UHGV virus genome: UHGV-0128346 | DNA: 30,017 nucleotides | From: a virus | Strand: one strand, 5' to 3' | Made by a program: the position numbers and the translations under genes | Shown here: one piece after another, positions 1-30,017 of the stretch | Layout of the letters: every line of letters begins with the position of its first letter | Numbering within the stretch: the first letter of the stretch is position 1 | Notes under the pieces: model-generated | What the model was told of the DNA's origin: nothing | The model's database searches: none | Seen by the model: the letters and a program-made list of their open reading frames with translations, nothing else

Positions 1-49
1 CAGCCCCCTGTGAAAAAAGACACGGGGGCATTTCGCCCCCGCTCACGGA

Positions 50-1078
50 TTATTTCACCTGTACCACCACAAACTCATCCGGGTCCGGCAACACCATCAG
101 CGGCGCGGACTGCGTCATGGTAAATTCACGGGCGGGATCCCCTACCGTCAGCCAGTGTTTCGGATAACGGGAAGAGGCCACCACACCTTCGGACAACGCC
201 TGAGCATCCTGAATGGCACCGTAACAACGGATCCCATCTGCAGCAGTATTCCCCAGAACCAGCATGCCATCTGGAAGATAACGTTTTTCGATACCGTCTT
301 CTGCTATATAAGACGTTTTCGCCACCACAATGGCCAGATCGCCGTAATACCCCTTGAAGGACACCACTGCGCCCAGATCTTTCACTGCCGTTTCGAGTTG
401 AGAATTTGAACCGCGACGGGTATCCAGTTTTTCGCGGAACAGCTTAAAACCATTCAGAAGACGCCAGACGGTACCGTCCATAATGGCAATATTCACAAGA
501 CCGCTGGCCAGGTCGCAGTAGAGGTCAATATCATGTGTAGGATCGAACGTGTCACGATCCTGTTTTGACCACTCCTTACCACTACCCTGAGTGATGTTAT
601 TCTTCGTCGACCTGCCAAAATCGACCTCAATTTTCTCGAACTGGTCTCCTTCCATGGTGTATTTGCCATACAACACAGCATTTACCGCCTGCATTTCTTC
701 CACCTGGACAATCGCGTGCTCTTCCTGTTTGAGGTTATCGGTAATGATACGCAGACGGCGGTAAGCCGGATCATTCAGTTGAGATGGATCTTCACCAGGA
801 AGGCGCTCAACCGCCTGCTGGTAATTAAATTCGTGTTTCGGCTTGACGTAGCCCGGACGCAACACGCGGGTTTCACCACCACGATGACGCAGCACTTTTC
901 CTTCAACAACCGGGGAGACATAGGCCGCCACCGGCGTTTTTCCGGTAATTTTGTCCAGCATCACCTCTTCGGTATGGAAATTCACCGTACGGCGGAAAAA
1001 CAGCTCCAGAAACAGCGCACGAAATTTAACTTTTTGTTCGGTATAACCGAGTAACTGGCGGGTCGTAAACAATCCCAT
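50..1078 (-). CDS. E: Major capsid protein (lambda gpE-like)
   Basis: 342-aa ORF; recalled lambda gpE aligns along the whole length (shared stretches such as PGYVKPKHE, DPAYRR, EEMQAV, KLDTRRGSNS, GDPAREFTMxQSAPLM); last gene of the Nu1-A-W-B-C-D-E head module. Confidence 0.93.
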   Translation of the reverse strand: MGLFTTRQLLGYTEQKVKFRALFLELFFRRTVNFHTEEVMLDKITGKTPVAAYVSPVVEGKVLRHRGGETRVLRPGYVKPKHEFNYQQAVERLPGEDPSQLNDPAYRRLRIITDNLKQEEHAIVQVEEMQAVNAVLYGKYTMEGDQFEKIEVDFGRSTKNNITQGSGKEWSKQDRDTFDPTHDIDLYCDLASGLVNIAIMDGTVWRLLNGFKLFREKLDTRRGSNSQLETAVKDLGAVVSFKGYYGDLAIVVAKTSYIAEDGIEKRYLPDGMLVLGNTAADGIRCYGAIQDAQALSEGVVASSRYPKHWLTVGDPAREFTMTQSAPLMVLPDPDEFVVVQVK

Positions 1079-1135
1079 AAATCAGTTCCTTTCATTCAGA
1101 AATCAGTCAGGCCACCGCGGTGGCCTGATAACGTG

Positions 1136-1483
1136 TTACGGCAGCGCCGCGTGACTCAGGGCACTGCCAGCAAAGGCGTTGGCCTTTTTGTGTTCATCCA
1201 CACTTTCAGGCCAGTGGATTGCCTCCGTCGCAAAGGTTCCCGACTTGTAATACGTCAGCGCCGTCTCTGTGCCTTCAAGCGGCAGTACCAGTATGCCAAC
1301 CGCACTACCGGCTTTCTGTCCGTCCCAGACCACCAGTTTCCCGGTGGCTTCATCCAGCATCAGGGGCGTCAGTGCCGGTGTTGGCGAGGAAATCCCGCTG
1401 CTGCCTGTGGCGGTATGAGCCGGATCATTACCGGCAAAAATACGTACTTCCGCACGCTGTTCAGTGATGGTTTTCGTCACCAT
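1136..1483 (-). CDS. D: Head decoration protein (lambda gpD-like)
   Basis: 115-aa ORF with the recalled gpD motifs DPAHTAT, TPLMLD, LVxWDG, AVGIL, YKSGTF; sits between the C and E homologues. Confidence 0.9.
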   Translation of the reverse strand: MVTKTITEQRAEVRIFAGNDPAHTATGSSGISSPTPALTPLMLDEATGKLVVWDGQKAGSAVGILVLPLEGTETALTYYKSGTFATEAIHWPESVDEHKKANAFAGSALSHAALP

Positions 1484-1519
1484 ATTGTAAAAACCTCCTA
1501 TTGATGGTCAGCACTGACT

Positions 1520-3025
1520 TCATGGCATGGCCATGAGCATTTTCACGTCCGCATCACCGTCTGCTGACGTCTGTGCCACGCCACCCTGTACCGCTGCCGG
1601 TGAATGGTTCGCCATGAAATGTTCAAACATGGCGGTTGTGGATGCAGAGACCGGTTCTGCCTTACCTGATCCCGCAGCCAGCACAGCCCGGGCGCTCTCC
1701 ACTGTCATTCCCGGGCAGGCAGCCAGCTGTTCAGCCTGCGCCTCAGCCCCTTTTGCCTCATCCAGTGCCATGATCTGATCACGGAGTGATGGTCCGGCAT
1801 CCGCCTGCGGTGAAGCAGCCAGGATCGGGCGGGCTTTTTCCACCGTCATCTCCGGCATCGCCGCCAGCGTTGCCGCCAGTTGTTCACGACCGTTCGCTTC
1901 TTCACACGCCATAATGCGATCGGCTTCACTCTGCGTGGATGCCACCGGCTGCTGCGGTGCCGCCGCGGCCAGAATCGCCCGGGCCTGTTCAACGCTCATG
2001 CCCTGTTGTCCTGCCAGCATCGTGGCAAGCTGTTCACGTCCTTTCGCTTCCTGGCATGTCAGGATCCCCATCACTCGCTGGTTCTCCTGCGCGGCGGCTT
2101 CCGTTGCAGTTAATTGCGGCATAGTGCCTCCTCTGACATTACTGTTCAGCGCCGTGGCCATCACACTGATGGCATCCGACGCATTGATTAATTCATCCGC
2201 CAGCCCGGCCTCAATGCCGGACTGACCTTCAAAAACGGCAGCCTCTGTTCCCGTGACGGCATCAACAGACAGACCGGTATACATCGCCACTTTTTCGGCA
2301 AACATCCGGCGCGCCGCATCAATCCGCTGCTGCATGTCCTGGCGAACCTCTGCCGGCAACGCTTCAAACTGATTGCCATCCACCTTGTGCGCCCCTGAGT
2401 AAATCAGCGTGATATCCACACCGGCCTGCGCCAGATGACCGGCATAGCTGACATGGCTCATCATCACGCCAATGGAGCCGATACGGGATGTCTGGGTAAC
2501 CAGCCGTCGGGAGCAGGCCGACGCCAGCAGCATGGCTGCAGAACAGGCCGTGTCATTGCACAGTGCCCAGACCGGCTTCTGCTGACGGAGGCGGTAAATC
2601 ATGTCAGCGCAGTCAAACGCGCCGGCGGCCTGCCCGCCCGGACTGTCAATGTCCAGCAGTACGCCCCGCACCTGGCTATCCGCCATTGCCTGCTGAAGAC
2701 AGGCGACAATGCCGTCATAGCCTGTCATTCCGGAAAATGGCCGCATACCACCCAGCCGGTGCACCAGCGTGCCGGTCACCGGCAGTACAGCAATACCGTT
2801 CACCACCCGGTAAACACGGGCCGGTCGTTTACCTCCGGCCATGTACTCGTCCGTTTCAGCCAGCATTCCGGGAGCATCAAACTGTACCTGCTGTTGTGGT
2901 ACCGAAAGACTTGCTGCCCCCATCTCGCGCCCGAGCGCGCAAAAGAAAACCCGCGCATAGGCGGGCTCCAGAAGCAGCGGTTCATTGAATGCTGCGGCAA
3001 TAATGTGTGAAAGATTACGTCTCAC
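1520..3025 (-). CDS. C: Head maturation protease / scaffold (lambda gpC-like S49 peptidase with nested Nu3-like C-terminal scaffold region)
   Basis: 501-aa ORF in the C position between portal and D; the C-terminal third carries three tandem ~45-aa repeats (ExxGREQLAxxLAxxxxMTVExAR), consistent with a scaffold domain. Confidence 0.8.
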   Translation of the reverse strand: MRRNLSHIIAAAFNEPLLLEPAYARVFFCALGREMGAASLSVPQQQVQFDAPGMLAETDEYMAGGKRPARVYRVVNGIAVLPVTGTLVHRLGGMRPFSGMTGYDGIVACLQQAMADSQVRGVLLDIDSPGGQAAGAFDCADMIYRLRQQKPVWALCNDTACSAAMLLASACSRRLVTQTSRIGSIGVMMSHVSYAGHLAQAGVDITLIYSGAHKVDGNQFEALPAEVRQDMQQRIDAARRMFAEKVAMYTGLSVDAVTGTEAAVFEGQSGIEAGLADELINASDAISVMATALNSNVRGGTMPQLTATEAAAQENQRVMGILTCQEAKGREQLATMLAGQQGMSVEQARAILAAAAPQQPVASTQSEADRIMACEEANGREQLAATLAAMPEMTVEKARPILAASPQADAGPSLRDQIMALDEAKGAEAQAEQLAACPGMTVESARAVLAAGSGKAEPVSASTTAMFEHFMANHSPAAVQGGVAQTSADGDADVKMLMAMP

Positions 3026-4637
3026 GTGGTGTTGTCTCCTCTTCCGGCCTGCGACTCTCCGCTATCTGCTGCTGATACGCCTGCTCTATCCACACCGGAC
3101 GTGAGAGTCCGGCTTTTTGCCGCTCAGCAGATTCCCTGACCTGCTGGCGGAAAATGTCCTGATAATCCTCGCCCATCAGCGCCAGCTCTTTCTCATACGT
3201 GCTCAGTCCGGCCTCAATGCGCATCACTGATTCCTGGACTTCCTTGAGCCCGTCAATGGCCATTCTTCCGGCACCAATCCACTCTGCCCGTGACCAGGCT
3301 GATCGCGCCTGATAAAAATCAAAACGTGCCCGTGGCGGACGAATAATCCCCCGAAGAAGTGCCTCTTCCAGCCAGCAGGAAAACATCTGCGTGGCCAGCC
3401 GGGCCGCAATAAATTTTCGCCGCCCCATAAAATAGCGCCACGACTCATTGGCGGAGGCGCGGGCACTTGAGTAACTGACCTTCGAGTAATCACGGGACAA
3501 CTGTTCGTAGGAAACGCCAAGACCGGCGGCGATATACCGCAGCAGCGCCTGTTCAAGCGCAGAAAATCCATTGTCTGAATCCTGCGCAGTCTGTAGTTTC
3601 AGATCATCACCAGGGAAAAGGTGCGGAATTTTGACACCGCCCAGTGTCACGTTATTCGTGTCATACCAGCTGGAAAACTTCTCCAGAATATTAATAAGCG
3701 GATTATCCTTCTGCTCCTGTGGCGCGCCGGCGATATATTCAAAGGCCTTTTCGGTATCAAGTTCACTTTCAATCGTCGCTGCATACATCGCCTTCACTAT
3801 GGCCGACTGAAGCTGTGTTGCCTGCAGGGAATCGAGCATCTTCAGCCGTTCCATGACGCTGTAAAACTGATTAGCCCCACGGGTCTGCCCGTCCTCCACC
3901 GGCTCGAAAATATGCAGCATGGCCGGACGCCCGGTGGGAAGTTCACGCGGGATCCGTTCCCATCGTCCACTACCAGAGAACGGAAAATCATCCTCACAGA
4001 TATGGTACGCGACGGCACGGCCATATCGATCGACCTCCACACCGGCCCGCAGAAAACGGTTCCCCATACCGTGTCCAGGCGTGTCCACCCGTTTCGGACT
4101 CACGGCTTTAAAACGCGTACGGAATAACTGCGTGGTTTCCGTATCCCAGACCGGCTGCACAAAGATTTCGCCGTTAAACGCATGAACGCCCACACCTTCA
4201 CGGATAAATTCCGTGAACGTGCGTTTTCCTTCCACGTCGATCTCGCCAAACATCCCTTCGGCGTATTCCGACCAGGCCGCCTCCACCTCATCGACAAAGC
4301 TTTTTGCTGCGGTCTCCCGCATCCCCAGCCAGCGCCAGTTCGGACGGTAGCTGATCAGAAACATATGCCCGACAATGTGATCCTTATGCAGAGCCACCGC
4401 ATTAGCCGCTATTCCGTTATTGCGCACCAGATCATCTGCCCGGGCATTCCCCAGACGCAACGCGGGCAGCAGGGCCGCATCGGCACTCTGCGCCGGTGGC
4501 AACCACTCAGCCATTTGCCCGCCAAATCCTGCACCGCCCCCGTTGTAGCTGAGACTCTCACGAAGCGGAACGCCGTTCACATCAATCAGGACAGGCGTTC
4601 GTTTCATAACCTCACTCCCAGCGGACGACGGCGACAC
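3015..4637 (-). CDS. B: Portal protein (lambda gpB-like)
   Basis: 540-aa ORF, about the size of lambda B, between W and C in conserved order. Confidence 0.88.
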   Translation of the reverse strand: MSPSSAGSEVMKRTPVLIDVNGVPLRESLSYNGGGAGFGGQMAEWLPPAQSADAALLPALRLGNARADDLVRNNGIAANAVALHKDHIVGHMFLISYRPNWRWLGMRETAAKSFVDEVEAAWSEYAEGMFGEIDVEGKRTFTEFIREGVGVHAFNGEIFVQPVWDTETTQLFRTRFKAVSPKRVDTPGHGMGNRFLRAGVEVDRYGRAVAYHICEDDFPFSGSGRWERIPRELPTGRPAMLHIFEPVEDGQTRGANQFYSVMERLKMLDSLQATQLQSAIVKAMYAATIESELDTEKAFEYIAGAPQEQKDNPLINILEKFSSWYDTNNVTLGGVKIPHLFPGDDLKLQTAQDSDNGFSALEQALLRYIAAGLGVSYEQLSRDYSKVSYSSARASANESWRYFMGRRKFIAARLATQMFSCWLEEALLRGIIRPPRARFDFYQARSAWSRAEWIGAGRMAIDGLKEVQESVMRIEAGLSTYEKELALMGEDYQDIFRQQVRESAERQKAGLSRPVWIEQAYQQQIAESRRPEEETTPRET

Positions 4638-4810
4638 CGGGTTGTCCCCAGTACCGACTCCGCATCATTGATCGCCCGGTTAAGCTCATCCAGAGAAGCC
4701 GCCGTATATTCAATTCTGCGACCATCTTTCTGGACAGACACCACCCGTTTACCGGTTAATAAATCAAGGCGCGCCTGACGCAGCGCCTGCAGTTCAGCGA
4801 CTGTAACCAT
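4604..4810 (-). CDS. W: Head completion / head-tail joining protein gpW
   Basis: 68-aa ORF, same length as lambda W, with recalled motifs LTGKRVxxVQKDGRR and RRRP; overlaps the ends of A and B as in lambda. Confidence 0.85.
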   Translation of the reverse strand: MVTVAELQALRQARLDLLTGKRVVSVQKDGRRIEYTAASLDELNRAINDAESVLGTTRCRRRPLGVRL

Positions 4811-6764
4811 TCACTCCTCCGGACAGCTTCGCTGCCAGTTCTTTAAGGGTTGGCCGGGTCGTCTCTTCTTCCCGGGATTTTGCCAGTACAGCCAGATCAA
4901 GCTGCCAGCGTTGCACGGACACACGTAATGCCGCGTAGGCATACACCAGGCAGTCCAGCGCTTCGTTACGCCGCTTTTTGTTATCCCACAGCAGACGCAT
5001 CTTTCCTTTTTCCCACTTCTCCACAAGCTCTTCCGCGACCAGTTGCTGCGCCTCTGTCTGCGAAAAAATCTCCGGATCATCAGGAAAACGGATAGCATAC
5101 GACGTGGCTTCATCCACAGGCGTGGGATCGGCTTTCATACGGGCATAGAGAATTTCTTTTGCGGTGTCCGTCCCCACTTCACACAGATACACGCCCCGCT
5201 GATTGCGGGTTTTTGGCATGGTGATCACCGGCTTGCCATAGACAGATGCGCCTTTTACCGGCAGCACCCGGAAAACACCGTGTTTTTTTGACCTCTGATA
5301 AACGATTTCGCCATCGATCCCCCCGATGTCCCAGCAGACACGGGAAATGGTCATTTCGGTTCCGTCTGCATGGCGGTATTTTTTGTTGATCGCCGCATCC
5401 ACACGTAACAGCGTCTCTTCCTCATCGGGACGCCCCATAATGATGATTTTATCCACCAGAAAGGCTTCCTCTCCCGGAGCCCATCCCCAGACATACATCT
5501 CAAAACGGTTTCGCTGCGAGTCAATGCCCGCCGTCAGATAAACCACCCGGGCAGGCACCGCCGCCGTGTAACGCACAACCTTATCCATCAGCACCTGGTG
5601 ATCGAGTTTTTCGCCCACAGCCTCTTCCCAGGTCTCGCCCAGCGTGGTGTTCACAAAGGTTTTCAGGCCGTTGGGATCTTTCAGTGCATCCAGCCAGTCA
5701 TAGACAATCTGTACCCAGGTGGTGAACGGACTGTACGCCGTCCAGATATGGAAAGTGATGGAGCGCGGCGGCGGAATTTCATCACCCCGGGCGCTGAAAA
5801 ACATCAGGCCGTCACGGGTCCACATGCCCGTGTTTTCACAGATCCACCGCCCGTTACTCTGGTCAAGCTCAGACTGATGGATCACACAGCCATGATGCTC
5901 ACAAAGGTAGAAAACACTTTCTGGCTTATTCTTCTCCCACTTAAGACCGAAAGGCGAGGCATCATCGCCAAATTTCAGATACTGCTCCTCCCCACAGTGC
6001 GGACAGGGCACATAAAAACGCATGAAGTGTGCCGACTCGTTAGCGGCTTTTTCGATCTGGCAGGAGCCTTTGATTTTAGGCGTCGAGCCGCGAATGGATT
6101 TTGGCCATACAGAGCCCTCAATACGTTTATCCCCCAGCAGGGTTGGCGAACCCTCTTTTTCAACATCCGGTTCGAACGAGGAAAGCTCGTCATAACAGAC
6201 CACATCCACGGATTTTTCACGGTAGTTTTTTGCTGCCGCACCACCCAGACACCAGAACCCCACACCGGAGGAAAAACGCTTCAGGGTGAGCGTATTATCG
6301 CGGTGTTTTCTTCCGAACCATGGAGCCAGCTCCAGCAATGCAGGAACATCCCTTATCGTTGGCTCAACATGAGATTTCATAAAATCTTCAGCAGCTGAGT
6401 CCGTGGGCTGAAAAAGAAGGCTGTTGCGTGATTTATGCTCAATAAAATAAGCCTCCACTCCCAGCAACATCTTTGTATAACCAACACGGGCAGATTTAAT
6501 CAGGTTAACCGTGCGAATCAGATCGTTGCCCATACAGTTCATGATGCCAACCTGAAACGGCAGTGTTTCCCATCGCCCCGGGGTATAAGACGACTCTTTA
6601 GGAAGGTAATAATGTTTATTGGCCCACTGAACTGTCGTCAGTGGAACAGGAATAATGAGAGATAAAAGCCCTGTAGCTATCGCACCGGCTGCATTAGCTG
6701 CCTTCTGCGCGTCTGAAATCATCGATCCACCCGCCCACGTTTTCACCGGCCTTAGCTGCAACAT
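4794..6764 (-). CDS. A: Terminase large subunit (lambda gpA-like)
   Basis: 656-aa ORF immediately after Nu1, size and position of lambda A; overlaps the Nu1 3' end as in lambda. Confidence 0.93.
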
Positions 6765-7242
6765 TGGAGGCTTTCGCGATTTCAGTTTTCACCACATCAA
6801 GGTGTGATGGTGAAATGTCCGGATATTTACGCTGTAATGTCAACGGCACACGCACAAGTATCCCCGAAATCTCCTGTGCCACACGTTGCAGAATGAAGGT
6901 AAACAGTTCAGTTTCCAGCACTACTCCGTCTTCACGGGCATTTTTCAGTTCCTGCGCATCTGCCTGCGCTTTTGTGAGCCGGTAGCGTTCATAGTCAATG
7001 GTGCCGGGTTGTAAATCTGACTCCGCTGCCGCACGCAAATCGTCCAGTTCTTTGCGGAGCTTTTCGTTTTCGATATCAGTTTCCCTCTGCGCATACCACT
7101 GAATTGCCATGGCAGTATCAAATACAGATTCAATGCCCTTACTACCTTTGGAGGCGCAAGGGAGTCCCTGAGACTGCCAGCGTTCAATCGTCCGCGGGTC
7201 CACGTTGAAAATTTCGGCAAGCCTCTTTTTATTAACCTTCAT
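6694..7242 (-). CDS. nu1: Terminase small subunit (lambda Nu1-like)
   Basis: 182-aa ORF; N-terminus [12 protein letters not shown]...[15 protein letters not shown]...[28 protein letters not shown] closely matches recalled lambda Nu1; first gene after cos. Confidence 0.9.
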
Positions 7243-7404
7243 GAAAACAACCCATTATCAAATACAAGGCCCGACATGAAAACGCCAGAAAAAGGCATTT
7301 TCGGACACTTTCATGTCGGACCTTTACGGATGCAATATTAAAAAAAACAAAAAGTTATATTCGAGAAGTACCGACACGATTTTCCCTGAAAAATTTTCAT
7401 AAAT

Positions 7405-7440
7405 AGTGAAAAACCGCGAGGTCGCCGCCCCGTAGCCTGT
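7405..7440 (-). other. cos site (cosN); cohesive-end core GGGCGGCGACCT on the minus strand at ~7419-7430, cosB expected between here and Nu1
   Basis: Minus strand reads ACGGGGCGGCGACCTCGCGGTTTTTCACTATTTATGAAAATTTTTC, nearly identical to the lambda cos sequence as I recall it; lies directly upstream of Nu1. Confidence 0.75.
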
Positions 7441-7579
7441 TGGATCGCCGGAAAGGACCCGAAAAACGAGAATAATTATCACTTACAGCAAGAATCGAAT
7501 CTGATCTATTATGGTGCTTGCTATTATGTGCCGGCACAAGTGCGTCGTTTACCGTCATTTCACACAGAGGCATCATCAA

Positions 7580-7831
7580 ATGAAAATCAGAAATATTCTC
7601 GCTATCTCCCTTGCAACATCATCCTTCAGTTGCCTGGCATTTAAATCCTCGCCCAATGTGCTACCAGGACCAACGAATCAACTAACTGCGGTAGAAAGTA
7701 AAATTATCGGACATTTTTATGCCCCACACAGTGCATTACCCGGAACAACCATCACAGGGACATGTGACGCCTCCCCCGTCCCGGGATGCACCTGTCCGTT
7801 TTGTACTATGCTGCGTAGCCAAAACCGATAA
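7580..7831 (+). CDS. Hypothetical small secreted cysteine-rich protein (83 aa)
   Basis: In-frame ATG with GAGG ribosome-binding site; N-terminus MKIRNILAISLATSSFSCLAFKS looks like a Sec signal peptide; mature part has C-x-C-P-F-C; oriented opposite to the structural genes, next to cos. Confidence 0.4.
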   Translation: MKIRNILAISLATSSFSCLAFKSSPNVLPGPTNQLTAVESKIIGHFYAPHSALPGTTITGTCDASPVPGCTCPFCTMLRSQNR

Positions 7832-7892
7832 CATCCGCATTTACCTGGTATTCCATGATGAGTTCACGCAGCGACTGATAGAGGAAGGAAAG

Positions 7893-8072
7893 ATGGTTAG
7901 CAAAAGCAAGGCGCATTGCCGCCGCATGCTGCAGGCATTGCAACAGACGAGAGCAGGTATTTTTGACCAGTTGGAAAACTGCCAGCATACTTTGCCCGAG
8001 TATATCGCCATCTCATCGGAAACCAGTGCAACTCTTATTCATCGGGTTCCACTAGAGAAAAAGAAGAAATGA
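7893..8072 (+). CDS. Hypothetical small protein (59 aa)
   Basis: Internal ATG of ORF 7719-8072 preceded by a strong GAGGAAGGAAAG ribosome-binding site; the upstream part of that ORF overlaps the previous gene in another frame. Confidence 0.3.
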   Translation: MVSKSKAHCRRMLQALQQTRAGIFDQLENCQHTLPEYIAISSETSATLIHRVPLEKKKK

Positions 8073-8194
8073 ACAGTGAGGCGTTGTGTGGCATACAACG
8101 CCTTCTTCCATCATTCCTCGTCAGCCATGACAAAAATATAACCGCTGGCTCTTTCATTTTTCTCCTGCTTCCAGCCCCTCTCTACCTGGAAGCA

Positions 8195-8521
8195 TCAGGG
8201 ACGTGACGGCGTAAAGATAAATTGTCTCTTCACTCCCTGACAGGGACGATTCTTTTCAAATCGCCATTTCGCCATGGCCTTCACCACTTCATCACGAAAC
8301 AAATTATGAGGCTCTGAGCGGAGAAAAACGATCCGTGTCACAGTCCCATCAGCACCAATATCGAACTTAACCTCAACCAGCCCCTTGATATAATTTGCTG
8401 CAGCATATTCCGGATATCGTGGATACACCGTCACTAATTGCCGGGGCTCATCAGCTTTTTGCTGCGAGCATCCCACTGCTAGGACAGATAACAGAAAAAG
8501 TAGTAAAAGGCGTCTTTTCAT
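8195..8521 (-). CDS. Putative lipoprotein with TonB C-terminal-like domain
   Basis: MKRRLLLLFLLSVLAVGC is a lipobox signal; C-terminal part (VEVKFDIGADGTVTRIVFLRS...AMAKWRF) resembles the TonB C-terminal fold; AGGA ribosome-binding site. Confidence 0.5.
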   Translation of the reverse strand: MKRRLLLLFLLSVLAVGCSQQKADEPRQLVTVYPRYPEYAAANYIKGLVEVKFDIGADGTVTRIVFLRSEPHNLFRDEVVKAMAKWRFEKNRPCQGVKRQFIFTPSRP

Positions 8522-9001
8522 TTTTATTCCTACGGGTCTTATTCTGACAATATATCCTGTGTTCCAGACTGCCACATCACCACATCCTGTGCCATTATCT
8601 GACTCACATTACATACATCGCATCGGGATACAGTAGTAGCACTTTCTGTAATACAGCTTCCGGTTTCTTCCACCATCGCACCGGGATAAATCCGCGAATC
8701 ATTAACGCGGTAAAAACCCGGTGTGCATCGTTTTTAATTATTCCCGCACACTCACGCAGAAGGAATTCCCCGTCGGGCTACGGTCATGGTTAATGCGGGA
8801 ATACGGCGACGATACAGCGCAGCTAAAAGGGTAATGGACGGATAGACCGGTTTATTTCATTCTACAGGATTCTGAGTGTCCCCAACTCCCTCCAATCGTC
8901 TGAGCTCACCTGTGTAGTTTTAATTTTCATCAATCCATTTAACTATCGTTTAATTGTTGTCACATAGGATTCTGCCGTTTTTAACAATGCAGGATAATAA
9001 G

Positions 9002-9295
9002 ATGAAAAAAATGTTGTTTTCTGCCGCTCTGGCAATGCTTATTACAGGATGTGCTCAACAGACGTTTACTGTTGGAAACAAACCGACAGCAGTAACACCA
9101 AAGGAAACCATCACCCATCATTTCTTCGTTTCGGGAATTGGGCAGAAGAAAACTGTCGATGCAGCAAAAATTTGTGGTGGTGCAGAAAATGTGGTTAAAA
9201 CAGAAACCCAGCAAACATTCGTAAATGGATTGCTCGGTTTCATCACTTTTGGCATTTATACTCCGCTGGAAGCGCGGGTGTATTGCTCAAAATAA
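9002..9295 (+). CDS. bor: Bor-like serum-resistance lipoprotein
   Basis: MKKMLFSAALAMLITGCAQQTFTV...ICGGAENVVKTETQQTFVNGLLGFIT matches recalled lambda Bor almost residue for residue; opposite strand to the lysis genes, as in lambda. Confidence 0.9.
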   Translation: MKKMLFSAALAMLITGCAQQTFTVGNKPTAVTPKETITHHFFVSGIGQKKTVDAAKICGGAENVVKTETQQTFVNGLLGFITFGIYTPLEARVYCSK

Positions 9296-9326
9296 TTGCA
9301 TGAGTTGCCCATCGATATGAGCAACT

Positions 9327-9803
9327 CTATCTGCACTGCTCATTAATATACTTCTGGGTTCCTTCCAGTTGTTTTTGCATAGTGATCAGCCTCTCTCTGA
9401 GGGTGAAATAATCCCGTTCAGCGGTGTCTGCCAGTCGGGGGGAGGCTGCATTATCCACGCCGGAGGCGGTGGTGGCTTCACGCACTGACTGACAGACTGC
9501 TTTGATGTGCAACCGACGACGACCAGCGGCAACATCATCACGCAGAGCATCATTTTCAGCTTTCGCATCAGCTAACTCCTTCGTGTATTTTGCATCGAGC
9601 GCAGCAACATCACGCTGACGCATCTGCATGTCAGTAATTGCCGCGTTCGCCAGCTTCAGTTCTCTGGCATTTTTGTCGCGCAGGGCTTTGTAGGCGATTG
9701 CGTTATCACGGTAATGATTAACAGCCCATGACAGGCAGACGATGATGCAGATAACCAGAGCATAAATAATCGCGGCGACTCTGCTCACTGATCTATCCCC
9801 CAA
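9327..9803 (-). CDS. Rz: Rz i-spanin
   Basis: Near-identical to recalled lambda Rz ([20 protein letters not shown]...KYINEQCR). Confidence 0.95.
9386..9568 (-). CDS. Rz1: Rz1 o-spanin (nested in Rz, +1 frame)
   Basis: 60-aa nested ORF with lipobox LPLVVVGC and the proline-rich tract [15 protein letters not shown], as in lambda Rz1. Confidence 0.9.
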
Positions 9804-10318
9804 CAGGCTAATGCGCTTTCCTGGTCACGACGAATAACCTGTCCATAGCAGTTATTTGAACGTATGCGGCAATCGCGCCCACCATCTTTTATCCACCAGC
9901 GAATCGCCTCGCATGCACCTTTACGATCACCGGCATTCAGCCGCTTATAAAACGTCGACGGGAAACACTTACCGGGGCCAATGTTATAGGGACAAAATGA
10001 CGCGATACCCGCTTTCTGTGGTTCGGTCAGTGGCACTTTAATATTGCGCTCCACCCATGCCAGCGCCTTATCCCGTTCAATGGCGTTAACCTGGTCGCAT
10101 TTTTCCTTCGACAGTTTCATACCGGGAACAACGGGTTTTCCATCCACCACCGTGGCACCCCGACAGATGGTCCAGATGCCGGAACCATCGCGGTATGCCG
10201 TTGTGTGGTTACCTTCTTTTTCATCCAGAAACTGGTCGAGAATATCAGGCGCAGGCGCACCGACGGCAATCAGTGCCAGAACGGCAGCCGACAGGCCGTA
10301 TCTGATTTTTGCGTTCAT
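9785..10318 (-). CDS. R: SAR endolysin (phage 21 R-type lysozyme, GH24)
   Basis: 177 aa; N-terminal signal-anchor-release segment ([16 protein letters not shown]) then E-x8-D-x5-T catalytic spacing ([16 protein letters not shown]); paired with a pinholin upstream. Confidence 0.9.
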
Positions 10319-10423
10319 GGATATTTATCAGGATTTATCGGTTTCTGAACCCTGGATATGTTTATCTGTCCCGGCCTGTTGAATCAGGCAAGGAATAGTT
10401 AAATACAATAGAGAGGATTGTTT

Positions 10424-10696
10424 ATGGACAATAGCACCATTTCTCTACAGGAGTTGCTCGACTGCATTTCCAGGCTTCGGGATGATGTAAATGCCCTTAC
10501 TGTCGCATTTTCATATCTGGCATTCTCAATTCCCAAGGAACAAATGCAACCAACACTGGCATCGCTCCAGCTTGAATCAATCAATCCCAAATGGTCCCAG
10601 CAACAACAAAATTCTTTCAAGTGGCTGGCGGTATTACTGGAGGAAAAATATGCTGGTGAAATTACCATTTCGGCGGAGTCTTCAGTGAACCAGTAA
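10424..10696 (+). CDS. Hypothetical protein (90 aa), reverse-oriented insert inside the lysis cassette
   Basis: ATG with strong AGAGAGGA ribosome-binding site; lower GC than its flanks; possible TTGAAT/TACAAT promoter upstream; converges on and overlaps the 3' end of the minus-strand 114-aa gene by ~35 nt. Confidence 0.4.
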   Translation: MDNSTISLQELLDCISRLRDDVNALTVAFSYLAFSIPKEQMQPTLASLQLESINPKWSQQQQNSFKWLAVLLEEKYAGEITISAESSVNQ

Positions 10697-11006
10697 TTCT
10701 TCCCGGCAGTTTTCCTTTGTAGGTTATCCACACACTCTGCGCCTCTAAAATTATGGGGCGCTTTTCCGGCGACTGCTCATCCCCTCCACATAACCCGGTA
10801 GCAACATCCAGGAAGACCTGTCTGATGCTCCTTCTGGCTGCTGCCTCATAAAACTCCAGCGCGGCACCTTCAACACGGTCCAGCGAGATGTCCAGGTCAA
10901 AAATTTCACCGTCAAAGCGTTCTTTGTCCTGTAATGCTAAAGTTACCGTAACTTTATTCTCAAAATTGCGGATCCCTTTCACAATCATTTCATAGTTTTG
11001 GACCAT
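10662..11006 (-). CDS. Hypothetical protein between holin and endolysin (possibly YdfR-like)
   Basis: 114-aa ORF; its ATG is 4 nt after the holin stop with a GAGGAGA ribosome-binding site; same position as ydfR between essQ and rrrQ in prophage Qin, as I recall. Confidence 0.6.
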   Translation of the reverse strand: MVQNYEMIVKGIRNFENKVTVTLALQDKERFDGEIFDLDISLDRVEGAALEFYEAAARRSIRQVFLDVATGLCGGDEQSPEKRPIILEAQSVWITYKGKLPGRITGSLKTPPKW

Positions 11007-11010
11007 TATA

Positions 11011-11226
11011 TTACTCTCCTCTCGCAGCCTTTCTTCTGTCTTCTCTGATTTTGAAGTACAGATTCGTCAGATAAGTCAGAAAGCCCAGAACCAGACTTCC
11101 CAGTACACCAATCGCAGCCCACTGAGACGGACTAACCTGATCAAGCCATTGTAAAAACCAGTAGCCAGCACTGCCTGCGGAGGTGCCGTAGGCAATGCCT
11201 GTTGATATTTTTTCCATCTGATACAT
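11011..11226 (-). CDS. S: Pinholin (phage 21 S-type holin), dual-start MYQMEK
   Basis: From Met25 the ORF reads [66 protein letters not shown], essentially the S21 sequence as recalled; two closely spaced Met codons. Confidence 0.85.
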
Positions 11227-11356
11227 ATCCCGCCCCAACAGACCTGTGCTACCGGAAAGAAAAAAGGCCATCAGCAAAACTCTGATGGCCTGAATCACCT
11301 TTACCAGTCATGTATGAAAAAATACGCACAACCAATTGACAATAATTATCATTTTC

Positions 11357-11458
11357 ATTAAAAATACCGCGTAACATTCTTATTTCATGAAGAACCATAC
11401 CCGCCAGCAACCTGAGTAGCAAAAGCTGTTCATCCCCCATATTTTTGCTGGCGGGTTC
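11357..11458 (+). ncRNA. Candidate small RNA antisense to the late operon (promoter-like TTGACA-N17-TAAAAA at ~11327-11355, then 12-bp-stem hairpin 11390-11447 and U-tract)
   Basis: Promoter-like hexamers followed ~35 nt later by a perfect 12-bp inverted repeat (ACCCGCCAGCAA/TTGCTGGCGGGT) and TCTTTTTTCT; no credible ORF. Confidence 0.25.
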
Positions 11459-11682
11459 TTTTTTCTACTGCCCTCCTCCCCAGGAAAAGCATTTCATTCT
11501 TTTCTCATTAATCGTTACTGGAGAGAAGGCGGGAAAAAGCCAGCTCTTTGGCCCTAAATAACAGCATGGCTTCAGTCCATACAGAATCTGATTTTCCAGC
11601 TCACATAATAACCAGATGATGCAGTTGCAAAATCTGGCAACATCGGATTATTATGCGCCTGTGAAAATTTCTTCACGTTTTA

Positions 11683-11740
11683 TTCCTTGCCGCCCGTGCC
11701 TCCCAGCGCGGGCTTTTTTATCCAAAAAATACCCCTCCGG
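11683..11740. terminator. Back-to-back intrinsic terminators sharing a T6/A6 tract (plus-strand hairpin ~11683-11704, minus-strand hairpin ~11721-11740)
   Basis: GCCCG...CGGGC followed by TTTTTT on the plus strand; TACCCCTC-CGGA-GAGGGGTA preceded by AAAAAA on the plus strand, i.e. followed by U6 on the minus strand. Confidence 0.6.
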
Positions 11741-12028
11741 AGAGGGGTATCATACAAGGGGATGACCATGATGCATGGTGCCGGGTGCCTCCCGGTGAGT
11801 CCGGCATCAGCATACGAACCCGCGATTATCCCAGAACTGACTGCTGATTCGCCCCGCCGCTTAGGGGGATTCACCATGCGTTTTTTTATTTACAAACTCT
11901 TCGCCAGACAAACAACCATTAACTGGCTGAATTGTGAGGTATTTCAATTTTTAGAAAACTGACCAACCTCCGCTTATACGCCGGGCATGGAGCGGATACA
12001 AAAAAGCCCCGCAAAAGCAGATCAGAAG

Positions 12029-12069
12029 GATTCGTTGTAAAAAAAAAGCTGTCAGATTATCGCGCTAAT
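12029..12069 (-). terminator. Intrinsic terminator downstream of the beta-class methyltransferase
   Basis: Perfect 13-bp inverted repeat AGCTGTCAGATTA-TCGCGC-TAATCTGACAGCT, followed by a T-run of 8 or more on the minus strand. Confidence 0.7.
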
Positions 12070-12319
12070 CTGACAGCTACAGCAGGTATCCAAAAACATG
12101 GGTGGAAACAATAAGTGAGTTAAGAAGACACGGTGTCGGATTTTTACCGATGAGCCGTTGGCGTGGTCAACCGTGACTCGCTTGTATCAACGATGAATTA
12201 ATGAAGCCAATCCTTTGCAGGCTATGTACAACCCACCACATCAGCCCTGCTGCATTGCAGGATACACTGTATCTGTAATCATTATACGGCACAGACATCC
12301 CACCAATAATTGAATTAAT

Positions 12320-13381
12320 TCACAAAATTGTATTTGCTGATAACATACTGATTTCCTGGATGGTCTGATTAAACCGCTCTGTCTCAAGCTCAACACCTAA
12401 CGCCCGACGCCCCAGCGCCATTGCTGCTTTTATTGTGGAACCGGATCCCATAAAGAAATCAGCAACCAGATCGCCGGGTCGACTACTGGCATTGATTATT
12501 TGCCTGAGCATATCCGCCGGTTTCTCACACGGATGTTTACCCGGGTAGAACTGAACGGGTTTATGCATCCAGACATCGGTATAAGGCACGGAGACTGATA
12601 CGGAGAAATAGCGCCGGAGAGATTTAAACTCATCCAGCAATTCAGAATATTTGCGATTCAGTGAATCATAAGATGCCACCAACTGGTGGTGTGGTTGTTC
12701 CAGTTGTTGTTCCTGAAACTTCTCTGCCGCTATACGGGAAAACAGTGCCTGTAACTTCCGGTAGTCAGCCTCATTCGGCAACTGCCACTGACTGGCACCA
12801 AACCAGTGGGAAACCATATTTTTCTTACCTGTGGCTTCGGCAATTTGTTTTGCCGTTATACCCAGTTCGGCACGAGCATCCCTGAAATACGATATCAGCG
12901 GTGCCATTATGTGCTGTTTGAGTTCCCTTTCTTTTGCCACATAGCCGTCACTTTTGCCGCGATATGGCCCCCGGTAATGTTCAGCAAACAGAACGCGCTC
13001 TGTGGCAGGAAAATATGCGCGCAGACTTTCTTTATTACACCCATTCCAACGTCCGGACGGCTTCGCCCAGATGATATGGTTAAGCACGTTGAAACGTTCA
13101 CGCATCATGATCTCAATATCAGATGCCAGGCGATGCCCACAGAACAGGTAAAGGCTTCCGGCAGGTTTCAACACCCGCCAGAACTGGGCCAGACAGTGGT
13201 CCAGCCACTTAAGGTAATCTTCGTCCCCTTTCCACTGATTGTCCCAACCGTTGGGTTTCACCTTGAAGTAAGGCGGATCGGTAACAATCAGGTCAATGGA
13301 ATCATCAGGCAGGGACTGAATAAAATGCAGGCAATCAGCGTTGATTAAATCAATACTGTTTATTTTTACAGTGTTTTTCAT
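12320..13381 (-). CDS. DNA methyltransferase, beta-class (N6-adenine or N4-cytosine); motif IV DPPY near N-terminus, motif I FxGxG near C-terminus
   Basis: 353 aa; LIVTDPPYF at residues ~31-39 and DFFMGSGST near the C-terminus give the beta-class motif order; no adjacent restriction enzyme recognised. Confidence 0.85.
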   Translation of the reverse strand: MKNTVKINSIDLINADCLHFIQSLPDDSIDLIVTDPPYFKVKPNGWDNQWKGDEDYLKWLDHCLAQFWRVLKPAGSLYLFCGHRLASDIEIMMRERFNVLNHIIWAKPSGRWNGCNKESLRAYFPATERVLFAEHYRGPYRGKSDGYVAKERELKQHIMAPLISYFRDARAELGITAKQIAEATGKKNMVSHWFGASQWQLPNEADYRKLQALFSRIAAEKFQEQQLEQPHHQLVASYDSLNRKYSELLDEFKSLRRYFSVSVSVPYTDVWMHKPVQFYPGKHPCEKPADMLRQIINASSRPGDLVADFFMGSGSTIKAAMALGRRALGVELETERFNQTIQEISMLSANTIL

Positions 13382-13530
13382 GGATCAGTAAGCGTAACTC
13401 TGGTAGGCTCACTCTGCTTTTGCGCTAAAGCAGTGGGCCATGGTTCGCTTGTGACCAGTAAGCATGAGCGAATGGCTGGCAGGTGCTACCAACACCCACC
13501 AGCCGCCCATTTTCACAAATTAAAAGCCCT

Positions 13531-13725
13531 TCATTGCTGAAGGCGTCTGTAACAGCCGAACTGGTAATCTGCCAGCCCCGCCATAACCAGCTGGGTCAGT
13601 ATTAACTGACAGCGTTCGCGTGAAAGGTATGTGTTTTGTGCTATCTCCCCGACTGTTGCCGGTTTGCCGTTTAATTCATTAAAAACAACTTTCGCCGTTT
13701 CTGTCATATCTTGCTGTTTTAGCAT
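13531..13725 (-). CDS. Hypothetical small wHTH-like DNA-binding protein (64 aa)
   Basis: ATVGEIAQNTYLSRERCQLILTQLVMAGLA resembles a helix-turn-helix; ~150 nt upstream of the methyltransferase on the same strand. Confidence 0.35.
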   Translation of the reverse strand: MLKQQDMTETAKVVFNELNGKPATVGEIAQNTYLSRERCQLILTQLVMAGLADYQFGCYRRLQQ

Positions 13726-13840
13726 GTCTTTTTACCTTCATGGTTAACATGACATACCAATAACTCTTGTCTAAAAAGCCAGCAAGATAAAAAGTCAGTA
13801 TTCACGACCACCAGCGTGTTTACCGTACTGCACCAATGTT

Positions 13841-13870
13841 TAATTTATAAAAAAACCGCGAGAACGCGGT
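13841..13870 (-). terminator. Intrinsic terminator after the 176-aa cargo ORF
   Basis: ACCGCG-AGAA-CGCGGT hairpin followed by a U-rich tract on the minus strand. Confidence 0.6.
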
Positions 13871-13906
13871 AAGTATTGTTAAAAAAAAACAGTAATTTCA
13901 CTCAAC

Positions 13907-14437
13907 TTATTTAATACATTCTTTTGCTTGCGCATAATAAATTTTATGAGTATTAGCAAGCTTAACGAAGTTATACTTAACTGCCCCTAACAGGGTTCCA
14001 ACTCTTGTATGCCCTTCCATTAAATGAAGCCCTGTTGTATTACTTTTCAGCAAAGCTCGATCTATAAAAAATGGAGGTTCACACCATGTGCCAAAATTAC
14101 ACCAATGCGCTTTTATTTCATCATCCATAAATACATCGCCTTTACGGGTTGTGAAATCTTCAACGACCTCATGCAAAAAATCAGGGTAAGTAGCATTATC
14201 CCCGATAGTTAAAAAATTTTTAGTGGGAAGTTCAATCAATTTCCATTCGATTTGGTCAATATTAAGATCCCCATAAAGCTCCTGAAATCTGTCATAACCT
14301 GCCAATCCATAATAAATCTCCTGAATTACAGGAGTGGGGGCGGCGATAGAATATTGCTCACGAAGTATTCTTTCAGCCTCAGGAGCTTTAAATATGGGTC
14401 TTTCTGAGAAAATAGGCAAAAGATCTCGGTATAACAT
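13907..14437 (-). CDS. Hypothetical protein (176 aa), AT-rich cargo gene immediately downstream of PR'/tR'
   Basis: GGGGA ribosome-binding site 6 nt before the ATG; GC estimated by eye at ~36%, clearly below the surrounding phage DNA; flanked by intrinsic terminators; no signal peptide; no family recognised. Confidence 0.6.
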   Translation of the reverse strand: MLYRDLLPIFSERPIFKAPEAERILREQYSIAAPTPVIQEIYYGLAGYDRFQELYGDLNIDQIEWKLIELPTKNFLTIGDNATYPDFLHEVVEDFTTRKGDVFMDDEIKAHWCNFGTWCEPPFFIDRALLKSNTTGLHLMEGHTRVGTLLGAVKYNFVKLANTHKIYYAQAKECIK

Positions 14438-14450
14438 CCATATCCCCGTG

Positions 14451-14486
14451 TAAGAAAAAATAATTTAACCCGCTCGGCGGCGGGTT
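14451..14486 (-). terminator. tR'-like intrinsic terminator downstream of Q and the PR'-like promoter
   Basis: AACCCGC-TCGGCG-GCGGGTT hairpin followed by AAATTATTTTTT on the minus strand, ~110 nt after the Q stop. Confidence 0.6.
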
Positions 14487-14531
14487 CTTGGACTCATCAA
14501 CGGTAGACATACAAAGCCCATCGTTGGGAAA

Positions 14532-14560
14532 ATCTTATCCATATTTTTTGAGAAATGCAA
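14532..14560 (-). promoter_or_regulatory. Candidate late promoter PR' (TTGCAT-N17-TAAGAT, minus strand), presumed Q-utilisation region
   Basis: Sigma70-like hexamers with 17-nt spacing, 30-60 nt downstream of the Q stop and upstream of the tR'-like terminator; the lambda-style arrangement. Confidence 0.4.
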
Positions 14561-14591
14561 GCATCATGTCGCCATCTTCGGTGAAAATCAC

Positions 14592-15344
14592 TTATCTCGT
14601 CACCTTTCTCAATTGTGCTTCAGCGAATGCTTCTTCCTGCCAGCACTTTGTTACCAGTTTATCAATGACGTCTGCATATCCTTTGTACCACTGATAATCA
14701 GTCAGGTCTGGTACCAGCTTCTGGACATGACGTCGTGCCAGTGTGGTCGGTAAACGACTAAACCGGTTTCCATTGCAACGCCCACAAATCTTATAAACAG
14801 GCGCGCCATGAAGCCGGGTTCTTTTTTCATCCAGGACAATGCCTTTACCCTTACACCCTCTGCAAGCCGTGCTGACTTCTCCCTTACCATGGCAATGCTG
14901 ACATAATTCCTTCACCCACTCTTCCTTGATAACAGATTCCCCGCTTCTGGAGTGTTTCACCACTTCGCGCAATACACTATGAAATCCAGTACCAGCACAA
15001 TGCTCACAGCGAGCCTTACTTGCCGCAGACCTGGAATAATCAGCAAAGGCAAAACTCACAAGGTAAGGGATGATCTGTAACCGGGTTTCTTCACTCAATT
15101 TGTTCAATGTCGGGTTATCCATTGCCATCGCGTAATTGAGCAGACCTTCAATCGCAAACTGAGGATCCTGAACACCAACTTTTGCCAGGAATAAGGCAAA
15201 CCCAAGCGGTGCTTTCGACTGCACCATCCCCTGCGCAGCCATCACATCCGTAATCGTTAAACCACCTGAGCCTGTCGCCGGTGCGTCATCGCTCAATTTT
15301 GGAGATTTTGGGGAGTAATATTTTGGTAAGGCTTCAAGGTTCAT
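14592..15344 (-). CDS. Q: Late-gene antiterminator Q (lambda Q family, 250 aa)
   Basis: Matches recalled lambda Q: YYSPKSPKLSDDAPATGSGGLTITDVMAAQGM, FAFADYSRSAASKARCEHCAGTG, C-terminal ...VTR; Cys-rich zinc-binding motifs; same length as the Qin prophage homologue. Confidence 0.85.
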   Translation of the reverse strand: MNLEALPKYYSPKSPKLSDDAPATGSGGLTITDVMAAQGMVQSKAPLGFALFLAKVGVQDPQFAIEGLLNYAMAMDNPTLNKLSEETRLQIIPYLVSFAFADYSRSAASKARCEHCAGTGFHSVLREVVKHSRSGESVIKEEWVKELCQHCHGKGEVSTACRGCKGKGIVLDEKRTRLHGAPVYKICGRCNGNRFSRLPTTLARRHVQKLVPDLTDYQWYKGYADVIDKLVTKCWQEEAFAEAQLRKVTR

Positions 15345-15357
15345 GCTCGTTCTCCAC

Positions 15358-16353
15358 TTACGCCAGTACGCCTATTGCCAGCGCATGATCGATAAAACGA
15401 AATATCAGCTCCAGCTGGGAGCCATACATCTCTTCAAATGCCACGGTATCCGCATGCAGCTCGTCGTGATGCTTTCTGCACAAAGGCAACACAAAGAGGT
15501 CATGCGCTTTTGTACCCATTCCACCCTGACCATGGCCTATCAGGTGGTGGGGATCATCAGCAGGCTTTCCACAACATGCACACGGCTGTGTCTTAACCCA
15601 GCGCGTGTACTTTTCATTAACCCAGCGGCGACGTTTTGGGCGTAACATAAAAGACTCCGGCGACTCTGGCTCCACTTTCAGCGCCAGCACCTTTTTCGCT
15701 TTATCCTGGATAATGCTGGTGGCAGGAACCGAAGGAACAAGGTCACTCTCCCGGGTGACAGACGGCACAACCGGCTTCGGTAATCTCAGTGCCTTACGGG
15801 CTGCACTTTCCGGTAAGGCATCCGCCAGGTCATTACGAACCAGCCACCAGCACAGTTCCGGCATTGTCACTACGTGACTGTCATCAAAACCGAGATCCCG
15901 ACGCACGACAGATAACACCCAGTGGGCACAGTTATCCGTTGCCATTGATTCCAGCCGTTCCGTGAACTGATCACGCAACTGGTTATCGCAGTGCCAACAC
16001 AGACGAATTGCGCCCGGCGCGTGTCGCATTGTGGTCATGTTCTCGCTGTGCCAGTCGGAATGAGGCCACTGACAGCCCTTTTCACGAAGTAACCAGCTTT
16101 CAAGACATTCCACGCCACCAGCACGACGGATCACTGCCTCATTGCGGAACACGGCCCGAACGGCAGGATCATCCGCCAGCGGTTGTGATGCCGCCGGAAC
16201 GGCACCACTGGCGAAAGATGAATAACGTTCCGGCTCAGGCTCCAGCAGGACACGCCCCTGCATAAACAGGGGCATCAGCTCTGAACCTGGCCTGAACAAT
16301 ACGATCCCCATACGCGGGGCAATTTCAGGGGTCAGTAGTGCTCTCACGGTCAC
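15358..16353 (-). CDS. DUF968-like protein with C-terminal HNH-like Cys/His motif (YdfU-like)
   Basis: 331 aa; C-terminal CACCGKPADDPHHLIGHGQGG...CRKHHDELH; upstream of Q, as ydfU is in Qin. Confidence 0.6.
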   Translation of the reverse strand: MTVRALLTPEIAPRMGIVLFRPGSELMPLFMQGRVLLEPEPERYSSFASGAVPAASQPLADDPAVRAVFRNEAVIRRAGGVECLESWLLREKGCQWPHSDWHSENMTTMRHAPGAIRLCWHCDNQLRDQFTERLESMATDNCAHWVLSVVRRDLGFDDSHVVTMPELCWWLVRNDLADALPESAARKALRLPKPVVPSVTRESDLVPSVPATSIIQDKAKKVLALKVEPESPESFMLRPKRRRWVNEKYTRWVKTQPCACCGKPADDPHHLIGHGQGGMGTKAHDLFVLPLCRKHHDELHADTVAFEEMYGSQLELIFRFIDHALAIGVLA

Positions 16354-16354
16354 C

Positions 16355-17152
16355 TCAATGAACGGTATCGAGCAGCTTTAACAGCTCAGGGAATCGGGAT
16401 TCGAAGAAATGCGGCTGCGTCTCGCGCGGATTTGCAGGACTGGTGATGTTCTTGCCGAACATGCAGCCTTTCGCCGTCAGCGACCAGAATTTTTTGATGT
16501 TGTTAATCGCGGTACGGCTGTATCGTTCGCGTTGTTCAACGATCCCCAGCTTCACCATCTGGTGATATGCCTGATTAGCCGTCAGGCGGATACCATACTG
16601 TTTCAGCAGTGCACTCAGTGACAGTGTCGGGCGACTTGAGCCATCGTGTGCATCAGCAGGAGCATCAATGGCATAGCGCGGTGCCAGATTCGGTAAGCCA
16701 ACAGCCTCCTGGAGTTTCTGACAGGCACCAAGCACAGATGAGTTAGACAGGTTTAACTCCCGACGCATAAAGTCCAGCAGAATCACACCAGCCTGCATCT
16801 TGTCAGCAGCCTGTCCGGATAATTTTTCCGGTGCGCTGGTTACCATGTCGAAAGTACGGATCACCTTAAGATGGAATGACGGGCTTATCCACATTGCATA
16901 GGCATACACCAGTTCTTTGCAGACATACGTCCCCTGGTTATTTCCGCCACGAATAACGTTAACTGGCTCTATATTGACCGAGTTGCAAATCTGCAACTCG
17001 CTTATTAAACGTTCAGTTTGCTCATTGCGGAGCCAGAATGCAGGCTTATGCTTATCCAGAGAACCGGCAGCCCTGTGAAGATCGTTCAGGCTGTAACGAC
17101 CATAAGCATCACGACGAACTTCAATACCATCAATAACCATCAGATTATTCAT
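16355..17152 (-). CDS. KilA-N domain protein
   Basis: N-terminal VIDGIEVRRDAYGRYSLNDLHRAAG...KPAFWLRNEQTERLI is a typical KilA-N signature. Confidence 0.7.
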   Translation of the reverse strand: MNNLMVIDGIEVRRDAYGRYSLNDLHRAAGSLDKHKPAFWLRNEQTERLISELQICNSVNIEPVNVIRGGNNQGTYVCKELVYAYAMWISPSFHLKVIRTFDMVTSAPEKLSGQAADKMQAGVILLDFMRRELNLSNSSVLGACQKLQEAVGLPNLAPRYAIDAPADAHDGSSRPTLSLSALLKQYGIRLTANQAYHQMVKLGIVEQRERYSRTAINNIKKFWSLTAKGCMFGKNITSPANPRETQPHFFESRFPELLKLLDTVH

Positions 17153-17171
17153 ACTTCGTTTCTCCTCTTAA

Positions 17172-17561
17172 TCAGGCGGCTGCACCCGCCGTTTTCTCGT
17201 ACTTACTGATAGTGATCTCGACCTTCCCTTCCGGGATAACCGGTCCCCACTCCACCAGCATTCTTTTCACCTGACTGTCGTCTTCCCACACACCCGCGTG
17301 GGTCAGGGCGTCAAACAGCGCCTTGTTATAGTTGTCCAGATCGCGGATCCGGTTATCCGGAGGAAACAACACGATCTCCACTGAAGCAGGTGCCGACGTT
17401 GGTTTCGGCAGACGACGTAACTGCTCAACTATTGCTGCGCACGCCGCGCTCTGGAATTTTCGCCCCGCCGCGCTTATCAGGCTCTTACCAGCAAACGCCC
17501 CTTTGTTGGGGTGTCGCCAGTACGTGTTCACGCTGGGCGGAAAAGGCAGGATCAGCTTCAT
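17172..17561 (-). CDS. rusA: RusA Holliday-junction resolvase
   Basis: 129 aa with PFPPSVNTYWRH...DLDNYNKALFDALTHAGVWEDDSQV, matching RusA catalytic-region motifs. Confidence 0.9.
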   Translation of the reverse strand: MKLILPFPPSVNTYWRHPNKGAFAGKSLISAAGRKFQSAACAAIVEQLRRLPKPTSAPASVEIVLFPPDNRIRDLDNYNKALFDALTHAGVWEDDSQVKRMLVEWGPVIPEGKVEITISKYEKTAGAAA

Positions 17562-17884
17562 ACTTTCAGGCCCCTCTCATGTAACCAGTGGGCTGCACGC
17601 AGCCTTGCGTTTTCCTCACCGGCAAGCAGTGAGCGGATAATCCCGACCGCCTCGCTGTCGTCGTCCTTCACCGCGGTATGAAGCGTGATGCCCCGGGCCA
17701 CGCCACGCTTTATCGTGATGACGCCTTTTTTCTCCAGTGCGCGAAGATGCTCCACCGCTGCATTCACTGAACGGTATCCCAGCATGGTTGCCACCTCCTG
17801 ATTGGTTGGCGGGAAGCCACGTTCTTTCTGATAAGAAATCAGCATATCCAGCACCTGCTGCTGGCATTGAGTTAACGTCGTCAT
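17558..17884 (-). CDS. LexA N-terminal DNA-binding-domain homologue lacking the S24 peptidase domain
   Basis: First ~70 aa (LTQCQQQVLDMLISYQKERGFPPTNQEVATMLGYRSVNAAVEHLRALEKKGVITIKRGVARGITL) match the recalled E. coli LexA N-terminus motif for motif; total length 108 aa. Confidence 0.7.
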   Translation of the reverse strand: MTTLTQCQQQVLDMLISYQKERGFPPTNQEVATMLGYRSVNAAVEHLRALEKKGVITIKRGVARGITLHTAVKDDDSEAVGIIRSLLAGEENARLRAAHWLHERGLKV

Positions 17885-18534
17885 GCCGCCATCTCCCTGA
17901 CCAGTTTTTCCGCCTGCTGGCGAACCTGCACCAGAAAGGCTTCACCACATGCCTCAAGTTCATCGCGCCCGATGTAGCTGATTGCCGGTCCCTTCCAGGT
18001 CTTGTCGAAAACAGCAATAGCACCAGCGAAGAAAGCGCCTGTCGGCACCTGCTTCTCATCCTTCGGGATAAACCAGGCAGGCAGTTCAAAACCAATACGC
18101 CCGCGAATAAAAGCAATATGGTCCGCATCTTCCGGCCACCACACTTCGCTGGTGGCAGCTTTGATCAGGAAAACATAGCGCCCGCCCTTATCACGCATGG
18201 CACTGGCATGTTTCATGATGTAACGCATGCCGGTGATGTATTGCCCCTCATGCTGACTGGCGCGGCTGTATGGGGGATTACCAAAGGCAGCACCTTTAAG
18301 CTCCGCAAGACGTTCTGACCAGTCATGCGCCAGCGCGTTATCTTCCGCCGTGTAATACGCGGCACATTTGGCGTTATCACCGTCAGTAAACAGATCCAGA
18401 ACAAACGGGCCAAACAGGGTGTTAATTCCCCAGAAAATGTTGTCCGGCGTGCGCCACTGATCGCCCACTTCCTTCAGTTCATGGGCTGGTTTGTTCCGCA
18501 GTTCCGCCAGCGCCTGGCAATATTTATTACTCAT
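17881..18534 (-). CDS. Phage Dam-family N6-adenine DNA methyltransferase
   Basis: FGNPPYS catalytic motif; likely start at Met12, where the upstream stop and this ATG overlap (TAATG). Confidence 0.8.
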   Translation of the reverse strand: MSNKYCQALAELRNKPAHELKEVGDQWRTPDNIFWGINTLFGPFVLDLFTDGDNAKCAAYYTAEDNALAHDWSERLAELKGAAFGNPPYSRASQHEGQYITGMRYIMKHASAMRDKGGRYVFLIKAATSEVWWPEDADHIAFIRGRIGFELPAWFIPKDEKQVPTGAFFAGAIAVFDKTWKGPAISYIGRDELEACGEAFLVQVRQQAEKLVREMAA

Positions 18535-19028
18535 TAAGCCCCCACGTAATTCCCTGAGAGATACCACTCTTCACCTGATGCAGCCCGCTTACTGCTTTTC
18601 CGTAAACACCGTTCACGACGCGCCAGAAAATTGTTTCGTTCTGGCTGGGAGTGGCTTTCACGGAATGCCGCCATCCACACCGTTGCAGCACGACGGTATA
18701 AGCCCCTCGACTCCAGTTCTTCAGCCTGGCGGGTCAGGCACAAAATCACCCGGGGGTCGTTAGTGCCGACATAGAACTTGCGCACAGGTCTGGTTTCACG
18801 AACTGGTTGTGGTTCCGGCTCCTGCGCTCTCTCAGTCAGGCGCGAGAAATGTCTGCGTGTATCTCCTTCACAACGGTGAGCCACACGCCCACTCTGACGT
18901 AACTTGCTTGCTGACTGCAGAACGCGCTGCCGTGAGTAACCTGCAAAAGCATCCGCAATGTCTCCGGAAGTACACCCCGGATGGGCTTCAATGAATTTCT
19001 GAACTTCATTCAAAAGACTCATGATCAC
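18534..19028 (-). CDS. PerC-family transcriptional regulator-like protein (Pch-like)
   Basis: C-terminal RGLYRRAATVWMAAF...ERNNFLARRERC fits the PerC motif (G-x-[WY]-RRAA-x-x-W); start overlaps the stop of the replication gene (ATGA). Confidence 0.45.
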   Translation of the reverse strand: MIMSLLNEVQKFIEAHPGCTSGDIADAFAGYSRQRVLQSASKLRQSGRVAHRCEGDTRRHFSRLTERAQEPEPQPVRETRPVRKFYVGTNDPRVILCLTRQAEELESRGLYRRAATVWMAAFRESHSQPERNNFLARRERCLRKSSKRAASGEEWYLSGNYVGA

Positions 19029-20017
19029 CCCCTGAATCCTGCCGGGATCTGGCTGTAGTCCACGTTGTCGTAACTGGATTTGAAGTACGGATCTTCACGT
19101 TTTTCTGTGTATGTGCTGACGGACGGCGATAAGCGCAGGGAAAGCTCATCCCATTTTTCCCGCAGCTTCGACGGGCTGAGCACGTTACGGCACCAGAACG
19201 GATCGCGGCTGACGCGGCTGTACATCTCGCAGATTTGTTTGTGAGTACGACCATCCTGCACACACATCAGGCGAATTTCGTTTGCCCAGGCTGTCCAGTT
19301 CGGTTCTTTGGGACGAACCACCTCGCCGTCACATTCGGCAGCCTGCTCGTACAGGGCGATGATTTTTTTCCAGAGCCACTGTGCGCAGGTCAAATCATCC
19401 TGCGTTCCCCACTGGCGCTTTTTAGGGCTGAATACAACCGCATCAGGATGGCGAGTTAAAAACTCCTGTTCAGCCGTTTGCGTGTCCGGTTGCGAAGCGT
19501 CCGGACGAGAAGAGGTTTTATTCTCTGTAGTAATCTCTGTTGTATTCTCTGTAAGATCATTGGGCCATTTTGACCCGATGACAGCGTGTCGTTTTGAACC
19601 AATGGATCGTGTCATTTTGCGCCCATCCATCAGGTCACTTTGACCCGATGGAGAAGTGCATTTTGACCTGATGGATTCGTTCACTTTGACCTCTTCTAAA
19701 AGCTCACTTTCATAGTTGATCGTGTAGAAGTTGGTCATGTCACGCTTCGATTTATTGAGTTGCTCGCGACGCAAAACCCCAAGTGATTTCAGGCTTGCAA
19801 ATGTGCGTTTCAGAGTGGACTCTGACCAGAACGGAAACTGCTCCAGCCACTGTTCTGTCGTGTTATAAACCCAGCGAATTCCGCCATGCTCAGTGCCTGA
19901 ATTCGTTTCATTCAGCCAGTAATGAAGCTGCTGCAACACAATTGCCTCATTCAGACCAATACGGCATGCAAGATCACGATTTATCACAATGGGCTGGGAT
20001 GTCATTAACAGGCTCAT
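19025..20017 (-). CDS. Replication initiator (lambda O-like: N-terminal DNA-binding part, iterons within the gene)
   Basis: 330 aa; at least five ~16-bp iterons (consensus CAYTTTGACCYGATGG) lie inside the coding sequence next to an AT-rich stretch, the arrangement of ori-lambda inside O. Confidence 0.7.
   Translation of the reverse strand: MSLLMTSQPIVINRDLACRIGLNEAIVLQQLHYWLNETNSGTEHGGIRWVYNTTEQWLEQFPFWSESTLKRTFASLKSLGVLRREQLNKSKRDMTNFYTINYESELLEEVKVNESIRSKCTSPSGQSDLMDGRKMTRSIGSKRHAVIGSKWPNDLTENTTEITTENKTSSRPDASQPDTQTAEQEFLTRHPDAVVFSPKKRQWGTQDDLTCAQWLWKKIIALYEQAAECDGEVVRPKEPNWTAWANEIRLMCVQDGRTHKQICEMYSRVSRDPFWCRNVLSPSKLREKWDELSLRLSPSVSTYTEKREDPYFKSSYDNVDYSQIPAGFRG
19563..19715. repeat. Origin iterons (5-6 copies of CAYTTTGACCYGATGG at ~22-bp spacing)
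   Basis: Direct repeats read in the sequence: cattttgacccgatg, cactttgacccgatgg, cattttgacctgatgg, cactttgacctc, plus weaker copies. Confidence 0.65.
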
Positions 20018-20238
20018 GCCGCACCTCCGAGATGCTTCATGTTTTTTCCGGAGCGAAAGGCTATAAGCGGCATACTGACGCGGTAATTACGACCCAGCGG
20101 TTCACAAATCACCTTCTGACATTCACGGTCCACCAGGCTAACACGTAGAACATGCCCTGCAGGCGTGGTGTACCACTGACCGGGGCGAGGACAACGGAAA
20201 GTCTGATTGGTAAATCGTTTGAAAATATTCCGGATCAT
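20014..20238 (-). CDS. Hypothetical protein (74 aa)
   Basis: Both ends overlap neighbouring genes by 4 nt (ATGA), suggesting translational coupling in the early-right operon. Confidence 0.45.
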   Translation of the reverse strand: MIRNIFKRFTNQTFRCPRPGQWYTTPAGHVLRVSLVDRECQKVICEPLGRNYRVSMPLIAFRSGKNMKHLGGAA

Positions 20239-20780
20239 TTGCGCCCCCTTACCTCTGAAGGGTTCAGCGACAAATTTATGAGACTGGCCAGTAGCGCCGC
20301 GTCGTTGATGCGGTCATACAGACTTACAGCCAGCGGGGATTCGGCTTTTGCCAACATGGGATAAAGCTGCTGCAGCCAGACCTGATGAATTGATGAAATG
20401 TAGGAATAGAGAACGCTGGCGTTATGTGCAACGTCGCTCAGTACAGAGGGATTTGAAAGCTGTTTCTCCATCTGGTTAAAGGCATTGATGTATGCCTCTT
20501 TGAACCGGGCAGCACGTTTCCCCGTGAAGCCCATGGCAAGAAACGCAAAACCGTCGCGGGTGATTTGGTAACAAGGGAGTTTGCGGCCTGTGCAATCGGT
20601 GTAATCACTGGGCTGAAAATTCAGCTCAGTGAATTCAACAGAGCACTCAAGCGTCTGGATTTTTTGAATAACGTTTTTGTGCTGCTTGCAGAAATATTCG
20701 GCAACGGCCAAAGAAGAGGTAACAGCCTTCCCATGGATAACATCAATTTTAGGGTGAGTTTGGGTAGGGGTGGTTGCCAT
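20235..20780 (-). CDS. Phage regulatory protein Rha
   Basis: From the internal Met, VTSSLAVAEYFCKQHKNVIQKI...YQITRDGFAFLAMGFTGKRAARFKEAYINAF matches the Rha N-terminal domain; GAGGA ribosome-binding site 9 nt upstream. Confidence 0.7.
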   Translation of the reverse strand: MATTPTQTHPKIDVIHGKAVTSSLAVAEYFCKQHKNVIQKIQTLECSVEFTELNFQPSDYTDCTGRKLPCYQITRDGFAFLAMGFTGKRAARFKEAYINAFNQMEKQLSNPSVLSDVAHNASVLYSYISSIHQVWLQQLYPMLAKAESPLAVSLYDRINDAALLASLINLSLNPSEVRGRK

Positions 20781-20942
20781 AGTGACATCCTCATGTGCGA
20801 ATTTTGAAAACTCACCACATGGGACGCCAATCACAGAGGTGGTGAGACGTACAGGGTTGGCGTAACCGGTCGCACATGACCCCGGCGCATCTTTCGATGC
20901 CCCTGCACGCCCCACCATAATTTGGATGTGAGGAAACGTGCG

Positions 20943-20966
20943 CAAAAAAACCGCTGAAGCGCGGTT
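20943..20966 (-). terminator. tR1-like intrinsic terminator in the early-right operon
   Basis: ACCGC-TGAAGC-GCGGT hairpin followed by U7 on the minus strand. Confidence 0.5.
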
Positions 20967-21376
20967 ATGCGCATGTGCGAATTTCAGGACGCCAATCCCG
21001 GCACCCGCTTTATAAGGTGCCTGAACAGTGTAACGTCCCGGAATTGCAGAATCAATATGCTGGTGGTCCTTCACACTCAACAAAATCACGCCTGAATTTC
21101 CACAAAGGACTAAAGCACTCATGCGGGTAGTCTTTGCGAAGATAGATAACGCGCTGTGTTTCTGGCTCCCAACGAATAACATGGACATAAAGCCCTCTTC
21201 CGTCACGAAACCAGCGGTTAAGTTCCTGCACAACTCGCCCCCCACAGTCAGGTAAAGTTCTCTGTGGTTACTTACAGCCAGGTGATTTGGTAATCTGCAT
21301 TCATGCCGTAACAACAGGTGTTCAGCGACGCTGACCACCAGCTGTTGCGACAAACGGTTATTTGCCGTTAAACTAT

Positions 21377-21946
21377 TCATGCGTTAGTTTCTCCACAACC
21401 AGAAGCAATCGACGCCACGACGCCCGGAGCTGCACACTCGCGGGCGTTACTCTTTTCTGGAGCGCAGAAGATTTTGTAGACCAGTGCTGCATGCTCCTGG
21501 AGCTTCGAAATTGAAAGATACAGTTCGTCGTTAATTGCTGTCTTCTCATGCGGTTCCACTACACCGTCTTCGATTGCTGAACGAATCTGTCTGGAATAAC
21601 TGCCGATCTGTTCAATGACTTCCAGCAGGCGCTGGTTTATATCGGCGTTCTCTACTGCCTCAATTTCAGGAAGCGATACGAACACCCCACCAGCAGACTG
21701 TGCGACAGCATCCGCAATGTAGTGAGTGCCAGCCGCACGCTGTAAAACCATTGCCCATCCCAGCGGGAAAATCTGATCGCCATCTGCACGAAGGCGGTTG
21801 AATAATGCGTTCTCTGTTACATCCAGCCACTCAGCAGCTTCAGCGTAACCCCCCGGCAACGCCGCGATAGTTTTTCTGACAGCTTTCACGTACCACTCAG
21901 GCTGTTTTTCTACTTTCCAGTGATGCTTACCCACGGTTAGCCTCAT
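21377..21946 (-). CDS. CII/YdaT-like regulatory protein (189 aa)
   Basis: Immediately follows the Cro/YdaS-like gene, as ydaT follows ydaS in prophage Rac; weak resemblance to 186-type CII; family not confirmed. Confidence 0.4.
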   Translation of the reverse strand: MRLTVGKHHWKVEKQPEWYVKAVRKTIAALPGGYAEAAEWLDVTENALFNRLRADGDQIFPLGWAMVLQRAAGTHYIADAVAQSAGGVFVSLPEIEAVENADINQRLLEVIEQIGSYSRQIRSAIEDGVVEPHEKTAINDELYLSISKLQEHAALVYKIFCAPEKSNARECAAPGVVASIASGCGETNA

Positions 21947-21977
21947 CGTTCTGTGGTTAAAAATTGAAGGTGTTCTG

Positions 21978-22178
21978 TTAATCTTTCGGATAGATATCCG
22001 GTCTTAAGTCAGATTTCGTAATTGCACCTGACGTGCATTGCTCAAGTTTTTTAGCCAGCACAAAACTGGCTTTTTTATAACCATTGAAAACCAGCCGTAA
22101 GTAGCCTGGTGTTGAGCCAACTTTTCCGGCCAACTCGCCCTGCTGTTCTTTGGTTAAAGAGTCCCAATACGCTTTCAT
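21978..22178 (-). CDS. Cro-like repressor (YdaS-type HTH), 66 aa
   Basis: Internal Met of ORF 21978-22481; C-terminal ...CTSGAITKSDLRPDIY is typical of YdaS/Cro-like proteins; divergent from cI. Confidence 0.65.
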   Translation of the reverse strand: MKAYWDSLTKEQQGELAGKVGSTPGYLRLVFNGYKKASFVLAKKLEQCTSGAITKSDLRPDIYPKD

Positions 22179-22268
22179 ACAATATGTACCTCCGATATAC
22201 ATATTACATGATTGAGATGAACCTTCAAGATACTTGTACCCTATCGGTACAAAGGTTTTAATTTCGTT
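22179..22268. promoter_or_regulatory. OR/PR/PRM-like divergent control region between cro-like and cI-like genes
   Basis: 90-bp intergenic region with repeated TGTACC/GGTACA half-sites (e.g. TTGTACCctatcGGTACAA); TGTACC recurs at the PL-like promoter. Confidence 0.45.
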
Positions 22269-22943
22269 ATGAAAACAGTCCATGACATCCGGCGGTCTAA
22301 CGCCAGAAAACTGAGAGATGGTGTTGGCGGGAATTCTTCCTTTGCCACCATGATTGATCGCGAGCCAACCCAGACCAGCAGGTTTATGGGAGATGGTGCT
22401 ACTAAAAATATCGGTGACAGCATGGCACGGCACATCGAAAAATGTTTCGACCTGCCTGTCGGATGGCTTGATCAAGAACACCAGACAACAAACATCACAA
22501 AAAAACCTGATGTTTCAATTACTAACAAACAAATAACGTTAGTCCCTGTCATATCATGGGTACAGGCCGGAGCATGGAAAGAAGTTGGCTATTCTGAGGT
22601 TGATTTGAGCACAGCAGAAACTTATCCCTGCCCTGTACCCTGTGGCGAAATGACTTATATCTTGCGGGTGATTGGTGATTCAATGATTGATGAGTACCGC
22701 CCGGGAGACATGATTTTTGTTGATCCCGAAGTCCCTGCCTGCCACGGTGACGACGTTATTGCATTGATGCACGATACAGGCGAAACCACCTTCAAGCGAT
22801 TGATAGAAGATGGAACACAGCGTTATCTCAAAGCATTAAACCCAAACTGGCCTGAGCCTTACATTAAGATTAACGGTAATTGCTCTATAATTGGTACAGT
22901 AATTTTCTCAGGAAAACCAAGAAGATACAAAATAAAGGCCTAA
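22269..22943 (+). CDS. cI: cI-like prophage repressor (HTH plus S24 LexA-like autopeptidase)
   Basis: C-terminal half matches the S24 fold of recalled P22 C2 and lambda cI (ISWVQAG, GDSM, PGDMIFVDPE, TFKRL, LNPNWP, INGNCSIIG). Confidence 0.85.
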   Translation: MKTVHDIRRSNARKLRDGVGGNSSFATMIDREPTQTSRFMGDGATKNIGDSMARHIEKCFDLPVGWLDQEHQTTNITKKPDVSITNKQITLVPVISWVQAGAWKEVGYSEVDLSTAETYPCPVPCGEMTYILRVIGDSMIDEYRPGDMIFVDPEVPACHGDDVIALMHDTGETTFKRLIEDGTQRYLKALNPNWPEPYIKINGNCSIIGTVIFSGKPRRYKIKA

Positions 22944-22954
22944 TCAATATTTAT

Positions 22955-22978
22955 AACCTGCTTCGGCAGGTTTTTTTA
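22955..22978 (+). terminator. Intrinsic terminator after cI
   Basis: ACCTGC-TTCG-GCAGGT hairpin followed by T7, 12 nt after the cI stop. Confidence 0.7.
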
Positions 22979-22981
22979 TAC

Positions 22982-23015
22982 TTGACAATGTACCATTGAG
23001 ATACATAATGTATCT
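22982..23015 (+). promoter_or_regulatory. PL-like promoter (TTGACA-N16-CATAAT) with overlapping 17-bp palindromic operator AGATACAT-A-ATGTATCT
   Basis: Consensus-like sigma70 hexamers; perfect palindrome across the -10 element; position corresponds to lambda PL/OL. Confidence 0.6.
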
Positions 23016-23462
23016 AAAAGAAACATGCCACAGGCAAGATTAAACAAAATTTGGTTGTAACACGGCGTATGGCACATGCGTCGTTAGCGGTCTGGGGACG
23101 TTAAAGGGGACAATCCACTCCTTGCTCGGGCAAACAAACCAGGTAGCCGGAATGTGCAAGTCAATGATGATGCTGATAAGACGCCTAACCAGCGTGGCGA
23201 TTCGGTTTGACGCCTGGGAAGAGACCAGGACGCAACGATGAGAGCATTGACGAGCAAGGCATAAGTGCTGGTTCAATTCCAGACAGTCCCATTCAGATGG
23301 GAGGGTTGGGCAGGGAAAAGGTCCGTTCGATTCGGACACCGGCAATGCTCTCAGCGTTGTGGTGAATGCGCAGGCTGATGCGCGAAAGACATTGCAGCTA
23401 TTGCGGAAAAGAGCTGTTCGGCGGGGCAATTAAACGCCCGTATCTGGAGGTTAAAGAACAAA

Positions 23463-23738
23463 ATGAAAGTCCAGATTTTAAACAATAGTGGTGAAGTCGT
23501 TTGGTCATACGACATAGCCGCTCCTGTAGATCAGAGCGGCGATAGCTGGACCAATGGGAAACATCAGATTATGGCTGGAGTTGTATTCTCTTTACGCCGT
23601 GCTTTGGAACAGGCTGAAGTCTTTCCATCAGACCCTGAATGGAAATGGCCTTTTTCTATTTGTCCAAATTCGGAGAGTACATTTCAGAAAATTGGTCAGA
23701 AAGTCGCACTCGAAGAGCATCAGCCAACTGTTTCCTGA
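23463..23738 (+). CDS. Hypothetical protein (91 aa), first ORF of the early-left operon; not N-like
   Basis: ATG with GGAGG 13 nt upstream; acidic, no arginine-rich motif; 3' end overlaps the convergent minus-strand ORF by ~83 nt. Confidence 0.4.
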   Translation: MKVQILNNSGEVVWSYDIAAPVDQSGDSWTNGKHQIMAGVVFSLRRALEQAEVFPSDPEWKWPFSICPNSESTFQKIGQKVALEEHQPTVS

Positions 23739-23901
23739 TTTTTTCAGGTAACTCGTCGGCATCGCAGAAACAACAACGCTCGATCATGTTGAAAGCCGAT
23801 TCGTAGAACTGTTTCTGCTGAGTGTCGCTGAGACAGGAAAAGAGCGACGTTACGATGATTTTATTAATTGCATTATCAAGTTCTTTTTCATCAAAAGTCA
23901 T
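23656..23901 (-). CDS. Hypothetical protein (81 aa) antisense to the early-left operon
   Basis: ATG with AAGGA ribosome-binding site at 7-nt spacing; composition looks protein-like. Confidence 0.4.
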   Translation of the reverse strand: MTFDEKELDNAINKIIVTSLFSCLSDTQQKQFYESAFNMIERCCFCDADELPEKIRKQLADALRVRLSDQFSEMYSPNLDK

Positions 23902-24156
23902 TTGATTTTCCTTTTATGTATACGGGCTTAAAAGGATACCACCGAGCCTGAAGTGGTGAAAAGACAGGCACATAACAGCTAAGTATTTTCAACCAGAGAG
24001 AATCCTTAGCGTTGTGGTGAATGCGGCTCAGCGCACGCGGGTTAAGGTTGAGGCTGACAGTCGACCTTCTGTGGATACCCACCCGCCTGGTGTGCAACCT
24101 TCGCTAGGCACCGGGAGGCACCCGGCACCACAAGTTTATGCTGTGTGTAGTCCTGG

Positions 24157-24203
24157 CGGTACCAGTTTGTACCCTTGCTTCCGGCTGGTACCGTCCTTTT
24201 TTG
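24157..24203 (+). terminator. tL-like intrinsic terminator in the early-left operon
   Basis: 9-bp stem CGGTACCAG/CTGGTACCG with a 19-nt loop, followed by TCCTTTTTT. Confidence 0.55.
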
Positions 24204-24339
24204 CAAAACAGAGAAGAGCATCACCGGACGACGGGCTCATAACCCAATCCATCCGGGCGGCTGCCACCGCAGGTGTTCTTCTCTGTTTTGTGGAGAAACC
24301 AACCGACCTTGCAGGGTCGATATGATGAGGAGCAGCAAA

Positions 24340-24702
24340 ATGGCTAGCGAACGCAGTACTGATGTGCAGGCATTTATCGGGGAGCTGGACGGCGGCGTAT
24401 TTGAAACCAAAATCGGCGCAGTTCTCAGTGAGGTCGCTTCCGGTGTGATGAACACGAAAACCAAAGGGAAGGTCTCACTCAATCTGGAAATCGAACCGTT
24501 TGATGAGAACCGTGTGAAAATCAAACACAAACTCTCATATGTTCGCCCAACTAACCGCGGGAAAATTTCCGAAGAAGACACCACCGAAACGCCGATGTAT
24601 GTCAATCGCGGTGGTCGCCTGACTATTCTGCAGGAAGACCAGGGACAATTACTGACTCTTGCCGGTGAACCTGACGGAAAACTCCGCGCAGCAGGTCGTT
24701 AA
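24340..24702 (+). CDS. Hypothetical protein (120 aa)
   Basis: ATG with GAGGAG ribosome-binding site; first gene after the tL-like terminator and just upstream of the yfdQ-like gene. Confidence 0.55.
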   Translation: MASERSTDVQAFIGELDGGVFETKIGAVLSEVASGVMNTKTKGKVSLNLEIEPFDENRVKIKHKLSYVRPTNRGKISEEDTTETPMYVNRGGRLTILQEDQGQLLTLAGEPDGKLRAAGR

Positions 24703-24767
24703 TATCGTTCGTAATAAACTGATTATTTATCTCATCACTGAATATCTTTATATAGTGAGGACTTATT

Positions 24768-25592
24768 ATGTCTCAGAACTTAGACGCAACCGCAATTAAT
24801 CAAATCCATGCCCTTATTTCTGCTCAGGGTGTTAATGAAATTATCAGTAAGATTGGTGCCGATGCTGTGGCATTGCCTGAGAATTTCCGCATTCATGATC
24901 TGGAAAAATTTAATTTAAATCGCTTCCGTTTCCGTGGTGCACTTTCCACTGCCAGCATCGATGATTTTACCCGTTATTCTAAAGATCTTGCAGATGAAGG
25001 CACCCGCTGCTTTATCGATGCCGATAATATGCGTGCCGTCAGTGTGCTTAACCTGGGTACTATTGATGAGCCAGGTCACGCAGATAACACTGCCACTCTC
25101 AAACTGAAAAAGACAGCACCGTTCTCTGCTCTGTTGTCTGTTAACGGCGAGCGTAACTCCCAGAAGTCACTGGCAGAATGGATCGAAGACTGGGCCGACT
25201 ACCTTGTGGGCTTTGATGCTAATGGTGACGCCATTCAAGCAACAAAAGCGGCTGCGGCAGTCCGTAAAATCACGATTGAAGCAAACCAGACCGCTGATTT
25301 TGAAGATAATGACTTCAGCGGCAAACGCTCCCTGATGGAGTCTGTCGAAGCGAAAACCAAAGATATTATGCCAGTGGCATTTGAATTTAAATGCGTTCCG
25401 TTTGAAGGTCTGAAAGAACGTCCATTTAAATTACGCCTCAGCATTATCACTGGCGATCGTCCTGTACTGGTTCTGCGCATTATTCAGCTGGAAGCAGTGC
25501 AGGAAGAAATGGCTAACGAATTTCGTGATCTGCTTGTTGAGAAATTCAAGGACAGCAAAGTAGAAACCTTTATTGGTACTTTCACCGCCTGA
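24768..25592 (+). CDS. yfdQ: YfdQ-like protein (DUF2303)
   Basis: 274 aa, the length of E. coli K-12 CPS-53 YfdQ, followed by a YfdR-like HD protein; called from gene order and size as recalled. Confidence 0.65.
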
Positions 25593-25720
25593 TTTCATTA
25601 CTGCAAATGCCCCTGCGGGGGCATTTATGGAAACGTAATTAACTCAATAATCGCCGGATGGTGCGGGATTCCTTTTACCCGAATTCAGCGCGGTGCAGCG
25701 CATATAAAGTGGAGAACGAA

Positions 25721-26257
25721 ATGTCATTTATTAAAACTTTTTCCGGGAAGCATTTTTATTATGACAAGATAAATAAAGACGACATCGTGATTAACGATAT
25801 CGCGGTTTCCCTTTCAAATATCTGTCGCTTTGCAGGACATCTTTCACACTTCTACAGTGTCGCCCAGCATGCGGTGCTTTGCAGCCAGCTGGTGCCGCAG
25901 GAATTTGCTTTTGAAGCGTTAATGCATGATGCAACAGAAGCGTATTGCCAGGATATTCCCGCTCCACTGAAACGCCTTCTTCCTGACTATAAACGGATGG
26001 AAGAAAAAATAGACGCCGTAATCCGTGAGAAATACGGGTTACCCCCGGTTATGAGCACGCCTGTGAAATATGCCGATCTCATCATGCTGGCAACCGAACG
26101 CCGCGATCTCGGGCTTGATGATGGCTCTTTCTGGCCAGTACTGGAAGGTATCCCGGCAACAGAAATGTTCAAAGTTATTCCACTGGCTCCGAGCCATGCC
26201 TACGGGATGTTTATGGAGCGCTTTAACGAGTTATCGGAGTTACGCACATGCGCATGA
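25721..26257 (+). CDS. yfdR: HD-domain phosphohydrolase (YfdR-like 5'-deoxynucleotidase)
   Basis: 178 aa from the internal ATG with GGAGAA ribosome-binding site; HD motif ...HFYSVAQHAV...LMHDATEAY. Confidence 0.75.
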   Translation: MSFIKTFSGKHFYYDKINKDDIVINDIAVSLSNICRFAGHLSHFYSVAQHAVLCSQLVPQEFAFEALMHDATEAYCQDIPAPLKRLLPDYKRMEEKIDAVIREKYGLPPVMSTPVKYADLIMLATERRDLGLDDGSFWPVLEGIPATEMFKVIPLAPSHAYGMFMERFNELSELRTCA

Positions 26258-26610
26258 ATGTTTTCGAAATGGAAGGGTTTCTTCGCGGGAAATGTGTACC
26301 ACGAGATCTGAAAGTGAATGAAACAAATGCTGAGTACCTGGTACGTAAATTCGATGCGCTTGAAGCTAAATGTGCGGCACTGGAAAACAAAATAATACCA
26401 GTGTCAGCTGAACTGCCGCCAGCAAATGAAAGTGTTCTGTTATTTGATGCTAACGGAGAAGGCTGGCTAATTGGCTGGCGTTCTCTCTGGTACACCTGGG
26501 GACAAAAAGAAACCGGAGAATGGCAGTGGACATTTCAGGTCGGGGACCTTGAAAACGTCAATATCACTCACTGGGCAGTAATGCCGAAAGCACCGGAGAA
26601 TAAAAAATGA
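26248..26610 (+). CDS. YfdS-like protein (120 aa)
   Basis: Overlaps the previous stop; size and position match yfdS of CPS-53. Confidence 0.5.
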   Translation: MRMNVFEMEGFLRGKCVPRDLKVNETNAEYLVRKFDALEAKCAALENKIIPVSAELPPANESVLLFDANGEGWLIGWRSLWYTWGQKETGEWQWTFQVGDLENVNITHWAVMPKAPENKK

Positions 26611-26810
26611 GCGTGATAAAAACTCATACAGGAATTGTTATCACCCGAGACGGTCCGCAGGTAAAAAAACTGCACCAGACAAAGCGGATGTGGGTCGTCG
26701 GAAAAAACGAGTTTTACCACAAAGAAACCGGACGCCGCCACTTTGCAGAAAATACTCGCCGCCGACTGCTGATCGATACCATCAAGCCTATCGAGGTGAA
26801 GCATGTTTAA
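26607..26810 (+). CDS. Hypothetical protein (67 aa)
   Basis: Start overlaps the upstream stop (ATGA coupling); basic small protein. Confidence 0.45.
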   Translation: MSVIKTHTGIVITRDGPQVKKLHQTKRMWVVGKNEFYHKETGRRHFAENTRRRLLIDTIKPIEVKHV

Positions 26811-27051
26811 ACAGAACGAAAAATCTATCGCTCAAATTGCTGAGTATATCCCGCGTGCGTGCCGGGGTATGCAGTTGCAGGAAGCCAAAGCGCGCCTGGA
26901 GAAAAAAATTGCGCTCTATATTGATGACGGCTGTGATGCCGCCGTTCTTAACGCGGCGTTCGCACCAGCTCTTAACTGTCATACGCGAGAGTCTTTTTTT
27001 TCGTGCATCGCAGCGCAGATCCGTAAAGGAGGCACCAGTGAGCGAGATTGA
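26803..27051 (+). CDS. Hypothetical protein (82 aa)
   Basis: ATG overlaps the end of the previous ORF; competes with the long frame 26690-27823. Confidence 0.4.
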   Translation: MFKQNEKSIAQIAEYIPRACRGMQLQEAKARLEKKIALYIDDGCDAAVLNAAFAPALNCHTRESFFSCIAAQIRKGGTSERD

Positions 27052-27823
27052 CTATCAGGCGTTGCGTAAGGCAGCACAAAACTATCAATCGACTCTGGCG
27101 TGGTATCAGGAAAAGCCAGACAGTCCAAACGCTGAACAGGATTGTGATGCAGCTTTAGCGGCGTTTAAGCGAGAAATCCGTCATCGGGAAGTGGACATTA
27201 TCGCCGGGCTGTTGGATGAGCTGGACGAAAAACAGCAATACATCAAACTCCGCGACCAGGAGAACGAGGATATTGCGCTAACGGTAGGGAAGCTGAGAGT
27301 TGAGCTTGAGGAGACAAAATCAAAACTCAACGAGCAGCGTGTGTATTACGAGGGAGTAATCGCGGATGGAAGTAAGCGCATAGCAGAGTTGCAGACAAAA
27401 TCTGCACCAGATTCGTTTGGCATCATCGGTGAAAATATTCGAACACAGGACAATCATATAACGTCAGACCCTATGTTTTGTGTGTATCAAAAGCGCGAAA
27501 TCGTTGTTGATGCTGATTATGACTATGACCGGATTGTCTGGGTTGATGAAGATGGCAATGAAGCCAATAAACTCCAAAGTCGTCGTCTCGAACTACTTCA
27601 TGAAAACTTTCGGGAGCCACCAGAAAAATGGCGGCGCGTTGCTGTGAAAGATATTGATGAATTCGTTACCTGCTGTTTTACCGAACAGGGTTGTAAAGAC
27701 TACCTGGCAGCCAATGGTCACAATCTTCGCTTGCCATTTATATATGTAAAAAGCGGTTTCAGGAACGCTGAATATATCGGCATAAGAAACTGGCTTGCTG
27801 GCATTCGCATCAAAGGAGAGTGA
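27038..27823 (+). CDS. Ead/Ea22-like coiled-coil protein (261 aa, GTG start inferred)
   Basis: AAAGGAGG ribosome-binding site 7 nt before an in-frame GTG; central coiled-coil; C-terminal region resembles Ea22-family early proteins. Confidence 0.45.
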   Translation: MSEIDYQALRKAAQNYQSTLAWYQEKPDSPNAEQDCDAALAAFKREIRHREVDIIAGLLDELDEKQQYIKLRDQENEDIALTVGKLRVELEETKSKLNEQRVYYEGVIADGSKRIAELQTKSAPDSFGIIGENIRTQDNHITSDPMFCVYQKREIVVDADYDYDRIVWVDEDGNEANKLQSRRLELLHENFREPPEKWRRVAVKDIDEFVTCCFTEQGCKDYLAANGHNLRLPFIYVKSGFRNAEYIGIRNWLAGIRIKGE

Positions 27824-27824
27824 T

Positions 27825-28112
27825 ATGGCAACTTTGCAGGAATTAATCGACCTGACGCCAGAACAGGAAAAAGCGTGGAATCGCCTTGTGAAGGCTGTAA
27901 AGGATTTCAGGGCAGCCGGAGGAAAGTTTTATAGCGTCCTGGACACGCTGAGCGCATACAACGGCGAGCACGTTGCCAGCATTGATAACGATAAGGGCTA
28001 CCACACTGCAAGCGTCTATATGCCTAGCATTGATGCGCCAGGGCTAACCAGTTGGGCTGATGATTGGCACGGCATCACGCTGAAAGATGGCGTTGAAGTG
28101 GATGAGGACTAA
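27825..28112 (+). CDS. Hypothetical protein (95 aa)
   Basis: ATG with AAAGGAGAG ribosome-binding site immediately after the previous stop. Confidence 0.5.
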   Translation: MATLQELIDLTPEQEKAWNRLVKAVKDFRAAGGKFYSVLDTLSAYNGEHVASIDNDKGYHTASVYMPSIDAPGLTSWADDWHGITLKDGVEVDED

Positions 28113-28115
28113 CAC

Positions 28116-28856
28116 ATGACTACTTTTACCGACAAAGAACTGATTAAAGAAATCAGAGAGCGAATCGGCAGCCTGGACGTGCGAGACAATATTGAGCGCC
28201 TGGCTTATGAAATCGCACTGGCATCGCTGGCAGCAGTATCGGATGAACGAGCAGCCTATGAATTATTTATGGAGAAGCGTTTCGGGGAATCTGTAGATCG
28301 CCGTAGGGCAAAAAATGGCGATAGAGAATACATGGCATGGGATATGGCGCTTGGCTGGATTATCTGGTGTCACCGCGCCGCCATGCTTCAGGGTAGCCAA
28401 CCTGTAAGCCAAACTTACAACTTGCCAGAATTAATCGAAGGCATGGAAGTTTCCATTGATGTAAGCACTTGTGATGCTGATTTAGGTAATCGCTATTTCG
28501 GCACCGTCACCGAGGCGTTAGAACTTGATACAGCCAAGAATGGTTACATCCTCCTGGTTCAGGACGCAGAGCCAAACTTCGATGTAAATGGCAACTCTCC
28601 GGGAACTCCGGATAGTTGGGTTATGGTGCCGAAGAGACTAACAGCAGAGAACGGCGCTAAGGGGGTGCTATCCGGTGAATTTTCAGAAACTACGTTTATA
28701 AGCTGCCTGGAATGCTTTGGCGATGATGATTGCGATACCTGTGACGGGAGCGGACGTATTGAAATTAAAGTGCCAGTCACGTGGTCGACCATAAAATCTA
28801 TCTGGGATAAAGGTATCGAGTATTTTGCAGCAAAACCATCACAAGAGGTGAAGTGA
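28116..28856 (+). CDS. Hypothetical protein (246 aa) with C-terminal Cys-rich zinc-ribbon-like motif
   Basis: C-terminal CLECFGDDDCDTCDGSG; no family recognised. Confidence 0.55.
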   Translation: MTTFTDKELIKEIRERIGSLDVRDNIERLAYEIALASLAAVSDERAAYELFMEKRFGESVDRRRAKNGDREYMAWDMALGWIIWCHRAAMLQGSQPVSQTYNLPELIEGMEVSIDVSTCDADLGNRYFGTVTEALELDTAKNGYILLVQDAEPNFDVNGNSPGTPDSWVMVPKRLTAENGAKGVLSGEFSETTFISCLECFGDDDCDTCDGSGRIEIKVPVTWSTIKSIWDKGIEYFAAKPSQEVK

Positions 28857-29428
28857 TGAACAACTTAATGATCGACCTTGAGACGATGGGGAAAAATAAG
28901 GATGCACCGATCGTTTCCATTGGCGCGGTGTTCTTCACTCCAGAAACCGGAGACATCGGACAAGAATTCTATACGGTTGTTAGCCTGGAAAGTGCTATGG
29001 GGCAAGGAGCTACACCTGACGGCGATACCATCCTGTGGTGGTTGAAACAAAGCCCTGAGGCACGAGCTGCAATCTGTATTGATGATACTTTGTCGATCAG
29101 CGATGCTCTCTCAGAACTAAATCATTTCATTAACCGGCACGCAGCCAATACGAAATATTTAAAAGTCTGGGGTAACGGGGCCACCTTCGACAACGTAATT
29201 TTACGTGGAGCTTATGAGCGAGCAGGACAAATCTGCCCGTGGGCATACTGGAATGACCACGATGTACGCACGATCGTTACGCTTGGGCGTTCCATCGGAT
29301 TCGACCCCAAAATAGACATGCCTTTCGATGGCGAACGGCACAACGCCCTGGCCGATGCCCGTCATCAGGCAAAATATGTTTCCGCTATCTGGCAGAAATT
29401 AATTCCTGCCACCAGCACAGAATTATGA
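28853..29428 (+). CDS. DEDDh-type 3'-5' exonuclease (DnaQ-like)
   Basis: Exo motifs IDLETMG (D-x-E), WGNGATFD and HNALADA (H-x4-D). Confidence 0.8.
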   Translation: MMNNLMIDLETMGKNKDAPIVSIGAVFFTPETGDIGQEFYTVVSLESAMGQGATPDGDTILWWLKQSPEARAAICIDDTLSISDALSELNHFINRHAANTKYLKVWGNGATFDNVILRGAYERAGQICPWAYWNDHDVRTIVTLGRSIGFDPKIDMPFDGERHNALADARHQAKYVSAIWQKLIPATSTEL

Positions 29429-29464
29429 TTTTCCCGGGTGCAGCCGGTTTTGATGGAGAAAATT

Positions 29465-29746
29465 ATGAACACCTTGTTTTTACTGATGGCTGAATTCAAT
29501 ACCCCTAACATTGAACTCTCAGCAGTTAGCCAAAAGTACTTTGGCATGAGTCCAGCCACGGCAGAAGCAAAAGCAAACGCTTGTAAGTTGCCCGTTCCAA
29601 CATATCGCATCGGCACATCACAAAAAGCAAAACGTTGCATCAATATTCAGGATCTTGCGGAATACATAGACAAAAGACGAGAAGAAGGACGTATCGAGTG
29701 GGAACAGGTCAGAACAGGCAAACAGAAGGGCAAAGAACATCACTAA
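29465..29746 (+). CDS. PrtN-family / excisionase-like DNA-binding protein
   Basis: ORF track begins at a GTG; an ATG with GGAG ribosome-binding site lies at 29465; KLPVPTYRIGTSQKAKRCINIQDLAEYID resembles PrtN/Xis-like winged helix; last gene of the early-left operon. Confidence 0.45.
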   Translation: MNTLFLLMAEFNTPNIELSAVSQKYFGMSPATAEAKANACKLPVPTYRIGTSQKAKRCINIQDLAEYIDKRREEGRIEWEQVRTGKQKGKEHH

Positions 29747-29750
29747 AGAA

Positions 29751-29776
29751 AAAACCCGCCTAAAGGCGGGTTTTCA
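29751..29776. terminator. Bidirectional intrinsic terminator (AACCCGCC-TAAA-GGCGGGTT)
   Basis: 8-bp stem flanked by an A-run upstream and a T-run downstream on the plus strand; serves the xis-like gene and the convergent small gene. Confidence 0.55.
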
Positions 29777-29793
29777 AAAAGCACCAGCTATGA

Positions 29794-29967
29794 TCATGCT
29801 ACTTTGCGACGACGAAGCTTACCCTGCTGCTCTTTACCAGAGACAGTAGCGTGAGTGAACGCATTAGGAGCAGCCTTCATCAGAACTTCAACAGCAGCCC
29901 CCATACCTGCGAATGCTTTCATTGTGTCGAACTTAACCTGTGGCTTGGTTGCTTTTTGATCTTCCAT
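29794..29967 (-). CDS. Hypothetical small protein (57 aa), convergent to the early-left operon
   Basis: Below the ORF-track size cutoff; translated by hand as MEDQKATKPQVKFDTMKAFAGMGAAVEVLMKAAPNAFTHATVSGKEQQGKLRRRKVA; GGAG ribosome-binding site 8 nt upstream; own terminator. Confidence 0.3.
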   Translation of the reverse strand: MEDQKATKPQVKFDTMKAFAGMGAAVEVLMKAAPNAFTHATVSGKEQQGKLRRRKVA

Positions 29968-30017
29968 AGAAAACTCCAGAAGCTATACCGAAAAAATTCC
30001 TGTTGTTTACTCATCAT

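Follow-up and report, generated by a model that had tools for sequence, protein, structure and literature searches.

We propose, at a probability of about 0.5, that the cos-to-bor interval of a phage-21-like lambdoid prophage of Escherichia coli (phage-21 type) holds two independent accessory genes, namely, p83 and a gene for a 108-aa lipoprotein with a TonB C-terminal domain (TonB_C). The prophage is the window, the whole stretch of 30,017 nucleotides that was analyzed in the present study. The 83- and 108-aa open reading frames (ORFs) are both real genes beyond chance because they have homologues of conserved length and dN/dS values of approximately 0.1–0.16. The approximately 360 bp between them are without a constrained ORF.

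More tentatively, phage-21-type prophages, which are present in approximately one-fifth of E. coli, may carry coordinated metal-related cargo: a lipoprotein that jams TonB boxes and a member of a Zur-controlled Cys4 family, p83. We regard this combined reading as possible rather than probable. If true, the TonB_C lipoprotein would exclude superinfecting phages, colicins, and microcins in a new way that does not depend on the individual receptor, through the common TonB box, and the SitABCD importer of phage 21, which is TonB-independent, could make up for the iron uptake that is lost. A hitherto unrecognized family of Zur-controlled periplasmic Cys4 mini-proteins for zinc handling would be founded on p83, and phages, ICEs, and plasmids would have captured it repeatedly.

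The cos-to-bor interval and its spacer

The cos-to-bor segment is carried by approximately 22% of complete E. coli genomes. Carriers of the module include Nissle 1917, 83972, ST131 EC958, 536, and NC101, and also classical phage 21. Its features are summarized in Table 1. The right end of the linear phage 21 record corresponds to position 7431 of the window, at which the megablast alignment stops.

Table 1. Features in and around the cos-to-bor interval (positions of the window)
Feature	Position	Strand	Remarks
cosN 12-nt cohesive end	7419-7430	.	Minus strand = GGGCGGCGACCT; direct reading
cosQ	7454-7460	-	Transferred from OL657228 misc_feature, locus positions 24-30
Fur-box-like 7-1-7 palindrome	7467-7481	.	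CGAGAATAATTATCA; 12/14 positions of TGATAATnATTATCA
p83	7580-7831	+	83-aa precursor, predicted Sec-exported, ~63 aa mature
p83 signal peptide	7580-7639	+	MKIRNILAISLATSSFSCLA then FK; predicted cut after Ala20 (A-x-A before F)
p83 core motif	7763-7804	+	C62-x7-C70-x-C72-x2-C75, inside G-x-C-x3-P-x2-G-C-x-C-x2-C-x2-L-R
m60	7806-7988	-	PGAP/CPT 'hypothetical protein'; not supported as gene
Spacer	7832-8194	.	363 bp; phage-21-type prophages only
p59	7893-8072	+	59-aa ORF; GAGGAAGGA upstream; not supported as gene
m40	8035-8157	-	Not supported as gene
TonB_C lipoprotein gene	8195-8521	-	108 aa; Pfam TonB_C, NCBIfam tonB_Cterm
TonB C-terminal domain	~8213-8452	-	Preceded by 11-residue linker
Lipoprotein signal peptide of TonB_C gene	8468-8521	-
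Conserved non-coding region	8522-8821	-	Upstream of TonB_C gene; accompanies gene in 70% allele
bor upstream region	8822-9001
bor/iss lipoprotein gene	9002-9295	+	Pfam Lambda_Bor E = 6e-31; known moron, neighbour
Rz1	9386-9568		Rz and Rz1 both intact

All of the ORFs described in the earlier note on this DNA were found at or near the positions it gave, and bor was present as it had said, under the PGAP name 'increased serum survival lipoprotein Iss'. Its description of the interval as accessory cargo is supported by relatives with the same cos and terminase that lack p83 (phage 4A7) or the TonB_C gene (L011–L013); moreover, each gene was also found in unrelated contexts. Its placement of lom in the Rz-cos interval of lambda was wrong; lambda lom adjoins J. 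Presence or absence at one site, the mark of a moron, was observed for p83, which occurs in phage 21 and L011 and is also missing from lambda, and for the TonB_C gene, which occurs in phage 21, Stx1a phages, and one Klebsiella phage. Both resemble Bor/Iss and other lambdoid morons as small accessory genes for envelope proteins that lie in the Rz-to-cos interval and are patchily distributed among close relatives. Similar to bor, p83 is oriented against the late transcript. In contrast to Bor/Iss-type morons, p83 shows no homology to them, and the TonB_C gene reads along the late transcript. The genome announcement of phage 21 remarks only that its morons differ from those of lambda, and our literature search found neither a study nor an experiment on p83 or the TonB_C lipoprotein. 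An Rfam scan of positions 7200–9400 yielded chance-level matches only.

The earlier note also listed a 59-aa ORF with a strong ribosome-binding site. This ORF (p59) and its good Shine-Dalgarno sequence were both seen; however, its status as a gene was not supported. Only near-identical E. coli DNA yielded homologues of p59. In the 82 E. coli copies compared, p59 carried two synonymous versus seven nonsynonymous SNPs and indels at positions 7907 and 8058, one of which puts the ATG out of frame (6/82 copies), and a clade on 486 contigs has a frameshift 15 nt after the ATG. The antisense ORFs m60 (zero synonymous versus six nonsynonymous SNPs; a stop codon in 23/82 copies) and m40 (a stop in 6/82 copies) were rejected as genes, and PGAP calls m60 in some genomes and p59 in others. 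p59 was also considered as a divergent DUF3950 protein, to which it has no similarity. The homology of the locus with the 70% allele of the TonB_C gene stops exactly at position 8194.

p59 may instead be a real, young, and lineage-specific gene for a small protein in the DUF3950 slot. Consistent with this, it has the Shine-Dalgarno sequence and shares its position and orientation with DUF3950 genes of lambda, of L011, and of the loci that carry the 70% TonB_C allele. In the p59 frame, two SNPs are synonymous that are nonsynonymous in the antisense ORF, and PGAP calls p59 in some genomes. However, given the SNP ratio, the frameshifted clade, and the lack of both DUF3950 similarity and divergent homologues, we consider a functional p59 to be improbable.

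The p83 family and its proposed link to zinc

p83 has 22 homologues of conserved length. Full-length homologues share 27–77% identity across Enterobacterales, and a profile search extended the family to proteins of 80–85 aa. The dN/dS of p83 was 0.10–0.16, with synonymous sites being saturated. Its 82 E. coli copies contain no indels and no stops, and the Shine-Dalgarno sequence is conserved. This gene is called neither by PGAP nor in the phage 21 record. Therefore, the best-conserved small gene of the module is missing from RefSeq and curated phage annotation, and the ORFs annotated there have stop codons in many genomes.

The signal peptide and the C-x7-C-x-C-x2-C arrangement that had been noticed in the 83-aa ORF were both seen, with the cysteines at Cys62, Cys70, Cys72, and Cys75. 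The family has the features of signal peptidase I substrates, namely, MK(I/V), a hydrophobic stretch, and A-x-A followed by F, with Ala20 and Phe21 being present in at least 90% of 24 members. We also considered whether p83 is a lipoprotein. Cys18 is variable in the wider family; therefore, there is no lipobox. C62, G69, C70, C72, and C75 are invariant and G60, P66, L78, and R79 are nearly invariant in the family, down to 27% overall identity. p83 and the family profile had no match in Pfam, NCBIfam, PHROG, PADLOC, or PDB sequences, and Pfam gave no meaningful match for the other 23 members. AF2 with 18 sequences gave no confident fold for p83 (pLDDT 49). p83 belongs to an uncharacterized Enterobacterales family. 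Mobile copies were found in prophages, one Salmonella island, an ICE, and a plasmid.

Zur-box matches of 12–13/14 positions were located 36–107 nt upstream of the chromosomal p83 homologues L017, L033, L034, and L036, which belong to Buttiauxella, Enterobacter/Klebsiella, Serratia, and one more taxon. These scores were reached by 0–3 of 2000 shuffles. Matches of equal strength elsewhere in those loci were found only at the adjacent cobW promoter and the promoter of a znuC-like operon. As a positive control, the znuA-znuC operator was the sole match in 7 kb of K-12. The neighbors of the chromosomal homologues encode cobW/COG0523, a Fur-family protein, ZnuA/ABC-3 (ZnuABC-like), ALAD, and Amidohydro_1. 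The chromosomal relatives of p83 appear to be regulated by Zur, the response being to zinc starvation. No Zur operator was found for the p83 copy of the window, the best match being 10/14, which was reached by 396 of 2000 shuffles, and the other mobile copies examined were also without a Zur box. Therefore, the zinc link, which was drawn from four to five loci, rests on the homologues. Their operators and neighbors suggest that p83 is a zinc-starvation periplasmic protein that was taken up as a phage moron.

The homologues with their own Zur operators near znu-like or COG0523 genes, and with predicted periplasmic export, are reminiscent of ZnuA and ZinT. In contrast, p83 is unrelated to both in sequence and structure and is one tenth of their size, and the candidate metal ligands are Cys in the p83 family versus His/Asp/Glu in ZnuA/ZinT. 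Another Zur-regulated protein, the exoprotein ZepA, was rejected as a relative because its size and motif are unrelated. Against a metal role, periplasmic Cys residues are usually oxidized to disulfides instead of serving as Zn ligands. We propose that the p83 family is part of the zinc-starvation response, in which the Cys module may bind Zn(II) or another metal or may dock on a periplasmic zinc-uptake component. Lambdoid phages may then have taken a p83 copy into the inward-reading slot beside cos, where the Zur box would have been lost and the gene would have come to lie behind a Fur-box-like palindrome common with lambda, as a fitness gene of the lysogen. If p83 is a zinc handler of the Zur regulon, it would constitute a new and readily testable part of enterobacterial zinc acquisition that is spreading on mobile elements.

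The palindrome sits beside cosQ, 113 nt upstream of the p83 ATG. Its score was reached by only 4 of 2000 shuffles. Lambda itself and the E. coli prophage L011 both have a perfect version at the same place; phage 4A7, with the same cos, lacks it. As a control, matches of at least 11/14 in 3.5 kb of the phage 21 sit region were found solely at the sitA promoter. We consider the palindrome to be a candidate Fur operator for an inward-reading, cos-proximal transcription unit, through which Fur may control p83. However, it matches at only 12/14 positions here, and because lambda has the palindrome without p83, it is not p83-specific. A consensus scan did not reveal a convincing promoter for p83. 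By eye, a candidate element, TGcTATTAT, was noted at positions 7519–7527 ahead of the gene.

A toxin-like peptide was among the functions suggested in the earlier note. The results obtained do not favor it: there was no match to the ST enterotoxins or another toxin family, and the non-phage relatives lie behind Zur operators and beside zinc-homeostasis genes in non-pathogens (Serratia plymuthica and Buttiauxella). Similar to the STa/STb precursors, p83 is short and has a signal peptide, a variable middle part, and a Cys-rich C terminus; however, its Cys spacing differs, no ST family was matched in Pfam, and its family also occurs in non-pathogens. A related explanation is that p83 is a disulfide-stabilized secreted effector (a toxin-like peptide, an inhibitor, or a superinfection exclusion protein) without a metal role, with the Zur boxes setting only its timing. 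The signal peptide, the small size, and four Cys residues in an oxidizing compartment are consistent with an effector, as are the absence of Zur boxes from the mobile copies and the Salmonella copies, which share an island with a SPATE autotransporter, bor, an omptin gene, and an NEL effector. However, Pfam, PADLOC, and PHROGs gave no toxin or defense family, and members in non-pathogenic Serratia and Buttiauxella sit beside cobW/znu-like genes with their own Zur operators. We regard the effector explanation as rather unlikely. Since the non-phage relatives have Zur operators and zinc-gene neighbors, metal physiology is favored over receptor blocking for p83.

The TonB_C lipoprotein

The description of the 108-aa ORF as a lipoprotein with a TonB C-terminal-like domain was borne out by a lipobox (LAVG before the Cys) and a Pfam TonB_C match. 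PF03544 matched at E = 7.3e-13 (49.2 bits versus a cutoff of 24.6) and TIGR01352 at 47.4 (cutoff 27.1), and an ungapped alignment of 80 residues with E. coli TonB 151–230 gave 40% identity. The AF2 model (pLDDT 76) had 2gsk_B as its top Foldseek match (TM 0.88), and the matches 2gsk_B, 1u07, and 2grx_C had TM scores of 0.84–0.88 and rmsd values of 1.1–2.2 Å. We concluded that this is a real gene with a complete TonB C-terminal domain behind a lipoprotein signal. The N terminus reads MKRRLLLLFLLSVLAVG followed by CSQ. Gly17 is invariant in nine of nine aligned sequences, and the lipobox Cys is kept in every full-length homologue, being missing only from one frameshifted fragment; in the Klebsiella phage homologue, LLG precedes CSS. 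Lipoproteins with Ser at +2 are sorted to the outer membrane. Because it has this Ser, the TonB_C lipoprotein is probably sorted to the outer membrane.

The 108-aa protein is similar to the TonB C-terminal domain (PDB 1U07; 2GSK with BtuB; 2GRX with FhuA) in its alpha/beta fold, in having the YP motif, and in retaining the strand used by TonB for TonB-box pairing, and it keeps the TonB aromatics Y163, F180, F202, W213, and F230. In contrast to TonB, it has a lipoprotein signal peptide in place of the anchor and spacer and lacks the last TonB residues (233–239). It is not a full-length TonB: the N-terminal anchor and Pro-rich spacer are absent, its only N-terminal hydrophobic segment is the lipoprotein signal peptide, and just 11 residues (SQQKADEPRQL) separate the lipidated Cys from the domain. 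The NCBIfam TonB equivalog models match only over the C-terminal 80 positions, at 58–69 bits versus cutoffs of 265–448. Since it has neither a membrane anchor nor a Pro-rich spacer, it cannot couple to ExbB-ExbD.

In three lineages (phage 21 type, HK97/Stx1a type, and a Klebsiella phage), the lysis genes are followed by this gene on the late strand. Because it comes immediately behind the lysis cassette and is read with the late transcript, it is not obviously a conversion gene expressed in the lysogen, as suggested previously. A consensus scan on the minus strand found no sigma-70-like promoter for this gene. A Fur/Zur box scan upstream of the Klebsiella phage homologue gave chance-level scores. 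By eye, approximately 10–11 of 19 Fur-box positions match upstream of the gene, in the 70% allele as well as in the window. When species-representative genomes were scanned with the TonB_C protein, nothing was found.

The most likely role of the TonB_C lipoprotein is, in our view, that of a putative non-energized TonB decoy against TonB-dependent entry, and a putative role in exclusion is reasonable. The gene would be transcribed at least within the Q-antiterminated late transcript. Its product, unable to transduce energy, would most likely compete for TonB boxes, either those of TonB-dependent transporters or those of TonB-box colicins, or would form mixed TonB dimers, such that phages, group B colicins, and microcins would no longer enter by TonB-dependent routes. 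In work by Howard et al. (2001, J Bacteriol 183:5885), as cited in PMC9841981, periplasmic TonB fragments reportedly inhibited TonB-dependent import. The phage protein is similar to these engineered fragments as an exported TonB C-terminal region without a membrane anchor. However, the fragments were soluble laboratory TonB constructs that were overexpressed, whereas the phage protein is natural, phage-encoded, diverged, and predicted to be lipid-anchored. The 2001 work of Howard, Herrmann, Stratilo, and Braun in J Bacteriol reportedly also found inhibition of phi80 infection and colicin M killing by the fragments. Cor (phi80, HK022, and N15) and Llp (T5) are small phage lipoproteins at the periplasmic face of the outer membrane that inactivate FhuA. 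The TonB_C protein resembles them as a small phage-encoded lipoprotein, and Cor and Llp block a TonB-dependent transporter that serves as a phage entry gate. Cor and Llp each target one receptor; in contrast, the predicted target of a TonB C-terminal domain is the TonB box, which all such transporters have in common. Neither a sequence nor a fold relationship with Cor/Llp was detected: Pfam gave TonB_C only, PHROGs gave phrog_1267 and phrog_34172, and PADLOC gave nothing. Llp:FhuA is the subject of a preprint (10.64898/2026.03.26.714494). If the lipoprotein is a TonB decoy, susceptibility to TonB-dependent phages, colicins, microcins, and siderophore-conjugated antibiotics would be altered in much of the species, and the decoy would represent a new mechanism among phage-encoded exclusion systems.

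Several observations speak against a decoy. No promoter was found for the gene, and expression confined to the late transcript would be ill-suited to exclusion. Permanent inhibition of TonB would come at the expense of iron uptake, but the gene is nevertheless common in ExPEC. TonB Q160, R158, and R166, which are implicated in TonB-box contacts, are Y, T, and Y, respectively, in the 108-aa protein. On a separate point, the J protein of phage 21 is lambda-J-like at full length (83% identity), and this comparison gave no sign of a TonB-dependent receptor for phage 21 itself.

Two other explanations bear on this gene. Several records label the ORF 'partial tonB-like' or 'TonB fragment' and it spans only the C-terminal third of TonB, in line with an inert remnant of a host tonB gene that had been captured. 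However, it has acquired its own lipoprotein signal peptide, and its length and architecture are kept at 100%, 70%, and 41% identity; the 70% allele and the 41% homologue of the Klebsiella phage occupy the post-lysis slot in other phage lineages. In addition, purifying selection was evident from a dN/dS of 0.10–0.14 and from the 82 E. coli copies, which contain nine synonymous versus four nonsynonymous SNPs and no indels. An inert fragment is largely refuted by these results and is highly improbable. The position directly after Rz/Rz1 on the late strand in three phage lineages points to another function, that of a late accessory of lysis or egress that works alongside the spanins in the envelope or during release, without exclusion. 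An outer-membrane-type lipoprotein, as Rz1 is, the lack of a promoter of its own, and a full-length match to PHROG 1267, labeled 'Rz-like spanin', are in line with this function. However, the protein has the complete TonB C-terminal fold and no o-spanin feature: it has no Pro-rich domain, and it is not embedded in Rz as an Rz1-type o-spanin but is encoded by a separate gene approximately 800 bp downstream of Rz, with bor between them. Rz and Rz1 are already intact in the window, and the TonB_C gene is missing from close relatives with the same lysis genes. The spanin label of PHROG 1267 is probably a positional mis-annotation, and we consider a lysis or egress function to be quite unlikely.

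We noted a conserved non-coding region immediately upstream of the TonB_C gene (8522–8821). An annotated 45-aa ORF within it, m45 (8539–8676, minus strand), was rejected because the other allele carries a frameshift in it and six copies contain a stop. Blastn homology with the 70% allele covers positions 8194–8821. The alignment of 8522–8821 contains indels that are not multiples of three and the invariant block CCGGTGCGATGGTGGAAGAAACCGGA, and this region has the lowest SNP density of the interval (82 copies). Its part at 8659–8821 was also found after Rz in phages without the TonB_C gene.

Layout of the cos-proximal interval and its candidate ORFs

The window holds a lambdoid prophage with the late genes on the minus strand. 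Position 7431 corresponds to the end point of the linear phage 21 record, and 7250-9000 is shared, at 99% identity, by the right end of phage 21 (OL657228) and several E. coli prophages, with 100% identity in E. coli AR_0086. The DNA of the interval is already present in public records. Among 5426 complete E. coli genomes, 1224 carry the segment 7832-8197, each at an identity of at least 98.9%; Nissle 1917, 83972, EC958, 536, and NC101 are among the carriers. The lysis region (9785-13381) differs from that of phage 21, a 177-aa endolysin replacing the 165-aa SAR endolysin; therefore, the window is a mosaic relative and not phage 21 itself. A YdfR-family gene, a class II holin gene, and a 353-aa ORF with a DPPY motif, which is typical of N6/N4 DNA methyltransferases, are also located in this region.

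Features of the interval and neighboring regions (positions in the window)
Feature	Coordinates	Strand	Remark
Terminase large subunit gene	4794-6764	-	
Nu1	6694-7242	-	followed by cos, then the interval under study
cosN, 12-nt cohesive end	7419-7430	-	GGGCGGCGACCT, minus-strand reading
cosQ	7454-7460		mapped from the phage 21 annotation
Fur-like palindrome	7467-7481		
p83	7580-7831	+	83 aa
m60	7806-7988	-	60 aa
Spacer	7832-8194		363 bp
p59	7893-8072	+	59 aa
m40	8035-8157	-	40 aa
TonB_C gene	8195-8521	-	108 aa
Region upstream of TonB_C gene	8522-8821		
m45	8539-8676	-	45 aa
bor	9002-9295	+	
Rz and Rz1	9327-9803	-	
Endolysin gene	9785-10318	-	
Second Fur-like palindrome	11337-11351		TGACAATAATTATCA
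353-aa ORF	12320-13381		

An earlier note interpreted the interval beside bor as a cargo cluster comprising a Cys-rich secreted protein, a 59-aa ORF, and a TonB-C lipoprotein. These ORFs all exist. The 83-aa ORF (p83) has the signal peptide and the C62-x7-C70-x-C72-x2-C75 pattern, GAGGAAGGA stands ahead of the start of the 59-aa ORF (p59), and the 108-aa ORF (the TonB_C gene) has the lipobox LAVG|C and matches Pfam TonB_C (E = 7.3e-13). The observation was, for the most part, accurate, and the cargo reading was correct in outline. p83 and the TonB_C gene are real accessory genes; p59 is unsupported as a gene. In the phage 21 record, ORFs of 60, 40, 108, and 45 aa are annotated, all on the minus strand. 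PGAP calls the 108-aa gene and, at one place, either the minus-strand 60-aa ORF (m60; WP_000881608/610/607) or, in some genomes, p59 (WP_000253883), depending on which of them the SNPs leave open. The 83-aa ORF is annotated neither by PGAP nor in the phage 21 record. Since the annotations conflict with the earlier note and among themselves, every candidate ORF was tested for evolutionary constraint.

The spacer between p83 and the TonB_C gene is specific to phage-21-type prophages. The only relatives of p59 were near-identical or frameshifted E. coli copies, and p59 showed no similarity to DUF3950. Among 82 copies, p59 carried 7 nonsynonymous versus 2 synonymous SNPs, with indels at two positions; one of these, a 1-nt insertion located 15 nt past the ATG, frameshifts p59 in a clade on 486 contigs. 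In the same 82 copies, m60 had 0 synonymous versus 6 nonsynonymous SNPs, and 23 of the copies interrupt it with a stop codon; the minus-strand ORFs m40 and m45 also gained stop codons. Given these SNP patterns, the frameshift, or the stop codons, none of p59, m60, m40, and m45 has support as a gene.

p83, a member of a new family with probable links to zinc uptake

p83 is a real gene. Among 5.8 billion proteins searched, 22 were relatives. They included proteins of 82-84 aa (55-77% identity) from Citrobacter, Klebsiella, other E. coli, and Salmonella (salamae, indica, and others). A profile search of 1.8 billion representatives revealed a wider family (80-85 aa, 27-50% identity) in Enterobacter, Klebsiella, Serratia, and Salmonella. 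Among 24 members, C62, G69, C70, C72, and C75 are invariant, and A20 and F21 (the A-x-A|F signal-peptidase I site), G60, P66, L78, and R79 are near-invariant. p83 is not a lipoprotein because the Cys within the signal peptide is not conserved. Comparisons with seven homologous loci gave pS of 0.65-0.87 (synonymous sites saturated), pN of 0.16-0.32, and, where computable, dN/dS of 0.10-0.16. Homologues keep both the 7580 start and the Shine-Dalgarno sequence before it, but do not conserve the 106-aa upstream extension of the ORF. No indels or stops were present in 82 near-identical E. coli copies. The family had no match in Pfam, NCBIfam, PHROG, PADLOC, or PDB, and no confident fold emerged from AlphaFold modelling of p83 (pLDDT 49). 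The family is new, and p83 itself has remained unannotated.

Two other profile-search matches, P0080 and P0082, are approximately 620 aa in length and rich in low-complexity sequence. In each, P-[IL]-P-G-C-N-C-P-K-C-T-x-L-R recurs at intervals four to five times; this sequence is close to the p83 core PVPGCTCPFCTMLR with the first Cys missing. A motif of this type may be an independent mini-module.

p83 is mobile, occurring in prophage, island, plasmid, ICE, and ordinary chromosomal settings. It occupies the same cos-proximal slot in other E. coli lambdoid prophages, with a DUF3950 gene after it. In a Salmonella island, it lies between a gene for a PPC-domain protein and bor-omptin, with genes for a SPATE autotransporter and an NEL effector nearby; a Salmonella ICE and a Klebsiella island also carry it. 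On the Klebsiella quasipneumoniae plasmid CP024459 (locus L005), cobW and a Fur-family gene are alongside and an integrase gene is on the other side. A degenerate cosN/cosQ-like sequence remains upstream (about 4820-4890 of L005), and this copy evidently descends from a prophage right end. The ordinary chromosomal loci tell the most about function: one homologue is 143 nt downstream of a cobW/COG0523 gene, and another adjoins a ZnuA/ABC-3/ABC_tran operon in a neighborhood that also has ALAD and amidohydrolase paralogues.

The 300 nt upstream of p83 homologues were scanned with the core TGTTATAnTATAACA, which we take to be the gamma-proteobacterial Zur consensus, and the scores were compared with those of 2000 shuffles. 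Matches were obtained for Buttiauxella noackiae (13/14), the cobW-linked locus (13/14), an Enterobacter/Klebsiella locus (12/14), Serratia (12/14), and B. warmboldiae (10/14). The four strong scores (12-13/14) were reached by just 0-3 of the 2000 shuffles. Other equally strong matches in the same 10-12-kb loci were solely before cobW and before the znu-like operon, and the sole match in 7 kb of E. coli K-12, used as a control, was the known znuA-znuC operator. The copy in the window has no Zur box (best 10/14). Zur very probably controls the chromosomal members of the family, judging from the matches upstream of the homologues and from the controls; if so, the four invariant Cys may bind a metal in the periplasm or build a disulfide-knotted module working with zinc uptake.

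A Fur-like palindrome beside cos

The palindrome beside cos matches the Fur 7-1-7 consensus TGATAATnATTATCA at 12/14, a score reached by 4 of 2000 shuffles. It is located 7 nt from cosQ and 113 nt upstream of the start codon of p83. Its counterparts in lambda (NC_001416, about 48452-48466) and in L011, an E. coli lambdoid prophage with p83 (about 4866-4880), occupy the equivalent position and match perfectly. The palindrome is missing at this place in the lambdoid phage 4A7 despite an identical cos; therefore, cos does not need the palindrome. In lambda, it precedes an unannotated 64-aa DUF3950 ORF reading inward from cos (complement 48109-48303). In the phage 21 sit region, examined as a control, matches of this kind occurred solely at the sitA promoter. 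The position in the window, L011, and lambda, together with this control, suggests that the palindrome may be an operator of a cos-proximal, inward-reading moron slot.

The second palindrome (13/14) shares bases with a TTGACA hexamer; on the minus strand, this site falls in the region immediately upstream of the holin gene. Across the 30-kb window, two Fur-like sites were observed versus about 0.2 expected from shuffles. Outside the window, phage 21 carries sitABCD, an Fe/Mn ABC importer, as cargo (OL657228, 21967-25416) with the Fur-box matches at its sitA promoter; sitABCD, the TonB_C gene, and p83 give phage 21 a metal-related cargo theme.

The TonB_C lipoprotein

Judging from its sequence and model, the 108-aa protein consists of a TonB C-terminal domain on a lipid anchor. 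Its residues 24-103 and E. coli TonB 151-230 form an ungapped alignment (40% identity) that keeps the YP motif, Y163, F180, F202, W213, and F230 (TonB numbering), with substitutions at Q160, R158, and R166. When the AF2 model (pLDDT 76) was superimposed on TonB in its complexes with BtuB and FhuA, TM was 0.87-0.88 and rmsd 1.1-2.2 A. The domain is preceded by nothing more than a lipoprotein signal peptide and a linker of 11 residues; there is no transmembrane anchor or Pro-rich spacer, and full-length TonB models were below threshold. A second allele (approximately 70% identity, also 108 aa) follows Rz1 in HK97-like and Stx1a prophages, and a Klebsiella phage homologue (41% identity, LLG|C lipobox) occupies the same post-lysis slot. 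dN/dS between alleles was 0.10-0.14, and 82 E. coli copies were free of indels, with 9 synonymous SNPs versus 4 nonsynonymous ones. Conserved in phages, these proteins make up a family of TonB C-terminal domains with a lipoprotein anchor.

The ORF might be regarded as a dead TonB fragment; however, the conserved architecture, purifying dN/dS, and SNP pattern largely ruled this out. The identity of the domain likewise ruled out an o-spanin, as which PHROG 1267 would label it. PHROG 1267 matches the protein over its full length (E = 5e-43), and its label, 'Rz-like spanin', looks like a positional mis-annotation of a TonB C-terminal-domain lipoprotein.

The TonB_C gene is co-oriented with the late operon, and, in lambda, Q-antiterminated pR' transcripts cross this region into the head genes; therefore, it is at least a late gene. 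A promoter scan detected none belonging to it.

We propose that this non-energisable domain, tethered to the inner face of the outer membrane, would be placed to occupy TonB boxes. Inhibition of TonB-dependent import by exported TonB fragments has been reported (Howard et al. 2001, as cited in PMC9841981). The action of the TonB_C protein would resemble that of Cor and Llp, lipoproteins that block receptors, except that it would take effect at a step shared by all TonB-dependent transporters. TonB fragments reportedly also inhibited phi80 infection and colicin M killing. Three points speak against this decoy reading: TonB positions implicated in contacting the TonB box are substituted, expression is apparently late-only, and iron uptake would bear a cost in ExPEC, in which the gene is common. 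The TonB-independent importer encoded by sitABCD of phage 21 makes a trade-off conceivable but is no proof of one. The J protein of phage 21 is lambda-J-like throughout, and so gives no sign of TonB-dependent adsorption by the phage itself.

The homology of the two alleles begins at the stop codon and extends 300 nt beyond the gene on its upstream side (8194-8821). This upstream region does not code for protein: it has indels of lengths not divisible by three, and the annotated 45-aa ORF is broken. It shows approximately 70% identity between the two phage types and contains an invariant 26-nt block, CCGGTGCGATGGTGGAAGAAACCGGA. Part of it (8659-8821) also follows Rz in prophages that have neither TonB_C nor bor. 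This region has the lowest SNP density of the interval, which suggests a regulatory or RNA-level role.

Follow-up and report, generated by a model that had tools for sequence, protein, structure and literature searches.

The plus-strand ORF located at positions 10424-10696 (ORF90) of the window, i.e. the whole 30,017-nt stretch of UHGV virus genome UHGV-0128346 that was analyzed, is probably a moron-type accessory gene, placed backward between ydfR and the endolysin gene of a phage-21-type lysis cassette, a slot prone to recombination, and acting on the lysogen rather than on lysis. Comparison of lysis cassettes demonstrates, at the level of gene content, that ORF90 is optional cargo. Furthermore, the match to PHROG 2411, the conserved open frame with a dN/dS of about 0.3 and the existence of remote homologues place this ORF far beyond chance and, together with the stop codons of the rival antisense ORF, show that it is a real protein-coding gene under purifying selection.

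The ydfR-endolysin interval is a cargo slot

The genes and segments of the region are as follows:

9785-10318, minus strand: lysozyme gene (177 aa; PF00959, E = 7.6e-25), the next late gene past the slot
10319-10797: whole variable segment by comparison with K-12 Qin (105-nt leader, ORF90 and 3' flank)
10380-10655: 276-nt indel segment, missing from the 63-nt "empty" allele (alignment with L087)
10399-10731, minus strand: 110-aa antisense ORF, spurious
10424-10696, plus strand: ORF90 (ATG start, TAA stop, 90 aa), member of PHROG 2411
10662-11006, minus strand: ydfR (DUF1327, 114 aa; Pfam E = 1.9e-42), late-operon gene of the holin-endolysin interval
11011-11226, minus strand: S21-type class II pinholin gene (71 aa, dual-start MYQM motif; PF04971, E = 2.6e-35; PGAP annotation in relatives)

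The flanking genes belong to the same families as those of the phage 21/K-12 Qin cassette, which associates an S21-type holin, ydfR, an R21-type endolysin and Rz/Rz1. On the basis of its N-terminal sequence, the lysozyme is read as an R21-type SAR endolysin, and Rz/Rz1 come after its gene. As initially annotated, ORF90 has the holin-associated genes (pinholin and ydfR) on one side and the endolysin gene on the other, and points towards the 114-aa gene of the minus strand, the two ORFs being tail-to-tail and sharing 35 nt (10662-10696).

It had also been proposed that ORF90 is an acquired module in an otherwise compact and single-stranded cassette. The comparison of the holin-endolysin interval across cassettes agrees with this view, since both gene-free and alternative-cargo cassettes were found. 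In K-12 Qin, unlike here, there is no gap, ydfR and rrrQ sharing 4 nt, and the Qin YdfR (103 aa) has no counterpart of the 38-residue tail overlapping the 3' flank of ORF90 (on the other strand, this flank encodes the YdfR tail, residues ~72-114). In L087 and L101, only a 63-nt gap separates ydfR from the lysozyme gene. In phage Perceval, the slot harbors an unrelated 79-aa plus-strand gene (ORF79, phrog_21218). The holin-endolysin interval of phage-21-type cassettes can thus be viewed as a cargo slot with at least four states. Moreover, another lysis set adjoins the holin-ydfR-ORF90-leader block in Stx2k-type phages, and the ATG of the next late gene is the exact point at which homology to the window begins in Stx2k/M15-type phages.

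The 276-nt segment has the imperfect repeats GTTGAAT and GTGAAAT at its two edges, the right one of which is located at the stop codon of ydfR. Up to ~730 further complete genomes match the lysozyme-proximal leader only. The 63-nt "empty" alleles retain the YdfR tail associated with ORF90 and may have arisen by secondary deletion instead of representing the ancestral empty site.

Like the lambda bor/lom and IraM-like anti-adaptor morons, ORF90 is an extra gene that splits genes adjacent in related phages (overlapping in Qin, 63 nt apart in L087 and L101). As for other late-region morons, its orientation is opposite to that of the late operon, a ribosome-binding site precedes it, its GC content is mildly lower than around it, and it is present or absent among otherwise identical cassettes. 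Unlike bor, lom and IraM-like genes, it is located inside the lysis cassette, between holin-ydfR and the endolysin gene, and has 35 nt in common with a late gene. It also differs from bor and lom in that its product is predicted to be a cytoplasmic helical protein and not a lipoprotein or an outer-membrane protein, and in that its promoter and terminator are only candidates. In the window, bor is itself on the plus strand, 1.1 kb from ORF90; IraM-like genes are found on the plus strand directly upstream of the holin gene in L085, L086 and L002.

Perceval ORF79 occupies the same slot as ORF90 in the same reverse orientation, converges on and overlaps a ydfR-like gene and is followed by the same GC-rich hairpin. 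However, the two genes have no detectable sequence relation and their left and right junctions differ; homology between them was rejected (hhalign probability of 1.4%).

ORF90 is a protein-coding gene under purifying selection

The length of ORF90 is not significant in itself, since many chance ORFs of at least 100 aa occur within the window. The strong ribosome-binding site reported initially corresponds to a canonical Shine-Dalgarno sequence, AGAGAGGA (10410-10417, plus strand), that ends 6 nt ahead of the ATG, and the motif GAGGAtt(a/g)tttATG is kept at the ORF90 start in every aligned Escherichia allele. A TTG at position 10418 is an alternative start that would give a 92-aa product. The match to the PHROG 2411 profile (E = 3.5e-59) covers residues 1-90 of ORF90 and positions 1-90 of the 90-position profile. 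The ORF90 segment was found in ~1,129 of the 5,426 complete E. coli genomes, and a PGAP CDS is present under the full-length matches listed. The gene is also carried by the deposited phages Chlobot, whose source is recorded as puddle water/mud, and phiSTEC1575-Stx2k.

The frame was examined in 29 distinct nucleotide alleles (82-100% identity) that include seven divergent lineages. It is open in all seven, and a nonsense mutation was found at only 3 of ~99 loci. The dN/dS is 0.33 for codons 1-79 and 0.25 for codons 1-47, whereas the other frames give ~0.8-1.1, except for the antisense frame that shares wobble positions with ORF90 (0.24). Variable columns are distributed as 30, 22 and 49 over codon positions 1, 2 and 3, respectively. 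Selection is not strict, since some copies are frameshifted or truncated (P0045, P0046, P0050 and P0059, and P0121 in the set of remote homologues).

The initial annotation considered that the overlapping minus-strand ORF (10399-10731) could prove to be the real gene. Since the wobble positions are shared, its dN/dS is low too, and this measure alone (0.33 versus 0.24) could not discriminate between the two ORFs. The divergent alleles decided in favor of ORF90: the antisense ORF contains one or two stop codons in every divergent lineage. Moreover, it has no PHROG or Pfam match. The coding strand is thereby settled for a locus that roughly one complete E. coli genome in five carries.

Alternatively, ORF90 could be a decaying or non-functional ORF, i.e. 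acquired DNA that is open by chance and annotated for its length only. The nonsense or frameshift mutations of some alleles are in line with this reading, as are the end of the ORF within ydfR antisense sequence, the inserted segment providing no stop codon, and the lack of any Pfam, NCBIfam or PADLOC match. However, in all divergent lineages it is the antisense frame, and not that of ORF90, that is interrupted by stop codons, dN/dS is well below 1, the Shine-Dalgarno sequence is conserved, homologues with 30-60% identity and with equal length and helix pattern occur in several genera (syntenic in Serratia), and AlphaFold2 (AF2) confidence reaches 81 when a diverse alignment is used. Decay is thus extremely unlikely, this reading being largely refuted by the open frames, the dN/dS and the remote homologues.

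Within the 35-nt overlap (10662-10696), dN/dS is 0.16 in the YdfR frame versus 0.90 in the ORF90 frame. Judging from this constraint on the YdfR frame, from the disorder predicted by AF2 and from the divergence of the homologues in this part, the tail of ORF90 is a by-product of reading into the ydfR antisense sequence.

Expression signals and base composition

The following putative signals were considered:

10334-10362, plus strand: second, weak promoter-like site (TTTATC-17 nt-TATGTT; background-level score of 8.0 bits)
10379-10409, plus strand: doubtful candidate sigma-70 promoter (TTGAAT-19 nt-TACAAT; -35 at 10379-84, -10 at 10404-09)
10739-10765, plus strand: tentative terminator (7-bp GC-rich hairpin with a 9-nt loop, followed by UUUU; -13 kcal/mol)

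The standard promoter and terminator scan reported nothing for ORF90. The hexamers TTGAAT and TACAAT, proposed initially as a promoter, are indeed present and, in a weight-matrix scan that allowed spacers of 15-19 nt, reach the best local score: 11.4 bits, as compared with 6.4 +/- 2.3 for the top-scoring sites of 200-nt stretches of the window. The promoter-like site is found at the same position in all alleles (7-11 bits). The rest of the proposal fares less well. The spacer is 19 nt long and, although TAAATACAAT is conserved across alleles, the -35 hexamer is variable (TTGCCT, TTAGCT, TCGACT or CTGAAT). In addition, TTGAAT forms the loop of a hairpin with a 5-bp stem (GCCTG/CAGGC, 10374-10389). 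Furthermore, the -10 hexamer ends 14 nt ahead of the ATG, and the expected +1 falls in or past the Shine-Dalgarno sequence. A normal start site would strip this sequence from the mRNA and, therefore, the proposed promoter and ribosome-binding site cannot both be used. The alternative site TTTATC/TATGTT is positionally conserved and belongs to the leader also found in the "empty" alleles; a transcript from it would have a ~54-nt 5' UTR containing the Shine-Dalgarno sequence.

Downstream, the hairpin (10739-10761) is located 43 nt past the ORF90 stop codon, inside the ydfR tail on the opposite strand. A stronger hairpin (9 bp) is found at the homologous place past Perceval ORF79, and the hairpin is weakened by two mismatches in L089. 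Since it lies in the ydfR coding sequence, it may be conserved on account of YdfR. Inspection by eye of the sequence upstream of ORF90 revealed no LexA box (CTG-N10-CAG).

The distinct, lower GC content attributed to the region was only partly confirmed: the 276-nt segment has 42.4% GC, below the mean of same-size windows (49.7 +/- 5.5%), but this corresponds to the 9th percentile only, and bor has an equally low value (42%). The holin gene and ydfR both have 47% GC.

The opposite orientation of ORF90 raises the possibility of a regulation in cis, in which the convergent ORF90 RNA would damp leaky or premature expression of the endolysin gene (and of ydfR) by antisense pairing or transcriptional interference, the protein being secondary. 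Its transcript would be complementary to ~340 nt of the late mRNA, with an overlap of 35 nt at the ydfR 3' end. Furthermore, in the three independent phage contexts (3 of 3), the gene family is reversed in the late region and tail-to-tail with a small late gene whose product ends in ...[RK][IL]TG[SD]L..P... However, selection acts on the protein, the third codon positions being the most variable, and homologues with 30-40% identity keep the protein and not the DNA, the Serratia and Sodalis copies being chromosomal and having no lysis gene in their vicinity. In addition, gene-free cassettes are common and the slot can hold an unrelated gene. We thus consider a regulation in cis to be unlikely.

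The ORF90 product and its distant relatives

ORF90 encodes a 10.2-kDa protein with a pI of 4.4, in which neither a TM segment nor a signal peptide was found (maximum Kyte-Doolittle 19-residue mean of 0.88). Residues 1-78 form a conserved helical domain, and residues ~80-90 a variable disordered tail. The AF2 model (pLDDT of 81, a confidence that was attained with a diverse alignment) includes helices at residues 8-35, 38-52 and 59-76; pLDDT is below 50 in the tail, and residues 83-90 are predicted to be disordered. The product is thus predicted to be an acidic, cytoplasmic three-helix bundle.

ORF90 does not have the features of a lysis protein: TM segment, signal or lipoprotein signal and muralytic domain were all looked for and not found, no Pfam domain was detected and the pI is 4.4. 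Nor is it a constant component of the cassette, since it is missing from many otherwise homologous cassettes. No match above curated cut-offs was obtained with Pfam-A or NCBIfam, and the 54 homologues gave scattered sub-threshold matches only. Sequence searches of the PDB returned nothing significant (YibL, E = 0.074), and Rfam 15 gave no match over positions 10319-10800, either at gathering score or at E <= 1. Searches of the literature with ydfR and holin, DUF1327, WP accessions and phrog_2411 retrieved nothing about ORF90.

The homology and structure search suggested initially gave a mixed outcome: relatives were found in several genera by profile search, but the predicted fold has no informative structural match. 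A scan of genome contigs with peptide patterns from close relatives retrieved E. ruysiae only, the wider family (hereafter X) being reached by profile search. Relatives of 81-108 aa with 30-62% identity are encoded by Citrobacter prophages, and homologues with 30-40% identity are encoded by the chromosomes of Serratia, Sodalis, Chania, Gibbsiella, Chimaeribacter and Acerihabitans. The Citrobacter, L112 and Serratia homologues match PHROG 2411 as well. Remote homologues align to ORF90 residues ~8-77 and diverge after ~78.

Chromosomal homologues and other PHROG 2411 members resemble ORF90 in their size (81-108 aa) and predicted helices, and have in common with it the core ELLxxIxxLRxxVNxLxxAFSYLAFS...E...TI.AL.FES.N. 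Unlike ORF90, the chromosomal genes are stand-alone genes in a stress-gene neighborhood, without lysis genes or overlapping partner, and the C-terminal tails of their products are unrelated. In Serratia species, X is syntenic, in the order dinI-X-bssS; in Serratia and Sodalis, the chromosomal X has neither lysis genes nearby nor ydfR as a neighbor. The LexA box found in Serratia was rejected as a signal for X: it belongs to dinI, which has its own box and its own terminator, X coming next as a separate gene. An "Escherichia hypothetical protein" is hence tied to a wider family of small proteins that is core-like in Serratia.

Putative role of ORF90

Since ORF90 was found beside ydfR at 94 of the examined Escherichia loci, it might be viewed as a functional partner of YdfR, both forming a two-gene module such as an inhibitor/modulator pair, which would account for their constant tail-to-tail arrangement in phages. 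In the Citrobacter and L112 phages, the neighbor on which X converges is likewise a small gene, with the same C-terminal motif in its product, and K-12 YdfR is reported to bind the catalytic half of RNase E via its residues 1-72 and to co-purify RNA (PMC13232886). However, the linkage is largely imposed by the location of the 3' end of ORF90 within ydfR itself, and ORF90 is intact where the N-terminal part of ydfR is deleted. Furthermore, many ydfR genes are found without ORF90, and chromosomal X homologues have no ydfR neighbor. The convergent genes of the Citrobacter and L112 phages were examined as candidate DUF1327 members and rejected: they have no significant Pfam match, and only the last 12 residues of their products resemble the YdfR tail. 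Such a partnership is thus very unlikely.

As a small gene, optional and reversed, in a hot spot where prophages can carry other cargo, ORF90 could also be devoted to phage defense, superinfection exclusion or anti-defense. Many such prophage slots hold defense or counter-defense genes. However, ORF90 matches no defense model of PADLOC-DB 2.0 at E <= 1, and the Serratia homologues are single genes at the fixed dinI-bssS position, which is core-like and unlike a defense island. Therefore, we regard a role in defense as quite unlikely.

The moron-type reading, which we favor, can be detailed as follows. X is a family of small proteins of Enterobacterales, found as a stand-alone chromosomal gene in Serratia and its relatives, from which lambdoid phages of Escherichia and Citrobacter would have captured the gene. 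The unit comprises the short leader, the canonical Shine-Dalgarno sequence and the 78-residue helical domain. The ORF extends beyond the inserted segment and takes its disordered tail from the antisense of the ydfR 3' end, followed by the GC-rich hairpin and its U-tract. A promoter of its own would drive transcription of ORF90 in the direction opposite to the late operon, and thus mainly in the absence of late transcription. Expression in the lysogen before induction, raised as a possibility in the initial annotation, is plausible by analogy. Most likely, the protein would bind a host protein and alter the physiology of the lysogen, with no part in lysis.

A broader scheme appears quite improbable: X would be a conserved small regulator of Enterobacterales captured repeatedly by phages, always tail-to-tail with a YdfR-type gene, and X or the antisense RNA would tune the stress/SOS response or the RNase E decay of lysis mRNA, which would set the timing of induction or lysis. 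In connection with this scheme, dinI is an SOS gene and bssS a biofilm regulator.

As matters stand, ORF90 is one further uncharacterized gene, probably a moron, and Serratia or an E. coli lysogen provides a tractable entry point to the X family, by deletion or over-expression. An effect on lysogen stress physiology or lysis timing, if true, would be relevant to the biology of Stx phages, because the block that carries ORF90 adjoins stx2 in Stx2k phages.

ORF90 and the variable slot of the lysis cassette

The best-supported reading of ORF90, a 90-aa plus-strand ORF lying within the lysis genes, is that of a moron-type accessory gene. The phage-21-type lysis cassette covers 9327-11298 on the minus strand. 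Its features are given in transcription order, followed by the adjacent Bor gene.

Features of the lysis cassette
11291-11265, minus: intrinsic-terminator-like hairpin, ahead of the holin gene
11011-11226, minus: S21-type pinholin (PF04971)
10662-11006, minus: ydfR (DUF1327/YdfR, 114 aa)
10424-10696, plus: ORF90 (ATG start, 90 aa), carried by the 343-nt interval between ydfR and the lysozyme gene
9785-10318, minus: lysozyme gene (PF00959), interpreted as a SAR endolysin on the basis of its N-terminal sequence
9327-9803 and 9386-9568, minus: Rz and Rz1
about 9002-9295, plus: Bor

The initial annotation described this locus accurately: ORF90 is preceded by a Shine-Dalgarno sequence (AGAGAGGA) ending 6 nt before the ATG and converges on ydfR, its last 35 nt overlapping the 3' end of that gene. 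In the Qin prophage of K-12 (essQ-ydfR-rrrQ), ydfR overlaps rrrQ by 4 nt, whereas the window has the 343-nt interval at that place. Homology between the two ydfR genes starts only at about 10797 (YdfR residue ~72). Therefore, the variable segment extends from 10319 to about 10797 and comprises a 105-nt leader, ORF90 and a 3' flank that encodes a 38-residue YdfR tail on the other strand. In some "empty" cassettes (L087 and L101), ydfR and the lysozyme gene are just 63 nt apart. Since they keep the YdfR tail, these alleles may be secondary deletions. The corresponding indel (10380-10655) has its right edge at the ydfR stop codon, with GTTGAAT and GTGAAAT at its two edges. Its lower GC content, pointed out previously, holds in direction but is only mild (42.4% versus 49.7 +/- 5.5% in windows of the same size, 9th percentile).

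Other cargo and other junctions are found at this slot. Escherichia phage Perceval carries there an unrelated 79-aa plus-strand gene (phrog_21218, no assigned function; L102:2134-2373) that, like ORF90, overlaps a ydfR-like gene and has the same GC-rich hairpin after it. In Stx2k-type phages, the holin-ydfR-ORF90-leader block adjoins a different lysis set (two holins and an M15 peptidase), the junction falling exactly at the start codon (ATG) of the next gene. The lysozyme-ORF90-ydfR architecture was found at 89 loci, the Stx2k type at three, an intact ORF90 with the N-terminal part of ydfR deleted at three and an IS element on the left side at two. In several genomes, IS elements (IS3-family ISEc52, IS66-family and an IS3-like element) adjoin the ORF90 block or lie between ydfR and the holin gene (L086:1752-2921, L098:339-2927 and L096:3701-4929), ORF90 being intact every time.

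Coding strand and selection

ORF90 matches PHROG 2411 (no assigned function) end to end (E 3.5e-59), while Pfam and PHROG searches gave no match for the 110-aa antisense ORF (10399-10731), which the initial annotation had named as a possible real gene. Of 5,426 complete E. coli genomes, 1,129 carry a 441-nt segment at 87-100% identity; PGAP annotates the plus-strand CDS as "hypothetical protein" among the full-length matches listed, and ORF90 is likewise annotated in the genomes deposited for phages Chlobot and phiSTEC1575-Stx2k. About 100 loci yielded 29 distinct nucleotide alleles, the most divergent at 82% identity. Pooled Nei-Gojobori dN/dS was 0.33 for ORF90 codons 1-79 and 0.25 for codons 1-47, against 0.8-1.1 for four of the other frames. 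The antisense frame of the 110-aa ORF also gave a low value (0.24) because it shares third-codon positions with ORF90; hence dN/dS alone cannot separate the two. However, the antisense ORF is interrupted in every divergent lineage, by one or two stop codons, and variable columns fall at ORF90 codon positions 1, 2 and 3 in the proportion 30/22/49. ORF90 is therefore the gene, and the antisense alternative does not hold.

ORF90 could also be seen as a decaying ORF: three closely related copies have a nonsense mutation, and a few database proteins have a frameshift in the last third. This reading is less well supported; each of the seven divergent lineages keeps the frame open. A 46-aa truncated copy (P0121, "ybl58" in some E. 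coli records), found on 46 contigs, appears to be pseudogenised.

Expression signals

The promoter proposed previously, TTGAAT (10379-84)-19 nt-TACAAT (10404-09), is the top sigma-70-like site in the 200 nt upstream of ORF90 (11.4 bits versus 6.4 +/- 2.3 for the best site per 200 nt), and its position is constant in all Escherichia alleles. However, its spacer is 19 nt long, its -35 is not conserved and 14 nt separate its -10 from the ATG, so that transcription starting at the normal distance would begin inside the Shine-Dalgarno sequence or beyond it. Another candidate (10334-10362) would leave a normal leader but is weaker, its score not exceeding background. A GC-rich hairpin followed by UUUU (10739-10765) lies 43 nt after the ORF90 stop codon, and a stronger version occupies the homologous position after the Perceval cargo gene; it is nevertheless within the ydfR coding sequence and weakened in one lineage. 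Given these mixed signals, independent transcription of ORF90 is at most plausible. ORF90 as an antisense regulator of the lysis mRNA, which its overlap with ydfR might suggest, is less well supported beside the constraint on its codons.

A wider family with chromosomal members

A word-indexed search retrieved only relatives of at least 68% identity, nearly all carrying Escherichia or Shigella labels. A profile search against 1.84 billion cluster representatives and a subsequent alignment-seeded search added relatives of 81-108 aa with 30-62% identity from Citrobacter, many Serratia species, Sodalis, Chania, Gibbsiella, Chimaeribacter and Acerihabitans. Judged by these sequence relatives, ORF90 is no Escherichia orphan. 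The family core is ELLxxIxxLRxxVNxLxxAFSYLAFS..E...TI.AL.FES.N; relatives align up to residue ~77 and their C-terminal tails are unrelated.

The homologue (X) is chromosomal in Serratia, with synteny across species (rne-ABM-pyrC-dinI-X-bssS-solA), and also in Sodalis and a metagenomic lineage. In Serratia, a LexA box and a terminator belong to dinI alone, so X stands as a unit of its own. In Serratia marcescens, the canonical LexA box of dinI and, upstream of X, TCTGTATTTAA were located (L104:4594-4613 and 4970-4985); the latter resembles an RpoS-type extended -10, a likeness that hints at possible stationary-phase or stress induction of chromosomal X.

X is also reverse-oriented in a Citrobacter freundii prophage, just upstream of the holin and lysozyme genes, and in the late region of phage contig L112, with two small genes and terminase genes downstream. 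Both Citrobacter X (L105 ~4925-4950) and the Perceval slot gene (L102 ~2085-2110) are preceded by a perfect hairpin, CGCCAGTG-gtagga-CACTGGCG, possibly a boundary or regulatory element that the slots have in common.

Overprinted tails of ORF90 and YdfR

YdfR of the window is a mosaic: residues 1-71 match K-12 YdfR, and residues 72-114, encoded antisense to the ORF90 3' flank, form a different tail. The loci concerned are window 10662-10797 (minus), L103:4055-4366, L105:5239-5430 and L112:5248-5436. In Citrobacter and L112, a small late gene (62-63 aa) faces X convergently and is overlapped by it. These partner genes, mutually homologous (E 7e-7) and otherwise unrelated-looking, end in the same motif as the YdfR of the window, [RK][IL]TG[SD]L..P.., and Citrobacter-window DNA homology spans X and enters the tail with this motif. 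Within the overlap, dN/dS is 0.16 in the YdfR frame versus 0.90 in the ORF90 frame, indicating that the YdfR frame is the constrained one; this fits with an ORF90 C-terminal tail that is disordered and accidental.

K-12 YdfR was recently described to bind the catalytic half of RNase E via residues 1-72 and to co-purify with RNA (PMC13232886). This is almost exactly the part conserved in the window. A functional pair formed by ORF90 and YdfR is less well supported; X also occurs opposite other partners and on chromosomes.

Possible role of ORF90

The ORF90 protein is acidic (pI 4.4, 10.2 kDa), and no hydrophobic segment was found in it. AlphaFold2 with a deeper alignment (pLDDT 81) predicts three helices (8-35, 38-52 and 59-76) and a disordered tail (83-90); fold searches returned only generic helical bundles. 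As a moron, ORF90 would be a captured gene of a small-protein family of enterobacteria. It would lie in opposition to the late operon, at a slot prone to recombination; lysis would not require it, and selection acts on its protein. With limited confidence, its product may be a small cytoplasmic binding protein altering lysogen physiology. A defence gene, as accessory cargo could also be, is less well supported.

ORF90 had been annotated and assigned to a PHROG before, and the late regions of lambdoid phages are well known to carry morons. New here are the evolutionary test that assigns the strand, the connection with homologues on chromosomes, the several states of a slot lying inside a lysis cassette and the mutual overprinting of the ORF90 and YdfR tails.

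Neighbouring elements

The hairpin at 11265-11291 (minus) is strong (10 bp and a T-run) and lies just upstream of the holin start, where the tR' of lambdoid phages, at which the short pR' transcript ends, would be expected. A sub-threshold SgrS-like Rfam match (11260-11356) overlaps it and is probably just this terminator. Further upstream of the holin gene, and downstream of a DNA-methyltransferase gene (12320-13381), Rfam gives a full-length STnc100 sRNA match (11720-11908, minus, 114.5 bits). Downstream of bor, the window has a 126-aa ORF (8195-8575, minus), and Perceval has a gene annotated "TonB fragment" at the equivalent site. Rfam matches to C4 antisense RNA (20835-20922, 75 bits) and the Hfq-binding RNA isrK (20944-21020, 62 bits) adjoin on the minus strand, a pairing known from P1/P7-type antirepressor control.

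Follow-up and report, generated by a model that had tools for sequence, protein, structure and literature searches.

Organization of the region upstream of the holin gene

The window analysed here is a 30,017-nt stretch of viral DNA (UHGV-0128346) in which the late operon runs on the minus strand. The true start of the holin gene is at 11226 (the 216-nt class II holin of RefSeq) and the methyltransferase stop codon is at 12320, which leaves a gap of ~1.09 kb between the two genes. This gap, 11226-12320, is most probably a moron-site sRNA cluster of a lambdoid ExPEC/APEC prophage, with the following features:

11258-11291, minus strand: sense intrinsic terminator (stem 11291-11265, T-run 11264-11258)
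11336-11364, plus strand: sigma-70 promoter TTGACA-N17-TAAAAA of the antisense sRNA (10/12 in the promoter scan)
11338-11356, plus strand: predicted Fur box, 16/19 to the consensus GATAATGATAATCATTATC, overlapping the −35 element and the spacer
11372-11466, plus strand: candidate antisense sRNA of ~92-95 nt, predicted transcription start ~11372, 3′ end ~11465
11591-11668, plus strand: long imperfect inverted repeat with 32-nt arms, 72% complementary
11661-11720, plus strand: 3′ module of a plus-strand RNA (5′ mini-hairpin, U-rich linker, terminator 11692-11713 followed by T6)
11720-11908, minus strand, sense to the late operon: STnc100-family sRNA gene (Rfam RF02076) with its terminator at 11751-11728
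12008-12021, minus strand: weak terminator-like hairpin (terminator scan) within the 44-bp segment 11975-12018
12039-12078, minus strand: strong sense terminator, 13-bp stem and T8 (terminator scan, inverted repeat)

The original prediction had described the gap as poor in ORFs and rich in hairpins, and both descriptions stand. The longest ORFs within 11226-12320 encode 91, 65 and 63 aa and have no Pfam match; the 91-aa ORF is antisense to the STnc100 gene, and the frame of the 63-aa ORF (11249-11440, minus strand) is broken by 1-nt and 2-nt indels in the N64-type homologue, which supports reading the stretch as non-coding. Between 10900 and 12700 we counted 13 terminator-like sites, compared with 1.8 ± 1.4 in shuffled sequences (~7-fold). 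The region is kept in related prophages and on plasmids and does not resemble a decayed gene; no homologue was found in the K-12 prophages DLP12 and Qin. The Rfam scan that had been suggested finds STnc100 on the minus strand.

One could still argue that the gap is the remnant of one or several protein-coding cargo genes and that the hairpins are fortuitous. Hypothetical proteins (WP_000502162.1, WP_000972071.1) are indeed annotated here in some RefSeq records, and two ORFs match PHROG families of unknown function. However, the ORFs with PHROG matches either overlap the STnc100 gene or are antisense to it, and ORF calling within a conserved RNA gene explains them best; a full-length covariance-model match of 114.5 bits, moreover, is not a chance event. 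Together with the absence of Pfam matches for any ORF, the broken frame of the 63-aa ORF and the enrichment in terminator-like sites, this makes a decayed coding origin very improbable.

An STnc100-family gene and a convergent plus-strand RNA

The match of 11720-11908 to RF02076 covers the entire model (positions 1-206 of 206) and scores 114.5 bits for a gathering threshold of 47 (E = 1.3e-24). On the late-operon strand, the gene is flanked by the methyltransferase moron and the holin gene, a location shared with the copies in Stx1, Stx2 and Sp4 phages. From comparison with PasD, its transcription probably starts near 11871 (GCAUGGUGAAUCC...). The Stx-phage copies score 177-186 bits (185.7 and 176.7 bits for those downstream of stx in Stx1 and Stx2 phages) and the window copy is lower. 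We located the EcOnc27 probe sequence in the Sp5 copy, which is thus EcOnc27, an Hfq-dependent RNA of 235/247 nt on Northern blots. EcOnc27, EcOnc05 (~222 nt) and PasD are Hfq-associated STnc100 relatives.

The window gene shares with STnc100, EcOnc27, EcOnc05, PasD1 and PasD2 the 5′ hairpin GGUGAAUCCCCC...GGGGC and the core CGGGUUC...CUCACCGGGAGGCACCCGGCACCAUGCA, as well as a position downstream of a moron CDS, an orientation sense to the late operon and a Rho-independent terminator of its own. It differs from these relatives by a shortened middle part and by a 3′ single-stranded part and terminator (UCAUGGUCAUCCCCUUGUAUGA...) that are unrelated in sequence. This is the region in which the seed of PasD is located. 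An alignment with the Sp5, Sp15, Stx2a-phage and PasD2 copies gives the same picture of a conserved core and a divergent 3′ part and terminator. When the five family members were analysed with RNAalifold, 29 of the 31 pairs were kept in the window sequence; the core helices (the 5′ hairpin and the central three-way region closed by GGUG/CACC) are invariant or show one-sided changes, and the terminator helix covaries (AU/UA/GC). The fold by itself is unexceptional (z = −1.8). No function has been assigned to STnc100 in any host (PMC12370729).

The STnc100 terminator is one of a facing pair. The original prediction had placed two terminators across a shared T6/A6 tract; both are present, but the tract is not literally shared, the two runs being adjacent (T6-ATCC-A6). 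On the plus strand the stem-loop 11692-11713 is followed by T6 at 11714-11719, and on the minus strand the stem-loop 11751-11728 has its run read from A6 at 11724-11729. Such a back-to-back arrangement of terminators and sRNAs has already been published (Tree et al. 2014), and convergent sRNA pairs between a moron CDS and the next phage ORF are known from Sp3, 4, 5, 9, 10, 11, 15 and 17 (PMC4104026).

The plus-strand module 11661-11720 has a fold with z = −5.1 and a terminator of 8 pairs, 7 of them GC (terminator scan). It is ~80% conserved with Sp15, Sp4, an Stx2a phage and N64. Over 11643-11805 the identity with Sp15 is 78% (BLAST), and the −10-like TATTAT, CUUCACGUUU, UUAUUCCUUGCCGCC and the terminator are conserved in this alignment. 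In Sp4, the homologue falls on EcOnc08, an Hfq-CRAC peak at 1179938-1180010 on the minus strand that was found in 5/5 datasets. In Sakai the EcOnc08 RNA measures ~271 nt and starts inside nanS-p, antisense to the nanS-p 5′ end. The window antisense RNA is homologous to the 3′ ~80 nt of EcOnc08/21/42 (Sp4/Sp15), under the EcOnc08 peak. Whereas these RNAs start antisense to nanS-p, the window has no nanS-p and its sequence upstream of 11643 is unrelated to Sp15. Since Sakai has a different sequence ahead of the shared 80 nt, two lengths are conceivable for the transcript: the module would be either an sRNA of ~60 nt, starting from the promoter-like site described below, or the 3′ end, with the Hfq-binding part, of a longer antisense RNA, as in Sakai. 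The inverted repeat 11591-11668 spans this promoter-like site, TTGCAA-N18-TATTAT (11625-11654). Its TATTAT and TTGC elements are retained by the homologues in Sp15, the Stx2a phage and N64, and the N64 version of the repeat repairs two stem mismatches.

This RNA resembles AsxR and AgvB in that it is the antisense partner converging on an STnc100-type RNA at a moron site. The layout of 11692-11713 (plus) and 11751-11728 (minus) is that of AsxR/EcOnc27 in Sp5, with terminators a few bases apart. Membership in AsxR/AgvB (RF02703/RF02702) is defined by a conserved ~42-nt 3′ region (..GUAUCUCAUGC..UUGCCCGAACCCA.UCGGGC) and a match to the Rfam models. The stretch 11610-11735 gave no such match at E up to 10, and the published sequences share with 11661-11720 only a generic GC-rich terminator, so we did not retain this assignment.

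Sense terminators between PR′ and the holin gene

As had been proposed, a Q-modified polymerase must pass several intrinsic terminators before it reaches the holin gene: in line with the stated minimum of four, we find five clear sense terminators, at 14486, 13870, 12078, 11751 and 11291. The strong 13-bp terminator had been placed at 12029-12069; it exists, but its coordinates were off by ~10 nt, the stem being 12078-12047 on the minus strand with T8 at 12046-12039. Lying 240 nt downstream of the methyltransferase stop codon, it ends the methyltransferase moron. An RNA of ~95 nt may start from TTGACC-N17-GTAAAA (12168-12140), a promoter read by eye and not present in the promoter scan; the fold of 12038-12136 on the minus strand has z = −4.5. 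A second STnc100 match at 12087-12294 on this strand (17.6 bits, E 0.49) is not significant.

The block 11940-12320 is confined to this prophage lineage, where it is ~100% identical in 122 genomes. One further partial match, 73% identical, lies in an IS-rich region. The 44-bp segment 11975-12018 recurs at ~89-91% identity in many O157 and other genomes, and in Sp5 a 30-nt match lies between argO and stx2A.

The last sense terminator, 11258-11291, sits ~35 nt upstream of the holin start and consists of 10 pairs, 6 of them GC (terminator scan), in a perfect 10-nt inverted repeat. Copies linked to a holin keep it, whereas it has decayed in the remnants on plasmids and in ST131, where the holin is missing; in E2348/69, too, the holin gene is preceded by an analogous terminator. 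It may form the 3′ end of a short sense RNA. An SgrS-like match at 11260-11356 on the minus strand (24.8 bits for an Rfam gathering score of 37) is not claimed, as the generic terminator contributes most of the score and the seed is, by eye, unlike the ptsG-pairing sequence.

It had also been suggested that the terminators may partition expression of the cargo genes. Because the facing pair ends STnc100 and the EcOnc08-homologous RNA, we regard the hairpins mainly as 3′ ends of sRNA units; an insulating role in addition is plausible.

A candidate antisense sRNA with a predicted Fur box

The promoter ahead of the antisense candidate is exactly as first described, with TTGACA at 11336-11341, a 17-nt spacer at 11342-11358 and TAAAAA at 11359-11364, and so is the hairpin, whose 12-nt arms (11399-11410 and 11445-11456) are 100% complementary and followed by TTCTTTTTTC to 11465. 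Promoter and hairpin make the predicted transcript of ~85-100 nt plausible as an sRNA gene of ~92-95 nt. The RNA would begin with a single-stranded, U-rich 5′ part, followed by a hairpin with 12 bp in its lower stem and 8 bp in its inner stem, the latter with a C-rich internal loop (CAUCCCC), and would end in the U-tract UUCUUUUUUC; its fold has −31.2 kcal/mol and z = −6.4. From these elements the antisense candidate 11372-11465 looks real. No Rfam family matches 11372-11466 on the plus strand. A 10-codon mini-ORF (11387-11419), open in all variants, lacks a Shine–Dalgarno sequence and shows mostly non-synonymous differences, and is not considered coding.

The predicted Fur box within this promoter had been overlooked by the original prediction. 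It is the sole match with three or fewer mismatches in the 30-kb window, and 0/100 shuffles gave any. The homologous variants match the consensus at 14-17 of 19 positions, the commonest allele at 14/19. The 17-nt promoter spacer, ATAATTATCATTTTCAT, is identical to that of Pstx1 in Sp15 and has the same orientation relative to the transcribed strand, and in Pstx1 the Fur-binding sequence lies in the spacer region (PMC10042803). The two promoters differ in their −35 and −10 elements (TTGAAT and TACGTT in Pstx1, TTGACA and TAAAAA in the window) and in what they serve: Pstx1 drives a toxin operon in the late direction, while the window promoter precedes a short non-coding RNA and points away from the lysis genes. 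A literature search yielded neither ChIP nor expression data for the 11338-11356 locus and no described Fur-regulated prophage or ColV sRNA, which does not prove novelty.

Of the 1,597 E. coli genomes matching the region, most (about 1,500) carry the candidate unannotated, as do 574 plasmids, and with the covariance model R1 its copies in plasmids, ST131, Shigella and N64 score 102-124 bits. In five lineages the hairpin shows 0.07 and the U-tract 0.00 differences per site compared with 0.17-0.34 in the flanks, although the conservation of the loop is inflated because an exact 23-nt motif from the loop served to gather part of the copy set. Compensatory changes are absent from all stems in 54 copies with 7 distinct sRNA sequences, since the homologues span only about five shallow lineages with nearly invariant stems; the G to A substitution at 11407 in the plasmid lineage breaks one pair of the lower stem. 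Target prediction with RNAduplex on 15 translation-initiation regions of the window gave shuffled controls that scored equally.

These last two results would suit an explanation in which the hairpins act only in cis, as terminators and insulators at the moron boundary that bring transcription of the cargo gene and stray antisense transcription to a halt, the plus-strand transcript being non-functional or incidental and without a role in trans. A promoter and a terminator of its own are typical of a moron (Juhala et al. 2000, cited in PMC4104026), and the presence of five sense terminators between PR′ and the holin gene fits as well. Against this, one of the units belongs to a bona fide sRNA family with stable Hfq-associated relatives. 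Furthermore, 574 plasmids and the ST131 remnants keep the 11372-11465 unit whole, including its promoter, Fur box and terminator, although they contain no late operon or holin that could be insulated, and the hairpin of the unit is far better conserved than the flanks. We consider a purely cis role of the hairpins improbable.

The RNA might also act mainly as a cis-antisense RNA through which iron status would modulate holin and lysis expression or read-through into the lysis cassette, either because it pairs with the late transcript, 150-240 nt ahead of the holin start, or because its transcription collides with late transcription. It has perfect complementarity to every late transcript and a promoter directed against the late operon, PasA, PasC and EcOnc52 match it in position and orientation, and a class II holin gene directly adjoins the unit, downstream of it on the late strand, in 40/51 evaluable copies. 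In the remaining 11/51 copies, all from ColV-type plasmids and ST131, the holin is deleted and the sense terminator decayed, yet the 11372-11465 unit persists intact; its maintenance therefore needs no cis target. In addition, RIL-seq shows numerous trans partners for PasA and PasC. A mainly cis-antisense role thus appears unlikely to us. Such a role would be compatible with action in trans.

Relationship to PasA, PasC, EcOnc52 and RyhB

RyhB is the core-genome example of a Fur-repressed, Hfq-dependent sRNA. The logic that we propose for the window RNA is similar, with a Fur operator over the promoter and a terminator-ended RNA of ~90 nt that would be made in low iron. There is, however, no sequence or Rfam relationship between the two, and the window RNA is encoded by a mobile element.

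In position the closest counterparts are PasA and PasC, verified antisense Hfq-dependent sRNAs upstream of the holin in EPEC (PMC8550237), and EcOnc52, an Hfq-bound antisense RNA just upstream of the holin in EHEC Sp4. The window sRNA has in common with them an intergenic location directly upstream of the holin-lysozyme operon, transcription away from this operon, a TTGACA-N17-(G/T)AAAA-type promoter, a size of 80-95 nt and a 3′ stem-loop with a U-tract. Its terminator stem also contains GCCAGC, as does that of PasA, where GCCAGC doubles as the seed. Unlike these three RNAs, it has a 34-nt branched interior in the terminator hairpin and a Fur box in the promoter, and it is linked to prophages without nanS-p and to ColV-type plasmids.

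We found no significant sequence similarity of the window sRNA to PasA, PasC or EcOnc52. Direct homology to PasA and PasC is unproven, with local alignments at chance level (z = 0.6-1.1) and both loci missed by the R1 model at E up to 10. R1 marginally matches unnamed antisense elements in Sp5 and Sp15 (E 0.003 and 0.0075, rough values). The window and the Sp5/Sp15 element align with z = 6-8, the match being the promoter only (24/29 nt), and the Sp5/Sp15 element aligns with PasC and EcOnc52 (z = 8.5-10.7) via the terminator and the nanS-p 3′ flank. The 11372-11466 sRNA can thus be tied to PasA/PasC only loosely, the unnamed Sp5/Sp15 element being the only sequence bridge.

A model for the region and its implications

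The gap most probably represents a lambdoid moron-site sRNA cluster downstream of PR′ made up of at least three self-contained transcription units. A cluster of this kind is already known from Shiga-toxin phages, and independent sRNA transcription units have been described for lambdoid moron sites (PMC4104026); the antisense unit 11372-11465 is the new addition. The first unit would be the sense STnc100-family sRNA, from 11908/11871 to ~11722, and the second the convergent RNA from the plus strand, whose 3′ end, at 11719, is set by the facing terminator. The third would be the plus-strand sRNA of ~95 nt from 11372 to ~11465, directly upstream of the lysis cassette, with a near-consensus sigma-70 promoter whose −35 element and spacer form a putative Fur operator. 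Each sRNA would rely on its own promoter and its own Rho-independent terminator. Expression, Hfq dependence, Fur control and targets are what we infer from these features: the sRNAs would engage in Hfq-type base pairing with host or phage mRNAs, and the third would be made only in low iron, once Fur has left the operator.

In the lysogen, transcripts from PR′ would stop at tR′, and the sense terminators at 12078, 11751 and 11291 would shield the holin gene from transcription of the cargo and sRNA genes. After induction, a Q-modified polymerase would read through all sense terminators. The plus-strand hairpins should not stop late transcription because they have no U-tract on the minus strand. 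Such an organization would account for the silence of the lysis genes in lysogens, where the cargo and sRNA promoters upstream of them are active.

In the RefSeq records of IHE3034, APEC O78 and PMV-1 the region is blank or carries spurious hypothetical proteins, and the same is true of ST131 chromosomes and ColV-type plasmids. The PHROG families and RefSeq hypothetical proteins found here are probably ORF calls on RNA genes. The picture of moron-site RNAs drawn from EHEC and EPEC, with STnc100/PasD, convergent partners and RNAs in the PasA/PasC position, is hereby extended to extraintestinal pathogens.

We put forward tentatively, on the strength of the sequence elements, that the 11372-11465 RNA might found an undescribed family of Fur-repressed, Hfq-type sRNAs of mobile elements, switched on in iron starvation as an accessory counterpart of RyhB, although we would hold this to be somewhat less than an even chance. 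If it is true, the family owes its spread to ExPEC/APEC prophages and to hundreds of conjugative ColV-type virulence plasmids of Escherichia, Klebsiella, Salmonella and Shigella, where the copies are a stand-alone relic adjoining iss and the salmochelin (iro) genes. On virulence plasmids, a candidate iron-responsive accessory sRNA would then accompany iss and the iro siderophore genes. Fur control would make this the second prophage late-region promoter, after Pstx1, to be wired to host iron sensing, and would tie a prophage and plasmid regulator, and possibly prophage lysis, to iron limitation in extraintestinal infection.

Organization of the late operon

The window is a lambdoid prophage of extraintestinal pathogenic E. 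coli. The gap between its methyltransferase and holin genes (11226-12320) is, together with its flanks, shared at 100% identity with IHE3034, APEC O78, PMV-1 and some 120 further complete genomes, and it carries no annotation in most RefSeq records.

Features of the late operon and of the gap
14592-15344 (-), antiterminator Q, late operon
14486-14467 (-), tR', with a PR'-like promoter, downstream of Q
between tR' and the methyltransferase (-), two small cargo ORFs
12320-13381 (-), DNA methyltransferase, cargo gene
11751-11728 (-) and 11692-11713 (+), facing terminators separated by T6-ATCC-A6
11399-11410/11445-11456 (+), perfect 12-bp stem followed by a U-tract
11336-11364 (+), promoter TTGACA-N17-TAAAAA
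11291-11265 (-), sense terminator, 35 nt before the holin
11226 (-), real start of the class II holin, followed by ydfR, lysozyme and Rz
8954-9295 (+), iss (increased serum survival; bor homologue), just past the lysis cassette

Outside this operon, Rfam matches above the gathering score identify a C4 antisense RNA (20835-20922(-), 75.1 bits) and an adjoining isrK Hfq-binding RNA (20944-21020(-), 62.3 bits) in the early region; the pair makes up an immunity module of the P1/P7 c4/isrK type, like that of Gifsy-type prophages.

The gap is non-coding

The original prediction described the gap as ORF-poor and hairpin-rich, and its promoter, 12-bp stem with U-tract, facing terminators and 13-bp terminator were all found, the last of these about 10 nt from where it had been placed, at 12078-12047(-). 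Between 10900 and 12700 there are 13 terminator-like sites, compared with 1.8 ± 1.4 in shuffled sequences. The longest ORF in the gap has 91 aa, no Pfam match was obtained, and a 63-aa ORF annotated in some records is frame-broken in homologues. The finding is real and the region was rightly read as non-coding regulatory DNA. Two RefSeq hypothetical proteins, WP_000502162.1 and WP_000972071.1, correspond to ORFs lying over or antisense to the sRNA genes (11249-11440(-) and 11768-11962(+)), as do matches to three PHROG families of unknown function (phrog_24488, phrog_27294 and phrog_35554); all five probably reflect RNA genes miscalled as ORFs.

An STnc100 gene and its convergent partner

When the entire window was searched against Rfam, 11720-11908(-) matched the full length of STnc100 (RF02076) with 114.5 bits (gathering score 47); this gene, unit (a), is a member of that family. 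In VT1-Sakai and an Stx2a phage, STnc100 scores 176.7 and 185.7 bits at the equivalent site, 3′ of stx1B and stx2B. The copy in Sakai prophage Sp5 is EcOnc27, a Hfq-dependent RNA with 235/247-nt species whose published Northern probe lies within this copy (Tree et al., PMC4104026). STnc100 has been related to EPEC PasD (Zhu, Shabalina and Storz, bioRxiv 10.64898/2026.05.13.724894), and the 5′ GCAUGGUGAAUCC hairpin is common to the window copy and the PasD2 locus. Alignment of five members revealed a conserved core with a variable 3′ arm and terminator; the PasD seed sits in this variable arm, of which the window copy has its own version.

Convergent sRNA genes between a moron coding sequence and the next phage ORF have been described in eight Sakai prophages (Tree et al., PMC4104026). 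In Sp5 the terminators of the EcOnc27/AsxR pair are a few bases apart, and the same picture is seen here at 11692-11751. The plus-strand partner, unit (b), predicted to end at 11719, does not belong to AsxR/AgvB, with no match to either Rfam family at E up to 10. It is ~80% identical to the corresponding sequence in Sp15, Sp4 and an Stx2a phage. Its 73-nt homologue in Sp4 coincides with the Hfq-CRAC peak EcOnc08, present in 5/5 datasets and forming, with EcOnc21/42, part of a ~271-nt RNA; unit (b) is homologous to this Hfq-bound RNA. A promoter-like TTGCAA-N18-TATTAT at 11625-11654(+) predicts a ~60-nt product, and the transcript may also be longer, as a long imperfect inverted repeat at 11591-11668 suggests.

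The partner occurs without STnc100 in E. coli N64, where a related prophage on the chromosome (L006, 3529-4703) shares the pre-holin non-coding block. There the block is preceded by an AB5-toxin moron (a scabin-related ADP-ribosyltransferase and a subtilase-family B subunit) replacing the methyltransferase and STnc100, an arrangement which shows that blocks are exchanged as modules.

Sense terminators

A terminator analogous to 11291-11265 precedes the holin in E2348/69. Since copies of this window terminator are decayed where the holin has been lost, a role in shielding the lysis genes fits. An SgrS-like match over it was weak and below threshold.

The strong terminator 12078-12047 lies in a block (11940-12320) that is invariant and occurs in this prophage lineage only. 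The simplest reading of the block is methyltransferase 3′ region plus terminator, possibly with a ~95-nt RNA. Within it, a 44-bp segment (11975-12018, containing GGAGCGGATACAAAAAAGCCCCGCAAAAGCAGA) recurs with ~89-91% identity in many O157, O26 and O111 genomes and PPompW-type phages, and also between the argO tRNA and stx2A in Sp5 (L011, 1036-1065). The putative RNA upstream of the 12078 terminator (12087-12136(-)) contains AACUCACUU, resembling the CUCACA motif recognised by PasD seeds in their targets, either a coincidence or a possible sponge site.

The candidate antisense unit

The predicted RNA of unit (c), running from 11372 to about 11465 on the plus strand, has a computed fold of -31.2 kcal/mol (z = -6.4) in which a U-rich 5′ tail precedes a long terminator hairpin that contains an inner stem and a C-rich internal loop. 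The hairpin has no minus-strand U-tract and is therefore a plus-strand terminator only. No Rfam family matched this strand. Differences per site across five lineages amount to 0.07 in the hairpin (the loop's conservation being inflated, as part of it was used to collect the sequences), 0.00 in the U-tract and 0.17-0.34 in the flanks. Diversity among the copies is too shallow for covariation to be assessed, and one plasmid-lineage change breaks a stem pair. A 10-codon mini-ORF (MKNHTRQQPE, 11387-11419(+)) within the unit is open in 7/7 variants and has no Shine–Dalgarno sequence; its differences are mostly non-synonymous, the stem-breaking G-to-A change of the plasmid allele being synonymous in this frame.

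About 1,400 further E. coli records contain the block 11256-11623 at ~85% conservation; among them are ST131 chromosomal remnants and ColV-type plasmids, the latter with the block placed between iss and iroB. PLSDB holds unit (c) on 574 plasmids (531 Escherichia, 21 Klebsiella, 17 Salmonella and 5 Shigella), 537 of them conjugative, and IMG/VR adds 48 copies; in a search of species-representative genomes it occurred only in E. coli and Shigella flexneri. Of 51 evaluable copies, 40 have a class II holin directly after them, and in the other 11 the unit is intact yet the holin is gone. That iss both adjoins unit (c) on plasmids and occurs in the prophage is consistent with derivation of the plasmid region from such a prophage. 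E. coli ACN001 carries both alleles, one on the chromosome (NZ_CP007442.1; prophage allele, 100% identical to the window) and one on a ColV-type plasmid (NC_023327.1; 88.5%).

PasA and PasC of EPEC E2348/69 are Hfq-dependent, Northern-verified sRNAs (PMC8550237). By our mapping they lie immediately 5′ of the holin gene and are oriented against the late operon, with TTGACA-N17-GAAAAT promoters and terminators that contain GCCAGC; EcOnc52 of Sp4 is related to PasC. The window RNA resembles all three in position, orientation, design and size but not in sequence (z about 1). A covariance model of the window family gave marginal hits (E 0.003 and 0.0075) to antisense elements that occupy this position in Sp5 and Sp15. 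These share 24/29 promoter bases with unit (c) and their terminator and flank with PasC/EcOnc52, hence the relationship is mosaic. We provisionally class the window RNA as a new subfamily of RNAs of this kind. The Sp5/Sp15 unit (L011, 6078-6150(-); L009, 1353-1423(+)) is found at the nanS-p 3′ end in each of the two Sakai Stx phages, with a promoter, TTGACAATAAGAACTGTTTTCATT(T)AAAAA, resembling that of the window and a PasC-like terminator; it is absent from the EcOnc table of Tree et al. and apparently unnamed.

A putative Fur operator

Unexpectedly, BLAST against Sp15 matched the unit (c) promoter to the region upstream of stx1A. Its 17-nt spacer, ATAATTATCATTTTCAT, is identical to the -35/-10 spacer of Pstx1, where the Fur-binding sequence of that promoter is located (PMC10042803). 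Positions 11338-11356 match the Fur consensus GATAATGATAATCATTATC at 16/19 bases, the sole site with ≤3 mismatches in the 30-kb window (0/100 shuffles gave one). Because of this box and the Pstx1-identical spacer, and because the unit (c) variants keep 14-17/19 matches, we propose that Fur would repress this RNA, which would then be made when iron is scarce. Our literature search found no paper describing a Fur-controlled RNA of this kind, and no ChIP or expression data.

In the proposed model, all three units would be expressed as Hfq-binding, base-pairing RNAs, with unit (c) under Fur control. Five sense terminators (14486, 13870, 12078, 11751 and 11291) would shield the lysis genes until Q-modified polymerase passes all of them. 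The same gap architecture has already been described for prophages of EHEC and EPEC; what is new here is the antisense RNA with its Fur box, and its spread on virulence plasmids.

Follow-up and report, generated by a model that had tools for sequence, protein, structure and literature searches.

A conserved tail variant of the phage stand-alone LexA DNA-binding protein in the early-right operon of a lambdoid prophage

In the present study, a phage gene encoding the DNA-binding domain of LexA without its autopeptidase was analysed in UHGV virus genome UHGV-0128346, a stretch of 30,017 nucleotides that is called here the window. The gene (LexA-DBD) is already annotated in RefSeq as "LexA family transcriptional regulator"; its product is a variant of the phage stand-alone LexA DNA-binding protein with a conserved tail. 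The explanation that we prefer, tentatively and at somewhat less than an even chance, is that the product serves as a RecA-insensitive LexA surrogate, which would bind SOS-type operators after induction. In our literature search, no functional study was found, and no DNA-binding or SOS-phenotype experiment for any member of the family. The gene and the parts of its product are as follows.

17558..17884, minus strand: LexA-DBD gene, 108 aa, with an open reading frame at exactly these bounds
Residues 1-69: LexA-type winged helix-turn-helix, with recognition helix RSVNAAVEHLRALEKKG
Residues 70-73: linker, of low confidence in the model
Residues 74-103: conserved two-helix tail

The N-terminal part of the protein matched the Pfam family PF01726 (LexA_DNA_bind) over positions 1-65 of the 65 in the model, with E=2.9e-19 and 69 bits (the gathering score is 23.7), and the protein as a whole aligned end to end with phrog_362 (PHROG 362; residues 1-108 on 1-106 of 106, E=1.4e-59). 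Residues 2-69 are about 50% identical to E. coli LexA (PDB chains, E~1e-15). The AlphaFold model was made from an alignment of 19 family sequences (mean pLDDT 83), after an earlier single-sequence model (pLDDT 61) had been discarded as too poor, and 67-68 of its residues superpose at 1.0 Å on the DNA-binding domain of LexA in 3JSO. The S24 peptidase/dimerisation domain with its Ser119/Lys156 dyad is absent, as no PF00717 match was obtained in the 108 aa; furthermore, the full-length LexA model TIGR00498 scored 70.8, below its cutoff of 110.95, and was covered at positions 1-91 of 203 only. PADLOC and NCBIfam profiles gave no match other than LexA. Hence, the alignment and structural modelling called for by the original prediction bore out its claim of a LexA DNA-binding-domain homologue without the autopeptidase, and the architecture is indeed that of a non-cleavable protein. 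Lacking the autopeptidase, the product should not be inactivated through RecA-stimulated self-cleavage.

It had also been claimed that the protein ends where the hinge would begin, and this part has to be corrected. A further 38 residues follow and form a tail of two helices, placed by the AlphaFold model at 74-87 and 93-103 with a block-mean pLDDT of 77-89. The tail is conserved across the family, and A97 and L101 are invariant. LexA normally dimerises via its C-terminal domain, which the phage protein lacks; the tail is a putative dimerisation element, and the spacing of the half-sites could differ. Residues 70-90 align weakly by HMMER with the hinge and cleavage region of LexA, and in this weak alignment A88-G89 falls opposite the cleavage site A84-G85. 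In relatives, this position is occupied by AN, VG or unrelated residues. Given this lack of conservation in the family and the helix predicted for the segment, a role of the AG as a cleavage-site mimic or trans-cleavage substrate was rejected.

Of 5426 complete E. coli genomes, 2233 (~41%) carry the LexA-DBD gene, and its phage carriers include SfV, SfII, SfIV, cdtI and mEp460 as well as Stx2a, Stx2c and Stx2k converting phages. The family ranges over Escherichia, Shigella, Citrobacter, Salmonella, Klebsiella, Enterobacter, Cedecea and Hafnia, with homologues that are 39-100% identical, stable in length (105-135 aa) and stable in gene order. A single-protein scan of species genomes returned mostly genuine lexA loci, and a scan of viral contigs with the Salmonella protein of locus L017 gave no matches. 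The weak alignment to the hinge and cleavage region, AG included, would suit a captured lexA that has lost its 3' half and, with it, its function. Against this, the length, the tail with its invariant residues and the gene order hold down to 39% identity across these eight genera, relatives at 39-51% identity included, the dN/dS against close relatives is 0-0.11, and the start and stop overlaps with the adjoining genes are intact, so that we give such a relic hardly any credence. LexA-DBD is a real gene under selection. The position of the gene in the prophage is described by the following features.

17881..18567, minus strand: Dam (N6-adenine methyltransferase; PF05869, E=1e-45), adjoining the LexA-DBD gene upstream in the same operon
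17881..17884, minus strand: ATGA overlap of 4 bases between the Dam stop and the LexA-DBD start, read from the sequence
17558..17561, minus strand: ATGA overlap of 4 bases between the LexA-DBD stop and the RusA start, read from the sequence
17172..17561, minus strand: RusA Holliday-junction resolvase, adjoining the LexA-DBD gene downstream
14592-15344: Q, late antitermination gene
22269..22943, plus strand: CI-like prophage repressor with an S24 peptidase domain (PF00717, E=1.5e-26)

The gene belongs to the nin region in the early-right operon of a lambdoid prophage whose CI carries an S24 domain, and the CI-like gene is divergent from this operon. On the minus strand the order is a cro-like gene, cII, Rha, a replication gene, PerC and Dam, then the LexA-DBD gene and RusA. 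The two ATGA overlaps couple LexA-DBD translationally with both Dam and RusA, and a Shine-Dalgarno-like GGGAGA stands 8-13 nt 5' of the start codon. Between 17561 and 20017, the start of the replication gene, a search of the minus strand yielded neither a promoter nor a terminator. LexA-DBD should thus be a delayed-early gene of the lytic phase, off under active CI and expressed after induction or infection, because it lacks a promoter of its own and is coupled within the CI-repressed early-right operon. With this position, the proposal of a shield for the prophage in the lysogen is not supported. More broadly, an uninducible SOS repressor or LexA competitor expressed in the lysogen, which would protect prophage or host from SOS induction, agrees with the non-cleavable architecture and the LexA-like contact residues, and low-level read-through or spontaneous induction could yield some protein; however, with the gene placed and coupled in this way, and with a CI whose S24 domain should let the prophage answer RecA directly, we consider it very unlikely.

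RusA is the nearest recognisable downstream gene at most loci examined, the exceptions being two relatives with a small ORF in between (L002 and L014) and one in which RusA is absent (L044). LexA-DBD, RusA, DUF968 and Q form a conserved nin block. A DNA methyltransferase gene adjoins the LexA-DBD gene upstream in the window and in relatives L002 and L016, and in L017 it stands two genes upstream. Across differing immunity and replication modules, the neighbourhood of RusA, DUF968 and Q is the most constant feature, and together with the methyltransferases it would fit an accessory of nin-region DNA metabolism instead of a transcription factor. Such an accessory might guide or modulate the methyltransferases or the recombination and nuclease functions of RusA and DUF968/HNH, or it might bind to phage DNA in a structural role. 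Weak matches of the winged helix to DnaD_N and to O-like replication initiators point the same way, but they are insignificant (E=0.15 and 0.009) beside that to LexA_DNA_bind (E=3e-19), and adjacency in mosaic nin regions is a weak sign of physical cooperation. Furthermore, the replication modules of the carriers are of three types (Phg_2220_C, lambda-P type and DnaT/DnaC type), which makes a replication-specific role unlikely and led us to reject an accessory of the Phg_2220_C initiator. Overall, we regard a function in DNA metabolism as improbable, though less so than expression in the lysogen.

Of the five LexA residues listed as contacting DNA (PMC3091678), LexA-DBD retains S39, N41, A42 and E45 (4/5), and E44 is replaced by V. 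The helix follows the LexA pattern S-x-N-A-A-x-E-H-L, and the wing residues R64, G65 and I66 and K53-G54 are also kept. In the family alignment S39 is invariant and N41 nearly so, E44 is kept in no member, and substitutions occur in some members at E45 (L or I), N41 (Y) or A42 (T, G or S); among the members so changed is a Salmonella one located behind a perfect LexA box. With E44 lost and other contact positions variable, the family may not share the exact specificity of LexA. [quoted passage not shown]

LexA boxes were searched with an SOS-box position matrix, which recovered the paired boxes beside genuine lexA genes (L010-L013). One site stood out in the window.

13354-13373, no strand assigned: SOS box TACTGTTTATTTTTACAGTG, 22.3 bits, spanning codons 3-9 of the N6_N4 DNA methyltransferase ORF
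12320-13381, minus strand: N6_N4 DNA methyltransferase ORF

This is the sole strong canonical SOS box within the window, the top of 200 shuffle maxima being 20.8 bits; either host LexA or the LexA-DBD protein, or both, could bind it. All 27 phage records with the box-bearing 5' end of the methyltransferase (27/27) also carry the LexA-DBD gene, and the same methyltransferase and box occur in a Salmonella prophage whose family member is 39% identical; the co-occurrence may reflect linkage, as the two genes are ~4.5 kb apart and many records are near-identical. Within 1 kb of the LexA-DBD gene in the window no site exceeded 6 bits, and the gene itself is not preceded there by SOS boxes of the kind used in LexA autoregulation. 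Relatives L002, L003 and L016 likewise have no strong SOS box near the gene. The palindrome CTGT-N8-ACAG with at most one mismatch occurs 21 times in the window, compared with 9.3±3.2 in shuffles. A general enrichment of SOS-like palindromes was nevertheless rejected, since the same count at other spacings ranges from 7 to 23 and N8 is not special; the excess follows from CTG/CAG codon composition. Thus, the search for LexA-box-like palindromes suggested by the original prediction gave one strong box, whereas the general excess proved to be an effect of codon composition.

These observations bear on the main competitor of our explanation, a phage regulator resembling gp6 of GIL01. Such a protein would have its winged helix re-tuned to a phage-specific, non-SOS operator and would time lytic development through a phage promoter, by activation or repression and with no direct action on host SOS. 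In GIL01, gp6 is a truncated homologue that shares 44% identity with the DNA-binding domain of host LexA; it recognises a distinct, non-LexA palindrome via K38 and activates the late promoter P3 from a site at about -43.5. Its expression begins early in the lytic phase that follows SOS induction, and homologues of gp6 are common among related phages (PMC6182141). This precedent is joined by the stand-alone LexA DNA-binding proteins of 65-150 aa that many phages encode, by the family-wide replacement of E44 and the variation at other contact positions, by a new tail that could impose a different half-site spacing, and by the several relatives without an SOS box near the gene. On the other hand, the recognition helix is far nearer to that of LexA than re-targeting predicts. 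In the window, counts of CTGT-Nk-ACAG for k=0-24 showed no outlying spacing and gave no phage-specific palindrome candidate. In addition, Q is present and lambdoid late transcription is Q-dependent, so that a late activator is not needed. A regulator of the gp6 kind is therefore possible, but we hold it to be rather doubtful and place it below the RecA-insensitive LexA surrogate.

The surroundings of the gene in several relatives connect it with LexA control. Gifsy-type prophages have LexA-controlled antirepressor operons (PMC3121763). In three lineages (the Enterobacter/Cedecea L014 group, Salmonella L017 and Klebsiella phage L044) the LexA-DBD gene lies directly 3' of an antirepressor-like ORF, a homologue of the small ORF at the Gifsy antirepressor position. 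A terminator and a LexA box of 17.6-26.4 bits precede this antirepressor/LexA-DBD unit in L014 (with L020-L024) and in L017, the box scoring 21-26 bits in L014 and L017 themselves. The Gifsy-type module of LexA box, small antirepressor and short non-cleavable repressor is seen in these two; the L044 record begins at dinI and shows the gene order. Being behind a LexA-repressed promoter, the gene in L014 and L017 should also be off in the lysogen, which argues further against its expression there. The window prophage has no homologues of DinI or phrog_1813 and its CI has an S24 domain, hence it does not carry a Gifsy-type module. A strict alternation of DinI and LexA-DBD in antirepressor operons held at 28 loci and was broken by Klebsiella phage ST846-OXA48phi9.1, in which DinI, antirepressor and LexA-DBD are consecutive. 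The position downstream of the antirepressor may result simply from the insertion of the SOS module before the conserved nin block.

According to our preferred explanation, the LexA surrogate would be made only once CI has been cleaved on SOS induction, or after infection. It would bind CTGT-type (SOS-box-like) operators, as its almost intact LexA recognition helix suggests, with dimerisation driven by the tail. Neher reportedly showed in 2003 that an exposed ...VAA end marks the LexA cleavage fragment for ClpX. Because LexA-DBD has neither the S24 domain nor a ...VAA end, it would be spared by both RecA-stimulated cleavage and ClpXP, and not being removed in either way, it could re-impose repression at LexA-controlled promoters after the destruction of host LexA. 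Candidate promoters would be those of host SOS genes and LexA-boxed phage promoters, for example at the methyltransferase box, with the antirepressor promoter as a further candidate in the Gifsy-like relatives.

In a wider form of this reading, which we think unlikely as a whole, the family would be a phage "SOS off-switch", an uncleavable and ClpXP-resistant LexA surrogate that re-silences LexA-controlled promoters during lytic growth. This could end the antirepressor pulse in Gifsy-type phages, silence rival LexA-controlled prophages, colicins and SOS-induced defences, and hold down host ruvAB, recA and recN, so that junctions would be left to the adjacent phage RusA. Should the protein prove to be a RecA-proof surrogate of LexA, the phage would carry an SOS brake that acts at the level of the operator, beside DinI at the level of RecA, and this would bear on the dynamics of prophage induction, on cross-talk between co-resident prophages, on SOS-driven mutagenesis and on Shiga-toxin release. 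Since Stx2a, Stx2c and Stx2k phages carry the gene, an off-switch of this kind could affect SOS-dependent Shiga-toxin output and cross-induction of prophages.

Compared with E. coli LexA (TIGR00498; 3JSO, 1LEA), LexA-DBD has in common the N-terminal winged helix, with 50% identity over 2-69, and differs in lacking the S24 peptidase/dimerisation domain, in the change of E44 to V and in its new two-helix tail of 35 aa; its gene, moreover, is phage-borne, placed in an operon and without preceding SOS boxes in the window. It is like the 1-84 cleavage fragment of LexA in being the DNA-binding domain minus the C-terminal domain. The natural fragment is removed by ClpXP, whereas the phage protein ends in ...ERGLKV with a conserved helical tail, for which reason it is probably stable and possibly dimeric.

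GIL01 gp6 is likewise a truncated phage LexA homologue. In contrast, gp6 comes from a tectivirus of a Gram-positive host and has no extra tail, whereas the lambdoid protein has the tail and a host-type recognition helix and belongs to a phage with late control via Q. The DinI of Gifsy-type phages is a phage copy of a host SOS component that adjoins a small antirepressor, in a unit behind a terminator and a LexA box (PMC3121763), and the units of this kind in L014 and L017 have the LexA-DBD gene as accessory partner of the antirepressor; DinI, however, targets RecA filaments and not DNA operators. Finally, repressors of the BlaI/MecI type, of about 110-125 aa, have an alike architecture, with a winged helix and then a short helical C-terminal part, and gave weak whole-length Foldseek matches (2g9w and 1sd7, rmsd 6.7-8.5 Å). 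There is no sequence relationship with them, and their operators and signalling differ, so that the likeness is an architectural analogy only.

In the present study, the ORF listing of the window showed, on the minus strand, a 108-aa ORF with the exact limits 17558..17884, and the original prediction that it encodes a homologue of the LexA winged helix was borne out by Pfam, by PDB matches and by the fit of a model to 3JSO. The protein, here called LexA-DBD for its LexA-type DNA-binding domain, matched PF01726 (LexA DNA-binding) over model positions 1-65 of 65 (E=2.9e-19, 69 bits; gathering score 23.7) and PHROG 362 "transcriptional repressor" from end to end (E=1.4e-59), and over residues 2-69 it shared ~50% identity with PDB chains of E. 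coli LexA (E~1e-15). AlphaFold gave a poor model from the single sequence (pLDDT 61) and a mean pLDDT of 83 with a 19-sequence family alignment. The N-terminal 67-69 residues of the latter model superpose at 1.0-1.1 Å on the DNA-binding domain of 3JSO, the LexA-operator crystal structure. The predicted lack of the autopeptidase was also confirmed: Pfam found no S24 peptidase in the protein, the full-length LexA model TIGR00498 scored 70.8 (cutoff 110.95) with only its first 91 positions aligned, and RusA starts 4 bases before the stop. The claim that the protein ends at the hinge is contradicted by a C-terminal tail of two helices (74-87 and 93-103; block-mean pLDDT 77-89 in the alignment-based model), which are conserved family-wide, with A97 and L101 invariant and L86/L87 nearly so. 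We infer that the tail is a helical hairpin whose conserved hydrophobic face replaces the missing C-terminal dimerisation domain. In addition, many database proteins of 140-350 aa (P0132, P0133, P0148, P0152, P0153, P0156 and others) carry tandem LexA-type DNA-binding domains ("2 stretches"), which could be a covalent pseudo-dimer answer to the lost dimerisation domain of LexA.

LexA contacts its operator through Ser39, Asn41, Ala42, Glu44 and Glu45 (PMC3091678), and the phage protein has S39, N41, A42, V44 and E45 at these positions; its recognition helix is RSVNAAVEHLRALEKKG vs RSPNAAEEHLKALARKG in LexA. The wing residues R64, G65 and I66 are invariant in the family, as are K53-G54. E44 is kept by no family member, and N41, A42 or E45 is also altered in some distant ones. 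[quoted passage not shown]

DNA of the gene was present at ≥95% identity in 2233 of 5426 complete E. coli genomes, nearly always between neighbours annotated "phage N-6-adenine-methyltransferase" and "RusA", and the identical protein occurs on at least 1000 contigs. RefSeq (WP_000210164, "LexA family transcriptional regulator") and PHROGs already annotate the gene, whose sequence was determined along with that of SfV (record U82619.2). Its 50 deposited phage genomes include Shigella phages SfV, SfII and SfIV, phage cdtI, mEp460 and Stx2a, Stx2c and Stx2k converting phages. Relatives at 39-51% identity (105-135 aa), from Citrobacter, Salmonella, Hafnia, Klebsiella, Enterobacter and Cedecea, retain the tail and gene order, and dN/dS against two close alleles was 0 and 0.11. 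This prevalence, the conserved length, tail and gene order and the low dN/dS rule out a decaying lexA fragment, and that the gene is a dead relic of lexA is hardly conceivable. A Dam domain (PF05869) is fused to LexA-DBD in database entries P0021, P0092, P0098 and P0120; the most likely cause is a frameshift or read-through call at the 4-base ATGA overlap rather than a genuine fusion.

The prophage in the window is of the lambdoid type, and the gene lies among the following features:
22269-22943, plus strand: CI-like repressor with S24 domain, divergent from the early-right operon
first in the early-right operon, minus strand: cro-like gene
21377-21946, minus strand: cII
20235-21380, minus strand: Ash/Rha protein
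19025-20017, minus strand: O-like replication gene
18534-19028, minus strand: PerC/YfdN-like gene
17881-18567, minus strand: Dam, directly upstream of the LexA-DBD gene
17172-17561, minus strand: RusA, directly downstream of the LexA-DBD gene
16355-17152, minus strand: KilA-N protein
15358-16353, minus strand: DUF968/HNH
14592-15344, minus strand: Q, last listed early-right gene

The LexA-DBD gene has the ribosome-binding site GGGAGA and ATGA overlaps with both Dam and RusA, and no promoter-like or terminator-like site was found on its strand from 17561 to 20017. Because of these overlaps, the operon position and the lack of such sites, it is, judged by sequence, a delayed-early "nin region" gene, predicted to be off under CI and expressed after induction or infection. 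The predicted silence while CI is bound argues against the earlier proposal that the protein shields the prophage in the lysogen, and a lysogen-expressed shield is thus very unlikely. The 381-aa Ash/Rha protein has an Ash-family domain at residues 117-211 and, at 221-306, a Rha regulatory domain, and relatives are annotated in RefSeq style as peptidase or Rha. The window Q (250 aa) has a zinc-finger region of the DnaJ CXXCXGXG type, matched by Pfam below threshold; the related locus L001, whose LexA-DBD gene is identical, has another, shorter Q, an example of a mosaic breakpoint between DUF968 and Q.

The loci compared have S24-type or short HTH-only CI immunity and Phg_2220_C, lambda-P or DnaT/DnaC type replication genes. 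In almost all, the LexA-DBD gene lies directly 5' of RusA, followed by DUF968 and Q; some have an intervening small ORF or antirepressor/KilA gene, and L044 has DUF968 and Q with RusA absent. In the window, L002 and L016, the LexA-DBD gene is preceded directly by a Dam or C5 methyltransferase; in the Salmonella prophage L017, such a methyltransferase lies two genes upstream. A DNA-metabolism accessory acting alongside RusA and DUF968 is quite unlikely, and the variable replication modules among carriers argue against a replication-specific role. L017 also has a Cas1-domain protein beside an AcrVA2-like protein between methyltransferase and lysis genes (11794-13390). In L014, a bacterial RNase A-like toxin gene and a CdiI_2-like immunity gene (faint Pfam hit; 5863-7232) interrupt the nin region directly before the LexA-boxed unit and have the opposite orientation.

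Such units were found in two distant lineages with short CI repressors lacking S24, L014/L015 (Enterobacter/Cedecea) and L017, where four elements lead up to the LexA-DBD gene: a terminator, next a promoter-like region, then a strong LexA box (21.0 and 26.4 bits, respectively) and lastly a 75-82-aa ORF. These ORFs are homologous (phrog_1813, "unknown function"), and the ORF directly follows dinI in Salmonella phage SPN3UB and Citrobacter phage Chris1. Its position is that of the LexA-controlled antirepressor in the Gifsy unit of terminator, LexA box, dinI and small GUG-initiated antirepressor, where the repressors are short and non-cleaved (Lemire et al., PMC3121763). The phrog_1813 ORF was collected from:
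L014, 7560-7961
L017, 7561-7951
L018, 4161-4734
L019, 1724-2286
L020-L043

An SOS box of 17.6-27.5 bits was among the two top-scoring sites in all 28 loci, and in 27 of them it preceded the ORF by 140-350 bp (in L014 second-ranked, 153 bp upstream); L035-L042 have two boxes ~240 bp apart (~2485-2934). The phrog_1813 ORFs probably form a family of LexA-controlled antirepressors that lacks annotation. LexA-DBD follows the ORF in seven loci, DinI precedes it in 13 and a DinI remnant occurs in eight. Since Klebsiella phage ST846-OXA48phi9.1 has DinI, the phrog_1813 ORF and LexA-DBD consecutively, DinI and LexA-DBD are not strict alternatives. In L035-L042, a 58-aa ORF beginning MKIEVT..., resembling truncated DinI, stands ahead of the antirepressor-like gene. 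Behind the LexA-repressed promoter of L014/L015 and L017, LexA-DBD would be made exactly when host LexA is lost and could feed back on the upstream box; its position may only reflect an SOS module inserted before the conserved nin block.

To look for operators, we scored the window with an uncurated matrix of 21 E. coli SOS boxes (training-site median 20.6 bits), whose hits are leads only; it recovered the paired boxes beside genuine lexA genes in L010-L013. The originally proposed search for LexA-box-like palindromes in the prophage gave one strong box, and a general excess did not hold. This sole strong box, TACTGTTTATTTTTACAGTG (13354-13373, 22.3 bits; maximum over 200 shuffles 20.8; second-best site in the window 10.2), spans codons 3-9 of ORF 12320-13381 (minus strand), which encodes an N6_N4 DNA methyltransferase and lies downstream of Q; this suggests a LexA-controlled phage methyltransferase. 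The scan found no site above 6 bits within 1 kb of the LexA-DBD gene. CTGT-N8-ACAG with at most one mismatch occurred 21 times in the window vs 9.3±3.2 in shuffles; other spacings gave 7-23 matches, therefore the excess is not N8-specific and is explained by codon composition.

All 27 phage records with the box-bearing methyltransferase 5' end also have the LexA-DBD gene, and 23 carriers lack that 5' end. The methyltransferase and its box recur in L017, whose LexA-DBD has just 39% identity, and the box is also in L001. This association is suggestive; it may be linkage, since the two loci share one mosaic backbone at a distance of ~4.5 kb and many records are near-identical. Between a strong terminator-like hairpin (13855-13870, ACCGCGTTCTCGCGGT, then a T run) and the methyltransferase lies a 64-aa ORF (13530-13725, minus strand), with the imperfect palindrome CTTGCTGGCTTTTTAGACAAG just upstream (~13765-13785); a small ORF at the matching place in phage phiSTEC1575-Stx2k carries the annotation TrmB-family regulator. 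Near-consensus SOS boxes (25.8-27.0 bits) also occur within the CI-like repressor CDS of related prophages that differ in the immunity region (L001 21870-21889, L006 10333-10352, L016 2836-2855); the window's own CI gene has no such box.

We propose that, after induction or infection, LexA-DBD would be synthesised in the lytic phase and would bind CTGT-type operators, with its tail standing in for the lost dimerisation domain. It would be immune to RecA-stimulated cleavage and, having no C-terminal ...VAA end, which in LexA 1-84 was reportedly described by Neher in 2003 as the mark for ClpX, would not be removed, so that repression would be re-imposed on LexA-controlled promoters after induction. 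Beside the findings reported (a LexA winged helix without protease, a helical tail, predicted lytic-phase expression, one strong SOS box, LexA-controlled units in relatives), this whole surrogate mechanism, from operator binding and tail dimerisation to cleavage immunity and renewed repression, is tentative and may well prove wrong. If true, such an SOS off-switch would have greater weight, given the prevalence of the gene and its presence in Stx2 phages.

Truncated phage LexA homologues are already known since gp6 of the Bacillus phage GIL01, which recognises a different palindrome and activates a late promoter (PMC6182141). By analogy, the best rival is a gp6-like regulator with another operator. 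gp6 is the only characterised precedent found, and many phages encode stand-alone LexA domains, thus re-targeting would be common. However, the host-type recognition helix is kept in the LexA-DBD family, no phage-specific palindrome was found and late control in the window prophage is via Q; we consider this rival somewhat unlikely. Our full-text literature search turned up no functional study of the lambdoid family. Compared with gp6, this family has a conserved tail, retains the LexA recognition residues, belongs to another phage type and probably has a different role.

Follow-up and report, generated by a model that had tools for sequence, protein, structure and literature searches.

Does a prophage that carries a gene with a PerC domain thereby carry a regulator of the LEE and, if not, what could such a gene be doing in the replication region of a lambdoid genome? 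The question is raised by a minus-strand gene of the UHGV virus genome UHGV-0128346, the full 30,017 nucleotides of which are hereinafter referred to as the window.

Identity, extent and distribution of the gene

The gene resides within the minus-strand ORF 18534..19028 (164 aa from a GTG codon), and the coordinates given in the initial annotation match the ORF list exactly. The GTG at 19028 is the start used both in the RefSeq models and in that annotation. The start that we prefer is the ATG at 19020-19022, which yields a 162-aa protein with the N-terminus MSLLNEV; inspection of the sequence shows GGGGG at 19028-19032, 5 nt upstream of this codon. The ATG is taken as the start because the two family alignments, which reach down to relatives with 25% identity, show little or no variation at Met1-Ser2; the RefSeq GTG model is probably 6 nt too long (the resulting coordinates are collected in Table 1). 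The dN/dS values in comparisons with the homologs from SfV, ST64B and a Salmonella relative are 0.16-0.26 overall, so that this is a genuine coding gene under constraint. Each of the domains described below is constrained as well (dN/dS 0.17-0.42) when compared with the two more divergent relatives (ST64B and Salmonella), the differences from SfV being too few for per-domain estimates.

Table 1. Coordinates of the yfdN-type gene, the parts of its product and the adjacent genes in the window
Feature	Position	Strand	Remarks
O-like replication initiator, 330 aa	19025..20017	-	upstream of yfdN; PHROG 391 'replication initiation O-like', E 1e-101
yfdN-type CDS	18534..19022	-	162 aa plus TAA stop; PHROG 1324, Pfam PerC, conserved Met1-Ser2
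N-terminal winged-helix domain	18825..19022	-	residues 1-66; three helices, then beta-hairpin wing
Variable linker, predicted disordered	18747..18824	-	residues 67-92
PerC core	18576..18731	-	residues 98-149, the Pfam PF06069 match
C-terminal tail	18537..18575	-	subfamily motif W-x-L-(A/S)-G-x-(Y/F)-x-G (family alignments)
Dam-family N6-adenine methyltransferase	17881..18534	-	downstream of yfdN; Pfam PF05869, E 9.8e-46; PADLOC type II MTase

It is near certain that this gene is the yfdN of lambdoid prophages of the SfV, mEp460 and CPS-53 type. The encoded protein is 100% identical to the copy in phage vB_EcoM-720R4, which is labelled "putative protein YfdN", and shows 96% identity to SfV orf40 and to the mEp460 homolog, and 68.5% identity to Sb43 of ST64B (gene sb43); at the DNA level, the gene is 98.0% identical to yfdN of K-12 MG1655. 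There is, furthermore, a full-length match to PHROG 1324 ("transcriptional activator"; residues 1-161, E 5.9e-78). The homologs from K-12 (CPS-53/KpLE1, b2357), SfV, ST64B and mEp460 all have the same length and the same two-domain layout as the window protein, and their genes follow the replication gene as in the window. The differences are of no substance: the initiator with which the gene is paired is not that of SfV, and the start chosen in database models (GTG) is probably 6 nt too far upstream. Thus, yfdN is an already known, routine part of a very common type of prophage, and its assignment to the PerC family is part of its RefSeq name ("yfdN: PerC family transcriptional regulator").

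The spread of the gene is broad. Homologs covering at least 80% of the length were identified in 2547 of the 5426 complete E. coli genomes (~47%), among them K-12 MG1655, MC4100, the type strain ATCC 11775, ECOR strains and O157:H7, and copies that are 97-99% identical to the window protein are encoded by Stx2a- and Stx2c-converting phages of O157:H7. Outside E. coli, homologs are found in Shigella phage SfV and Salmonella phage ST64B, with further relatives in Enterobacter prophages. In the literature, we found no experiment that assigns a function to YfdN.

Two-domain architecture and relationship to PerC, Pch and ANR

An exhaustive HMMER search combined with two word-indexed searches delineates a family of proteins of ~140-175 aa that align with YfdN end to end, down to ~25% identity. 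An AlphaFold2 model for which 36 of these relatives served as input (mean pLDDT 77.9) shows a predicted two-domain protein in which a winged helix is joined by a flexible linker to a three-helix PerC core. The predicted winged helix consists of helices at residues 3-13, 19-25 and 31-44 followed by a beta hairpin at 47-60 (pLDDT 76-85 by block), and the core of a three-helix unit spanning residues 90-142 (helices 90-105, 109-122 and 126-142; pLDDT 90-94 by block over 91-140). Between them, the model has a disordered linker at residues 67-89, with pLDDT below 50 at 67-79, and neither the length nor the sequence of the linker is conserved in the family alignment. Both domains are kept across the 36 relatives down to 25% identity, and both are under purifying selection. 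The N-terminal part alone corresponds to PHROG 23071 and the C-terminal part alone to PHROGs 2608 and 10396, which indicates that both modules also exist as standalone proteins. By sequence, no relative of YfdN was detected in the PDB at E values up to 10, and the fold matches of the winged helix and of the helical hairpin are generic. Among the PADLOC models, no defense system matched the YfdN-type protein, the neighboring Dam being the only gene of the locus with a match (to methyltransferase models).

How close, then, is this protein to PerC? The description of the gene as PerC-family regulator-like, based on a C-terminal motif, is upheld by the Pfam PerC profile: PF06069 is matched at 36.2 bits (E 7.2e-09; profile positions 5-56 of 90), above the gathering cut-off of 22.6 bits. 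When the window protein is aligned with EPEC PerC (pMAR2, 89 aa), a group-1 Pch (O26:H11 strain 11368, 104 aa, 315 bp) and six other relatives, eight residues (A100, L103, G107, R111, A112, A113, R136 and C139) do not vary. The identity to these proteins amounts to 37% over 46 aa for EPEC PerC and 41% over 44 aa for group-1 Pch, and is restricted to residues 98-143. What YfdN has in common with PerC and PchA/B/C is thus a core of ~50 residues with the pattern A-x2-LE-x-kGLyRRAA-x-W ... R-x2-C.

Beyond this core, the differences are conspicuous. PerC and Pch are single-domain proteins of 89-104 aa, whereas YfdN, with 162 aa, has the added winged helix and linker; conversely, the C-terminal 40-50 residues that are conserved in PerC and Pch have no counterpart in YfdN, and the motif in the YfdN tail is absent from PerC and Pch. 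The genomic settings differ as well. The perC gene belongs to the plasmid perABC operon (pMAR2/pEAF), and the one group-1 pch copy that was examined (O26 strain 11368) lies between a lysis gene and an HNH endonuclease/terminase cluster, not in an early operon, whereas yfdN is located between the replication initiator gene and dam. Activation of LEE1 has been demonstrated for PerC and PchA/B/C (PMC5931665, PMC4764244). Thus, we have to conclude that the architecture of YfdN is not that of a LEE activator of the Pch/PerC type.

Two further groups of proteins are relevant here. The helical core of YfdN resembles in its pattern the short helical core of the ANR (AraC negative regulator, Aar-like) family, and the NCBIfam model ANR_neg_reg (NF033650) is matched over residues 96-142, with a score, 23.7 bits, that does not reach the curated cut-off of 32 bits; in contrast to the two-domain YfdN, the members of the ANR family are small one-domain proteins (PMC11773190) that have no winged helix. 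PchD, PchE and EcCIMP1_025 are, like YfdN, PerC-domain proteins encoded on mobile elements, and the function of these three is not LEE activation; the elements on which they reside are SpLE1, the cryptic prophage Sp7 and phage-inducible islands, rather than a lambdoid early operon (PMC1890555, PMC11773190). YfdN does not represent the PchD or PchE type, given that pchD resides in SpLE1 and pchE in Sp7 (PMC1890555).

Location in the early operon

The initial annotation placed the gene in the replication/nin region, and the neighborhood bears this out, with an O-like initiator gene upstream, and dam followed by genes for a LexA-DNA-binding-domain protein and RusA downstream. According to the annotation of the near-identical EC09 prophage together with our own domain scans, the order along the minus strand is cro, YmfL (cII-like), DUF4222, Rha/Ash, a 74-aa protein, the O-like initiator, YfdN and Dam, followed by a protein consisting of a LexA DNA-binding domain only, RusA, KilA-N, DUF968 and Q. 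The genes around yfdN are tightly packed: the TGA of the initiator gene (19025-19027) lies 2 nt before the ATG of yfdN and overlaps the alternative GTG start, and the TAA stop of yfdN shares one base with the ATG of dam (TAATG at 18532-18536). A consensus scan of the minus strand, covering the initiator gene, the LexA-like gene and everything in between, revealed no promoter-like or terminator-like sites. Taken together with the overlapping or abutting codons, this places yfdN in the rightward early (PR) operon.

The slot after the initiator gene is the same in SfV, ST64B and six distant relatives with ~30-44% identity, which represent E. coli, Salmonella and Enterobacter as well as a metagenome and a sequencing-run assembly. 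A 4-bp overlap between the start of the yfdN-type gene and the end of the gene for an O-like or Phg_2220_C initiator is seen in five of these six.

Downstream of yfdN, the gene content varies. The adjoining position (that of dam in the window, 5444-6112 in L003, 4471-6807 in L012 and 2983-3876 in L016) is filled by unrelated genes of the DNA-modification type, namely Dam, MT-A70, a 778-aa fusion of C5 and D12 methylases and, in ST64B, a PAPS-reductase-like gene; in several E. coli copies, judging from the features listed under the match, the next gene is apparently of the LexA family, with no methylase. Such variety identifies the slot as the variable nin region, and in lambda, ren, ninB and ninC are found at the corresponding place. 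A specific link between yfdN and methyltransferases was considered and dropped, in view of the PAPS-reductase-like gene in ST64B (cf. lambda NinC nearby) and of the copies that apparently lack a methylase.

Mosaicism, divergence and the replication module

The position of yfdN, which is always directly downstream of an O-like or Phg_2220_C initiator gene, in relatives down to ~30% identity, and the overlap of its start with the initiator stop in five of the six relatives that were fetched would fit a role in replication itself. YfdN could then be an accessory factor that helps the initiator to recruit the host helicase or to organize the origin, its gene being the second one of the replication module and corresponding in position to lambda P or ren. 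The annotations of the early regions of SfV and of the EC09 prophage list no gene for a helicase or a helicase loader, and the replication proteins of the non-lambda 'Eru' type regions have been described as uncharacterized (PMC8951638), both of which would speak for such a factor.

The pattern of divergence weakens this possibility. The 330-aa initiator of the window and the 272-aa orf39 product of SfV are unrelated except for the last 31 residues, which are 84% identical, and nevertheless these two initiators are accompanied by YfdN proteins with 96% identity. Conversely, in three loci (L003, L006 and L014), the YfdN relatives are only 45-52% identical whereas the flanking initiators and MT-A70 methylases are 85-88% identical. 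The identities of the initiator and of YfdN are thus mismatched in both directions, which amounts to a lack of co-variation, and profile searches reveal no signature of an ATPase or helicase loader in YfdN. Besides, in lambdoid phages the order of modules is conserved whatever the function. On the whole, we regard a replication function as unlikely.

The junction between the unrelated and the similar parts of the two initiator genes resembles a joint left by mosaic recombination within the 3' end of the replication gene. The shared 3' end extends over 19025-19120 in the window and 4110-4207 in the SfV locus (L011), immediately before the nearly identical yfdN. In the three loci that combine divergent YfdN with similar flanks, the small LexA-DNA-binding-domain protein likewise diverges fast (59-65% identity). 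The rapid divergence of YfdN would also be in keeping with a protein engaged in conflict with some factor of the host or of a rival, as opposed to a housekeeping regulator.

A possible phage-centered function of YfdN

So what could be the function of this conserved protein? The scenario that we favor, and to which we assign slightly less than even chances, is that YfdN is an early DNA-binding regulator or anti-silencer of the phage, a proposal that draws on analogy with Pch. Under this scenario, YfdN would be synthesized along with the replication proteins at an early stage of the lytic cycle; its winged helix would bind DNA, and its PerC core would serve in protein contacts or in anti-silencing. 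Activation of LEE1 by Pch is achieved through displacement of H-NS/StpA complexes (PMC4764244) and, by analogy, YfdN may relieve H-NS silencing as well; the analogy fails, however, if the activity of Pch resides in the C-terminal half, which YfdN lacks. YfdN would thus be a phage-centered modulator of early transcription that acts on phage or host promoters, any effect on the LEE being incidental and limited to LEE-positive hosts. Weak support for such a mechanism comes from three published observations: in CFT073 exposed to nitric oxide, the expression of yfdN changes along with that of the neighboring prophage genes (PMC5320621); overexpression of K-12 yfdN alters glycogen accumulation (PMC2853380); and the 'negative regulation of transcription' cluster of a computed K-12 interactome includes YfdN (bioRxiv 10.1101/2025.05.07.652715).

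A bolder extension of the same idea, of which we are rather doubtful, is that the YfdN-type proteins constitute a distinct class of lambdoid early proteins with a phage-centered job and that the LEE-activating PerC and Pch are stripped-down, host-directed offshoots of a phage module that would be the older of the two. The observations that may point in this direction are the fusion of a predicted winged helix with the PerC core, the fixed slot after the initiator gene, and divergence that is faster than that of the neighboring genes. Should this be the case, YfdN might relieve H-NS silencing of late or accessory genes of the phage or, alternatively, might counter a factor of the host or of a rival element.

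Alternatively, one could imagine a negative regulator similar to ANR/Aar or to EcCIMP1_025, in which the helical core binds and inactivates a transcription factor of the host or of a rival element, for instance an AraC-type activator or H-NS. Such a role would be compatible with the sub-threshold ANR match, with the fast divergence of YfdN relative to the flanking genes, and with the interactome cluster mentioned above; moreover, a PerC-annotated island protein does act as a repressor and has been proposed to be ANR-like (PMC11773190). The ANR score of YfdN is, however, under the cut-off whereas the PerC score is over its own, and the annotated early region of the near-identical EC09 prophage includes no partner of the AraC family. 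Furthermore, ANR proteins are small and consist of a single domain, unlike YfdN with its extra winged helix. We therefore consider this role to be improbable.

YfdN and the LEE

The claim that brought this gene to attention, namely that it would make the prophage a potential regulator of the LEE and of host virulence genes, finds no support in the present analysis. In its specific form, this reading holds that YfdN acts like PerC and PchA/B/C, activating the LEE1 (ler) promoter and thereby increasing type III secretion in a LEE-positive host. The significant PerC domain, with all invariant residues of the core in place, speaks for it, as do the nearly identical copies on the Stx2a and Stx2c phages of O157:H7, through which the protein meets the LEE in some hosts. 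The distribution of the gene speaks against it. A gene that is present in about half of the complete E. coli genomes, including K-12, which has no LEE, and that recurs in Shigella and Salmonella phages and in Enterobacter prophages, is not tied to the LEE and does not mark its prophage as a virulence regulator. The architecture and the setting argue in the same direction, with only ~45-50 residues common to PerC and Pch, the C-terminal half of these proteins absent and a winged helix extra, and with the early operon in place of the lysis-terminase slot of the group-1 pch copy.

Nor is the PerC domain as such a predictor of function. [quoted passage not shown] Similarly, LEE1 is repressed by the PerC-like protein EcCIMP1_025, the gene of which belongs to a phage-inducible chromosomal island, and does not respond to the PerC-like genes of the EDL933 and CFT073 islands (PMC11773190). 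Because the homologs that have been tested activate, ignore or repress LEE1, a PerC domain match is not evidence of LEE activation. With regard to YfdN itself, we found no experiment on ler or the LEE in the literature; one group, which called yfdN "the K12 unique PerC homologue", deleted it from their K-12 host for the ler-lacZ reporter, apparently to be on the safe side (PMC5931665), and this can be read in favor of a LEE activator. No host flank is evident in the window, and its best genome matches carry prophage genes only.

All things considered, activation of the LEE by YfdN appears quite improbable. The presence of yfdN says nothing about the LEE or about pathogenic potential, which makes the gene minor as a virulence lead, and the general lesson for annotation is that a match to the PerC domain does not by itself show LEE activation. 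What we are dealing with is a conserved, two-domain early gene that is found in about half of the complete E. coli genomes and in some Stx2a and Stx2c phages, and for which we found no functional study.

Finally, the possibility that YfdN is a Ren-like protein directed against exclusion by a resident prophage, with a Ren-type winged helix fused to the PerC core, is a very remote one: there is a weak match to PHROG 142 ('Ren-like exclusion protein'; residues 3-68, E 0.0069), an in-register profile alignment to residues 7-54 of lambda Ren, and a position directly after the replication genes, the same as that of ren, but hhalign to lambda Ren gives an E value of 0.017 with a probability of only 2.75%, BLASTP finds nothing, and any two winged helices would align likewise.

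Other genes of the early region

Several observations on the genes around yfdN deserve mention in their own right. In SfV (U82619.2), the authors of the sequence annotated a putative dam promoter, with -35 and -10 elements, inside the 3' end of orf40 (29523-29549, corresponding to 4607-4633 of L011); in the window, a consensus scan of the corresponding stretch (~18600-18625) detected nothing promoter-like. Further downstream, the minus-strand gene at 17558-17884 encodes a 108-aa protein that consists of a LexA DNA-binding domain only (PF01726, E 2.9e-19), without the peptidase domain, and its position is conserved in SfV and in five of the six relatives that were checked. On the other side, the initiator gene is immediately preceded by a 74-aa minus-strand ORF (20014-20238), the two sharing 4 bp; this ORF belongs by its profile match to PHROG 1153 (unknown function; E 1.3e-45), and Pfam yields nothing for it. 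This ORF is preceded, at 20235-21380 on the same strand, by a 381-aa ORF with Ash (residues 117-211) and Rha (residues 221-306) domains, at the site of which the EC09 RefSeq model shows a shorter Rha protein overlapped by the DUF4222 gene. The arrangement of the two domains resembles the Rha/Ash 'Eru6/Eru7' types of replication region in Stx phages (PMC8951638).

Follow-up and report, generated by a model that had tools for sequence, protein, structure and literature searches.

What occupies the 600 bp (positions 20781 to 21380) that separate a CII/YmfL-like gene from the start of rha in the virus genome UHGV-0128346, of which we analysed a window of 30,017 nucleotides? A sequence-only reading of this interval had reported an open frame with no recognisable gene, a terminator and 26-nt direct repeats, and had proposed that it could be a frameshifted or fused gene, a nut/put-like cis element, or a set of regulator-binding repeats controlling rha. 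We found that the interval consists of a DUF4222 gene, a C4 antisense RNA, an IsrK-like sRNA with its terminator, and two target sites (Table 1). These elements have counterparts in P1 immI, in P4 CI/seqA/seqC and in Gifsy-1 isrK, and we consider it very likely that an antisense-RNA control module of the P1/P4/Gifsy-1 type precedes the Bro-family regulator gene rha here.

Table 1. Features of the interval upstream of rha and of rha itself; all lie on the minus strand.
Feature	Positions	Strand	Details
381-codon eta-like frame	20235..21380	-	ATGA-overlapped on the stop of the ymfL/cII-like gene
DUF4222 gene, 59 aa	21052..21231	-	frame differs from the long ORF; PF13973, phrog_1343
Putative constitutive sRNA-operon promoter (= PisrK, P4 PLE, P1 P51b)	21027..21055	-	sequence and positional conservation
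IsrK-like sRNA (= P4 seqA region)	20944..21020	-	Rfam RF01394
Upstream repeat copy	20972..20997	-	a1 GATTGGCGTCC 20997-20987; b1 AAATTCGCACATG 20984-20972; complementary to a', b' (I6, I7)
Intrinsic terminator of the sRNA	20944..20966	-	6-bp stem (4 of the pairs GC), loop of 6 nt, 7 U
C4-type antisense RNA (= P1/P7 C4, P4 CI, Salmonella STnc1160)	20835..20922	-	Rfam RF01695
ATG in the C4 5' stem	20916..20918	-	homologue of the orf45 start codon of Gifsy-1; shares the rha frame, 46 codons before Met201
C4 recognition segments	20854..20879	-	b' UCAUGUGCGA 20879-20870, hairpin loop; a' ACGCCAACCC 20863-20854, unpaired joint
Downstream target copy and ribosome-binding site	20788..20832	-	a2 20832-20822; b2 20804-20791; SD GAGGA 20792-20788
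rha, 181 aa, regulated cargo gene	20235..20780	-	PF09669 E 3e-32, TIGR02681 E 8e-34, phrog_821

Both RNAs were recovered at full length when the whole window was searched with Rfam covariance models: the IsrK-like sRNA with 62.3 bits against a gathering threshold of 50 (RF01394; model positions 1-77 of 77, E 4e-12), and C4 with 75.1 bits against a threshold of 45 (RF01695; model positions 1-87 of 87). The sRNA consists, in order, of a 5' hairpin, a hairpin displaying the site a1, the site b1 and an intrinsic terminator, and C4 starts 21 nt beyond the terminator end. The terminator (stem-loop AACCGC-GCTTCA-GCGGTT, 20966-20949; seven T at 20950-20944; folding energy of the hairpin -9.4 kcal/mol, z -2.7) had been described as tR1-like, which fits its position in the rightward operon, and it is the element that ends the IsrK-like sRNA. 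In aligned relatives its position is kept with compensatory stem changes, while one locus (L016) has no recognisable terminator. C4 folds with a minimum free energy of -46.5 kcal/mol (z -5.1) into a long outer stem enclosing two hairpins, with 27 pairs in total. Among 36 distinct relatives 99.8% of the cells in these pairs are paired, compared with only 35-48% in slid controls, and 12 pairs show two-sided changes, a number equalled in none of 500 shuffles. The isrK element was also found in P4 and in 16 related phage loci (only L016 scoring below gathering), and the gene order isrK, C4, Bro-type gene in 15 of 16 such loci, Gifsy-1 among them, as well as in P4 and P1; L016 carries isrK and C4 with no Bro-type gene downstream.

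Immediately upstream of the sRNA lies a promoter-like element, with a -35 hexamer TTGATT (21055-21050), a 17-nt spacer, a -10 hexamer TACACT (21032-21027) and a G at 21020 as the putative +1. It overlaps the end of the DUF4222 gene, whose TGA stop falls within the -35 hexamer. Agreement with the sigma-70 consensus is only 8 of 12 positions, which is why an automated promoter scan listed nothing at the sRNA start. The motif TTGAYN-17-TAYAYT nevertheless recurs at the equivalent site in most aligned relatives, including Gifsy-1, and at the curated P51b promoter of P1, and it is this positional conservation from which we infer a sigma-70-like promoter of the sRNA operon.

The direct repeats are real, but the '26-nt' unit is made of two blocks. 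Block 1 is present at 20997-20987 and 20832-20822 with 11 of 11 identical positions (matched in 0 of 100 dinucleotide shuffles), and block 2 at 20984-20972 and 20804-20792 with 13 of 13 (0.12 chance matches expected); since 2 nt separate the blocks of the upstream copy and 17 nt those of the downstream one, the repeat is better described as 11 + 13 nt. For each block, moreover, the sequence between the two copies contains a complement (inverted repeats I2, I6 and I7), which had been missed earlier. Specifically, b' of C4 complements b2 at 10 of 10 positions (I2) and b1 at 9 of 9 (I7), and a' complements a1 at 9 of 10 (I6) and a2 over a perfect 7 nt. The proposal of regulator-binding repeats controlling rha thus came nearest of the three, except that the regulator is an RNA (C4) and the repeats are its targets, a1/b1 and a2/b2.

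The position of the downstream copy points to the ribosome-binding site of rha as the target: b2 runs into the Shine-Dalgarno sequence with a 2-nt overlap, the a2/b2-RBS region folds at z -3.45 with the Shine-Dalgarno sequence paired, and its geometry agrees with the curated a2/b2/icd layout of P1. Between a2 and b2, GUGGUGAG (20818-20811) complements the 3' stem strand of C4 (20846-20838); this alternative helix is 92.9% paired across relatives, yet mostly invariant. As in other members of the C4 family, the second target copy is present upstream on the same predicted transcript, although the model for that region (RF03163, c4-a1b1) matched only weakly at 21033-20981, with 21.6 bits against a gathering threshold of 46.7.

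We quantified how these sites evolve in 39 distinct a'/b' types from about 110 related loci, using an alignment-free comparison of complementarity within each locus against complementarity across loci; column-based counts of a'-a2 and b'-b2 pairs were dropped, as indels of 3 nt put a2 out of register between types. A perfect complement to a' was found in all 39 types, both in a2 (7-8 nt; mean longest match in the cross-locus control 4.7 nt) and in a1 (6-8 nt; control 4.9 nt). For b' the mean longest match was 8.1 nt with b2 and 6.9 nt with b1 of its own locus, versus 4.7 and 4.6 nt, respectively, across loci. Judged from these sequences, a1, a' and a2 change together across the 39 types, and so do b1, b' and b2.

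This pattern bears on two other explanations of the repeats. If they were operators for a DNA-binding protein (e.g., Rha or a CII-like protein) and the terminator a plain tR1, one would see what is indeed seen at first glance, namely two near-identical bipartite repeats flanking a terminator near a regulator gene; however, every block has a complementary partner in the intervening structured RNA, the repeats vary only jointly with these partners across the 39 types, a spacing of 2 versus 17 nt suits RNA loops and not a fixed operator, and the copies are direct repeats without dyad symmetry, all of which makes operators extremely improbable. Just as improbable is a cis-acting antitermination RNA of the nut or put kind preceding the replication genes, even though the element does lie between cro/cII-like and replication genes and no recognisable N homologue was found among four sampled ORFs beyond cI (PHROGs). 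The isrK and C4 covariance models explain all conserved structure and, together with their targets, cover every conserved element. In contrast to lambda nut and HK022 put, the element also has promoter-like and terminator features of its own and unpaired segments complementary to the rha ribosome-binding region as its target, and its homologues occur before anti-repressor genes in non-lambdoid contexts (P1, P4, P2-like phages and nin regions).

Turning to the coding content, the terminator, the two-block repeat, the ATGA-coupled frame and the Met201 start of Rha were all found where the sequence-only reading had placed them. The long frame opens with the ATG at 21380, which shares an ATGA with the stop of the CII/YmfL-like gene, and its 381 open codons run to 20235; the Rha domain follows Met201 (ATG 20780), preceded by its own GAGGA (Phage_pRha at aa 221-306 and TIGR02681 from aa 210 of the long frame). 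The claim that the interval holds no recognisable gene did not survive, as a DUF4222 gene, annotated in RefSeq (WP_001379286.1), occupies another frame (Pfam E 9.4e-14; phrog_1343 E 1.9e-36), and in comparison with the relatives L007 and L008 substitutions in that frame are mostly synonymous, at third positions. NCBIfam has no model matching the 103-aa leader, DUF4222 or a 74-aa ORF. A 44-aa plus-strand ORF named earlier for a conservation check is an antisense shadow of DUF4222, with a stop in L008 and no family match, and nothing speaks for it being a gene.

Could the interval instead encode the N-terminal 'Ash domain' of a single Rha protein of about 380 aa, the RNA-family matches being a by-product of conserved coding sequence? 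Several GenBank records (cdtI orf44, mEp460 gp41, PhiR47_1 and phiSTEC1575) do annotate a single CDS of about 382 aa, phrog_821 and phrog_995 model the long form, PF10554 (Phage_ASH) matches aa 117-211 of the long frame (E 1.7e-14), and the frame is held open. We nevertheless regard this explanation as very unlikely. Change in the interval obeys the rules of RNA and not of protein, with compensatory pairs in the stems and three a and three b sites covarying as complements while the encoded residues vary freely, so that the N-terminal region was not found to evolve as part of an 'Ash-Rha' fusion (PF10554 + PF09669). Its first ~110 codons overlap DUF4222, which bears a synonymous-site signature in its own frame, and represent no conserved protein; this part of the earlier idea of a frameshifted or fused gene therefore failed. 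The Gifsy-1 clade and P1 keep the RNAs though the frame is broken. Finally, PF10554 corresponds in P4 to an obsolete 137-aa 'cI' ORF over the CI RNA, not to a characterised protein domain. The equation of Ash with the P4 epsilon anti-repressor, considered as protein-domain support, was rejected on the same grounds, given that epsilon matches PF25738. In short, homologues are annotated as single proteins of about 382 aa, as a coding interval would have it, but the repeats and the terminator position are kept in 16 of 17 aligned loci and the repeats covary with the RNA, and therefore the interval is not 'simply coding'.

The other part of the fused-gene idea fared better: in the clade, the frame through the RNA genes is held open. 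From its ATG the long frame passes the out-of-frame DUF4222 gene, the promoter, IsrK, the terminator and C4 before entering rha. We compared the segment between the start of the sRNA and the gene's ATG in 51 clade sequences of 240, 243 or 246 nt (19 specificity types) and found no stop site in this frame in any of the 51; the two remaining frames have 18 and 19 distinct stop sites that involve variable columns. The clade shows only these three lengths, bar five sequences of 254 nt in which a different frame is kept open. Each of four or five independent upstream junctions supplies an in-frame ATG, several with GGAGG, and the ATGA start on an upstream stop is shared by this locus, cdtI and mEp460; it recurs in phiP27 and P4 behind different upstream genes.

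These stop counts argue that, between the start of the sRNA and the ATG of rha, the open frame is selected rather than a product of chance. The 180-nt overlap with DUF4222 has a probability of about 0.04 of being open by chance, which is suggestive only. A reading in which the RNA module is real and the long frame an accident of descent and GC-rich structure, with translation limited to rha from Met201 and possibly a short ORF beginning at the ATG at 20918, would account for this modestly low probability, for DUF4222 lying in another frame, and for the absence of the frame from P1 and from the Gifsy-1 clade; besides, the closest relatives are about 98% identical over the upstream 360 nt and are therefore not independent. 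We consider it unlikely in view of the stop counts, the restricted lengths and the independent junctions, and because in P4 translation of eta from an upstream promoter overrides RNA-dependent termination, eta and kil being nested (summarised in PMC10111431). The long frame is thus probably no accident, and by analogy with P4 eta it may be translated here. The eta-like frame is no general feature of the family, since stops occur in all three frames across c4 in P1 and in the frame of the downstream gene in the Gifsy-1 clade.

P4 offers the closest parallel to this arrangement, with rha in the position of the nested kil gene. We confirmed the eta/kil coordinates on the P4 sequence: an isrK-like seqA with a terminator is followed by the C4-family CI RNA, seqC (= a2/b2) and a short gene whose ATG lies 54 nt past the RNA, and a long frame that starts by ATGA on an upstream stop, before the internal promoter, crosses both RNAs in the reading frame of the short gene. 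Nonsense mutations in the eta frame reportedly cause termination, a finding attributed to Forti 1999. The distance of 54 nt between the end of C4 and the ATG is the same for rha, P4 kil and Gifsy-1 anrP, and the N-termini of the nested genes are alike (MATTLTPSHPEF in P4 Kil, MATTPTQTHPKI in Rha). The two systems differ in their cargo (the 65-aa Kil versus Rha, a winged-helix Bro-type protein of 181 aa), in their setting (PLL in P4, the early rightward operon of a lambdoid prophage here), in the DUF4222 gene inserted out of frame in the long ORF here, in the spacer between seqA and CI (107 nt in P4, 21 nt here), and in the a and b recognition sequences, which are not the same.

The curated immI layout of the P1 record (P51b, a1, b1, c4, a2, and b2 abutting the Shine-Dalgarno sequence of the first translated gene) is matched here element for element, the putative promoter taking the place of P51b, with a sites of 7 nt and b sites of 8-10 nt. 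P1/P7 C4 is processed by RNase P from the operon transcript into a stable RNA of about 77 nt, which represses translation and brings about Rho-dependent polarity. Unlike the locus studied here, P1 has no strong isrK-type terminator (the isrK model scores 35 bits, below gathering), every frame is stopped across c4, icd is the first gene and is coupled to ant (ant1/ant2 operon), and the promoter is under C1 operator control.

The isrK-orf45(STnc1160)-anrP region of Gifsy-1 shares with our locus both Rfam families, their order and spacing, the place of the putative promoter, the ATG in the 5' stem of C4 and a Bro-network protein as cargo. Its operon is driven by the isrK promoter (Hershko-Shalev et al. 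2016, PMC4825925), and anrP is untranslated until IsrK is given in trans (a 139-fold effect), i.e., the short sRNA turns on translation of the longer transcript to which it belongs; compensatory mutations prove that the middle of IsrK pairs with the orf45/STnc1160 region (PMC4825925). Hfq binding and trans-activation by IsrK of its own read-through mRNA have been shown for Gifsy-1 only (PMC4825925). In contrast to the rha locus, orf45 is a separate ORF of 45 codons that ends by ATGA on anrP, the b' loop has 8 nt (12 nt here), there is no long upstream frame (three stops), the locus follows Q (cII here), and AnrP is an ORF6N protein unrelated to Rha. Here the corresponding ATG at 20918 is fused in frame to rha with no intervening stop, leaving no separate ATGA-coupled ORF, and such a fused form (ATG in frame with the cargo gene) was found in 53 of 95 unique modules. 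Rha and AnrP have no significant similarity in BLASTP and the aligned N-terminus of Rha resembles P4 Kil over about the first dozen residues only, and therefore the downstream action of neither, including AnrP effects such as antQ activation, can be transferred to Rha.

By homology with P1, P4 and Gifsy-1, a working model of the rha locus can be put together. In the lysogen, the internal promoter would fire constitutively, with most transcripts ending at the terminator to give the short sRNA, and read-through transcripts would be processed into a stable C4 RNA. By pairing with a2/b2, C4 would block ribosome entry at rha and probably cause polarity on the downstream replication genes. The short RNA bearing a1/b1 may compete for binding to C4 or to the a'/b' region that the long transcript contains, in which case its rise would switch rha translation on. 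Known systems use a1/b1 in different ways: in Gifsy-1 it acts as activator or decoy, in P4 as a co-target for termination, and in P1 its role is undefined; its effect here could therefore have either sign. Once the early rightward promoter is on, ribosomes arriving by coupling from the cII-like gene may read the long ORF through the terminator and C4; such translation would keep both from folding, and rha and the replication genes would be expressed regardless of C4, as with P4 eta.

Extended to the whole clade, this model leads to a more tentative proposal, doubtful at present but worth stating. The placement of the C4/IsrK module within a translated frame, running from the cII-like stop across DUF4222, would be deliberate; ribosome-coupled read-through from the early rightward promoter would then substitute for N/nut antitermination at the tR1 position, and a long isoform of Rha would be produced. 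The dozens of interchangeable a/b specificities (39 seen) might in turn serve as a second immunity code, written in RNA, by which co-resident prophages ignore one another or cross-talk.

Conceptually there is nothing new in the rha module, which is ordinary and widespread, and annotation usually conceals it within an over-long 'Rha' protein. None of the inspected records has an RNA gene annotated; depending on the rha start chosen, their proteins measure between 181 and 383 aa and are called, for example, 'peptidase' or 'putative antirepressor'. Identifying the module sets the start of rha right, and it explains the Pfam 'Ash domain' that has been reported, with unknown function, in the regulatory regions of Stx phages (PMC8951638). 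As the homologous switch of Gifsy-1 controls prophage induction (PMC4825925), the module is a plausible control point for induction or replication entry in this prophage family, and by analogy this may extend to the Stx phages that have close relatives of it.

A match to the region was found in 2304 of 5426 complete E. coli genomes (about 42%), and the identical sequence is present in O104:H4 outbreak strains. Close relatives are carried by Stx phages, and a single E. coli genome can hold up to 4 copies of the module.

An Rfam scan matched two curated RNA families, an IsrK-like RNA and a C4 antisense RNA (see table), to precisely the features described in the sequence-only reading. Upstream of both lies a RefSeq-annotated DUF4222 gene, in a different frame from the 381-codon open frame that runs into rha (hereafter the long frame), so the suggestion that the 600-bp interval upstream of rha (20781-21380) contains no recognisable gene does not hold. 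Compared with ~80% diverged copies in two Stx phages, substitutions in DUF4222 were overwhelmingly synonymous and at third positions, indicating that DUF4222 is a real gene and that the long frame is without protein constraint across it. The other features of that reading were all recovered: the terminator, the direct repeats, the ATGA overlap at the head of the open 381-codon frame, and a Rha domain beginning just after Met201 with a GAGGA Shine-Dalgarno sequence. The surrounding gene set is that of a lambdoid prophage early right operon.

Features of the locus and of the compared records
Feature	Position	Strand	Details
CI-like repressor	22269-22943	+	gene near the interval
Cro/YdaS-like gene	22178-21978	-
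CII-like YmfL gene	21946-21377	-	Pfam Phage_CP76
Long frame	21380-20235	-	ATGA overlap at 21380-21377; in frame with rha
DUF4222 gene	21231-21052	-	59 aa; Pfam E 9e-14
Putative sRNA promoter	-35 TTGATT 21055-21050; TACACT 21032-21027	-	17-nt spacer; sRNA 5' end G21020
IsrK-like RNA	21020-20944	-	isrK RF01394, 62.3 bits (gathering 50); 3' end at terminator
a1	20997-20987	-	hairpin loop within IsrK-like RNA
b1	20984-20972	-	within IsrK-like RNA
Intrinsic terminator	stem 20966-20949	-	seven U
C4 antisense RNA	20922-20835	-	RF01695, 75.1 bits (gathering 45)
b'	20879-20870	-	C4 hairpin loop UCAUGUGCGA; complementary to b2 (10/10) and b1 (9/9)
a'	20863-20854	-	unpaired ACGCCAACCC; complementary to a1 and a2
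a2	20832-20822	-	downstream of C4
b2	20804-20791	-	downstream of C4; shares first two bases of rha Shine-Dalgarno
rha	from 20780	-	directly after the interval; ATG is Met201 of the long frame
74-aa ORF	20238-20014	-	phrog_1153; start ATGA-overlaps rha stop
O-like replication gene		-	follows the 74-aa ORF
Q-like antiterminator gene	14592-15344	-	beyond replication genes
Gene before replication genes, public records of related loci	L001 2829-3716; L003/L004/L006/L017 881-2032; L007/L008 1013-; L009 1185-1844
PF10554/PF25738 comparison, P4 (L138)	8584-8168 and 7888-8175

The DUF4222 TGA stop sits within the -35 hexamer of the putative sRNA promoter. This promoter-like element agrees with the consensus at 8 of 12 positions and was uncalled by the promoter scan; it is kept at the same position in most aligned relatives and matches the location of the mapped P1 promoter. 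Two Chi octamers (GCTGGTGG) in opposite orientation, at 21059-21066 (+) and 21342-21335 (-), flank the DUF4222 region. The former lies just 5' of the -35 hexamer, where the minus strand reads CCACCAGC; in relatives, several different mosaic junctions still contain it, a hint that the module's recombination boundary lies there.

The direct repeat is bipartite, with GATTGGCGTCC and AAATTCGCACATG each present twice; chance would not be expected to produce either pair (shuffled sequences gave 0.00 and 0.12 matches, respectively). The copies flank a C4 RNA that folds at z -5.1 and carries segments complementary to both. We fetched 16 related phage loci (including Gifsy-1, cdtI, mEp460, phiP27, several Stx phages, a P2-like phage and an epsilon15-like phage), all of which had isrK followed by C4, and all but one (L016) a Bro-network gene thereafter (Rha, ORF6N, or Bro-N with or without P22_AR_C). 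A pattern scan of viral contigs contributed ~120 further loci; the pooled set held 110 modules of unique sequence, in which b' loop and a' segment formed 39 distinct combinations. In all 39 types a' had a perfect complement both downstream at a nearly fixed place (a2; 7-8 nt) and upstream (a1; 6-8 nt), while the perfect complement of b' averaged 8.1 nt at b2 and 6.9 nt at b1. By contrast, when each RNA was set against flanks taken from another type, the match was only 4.6-4.9 nt, meaning that the repeats vary among phages and always do so in step with the intervening RNA. We thus rejected the reading of the repeats as a pair of operators for a DNA-binding protein. The C4 fold itself was 99.8% paired across 36 distinct sequences, with two-sided changes at 12 pairs, a result equalled by none of 500 shuffles; slid controls dropped to 35-48%.

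Several further observations concern these elements. Between a2 and b2, a conserved GUGGUGAG (20818-20811) complements the 3' strand of the C4 outer stem (20846-20838), a pairing that would place a2 in a hairpin loop and compete with the C4 fold. Across 36 relatives this helix is paired at 92.9% but mostly invariant, and both P4 (GGCGAUAGC with GCUAUCGCC) and P1 carry matching changes, as judged by eye. Among loci L018-L137, the a and b specificities are combined independently, a given b' loop being found with different a' segments and a given a' segment with different b' loops, and a sites are far less diverse than b sites, with UUGGCGU predominating. Complete modules (promoter, IsrK, C4, targets and a small Rha-like gene) also occur in tandem on some viral contigs: L040 has three C4 copies 656 nt apart (9712-11108) with different a/b specificity in each unit, and L070 and L089 have two module copies each.

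We investigated the long frame in a clade for which the sRNA 5' hairpin was the sole defining feature; it comprised 56 unique modules of 19 specificity types, each followed by a gene that could be recognised. In 51 sequences the distance from sRNA start to gene ATG was 240, 243 or 246 nt, and none had a stop in the gene's frame, whereas 18 and 19 distinct stop sites that involve variable columns occurred in the other two frames; in the remaining 5 the distance was 254 nt and a different frame stays open. Moreover, four or five independent upstream junctions each provide an in-frame ATG, often with GGAGG. The long frame is therefore maintained, although the amino-acid sequence of its variable parts is not. 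Evidence for selection on the frame is weaker across the DUF4222 overlap, where the probability of its staying open by chance is about 0.04. In the second module of L089, the first ~15 codons of the 74-aa ORF are joined directly to the promoter junction; several further loci have, at the same junction, a GGAGG-ATGATCCGC start that agrees with the start of the 74-aa ORF over its first 8 nt and gives the long ORF its in-frame start.

On the surface, homologues do encode one ~380-aa protein, the outcome that would have made the interval simply coding: GenBank records draw single genes of 382-383 aa through the RNAs (called 'antirepressor', 'transcriptional regulator' or 'peptidase'), while PGAP chooses a 295-aa Rha overlapping DUF4222. 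A plain coding region was nevertheless rejected, given the two-sided changes in the C4 fold, the covarying a and b sites, whose encoded residues vary freely, and DUF4222 in another frame. In all inspected annotated records of the closest relatives, the two RNA genes are absent from the annotation. Pfam PF10554 ('Phage_ASH') matches residues 117-211 of the long frame (21032-20748), i.e., over the IsrK and C4 RNA genes, and in P4 it matches an obsolete 137-aa 'cI' ORF over the CI RNA, this ORF being the distal part of eta; epsilon is PF25738. PF10554 has been termed a domain 'of the ASH protein of P4' (PMC8951638) and used as an epsilon marker when finding P4-like satellites (PMC8628076). The main value of our analysis lies in annotation: the true rha start, the two RNA genes missing from the records and the nature of the 'Ash domain'.

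The locus has the defining sequence and structure of the C4 family, the isrK family and the P4-type nested-gene arrangement; the nut/put-like element also suggested is not supported. In the curated P1 record, the layout (promoter P51b, a1, b1, c4, a2, b2 and icd, the first translated gene) is the same element for element, but stops occur in all three frames across c4. In P4, Rfam places an isrK-like seqA at 8692-8615 and CI, the C4 equivalent, at 8507-8420. The eta frame starts at ATGATGATG (8767/8764/8761; 199, 198 or 197 aa), overlapping the ORF88 stop, and kil is its last 65 codons. The window shares this geometry: rha takes the place of kil, and what lies upstream is the early rightward operon; rha, kil and Gifsy-1 anrP all start 54 nt past C4/CI. 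Unlike our locus, the Gifsy-1 clade has stops in the downstream gene's frame, and in Gifsy-1 itself a conserved ATG in the C4 5' stem (window 20918) opens a separate 45-codon orf45 ending ATGA on anrP; this separate coupled orf45 was not found at our locus. The link of C4/isrK to P4 CI/seqA and Bro-network genes has been published (PMC10111431). The locus is an uncharacterised new case of a known module type.

By analogy, P4 offers an explanation for the maintained long frame. There, Kil is translated only upon read-through (the mechanism of Forti 1999, as summarised in PMC10111431), and full Eta only from the upstream promoter, coupled to the upstream gene, its translation preventing termination (PMC10111431). 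Working steps most likely resemble those of P1, P4 and Gifsy-1. In the lysogen, the internal promoter would yield mostly the short a1/b1 RNA, whereas read-through transcripts would be processed to C4, which would pair with a2/b2, block the rha ribosome-binding site and probably also exert polarity on the replication genes; the short RNA would compete for a'/b'. On induction, ribosomes coupled from the cII-like gene would cross the terminator and C4 in the long frame, bypassing the RNA block. In Gifsy-1, anrP translation rises 139-fold when IsrK is supplied in trans, which also induces the prophage; compensatory mutants proved the pairing (PMC4825925). At our locus a1/b1 may act in either direction, since in P4 seqA serves as a co-target for termination.

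The sequence is 100% identical to prophages of E. coli O104:H4 and other strains. The 751-nt region was matched in 2304 of 5426 complete E. coli genomes, with 17 matches on plasmids, so about two-fifths of such genomes carry the pair of RNA genes unannotated. A single genome has as many as 4 matching places, making it common for modules to share a host and possibly to cross-talk through their RNAs. The locus also provides a control point that could be tested in O104:H4-type and Stx prophages. Elsewhere in the window, STnc100 (RF02076) gave a strong Rfam match (114.5 bits; 11720-11908, minus strand) ~2.7 kb downstream of the Q-like gene on the same strand, and a sub-threshold STnc370 match (29.6 bits vs. 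gathering 54; 22946-23013, minus strand), directly past the 3' end of the cI-like gene, is mostly a terminator-like hairpin.

Follow-up and report, generated by a model that had tools for sequence, protein, structure and literature searches.

How does a lambdoid prophage that has no N-like antiterminator gene express its early-left operon? To our knowledge, early-left expression past strong terminators in N-less lambdoid phages is known only through HK022-type put RNAs. The question is raised by the 30,017-nt stretch of UHGV virus genome UHGV-0128346 analysed here (the window), for which a first-pass annotation had described an ORF-free leader containing a tRNA T-arm-like hairpin and an 18-nt direct repeat, and had proposed RNA-based control as with put or, alternatively, a remnant tRNA-like element.

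The leader begins at a PL-like promoter with a likely operator (22982-23015, plus strand). The promoter had been correctly recognized: it reads TTGACA-16-CATAAT at 22982-23009 (11/12 matches), and its −10 hexamer is overlapped by a perfect 8-1-8 palindrome, AGATACAT-A-ATGTATCT (22999-23015), that is likely the operator. A LexA/CI-type (S24-peptidase) repressor gene (22269-22943) and then a terminator (22955-22972) lie upstream. As annotated, no plus-strand ORF of at least 60 codons occurs up to 23462; those in 23016-23462 encode only 37-52 aa, and the first longer one after PL (23463-23738, 91 aa) belongs to phrog_3195, of unknown function, and is without a Pfam match. The claim that no N analogue is present also held, as no N-like arginine-rich gene follows PL: ORFs in 23016-24702 match only PHROGs of unknown function and no Pfam family, and none of the six tested there matched an antiterminator family. 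On the opposite strand, ORF 23040-23429 (129 aa) has a weak match to phrog_36251, limited to residues 26-76, which probably reflects a mis-annotation also seen in phage records. We conclude that the prophage is of the N-less, e14/CPS-53-type lambdoid kind, and that 23016-24340, its untranslated early-left (PL) leader, consists of conserved structured-RNA modules. Their order is promoter, M1, M2, a tRNA-like STnc100-type RNA, a strong terminator and yfdP (24340-24702).

The annotated hairpin, GTCCG-TTCGATT-CGGAC, lies exactly at 23321-23337 and is one arm of M2, a 131-nt four-way junction (23231-23361, plus strand) arranged as a cloverleaf in tRNA order. A long, "acceptor-like" helix of 19 bp, P1 (23231-23249 paired with 23343-23361), closes the structure and leads into J1/2 (ACGAGCAAGGCAUAAG, 23250-23265); a purine-rich single strand with GG occupies the place of a D-arm. 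Then follow P2 (23266-23284), a T-arm-like hairpin with a 5-6-bp stem and a 7-nt UUCRAUU loop (here UUCAAUU); P3 (23286-23303), a hairpin variable in length and sequence that resembles a class-II variable arm; J3/4 (GGUUGGGCAGGGAAAAG, 23304-23320); and P4 (23321-23337), a second G-UUCRAUU-C, T-arm-like hairpin (loop UUCGAUU), which leads almost directly, through J4/1 (ACCGG, 23338-23342), into the 3′ strand of P1. The T-arm signature (a 5-bp stem closed by G-C and a 7-nt loop U-U-C-R-A-N-Y) is therefore met twice, as GG-UUCAAUU-CC in P2 and CG-UUCGAUU-CG in P4, with U, U, C, R and A kept in 59-97 homologues.

All four helices are backed by covariation among 59-97 distinct homologues from Enterobacterales phages. 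In alignment A2, which holds 59 distinct homologues, 89.2% of paired cells can pair, versus 35-50% when the partner is slid; double changes occur at 22 of 41 pairs, and covariation is 0.286 versus 0.128 in shuffles, with 0 of 500 shuffles reaching the observed value. RNAalifold recovered the same helices independently, and P4 also covaries in a second set of 97 sequences gathered without use of P4. The structure belongs to the plus strand: covariance model R1 scores 173.4 bits there versus 17.3 on the minus strand, and one P1 pair is U-G in 33 of the 59 sequences, where the minus strand would read C-A. The single-sequence fold has z = −4.5, and its minimum-free-energy form loses P2 to an alternative pairing. 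Indels of 1, 4, 5 and 7 nt separate the P3 sequences of homologues, and no reading frame is therefore maintained. From E. coli to Yersinia, Erwinia, Edwardsiella and Brenneria the interior is near-invariant, with P1 and P3 varying freely, a pattern that points to a conserved host partner. On these alignments M2 is under strong purifying and compensatory selection, and is not the "remnant" that had been considered.

M2 is nonetheless no tRNA. A CCA end, a 7-bp acceptor stem and a D-arm are all lacking; ARAGORN finds 0 tRNA or tmRNA genes in the whole window, and the Rfam tRNA model (RF00005) has no match in 22900-24400 at E ≤ 10, in keeping with the incomplete tRNA described at first. The acceptor pairing proposed with it, TGCTGGT/ACCGGCA, has double changes at 0 pairs, as shuffles do, and we reject TGCTGG as an acceptor strand; it is the 5′ strand of P2, a T-arm-like hairpin that covaries. 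Of the suggestion of a functional tRNA-like leader RNA, both parts stand: the leader is a functional RNA region rather than junk, and its tRNA-like character is reinforced by two canonical T-arms and a tRNA-like next unit; the remnant status, the acceptor pairing and a role for the repeat (see below) do not. Three further candidates within M2 were discarded. A boxA in the P1 3′ strand (UGCUCU) is not kept among homologues (e.g. GUGUACUU), so the selected feature is P1 pairing; the 5′ strand of P1 has a hammerhead-like GAUGAG that they likewise do not conserve; and the two T-loops, which might have kissed, do not co-vary. No Rfam 15 family, tRNA and YrlA included, matches M2, and neither M1 nor M2 was matched in scans of the whole window at the gathering threshold or of 22900-24400 at E ≤ 10. 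Full-text literature searches with the conserved strings returned only unrelated primers. M2 is a previously uncatalogued RNA.

The promoter-proximal structured module, M1 (23062-23212, plus strand), has its stem I ~45 nt from the likely start site. Stem I (CGGCG/CGUCG) shows covariation and encloses an invariant 11-nt loop, UAUGGCACAUG; 3′ of it come a long variable stem II, the invariant stretch GUAGCCGGAAUGUGCAAG, a third hairpin and GGCGAUUCGGUUUGAC. Covariance model R2 finds M1 at 67.7 bits (23054-23166), its sole match within the window. At least 120 viral contigs carry M1, in 132 distinct versions, and phages P1, P7 and D6 and phiV10-like phages have it too. In phage P1 it sits between trnI and ban, directly after trnI, and no tRNA-like unit follows it in the ban leader. 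Promoter-like sites lie upstream of M1 in 43/140 cases versus 7/140 controls. A hairpin, P0 (CCTGG-GAAGAGA-CCAGG, 23213-23229, plus strand), occupies the space between M1 and M2 and has compensatory changes at all 5 pairs, which rest on a locally imperfect alignment; a P0-like loop lies 3′ of M1 in 98 of 117 M1 copies.

Downstream lies an STnc100/PasD-like RNA that includes the tL-like intrinsic terminator (23989-24204, plus strand). It scores 40 bits with RF02076 (E = 7.7e-7) and so falls short of the gathering threshold, 47 bits; a near-identical copy in a relative (L003) reaches 49.1 bits and that of sal3 37.5. Its tRNA-like core is closed by GUUGUGGUG (24011-24019) with CACCACAA, and its terminal hairpin is CCGGG-AGGCA-CCCGG. 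The strong intrinsic terminator (24156-24202, plus strand) reads GGCGGTACCAG-(18-nt loop)-CTGGTACCGTCC, then TTTTTT. It is followed, 5′ of the yfdP ribosome-binding site, by a long hairpin (24206-24288, plus strand) in which AAACAGAGAAGAGCA... pairs with ...GGUGUUCUUCUCUGUUU; this hairpin is kept in most relatives and gives a weak P1-like match to model R1 (15.3 bits). A doubtful ORF, 'YmfH', overlies both the STnc100-like RNA and the hairpin. Elsewhere in the window, Rfam scans matched STnc100 (a canonical copy at 11720-11908, 114.5 bits), C4 (RF01695, 20835-20922) and isrK.

The exact 18-nt repeat was confirmed: AGCGTTGTGGTGAATGCG is found without mismatch at 23353-23370 and at 24008-24025 and nowhere else, and no such pair arose in 100 shuffles with 2 mismatches allowed. 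Copy 1 (plus strand) joins the final 9 nt of P1's 3′ strand (AGCGUUGUG) to the first 9 nt of the next unit (GUGAAUGCG), a tRNA-like unit that is truncated here past its first hairpin (23368-23383). In the relative L005, the same 18-nt sequence links M2 straight to the STnc100-like RNA. Between the copies is a 637-bp insertion (23371-24007) with two small ORFs, the plus-strand one at 23463-23738 described above and a minus-strand one at 23656-23901 (81 aa, phrog_3311), and with a second, interior-deleted copy of M2 (23948-24023, plus strand). This remnant keeps the 5′ flank and P1 and ends in repeat copy 2; model R1 scores it at 31.9 bits, skipping the ~90-nt interior, and 23924-23976 matches the flank of a sal3-type M2. 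The insertion is missing from Ayreon, Stx2a_1447, sal3 and phiNP, where its flanks are contiguous. Rather than the regulatory element once proposed, the repeat is the junction of M2 with the next unit; insertion or recombination has left a copy of it on each flank of a two-ORF moron. Because of this insertion, M2 is 835 nt from the terminator in this window, so that a mechanism dependent on proximity would fail here although M2 is intact.

Of complete E. coli genomes, more than half contain parts of the leader and 79 contain M2, which is also found in Stx2a phages. Its carriers are many temperate phages of enteric bacteria, Shiga-toxin phages included, and its site is the long untranslated early-left leader. 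M2 is spread over lambdoid phages, Uetakevirus SPN1S and Klebsiella, Citrobacter and Edwardsiella phages, and moves horizontally among unrelated phage types. In 62 of 97 distinct contexts the closest same-strand ORF 5′ of M2 encodes an S24/HTH repressor, and the first ORF 3′ of it is YfdP-like or RdgC; no defence or anti-defence genes consistently adjoin it among the nearest ORFs on either side. A CACAAC-like closing strand lies ~111 nt downstream in 100 of 119 contexts. A terminator follows at a median of 202 nt in 84 of 119, counts that come from a looser scan, a stricter one having found almost nothing; in many relatives its loop holds a Shine-Dalgarno sequence and a start codon. Genuine tRNAs can take the downstream position. 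In SPN1S-type phages a tRNA-Arg(UCU) begins within the last 4 nt of P1, a tRNA-Arg lies 3′ of M1 and the P1 hairpin in 14 contexts, and a probable tRNA lies 3′ of M2 in Yersinia. In SPN1S itself, promoter, M1, M2, tRNA-Arg and terminator form a stand-alone cassette antisense to the terminase and portal genes. The M2 interior is present in only 23 of 117 M1 leaders; in Ayreon and E. coli FAM21845, P0 remains and P1 encloses a 33-nt loop, and the terminator and the genes downstream are the same. The K-12 element e14 has the STnc100-like/'ymfH' part and lacks both M1 and M2.

We tentatively interpret M2 as an accessory tRNA-mimicking module of a processed polycistronic non-coding leader, a reading to which we give a probability of roughly 0.38. 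In each of its two T-loops, G residues from the invariant junction strands would probably lock the loop, as G18/G19 do in tRNA, and the loops would offer tRNA-elbow-like surfaces to conserved host factors that handle tRNA, such as RNase P or TruB/TrmA. The P1 helix, of 19-21 bp, could serve as a double-stranded processing platform of RNase III size, although cleavage by RNase III is suggested only by helix length. The terminal 6-7 nt of P1 on its 3′ side may double as the 5′ acceptor strand of the downstream tRNA or tRNA-like RNA; with this strand shared, cutting or opening P1 would both release M2 as a stable RNA and let the downstream tRNA(-like) or STnc100-type sRNA fold and mature. M2 would then not be a general antiterminator of the operon. 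In favor of the tRNA link, M1 adjoins trnI in phage P1 and tRNA-Arg replaces the STnc100-type unit in some phages. A leader RNA processed in this manner has a precedent in the C4 RNA of phages P1 and P7, which RNase P excises from its leader. The near-invariant junction strands fit a ligand- or RNAP-binding fold equally well.

A possible but less likely alternative is that the leader acts by RNA-only processive antitermination or anti-Rho activity, like HK022 put in action without being homologous to it: nascent leader RNA would stay on RNAP through the 24156-24202 terminator and the long leader, with M1 as the likelier actor and M2 possibly a booster. The leader does occupy a put-type position, 3′ of an early promoter and 5′ of that terminator with N absent, and in most relatives a strong terminator separates the promoter from the first genes. 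A 1.3-kb untranslated leader would, on general knowledge, require protection from Rho. M1 is promoter-proximal, with the upstream promoter-like sites enriched as given above, opens with two stem-loops as put does, and shares with putL, by eye, the ordered words ACGGCG, CAUGCGUCG and CGG(C)AAUG(C)UGC; its presence in the phage P1 ban leader, where no tRNA-like unit follows, suggests a cis-acting role, and near-invariant single-stranded nucleotides suit binding to a conserved machine such as RNAP. Yet the kinship with HK022 put that had been suggested did not emerge. Rfam has no put family; in HK022 and HK639 sequences we found nothing with M1 model R2 and nhmmer at the HK022 put sites (locus L013, ~735-812 on the minus and ~1950-2025 on the plus strand) or at the annotated HK639 put (L308, 6188-6313), and nothing significant with M2 model R1 in the HK022 loci (L012, L013), put sites included. 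Further, ~80% of otherwise equivalent leaders do without the M2 interior, and the Shine-Dalgarno sequence and start codon in many terminator loops suggest a translation-dependent bypass instead.

The accessory, moron-like distribution of M2 and its mobility across unrelated phage types would suit an RNA that acts in trans. We consider it unlikely, but worth stating, that M2, once released, titrates a host factor that binds tRNA, as a decoy or sponge, or serves as an anti-defence RNA. It might target an enzyme that recognizes the tRNA elbow, a defence nuclease directed at tRNAs or a sensor of tRNA fragments (RtcR, for example). Its two canonical T-loops and the SPN1S cassette, which pairs M2 with a tRNA, agree with this; so, as analogy only, does Gifsy-1 of S. 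Typhimurium 14028s, in which activation of the tRNA-fragment sensor RtcR needs a cis determinant adjoining the repressor gene (PMC9879122). Against it, M2 has no anticodon-like conserved loop, that of P3 being variable, its neighborhood is without consistent defence genes, and a link to RtcR is pure speculation. Less likely again is a scheme that unites the modules into RNA-only early-operon control in N-less temperate phages: M1 would modify or protect polymerase, and M2, as a double tRNA-elbow mimic, would dock a host machine (RNase P, the ribosome or RNAP) and time release of the tRNA-like sRNA. Such a system would be unrelated to put in sequence and would have spread from lambdoid and Stx2a phages to phage P1 (in the ban leader) and epsilon15-like phages. 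We regard it as very improbable that M2 has no function as RNA and is a decaying tRNA pseudogene, an att-site relic or part of minus-strand ORF 23040-23429. T-arm-like sequences are typical of tRNA-derived att sites, and minus-strand ORFs are called across the region in some phage annotations, but M2 is distant from int/att, its four helices carry compensatory changes with a G-U pattern specific to the plus strand, its indels are not multiples of three, its junction nucleotides are invariant across Enterobacterales families, and the partial phrog_36251 match is probably spurious, as noted.

This type of leader differs from HK022-type put and is common among E. coli genomes. It contains two well-supported, uncatalogued RNA structures, M1 and M2, that are directly testable in E. 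coli. The context of M2 ties widespread STnc100/PasD prophage sRNAs to tRNA-like precursors, and YmfH and several 'hypothetical proteins' called across the leader are probably not genes.

How does the leader compare with known systems? The put RNAs of HK022 and HK639, like this leader, are early-left elements of N-less lambdoid phages that lie 5′ of terminators. HK022 putL and putR are about 70 nt long, with a stem I of CGGCG..CGUCG and a stem II with GGAUGA..CAAUG; the nascent RNA binds the β′ zinc-binding domain and, with no protein factor needed, prevents termination in cis. M1 has the two-stem start and some short putL words in common with them. M2 differs, being a 131-nt four-way junction rather than two stem-loops of about 70 nt, and its interior is dispensable in most related leaders.

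Among the few bacterial tRNA mimics, M2 has a new architecture, with two T-arms in one cloverleaf. Closest in design are the YrlA-type Y RNAs, whose genes lie within about 4 kb of a Ro60 (rsr) gene, on the same strand. YrlA and M2 are both tRNA mimics of about 110-130 nt, with a long helix made by the ends, two near-invariant stem-loops inside, one of them a canonical T-arm, and a stem-loop of unconserved sequence between these; the second conserved hairpin is a D-arm in YrlA and another T-loop in M2 (RF02553; Chen et al. 2014, PMC4201824). YrlA is modified by TruB and DusA (PMC4201824). It lies beside rsr, whereas M2 lies in a phage early leader, with no TROVE/Ro family among those of its nearest ORFs 5′ or 3′; model RF02553 gives no match to M2 at E ≤ 10 and weakly matches phage P1 tRNAs. 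The unit just 3′ of M2 (23989-24204) is a member of the STnc100/PasD family (RF02076) or lies at its border: both have several hairpins in a core that a GGUG/CACC helix closes, and both include a terminator. M2 is upstream of this unit and distinct from it. The STnc100/PasD copies in the literature map to late regions, close to Q or stx, rather than to a PL leader (PMC12370729; bioRxiv 10.64898/2026.05.13.724894). Finally, C4 of phages P1 and P7 has a defined antisense target, none being known for M2, and resembles M2 in neither sequence nor structure; as a leader-embedded phage RNA excised via tRNA-like features by tRNA-processing machinery, it is nevertheless a precedent for M2.

A lambdoid prophage makes up the window; its immunity region is of the e14 type and its early-left operon of the CPS-53 type. 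The gene for a LexA/CI-type repressor (Peptidase_S24; 22269-22943) is followed by a terminator (22955-22972), 3' of which lies a near-consensus promoter, TTGACA-16-CATAAT (22982-23009). The -10 hexamer of this PL-like promoter is enclosed by a perfect 8-1-8 palindrome, AGATACAT-A-ATGTATCT (22999-23015), which is probably a repressor operator; yfdP (24340-24702), yfdQ and yfdR follow downstream of the leader. All features that the first-pass annotation had described here are found in the window: a leader with no long ORF (plus-strand ORFs in 23016-23462 reach only 37-52 aa), a hairpin GTCCG-TTCGATT-CGGAC at 23321-23337 in a region where neither ARAGORN nor Rfam matches a tRNA, and an 18-mer present exactly at both 23353 and 24008, for which the chance expectation is none. 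In the 1.3 kb that precede yfdP, the only matches of the ORFs are to PHROGs of unknown function, with none to Pfam, so the proposed absence of an N analogue also holds.

At 80-100% identity, a 106-nt probe from the hairpin region matches sequence without annotation in 79 complete E. coli genomes, and likewise in 15 phages of Escherichia, Salmonella, Edwardsiella, Klebsiella and Citrobacter. The first alignment revealed a near-invariant core broken by a hairpin in which the two strands vary in concert, and pattern scans recovered the element from more than 120 viral contigs, with species representatives from Brenneria, Yersinia, Citrobacter, Rouxiella, Buttiauxella, Ewingella, Erwinia, Izhakiella and Edwardsiella. 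This element, M2, is a 131-nt four-way-junction RNA (23231-23361, plus strand). Among 59 distinct sequences, the proposed structure has 89.2% of cells paired, versus 35-50% with the 3' partners slid; double-sided changes occur at 22 of 41 pairs, and the covariation score is 0.286 versus 0.128 for shuffled alignments, with 0 of 500 shuffles as high. RNAalifold independently returned the same helices. Because the first scan was baited with helix P4, we redid the collection by a pattern without P4, and the resulting 97 distinct sequences confirmed its compensatory changes: GUCCG/CGGAC is replaced by GUCUG/CAGAC, GUUCG/CGAAC, AUUCG/CGAAU, CUCCG/CGGAG or GCUCG/CGAGC. Given that G-U pairs, which would be C-A on the opposite strand, are frequent in the homologues, and that the covariance model scores 173.4 bits on the plus strand versus 17.3 on the minus, the functional strand is plus. 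Because helix P3 differs in length by 1, 4, 5 and 7 nt between homologues, the reading frame of the minus-strand ORF at 23040-23429 is not conserved. M2 is thus a conserved, strand-specific RNA structure, and it lies in a repressor-controlled early-left leader; S24/HTH repressors account for 62 of 97 nearest upstream ORFs.

Helix P1 comprises 19 bp (23231-23249 with 23343-23361), and two further invariant C-G pairs are possible. Junction J1/2 (ACGAGCAAGGCAUAAG) leads to P2, a hairpin bearing the T-arm signature of tRNAs, GG-UUCAAUU-CC, and then to P3, a hairpin whose sequence and length vary freely; J3/4 (GGUUGGGCAGGGAAAAG) precedes P4 (CG-UUCGAUU-CG), the hairpin originally noticed, and J4/1 (ACCGG) returns to P1. 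An acceptor pairing of TGCTGGT with ACCGGCA, suggested at first pass, shows no covariation and clashes with P2, which does covary.

About 111 nt downstream of M2, in 100 of 119 distinct contexts, a CACAAC-like strand closes a multi-hairpin unit whose opening strand, GUUGUGG, coincides with the end of the P1 3' strand; a strong terminator follows M2 at a median of 202 nt in 84 of the 119. M2 is coupled, physically and structurally, to a tRNA or tRNA-like unit. SPN1S-type phages and others carry a genuine tRNA-Arg(UCU) in this slot, its first four bases overlapping P1, and further phages carry degenerate tRNA-like sequences with canonical T-arms. In SPN1S itself, promoter, M1 (a promoter-proximal structured module), M2, tRNA-Arg, hairpin and terminator form a stand-alone cassette antisense to the terminase and portal genes. 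The window's version is an STnc100-like RNA (23989-24204) scoring 40 bits, below the gathering threshold of 47; a near-identical relative scores 49.1 bits. In the window and its relatives, the P1 3' strand (23355-23361) can pair with upstream CACAACG, as P1, or with downstream CCACAAC (24123-24131), as the next unit's acceptor-like stem, the two being mutually exclusive at the base.

A 103-aa 'YmfH' ORF (24014-24325, plus strand) lies wholly over the STnc100-like RNA, its terminator and a post-terminator hairpin, and is probably a mis-annotated non-coding region, also in E. coli K-12 e14 (b1142 ymfH). In many relatives the tL-like terminator loop (equivalent to window 24167-24184) contains AGGAGG, 5-8 nt, AUG or GUG, and UUC (as at compared loci L005, L007, L010, L025, L028, L035 and L036), and the reading frames that follow vary among phages, one being only 2 codons long. 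This arrangement, which the window's loop lacks, suggests that ribosome binding within the terminator hairpin may control read-through in those relatives.

The 18-nt repeat consists of the final 9 nt of the P1 3' strand and the initial 9 nt of the downstream unit. Its flanks are contiguous in sal3, F1055, phiNP and Kp4866, and 637 bp apart in the window. Within the 637-bp insert are two small ORFs without known function (phrog_3195 and phrog_3311). Immediately ahead of the second repeat, the insert also has another copy of M2 (23948-24023; 31.9 bits) that keeps the 5' flank and P1 and has lost the interior; the first tRNA-like unit is cut short after its first hairpin. On this comparison the repeat, earlier suggested to be regulatory, is instead the scar of recombination or moron insertion between two leader versions.

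M1 (about 23062-23212) precedes a small hairpin, P0, and then M2. Its stem I covaries and carries an 11-nt loop that is invariant; stem II is long and variable, and M1 also contains single-stranded stretches that never vary. M1 tends to lie about 45 nt 3' of promoter-like sites. Found in at least 120 viral contigs, it is far commoner than M2; carriers include mEp460, cdtI, Stx2c phages, phiV10-like phages, P1, P7 and D6. In the last three it lies unannotated between trnI and ban (phage P1, NC_005856.1 71016-71194; 2016-2195 of our P1 locus, L307), and the tRNA cluster of phage P1 holds an STnc100-core-like sequence (33 bits; NC_005856.1 70080-70199). The invariant M1 loop GCACAU (23072-23078) is complementary to an invariant AUGUGC about 80 nt downstream (23154-23159), and the two could form a pseudoknot or long-range helix, for which covariation is uninformative since both sides never vary. 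The M2 interior occurs in only 23 of 117 distinct M1 leaders. In Ayreon and E. coli FAM21845, P0 and the P1 helix are retained and a 33-nt loop replaces the roughly 90-nt interior; that interior is therefore an accessory element inserted at the tip of a long, conserved hairpin.

The opposite strand carries a cro/ymfT-like gene, a CII/YmfL-like gene, isrK and C4 RNAs, a methylase, a canonical STnc100 and a Q-type antiterminator (14592-15344). At 20835-21020 (minus strand), isrK (62 bits) and C4 antisense RNA (75 bits) stand in tandem, with a Rha/antirepressor-like ORF downstream of them; on the PR side, this forms an RNA-controlled antirepressor module of the P1/Gifsy type. The canonical STnc100 sRNA (11720-11908, minus strand; 114.5 bits) sits downstream of the antiterminator, with a DNA methylase gene (12320-13381) on one side and the lysis genes on the other. 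With the diverged unit at 23989-24204, this phage thus has one STnc100-type unit each in its late operon and its PL leader, both ending in a terminator.

We infer, at a probability of roughly 0.38, that M2 is an accessory tRNA-mimicking module within a polycistronic non-coding precursor. The T-loops and the G-rich strands of its junctions would mimic tRNA elbows and engage a conserved host partner, for which the near-invariance of the junctions across Enterobacterales argues; P1, an RNase III-sized helix, would order the processing and folding of the downstream tRNA, tRNA-like or STnc100-type RNA, its last bases doubling as the acceptor strand of the next unit. RNA-only antitermination or anti-Rho activity is a less probable function, and one for which M1 is the likelier actor; that M2 is missing from most equivalent leaders with the same terminator and genes speaks against M2 as the antiterminator. 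Somewhat more doubtful still is a trans-acting decoy or anti-defence tRNA mimic, and it is very improbable that M2 has no RNA function.

STnc100/PasD and put are already known. At HK022 putL and putR and the annotated HK639 put RNA, neither the M2 model, the M1 model nor an M1 nhmmer profile has a match, so the parallel with HK022 put drawn at first pass does not extend to family membership; put-like action, mainly through M1, is possible. M1 starts with two stems, as put does, and by eye shares with putL the ordered words ACGGCG, CAUGCGUCG and CGG(C)AAUG(C)UGC, a likeness that is a lead, not evidence. Against Rfam 15 (E <= 10), M2 matches no family, including tRNA and YrlA, whose model is in the library; M1 is apparently absent from Rfam 15 too, and we found no description of either in the searchable literature, although both may stand unnamed in a large catalogue of phage structured-RNA candidates (PMC10690425). 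The support for M2 is good and its distribution wide, Stx2a phages included, and it can be tested directly in E. coli. From 5' to 3', the elements of M2 are arranged as in a tRNA cloverleaf (acceptor, D region, anticodon arm, variable arm, T arm, acceptor). M2 departs from a tRNA in that its acceptor-like helix is very long, the D stem and CCA are missing, and a T-loop occupies the 'anticodon' as well as the 'T' position. It is best filed as a new family among the known tRNA-mimicking non-coding RNAs and structured phage leader RNAs.

Follow-up and report, generated by a model that had tools for sequence, protein, structure and literature searches.

The DNA analyzed here (hereafter, the window) is a viral genome of 30,017 nt, UHGV-0128346, which is by nature an SfV/e14/cdtI-type lambdoid prophage of E. 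coli, with a cro-like gene leftward and a cI/YmfK-type repressor gene rightward. The features that lead from the repressor gene into the early-left operon, the last two of which form the convergent pair of open reading frames (ORFs) under study, are as follows.

22269..22943, plus strand: cI/YmfK-type LexA-family repressor gene (an ORF annotated as cI in SfV and as ymfK in E. coli).
22955..22972, plus strand: intrinsic terminator 3' of cI (terminator scan; terminator annotation in SfV and Ayreon).
22982..23009, plus strand: PL-type promoter, TTGACA-16-CATAAT, with an 11/12 match to sigma-70 (promoter scan; promoter annotation in phage Ayreon).
23010..23462, plus strand: mosaic untranslated PL leader, Ayreon-like up to 23248 and vB_EcoM-720R4-like from 23353.
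23463..23738, plus strand: plus ORF, 91 aa, PHROG 3195, the first gene of the PL operon (wobble pattern, dN/dS, and homologues in the same position).
23656..23901, minus strand: minus ORF, 81 aa, PHROG 3311, a counter-oriented cargo gene whose product is a predicted three-helix bundle (wobble pattern and dN/dS).

The preliminary description of this DNA had placed the pair at the head of the early-left operon, and this placement holds: the pair lies downstream of the repressor gene, its terminator, and PL, with a leader of ∼450 nt between PL and the plus ORF. At the same position, the SfV leader is only ∼94 nt long. The pair is followed by an STnc100-like, terminator-bearing RNA, after which come early-left genes resembling yfdP, yfdQ, and yfdR. 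The GC-rich PL leader of the window is occupied by a 129-aa ORF on the minus strand (23040-23429), which is probably spurious, since the leader is mosaic and resembles structured RNA. A different leader motif of ∼55 nt (CAGGCAGGAYGCCCACGAAGTARCCGCC...), located 5' of the plus ORF, is common to SfV and to lineages L004, L087, and L090.

The two ORFs converge and overlap as initially reported; both begin with ATG, and their coding sequences share 83 nt (23656-23738). The plausible ribosome-binding sites that had been ascribed to both were borne out for the minus ORF, where AAGGA lies 7 nt from the ATG, but less so for the plus ORF, whose GGAGG is rather far away (14 nt). The frames are offset such that the wobble position of one ORF coincides with codon position 2 in its partner, and codon-position differences were measured in five lineages of 67–92% nucleotide identity along the ATG-to-ATG cassette. 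In nt 1-192 of the cassette, the mean pairwise differences were 0.416 at plus-frame position 3 versus 0.155 at position 2, and in nt 277-439 they were 0.476 at minus-frame position 3 versus 0.156 at position 2. The variable codon position changes over at cassette nt ∼193-240, and the minus-frame wobble pattern extends from nt ∼241 to 439. Moreover, among eight lineages the median NG86 dN/dS amounted to 0.23 in the plus and 0.15 in the minus ORF. The codon-position switch and these dN/dS values establish that the plus and minus ORFs are protein-coding genes under purifying selection, in agreement with the protein-like composition noted earlier for both. The alternative, in which one of the two is a chance antisense frame of the other, could appeal to the overlap, where from nt 241 onward (cassette nt 241-276) constraint is visible in the minus frame only, and to the plus-ORF stop codon, which drifts among lineages to yield proteins of 91, 93, 107, 122, or 127 aa (the ORF overlap spans 74–176 nt among the lineages measured for it). 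However, each ORF carries the wobble signature and a low dN/dS in its own non-overlapping region, and both stay intact across genera at 30–65% amino-acid identity, which renders a chance frame very improbable.

The cassette, 439 nt from ATG to ATG, is free of indels in eight lineages, and the corresponding unit measures 436–445 nt in two more distant ones. Prophages of E. coli, Salmonella, Klebsiella, and Yersinia carry the 439-nt unit, as do metagenome contigs, and the Klebsiella and Yersinia loci encode both proteins. In contigs with plus-ORF homologues, the repressor is followed by the plus ORF after a gap of 190–310 nt that contains a PL-like promoter; on every such contig, the opposite strand encodes an intact minus-ORF homologue, which is often uncalled. 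The plus-ORF family was observed solely beside the minus-ORF family. Conservation in related prophages, on which the preliminary description had laid weight, was indeed found, with the plus-ORF partner kept in 10 of the 13 lineages of the minus-ORF family. The partner is missing from the other lineages (L106, L107, and L109/L110), and the minus gene is therefore able to exist alone. Distant minus-ORF members occupy the PL-proximal slot in L103 and lie outside this slot in L100, L106, L107, and L108, and they oppose lytic transcription wherever its direction can be read from the flanking genes. The pair has relocated as a unit outside the PL operon in L100, where it resides beside holin/lysis genes, and in L108, where it resides between a HigB-type toxin-antitoxin pair and the immunity region. 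The neighbors of the distant 81-aa members place these in cargo-gene neighborhoods: in L100, L106, and L107, they are located between or next to Q antiterminator and holin genes and beside Fic/Phd and HicAB toxin-antitoxin pairs, and in L108, the member adjoins the HigB-type pair, in a stretch where no Q was called. The 81-aa gene has been overlooked in annotation, being unannotated in SfV and in some of the E. coli records examined.

Neither protein matched a family in Pfam or NCBIfam, neither matched a family of solved fold, and PHROGs 3195 (plus) and 3311 (minus) are both annotated as of unknown function. In PADLOC-DB 2.0, the plus ORF was unmatched, and the minus ORF matched only SspC at an E value of 0.035 over 24 residues. 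Word-indexed searches of 5.8 billion proteins returned narrow families only, including plus-ORF homologues at 57–71% identity. The minus-ORF family is likewise narrow, as a HMMER scan of 1.84 billion representatives recovered just 21 relatives; its members occur in E. coli, Salmonella, Klebsiella, and Yersinia, the latter two being found via profile search. No relative was recovered in two scans of the GTDB species-representative genomes. Small and acidic, the minus protein is soluble, has three predicted helices, and lacks a membrane segment. Its AF2 model has a pLDDT of 74.7, and the predicted model of the plus protein has a pLDDT of 44. The structure-based homology search proposed initially was unproductive, with the three-helix model of the minus protein giving generic matches only. 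A CCxC motif is invariant among close relatives of the minus ORF, but its cysteines are missing in distant members, and we therefore rejected metal binding as a family feature. Homology to Rac ydaG, ydaF, and sieB, to e14 YmfI/YmfJ, and to a pair in BL21 was also considered, and none was found. As for toxin-antitoxin membership, Pfam and NCBIfam gave no family homology, and the two genes are convergent rather than co-transcribed. Two natural recombinants indicate that exchange happens within the cassette: in P0023 (an ENA contig), the N-terminal 33 aa of the minus ORF are fused to a different cargo family from the slot, and P0033 is a plus ORF carrying a foreign C terminus.

Directly upstream of the minus ORF, ∼75 nt (23902-23975) are conserved better than the coding sequence. 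They contain (i) a hairpin, ACCAC...GTGGT, (ii) an interleaved pairing, GCCTG...CAGGC, and (iii) a second hairpin with many compensatory variants, which covaries over dozens of variants and with its 3' arm borders or takes in the Shine-Dalgarno sequence. The plus strand of the window at 23896-23972 aligns with positions 34-113 of P22 sas RNA, where 36 of the last 38 nt are identical, and by this alignment the minus-ORF control region shares homology with that of sieB/sas. The elements placed within or over it are as follows.

23897..23986, plus strand: sas-like antisense RNA domain, in the PL sense (alignment to P22 sas, with the ends set after P22).
23910-23915 pairing with 23930-23935, plus strand: hairpin HP2', within the sas-like domain.
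23938-23942 pairing with 23953-23957, plus strand: stem A, within the sas-like domain.
23946-23950 pairing with 23965-23969, plus strand: stem B, in a pseudoknot topology with stem A.
23933..23960, minus strand: putative promoter of the minus ORF, proposed from sequence.

In P22, sas is an antisense RNA that switches sieB translation (PMC12197685, PMC7067206). A small-RNA sequencing study of P22 infection gives its 127-nt sequence (Table 2) and reports it at 1321 RPM in infected versus 0 in uninfected cells (PMC13397905). The P22 RNA has the PL sense, starts antisense to the sieB start codon, and spans the variable hairpin and the whole block; the sas-like domain of the window is complementary to the start codon, the Shine-Dalgarno sequence, and the 5' region of the minus ORF. 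P22 phage unable to produce sas reportedly turns abortive. Of the 69 unique variants of the variable hairpin (HP2), 56 are more stable in the PL sense (Wilcoxon p 8e-7, although these variants are not phylogenetically independent). The P22 sas sequence together with this strand bias of folding argues that the PL-sense strand is the functional RNA. In agreement with this, 97.4% of the cells in stems A and B are paired and three pairs are changed on both sides, which none of 500 shuffles reached, this covariation resting on few events; folded as a single sequence, the sas-like sequence of the window is no more stable than its shuffles (z -0.56). In this prophage, the sas-like RNA is a prediction at the sequence level. 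Rfam has no family for this control region, and in annotation the sas-like RNA, lacking an Rfam model, has gone unnoticed. In the distant lineages L106–L108, the region upstream of the 81-aa member differs and contains no sas-like block.

The direction of the antisense relation that had been suggested at first, namely that the minus transcript regulates the first early-left gene, was not supported by this comparison, as it is instead the sas-type PL-sense domain that covers the ribosome-binding site and the start codon of the minus gene. Two further models of the block were set aside. A 5'-UTR pseudoknot with a Shine-Dalgarno-sequestering hairpin in the minus mRNA is disfavored by the P22 sas RNA and the folding bias, both of which favor a PL-sense antisense RNA. 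A promoter with an operator was likewise displaced by the PL-sense antisense reading, although a putative promoter that overlaps the block is retained.

This candidate promoter consists of a -35 element, TTCACC (23960..23955), a 16-nt spacer, and an extended -10 element with TG (23941-23940) and TATCCT (23938..23933). Its hexamers match at 4/6 and 4/6 positions, which is below the promoter-scan threshold, and a start from it would fall inside the covarying hairpin. The pattern TT(C/A/G)(A/C)CC, a 16-nt spacer, and TGnTAnnCT recurs in distant lineages without hairpins, and conservation begins abruptly ∼9 nt upstream of the -35 element, as would befit a portable promoter. Both observations would suit an alternative explanation, in which the block merely serves the minus gene as promoter and 5' leader, is retained for driving cargo genes, and involves no active antisense RNA. 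We consider this explanation quite unlikely on three grounds: (i) PL-sense RNA over exactly this block is abundant in P22-infected cells (PMC13397905); (ii) the hairpin arms covary even though the 5' arm coincides with the -10/discriminator region, outside an mRNA started at the candidate promoter; and (iii) folding favors the PL sense, in which the L128 variant forms a G-U pair that would be A-C in the opposite sense. We therefore retain the sas-like reading of the block, with the promoter as a putative element overlapping it. The annotated PsieB of P22 lies downstream of the block, within a segment of ∼35 nt that is missing from the window, and the geometry is thus not identical to that of P22, the start codon of the minus ORF following directly after the hairpin. 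Taken together, the minus gene has a conserved control region of its own and, putatively, its own promoter, in line with the original proposal of an independently regulated, counter-oriented cargo gene.

In P22 and lambda, the superinfection-exclusion gene sieB is, like the minus ORF, counter-oriented in the early-left operon near its first gene, and it is likewise preceded by the homologous block of ∼40 nt and a variable hairpin. The converging neighbors differ, however: lambda sieB abuts N and P22 sieB adjoins gene 24, whereas the partner of the minus ORF is the 91-aa protein. A PL-sense RNA is antisense to the translation start of sieB in P22, and a corresponding relation is predicted at the minus ORF. 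The proteins themselves are unrelated, with SieB having ∼180–190 aa and the minus protein being an 81-aa soluble helical one, and a search for SieB homology (PF14163) found neither a Pfam match nor BLASTP similarity to Rac SieB. In P22, an in-frame internal start also yields the inhibitor Esc, whereas the minus ORF contains no conserved internal start; an Esc-like start was sought, and the only internal Met that is conserved among close relatives (M39) is Leu in distant members. Neither protein of the cassette resembles SieB or Esc.

The closest counterpart in layout is ymfJ-ymfI of the K-12 prophage e14, which belongs to the same phage family and occupies the same slot as this cassette. The order in e14 is as in the window, namely a YmfK-type repressor, the first early-left gene, a converging overlapping gene, the block, and an STnc100-like element. 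The e14 block is identical to that of the window at 47 of 48 nt, and the overlap of ymfJ with ymfI is 63 nt versus 83 nt here; however, YmfJ has no sequence similarity to the plus ORF, nor does YmfI to the minus ORF. Located upstream of ymfI at about 1201414-1201461 of NC_000913.3 (about 3915-3962 of L235, equal to 2501-2548 of L111), the e14 block has neither an RNA nor a regulatory element annotated in RefSeq. The ydaF-sieB region of Rac also resembles this pair, with a repressor and small early-left genes converging on a counter-oriented gene (4-nt overlap), but there is no homology to the pair, and no copy of the block was detected in the part of Rac that was examined. K-12 ymfI-ymfJ and sieB-ydaF are both listed as convergent excludons from RNA-seq (PMC12288877), and ymfJ, the e14 counterpart of the plus gene, shows late induction in the SOS response (PMC11002266). 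As in an excludon, the transcripts must overlap in the window too, for the 83-nt coding overlap leaves no room for a terminator.

The block is not confined to this cassette, being present, taken alone, in 2502 of 5426 complete E. coli genomes (about 46%). Besides the cassette and the e14 pair, a third, unrelated pair occurs in BL21. In viral contigs, it lies upstream of at least 25 unrelated families of small cargo ORFs, and 20 of the 25 families have a partner ORF, 60 aa or longer, that converges on them, with overlaps of 0–243 nt. A convergent overlap is therefore generic to the slot rather than special to this pair. Furthermore, partner and cargo families mix freely, such that YmfJ-like, ClpX-zinc-finger-like, and MEFxxLP-type partners occur with different cargoes. 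Because its sas-like block also precedes sieB, ymfI, and at least 25 unrelated cargo ORFs, the cassette is a new cargo/partner pair, with novel proteins, in the known sieB slot. Content of the slot varies even among close relatives, with Ayreon having no cassette and SfIV having other ORFs; E. coli 730V1 (L099) has two cassettes in tandem. The following elements delimit the cassette or adjoin it in the window.

23354..23370, plus strand: left copy of the 17-nt direct repeat GCGTTGTGGTGAATGCG, marking the module boundary with phage 720R4.
24009..24025, plus strand: right copy of the same repeat, at the 5' end of the STnc100-like element.
23989..24204, plus strand: STnc100-like structured RNA ending in a terminator hairpin, a neighbor of the pair (RF02076 score below the gathering threshold).

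The tandem cassettes of 730V1 sit between such 17-nt repeats, and recombination at the repeat probably shuffles cassettes. Morons and other prophage accessory-gene hotspots likewise place an independently controlled small gene in a phage operon and hold alternative cargoes; in morons, however, the gene is flanked by a promoter and a terminator, whereas the cargo here is counter-oriented and appears to be gated by a conserved antisense element.

These comparisons lead us to an explanation that we favor with moderate confidence, in which the cassette in the sieB slot provides a minus gene that would be expressed in the lysogen and silenced by a PL-sense RNA during lytic growth. In the lysogen, PL would be repressed, and the 81-aa minus gene, a moron-like cargo gene, would probably be transcribed from its own compact promoter. 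Upon loss of the repressor, and in that state only, PL would express the 91-aa plus gene as the first gene of its operon; the PL transcript would comprise, in order, the plus gene, the antisense of the minus gene, and then the structured domain that corresponds by homology to the 3' portion of P22 sas. By analogy with P22 sas, which blocks SieB translation, this RNA would pair with the ribosome-binding site and the start codon of the minus mRNA, and head-on transcription together with antisense pairing would shut the minus gene off in lytic growth. The minus and plus genes would thereby be expressed in mutually exclusive states, in an excludon-like manner. Purifying selection on both genes, joint inheritance of the pair, and homology of the control region to sieB/sas are results of the analysis; where the minus promoter lies, how the RNA is processed, and the silencing as such are inferred steps.

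That the phage's own lytic transcript would silence the minus gene suggests that the 81-aa protein is harmful to the phage. Its action as an exclusion or abortive-infection factor that harms phage development is possible in our estimation, at somewhat less than even chances, and the 91-aa plus protein may be an antidote or an unrelated early protein. An exclusion, defense, or toxin-antitoxin-like function had been put forward for the minus gene at the outset; the context suits it, the slot being that of sieB in lambda, P22, and Rac, but no defense or toxin-antitoxin family was matched. Alternatively, the 81-aa protein could be a lysogeny-associated regulator or fitness factor, acting for example on induction, on host physiology, or on another prophage, rather than in defense. 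In favor of this, the protein is small, soluble, acidic, and helical with no membrane segment, in which it differs from SieB, and the slot hosts very diverse cargo families, with no defense model matched; antisense gating by the phage is, however, most easily explained by harm to lytic growth, and we hold such a role to be rather doubtful.

A more specific reading, compatible with the favored explanation and adding to it a claim on the plus protein, is that the two genes form a couple, in which an 81-aa exclusion factor or toxin made in the lysogen would be countered by a 91-aa antidote made from PL, as a two-strand equivalent of SieB and Esc. Several observations agree with this, namely that the plus-ORF family is found only beside the minus-ORF family, that the 439-nt geometry is fixed and the pair has moved jointly to slots outside the PL operon, and that P22 already shows an exclusion protein being countered by an inhibitor that the phage itself encodes (PMC12197685). 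Yet the minus-ORF family also occurs without the partner (L106, L107, and L109/L110), the overlap links the genes physically regardless of function, partner and cargo families mix freely throughout the slot, and the model of the 91-aa protein reaches a pLDDT of only 44. We regard a functional couple as less likely than not. Similarly tentative, and on balance improbable, is the broadest proposal, in which the sas-like block would mark a general, antisense-gated cargo hotspot of lambdoid prophages, with at least 25 lysogen genes silenced from PL, and the cassette would encode an exclusion factor and its PL-expressed antidote on opposite strands. In the literature searched, we found no description of a sas-type block as a portable gate for many cargo genes. 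If the proposal is true, a 40-nt sequence known only from the 1993 work on P22 sieB/sas would be a portable control module, which would let temperate phages carry genes that help the lysogen but harm their own lytic growth. The block would then also serve as a sequence anchor for mining uncharacterized small prophage cargo genes as candidate exclusion or defense factors, among them the unstudied K-12 gene ymfI, and would supply a testable rule for the on and off states of block-associated cargo genes.

The remaining observations concern neighboring RNA elements. The STnc100-like element at 23989-24204 scores 40.0 bits against RF02076 (E 1e-6), where the gathering score is 47; the counterpart in SfV scores 39.5 bits, and 49.1 bits were obtained for a nearly identical copy in 720R4. 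In K-12 e14, this element likewise comes after ymfI. The possibility that STnc100 is a put-like antiterminator RNA of the HK022 kind was not supported, as the HK022 immunity region contains no STnc100 match at E values up to 1. A full STnc100 sRNA (RF02076, 114.5 bits) is present elsewhere in the window, at 11720-11908 on the minus strand, upstream of the lysis genes; the STnc100-like element after the cassette is a second, diverged copy. Finally, a C4 antisense RNA (75 bits; 20835-20922, minus strand) lies beside isrK (62 bits; 20944-21020, minus strand), and this side-by-side arrangement suggests a c4/isrK module of the P1/P7 or Gifsy type that controls an antirepressor in the early-right region.
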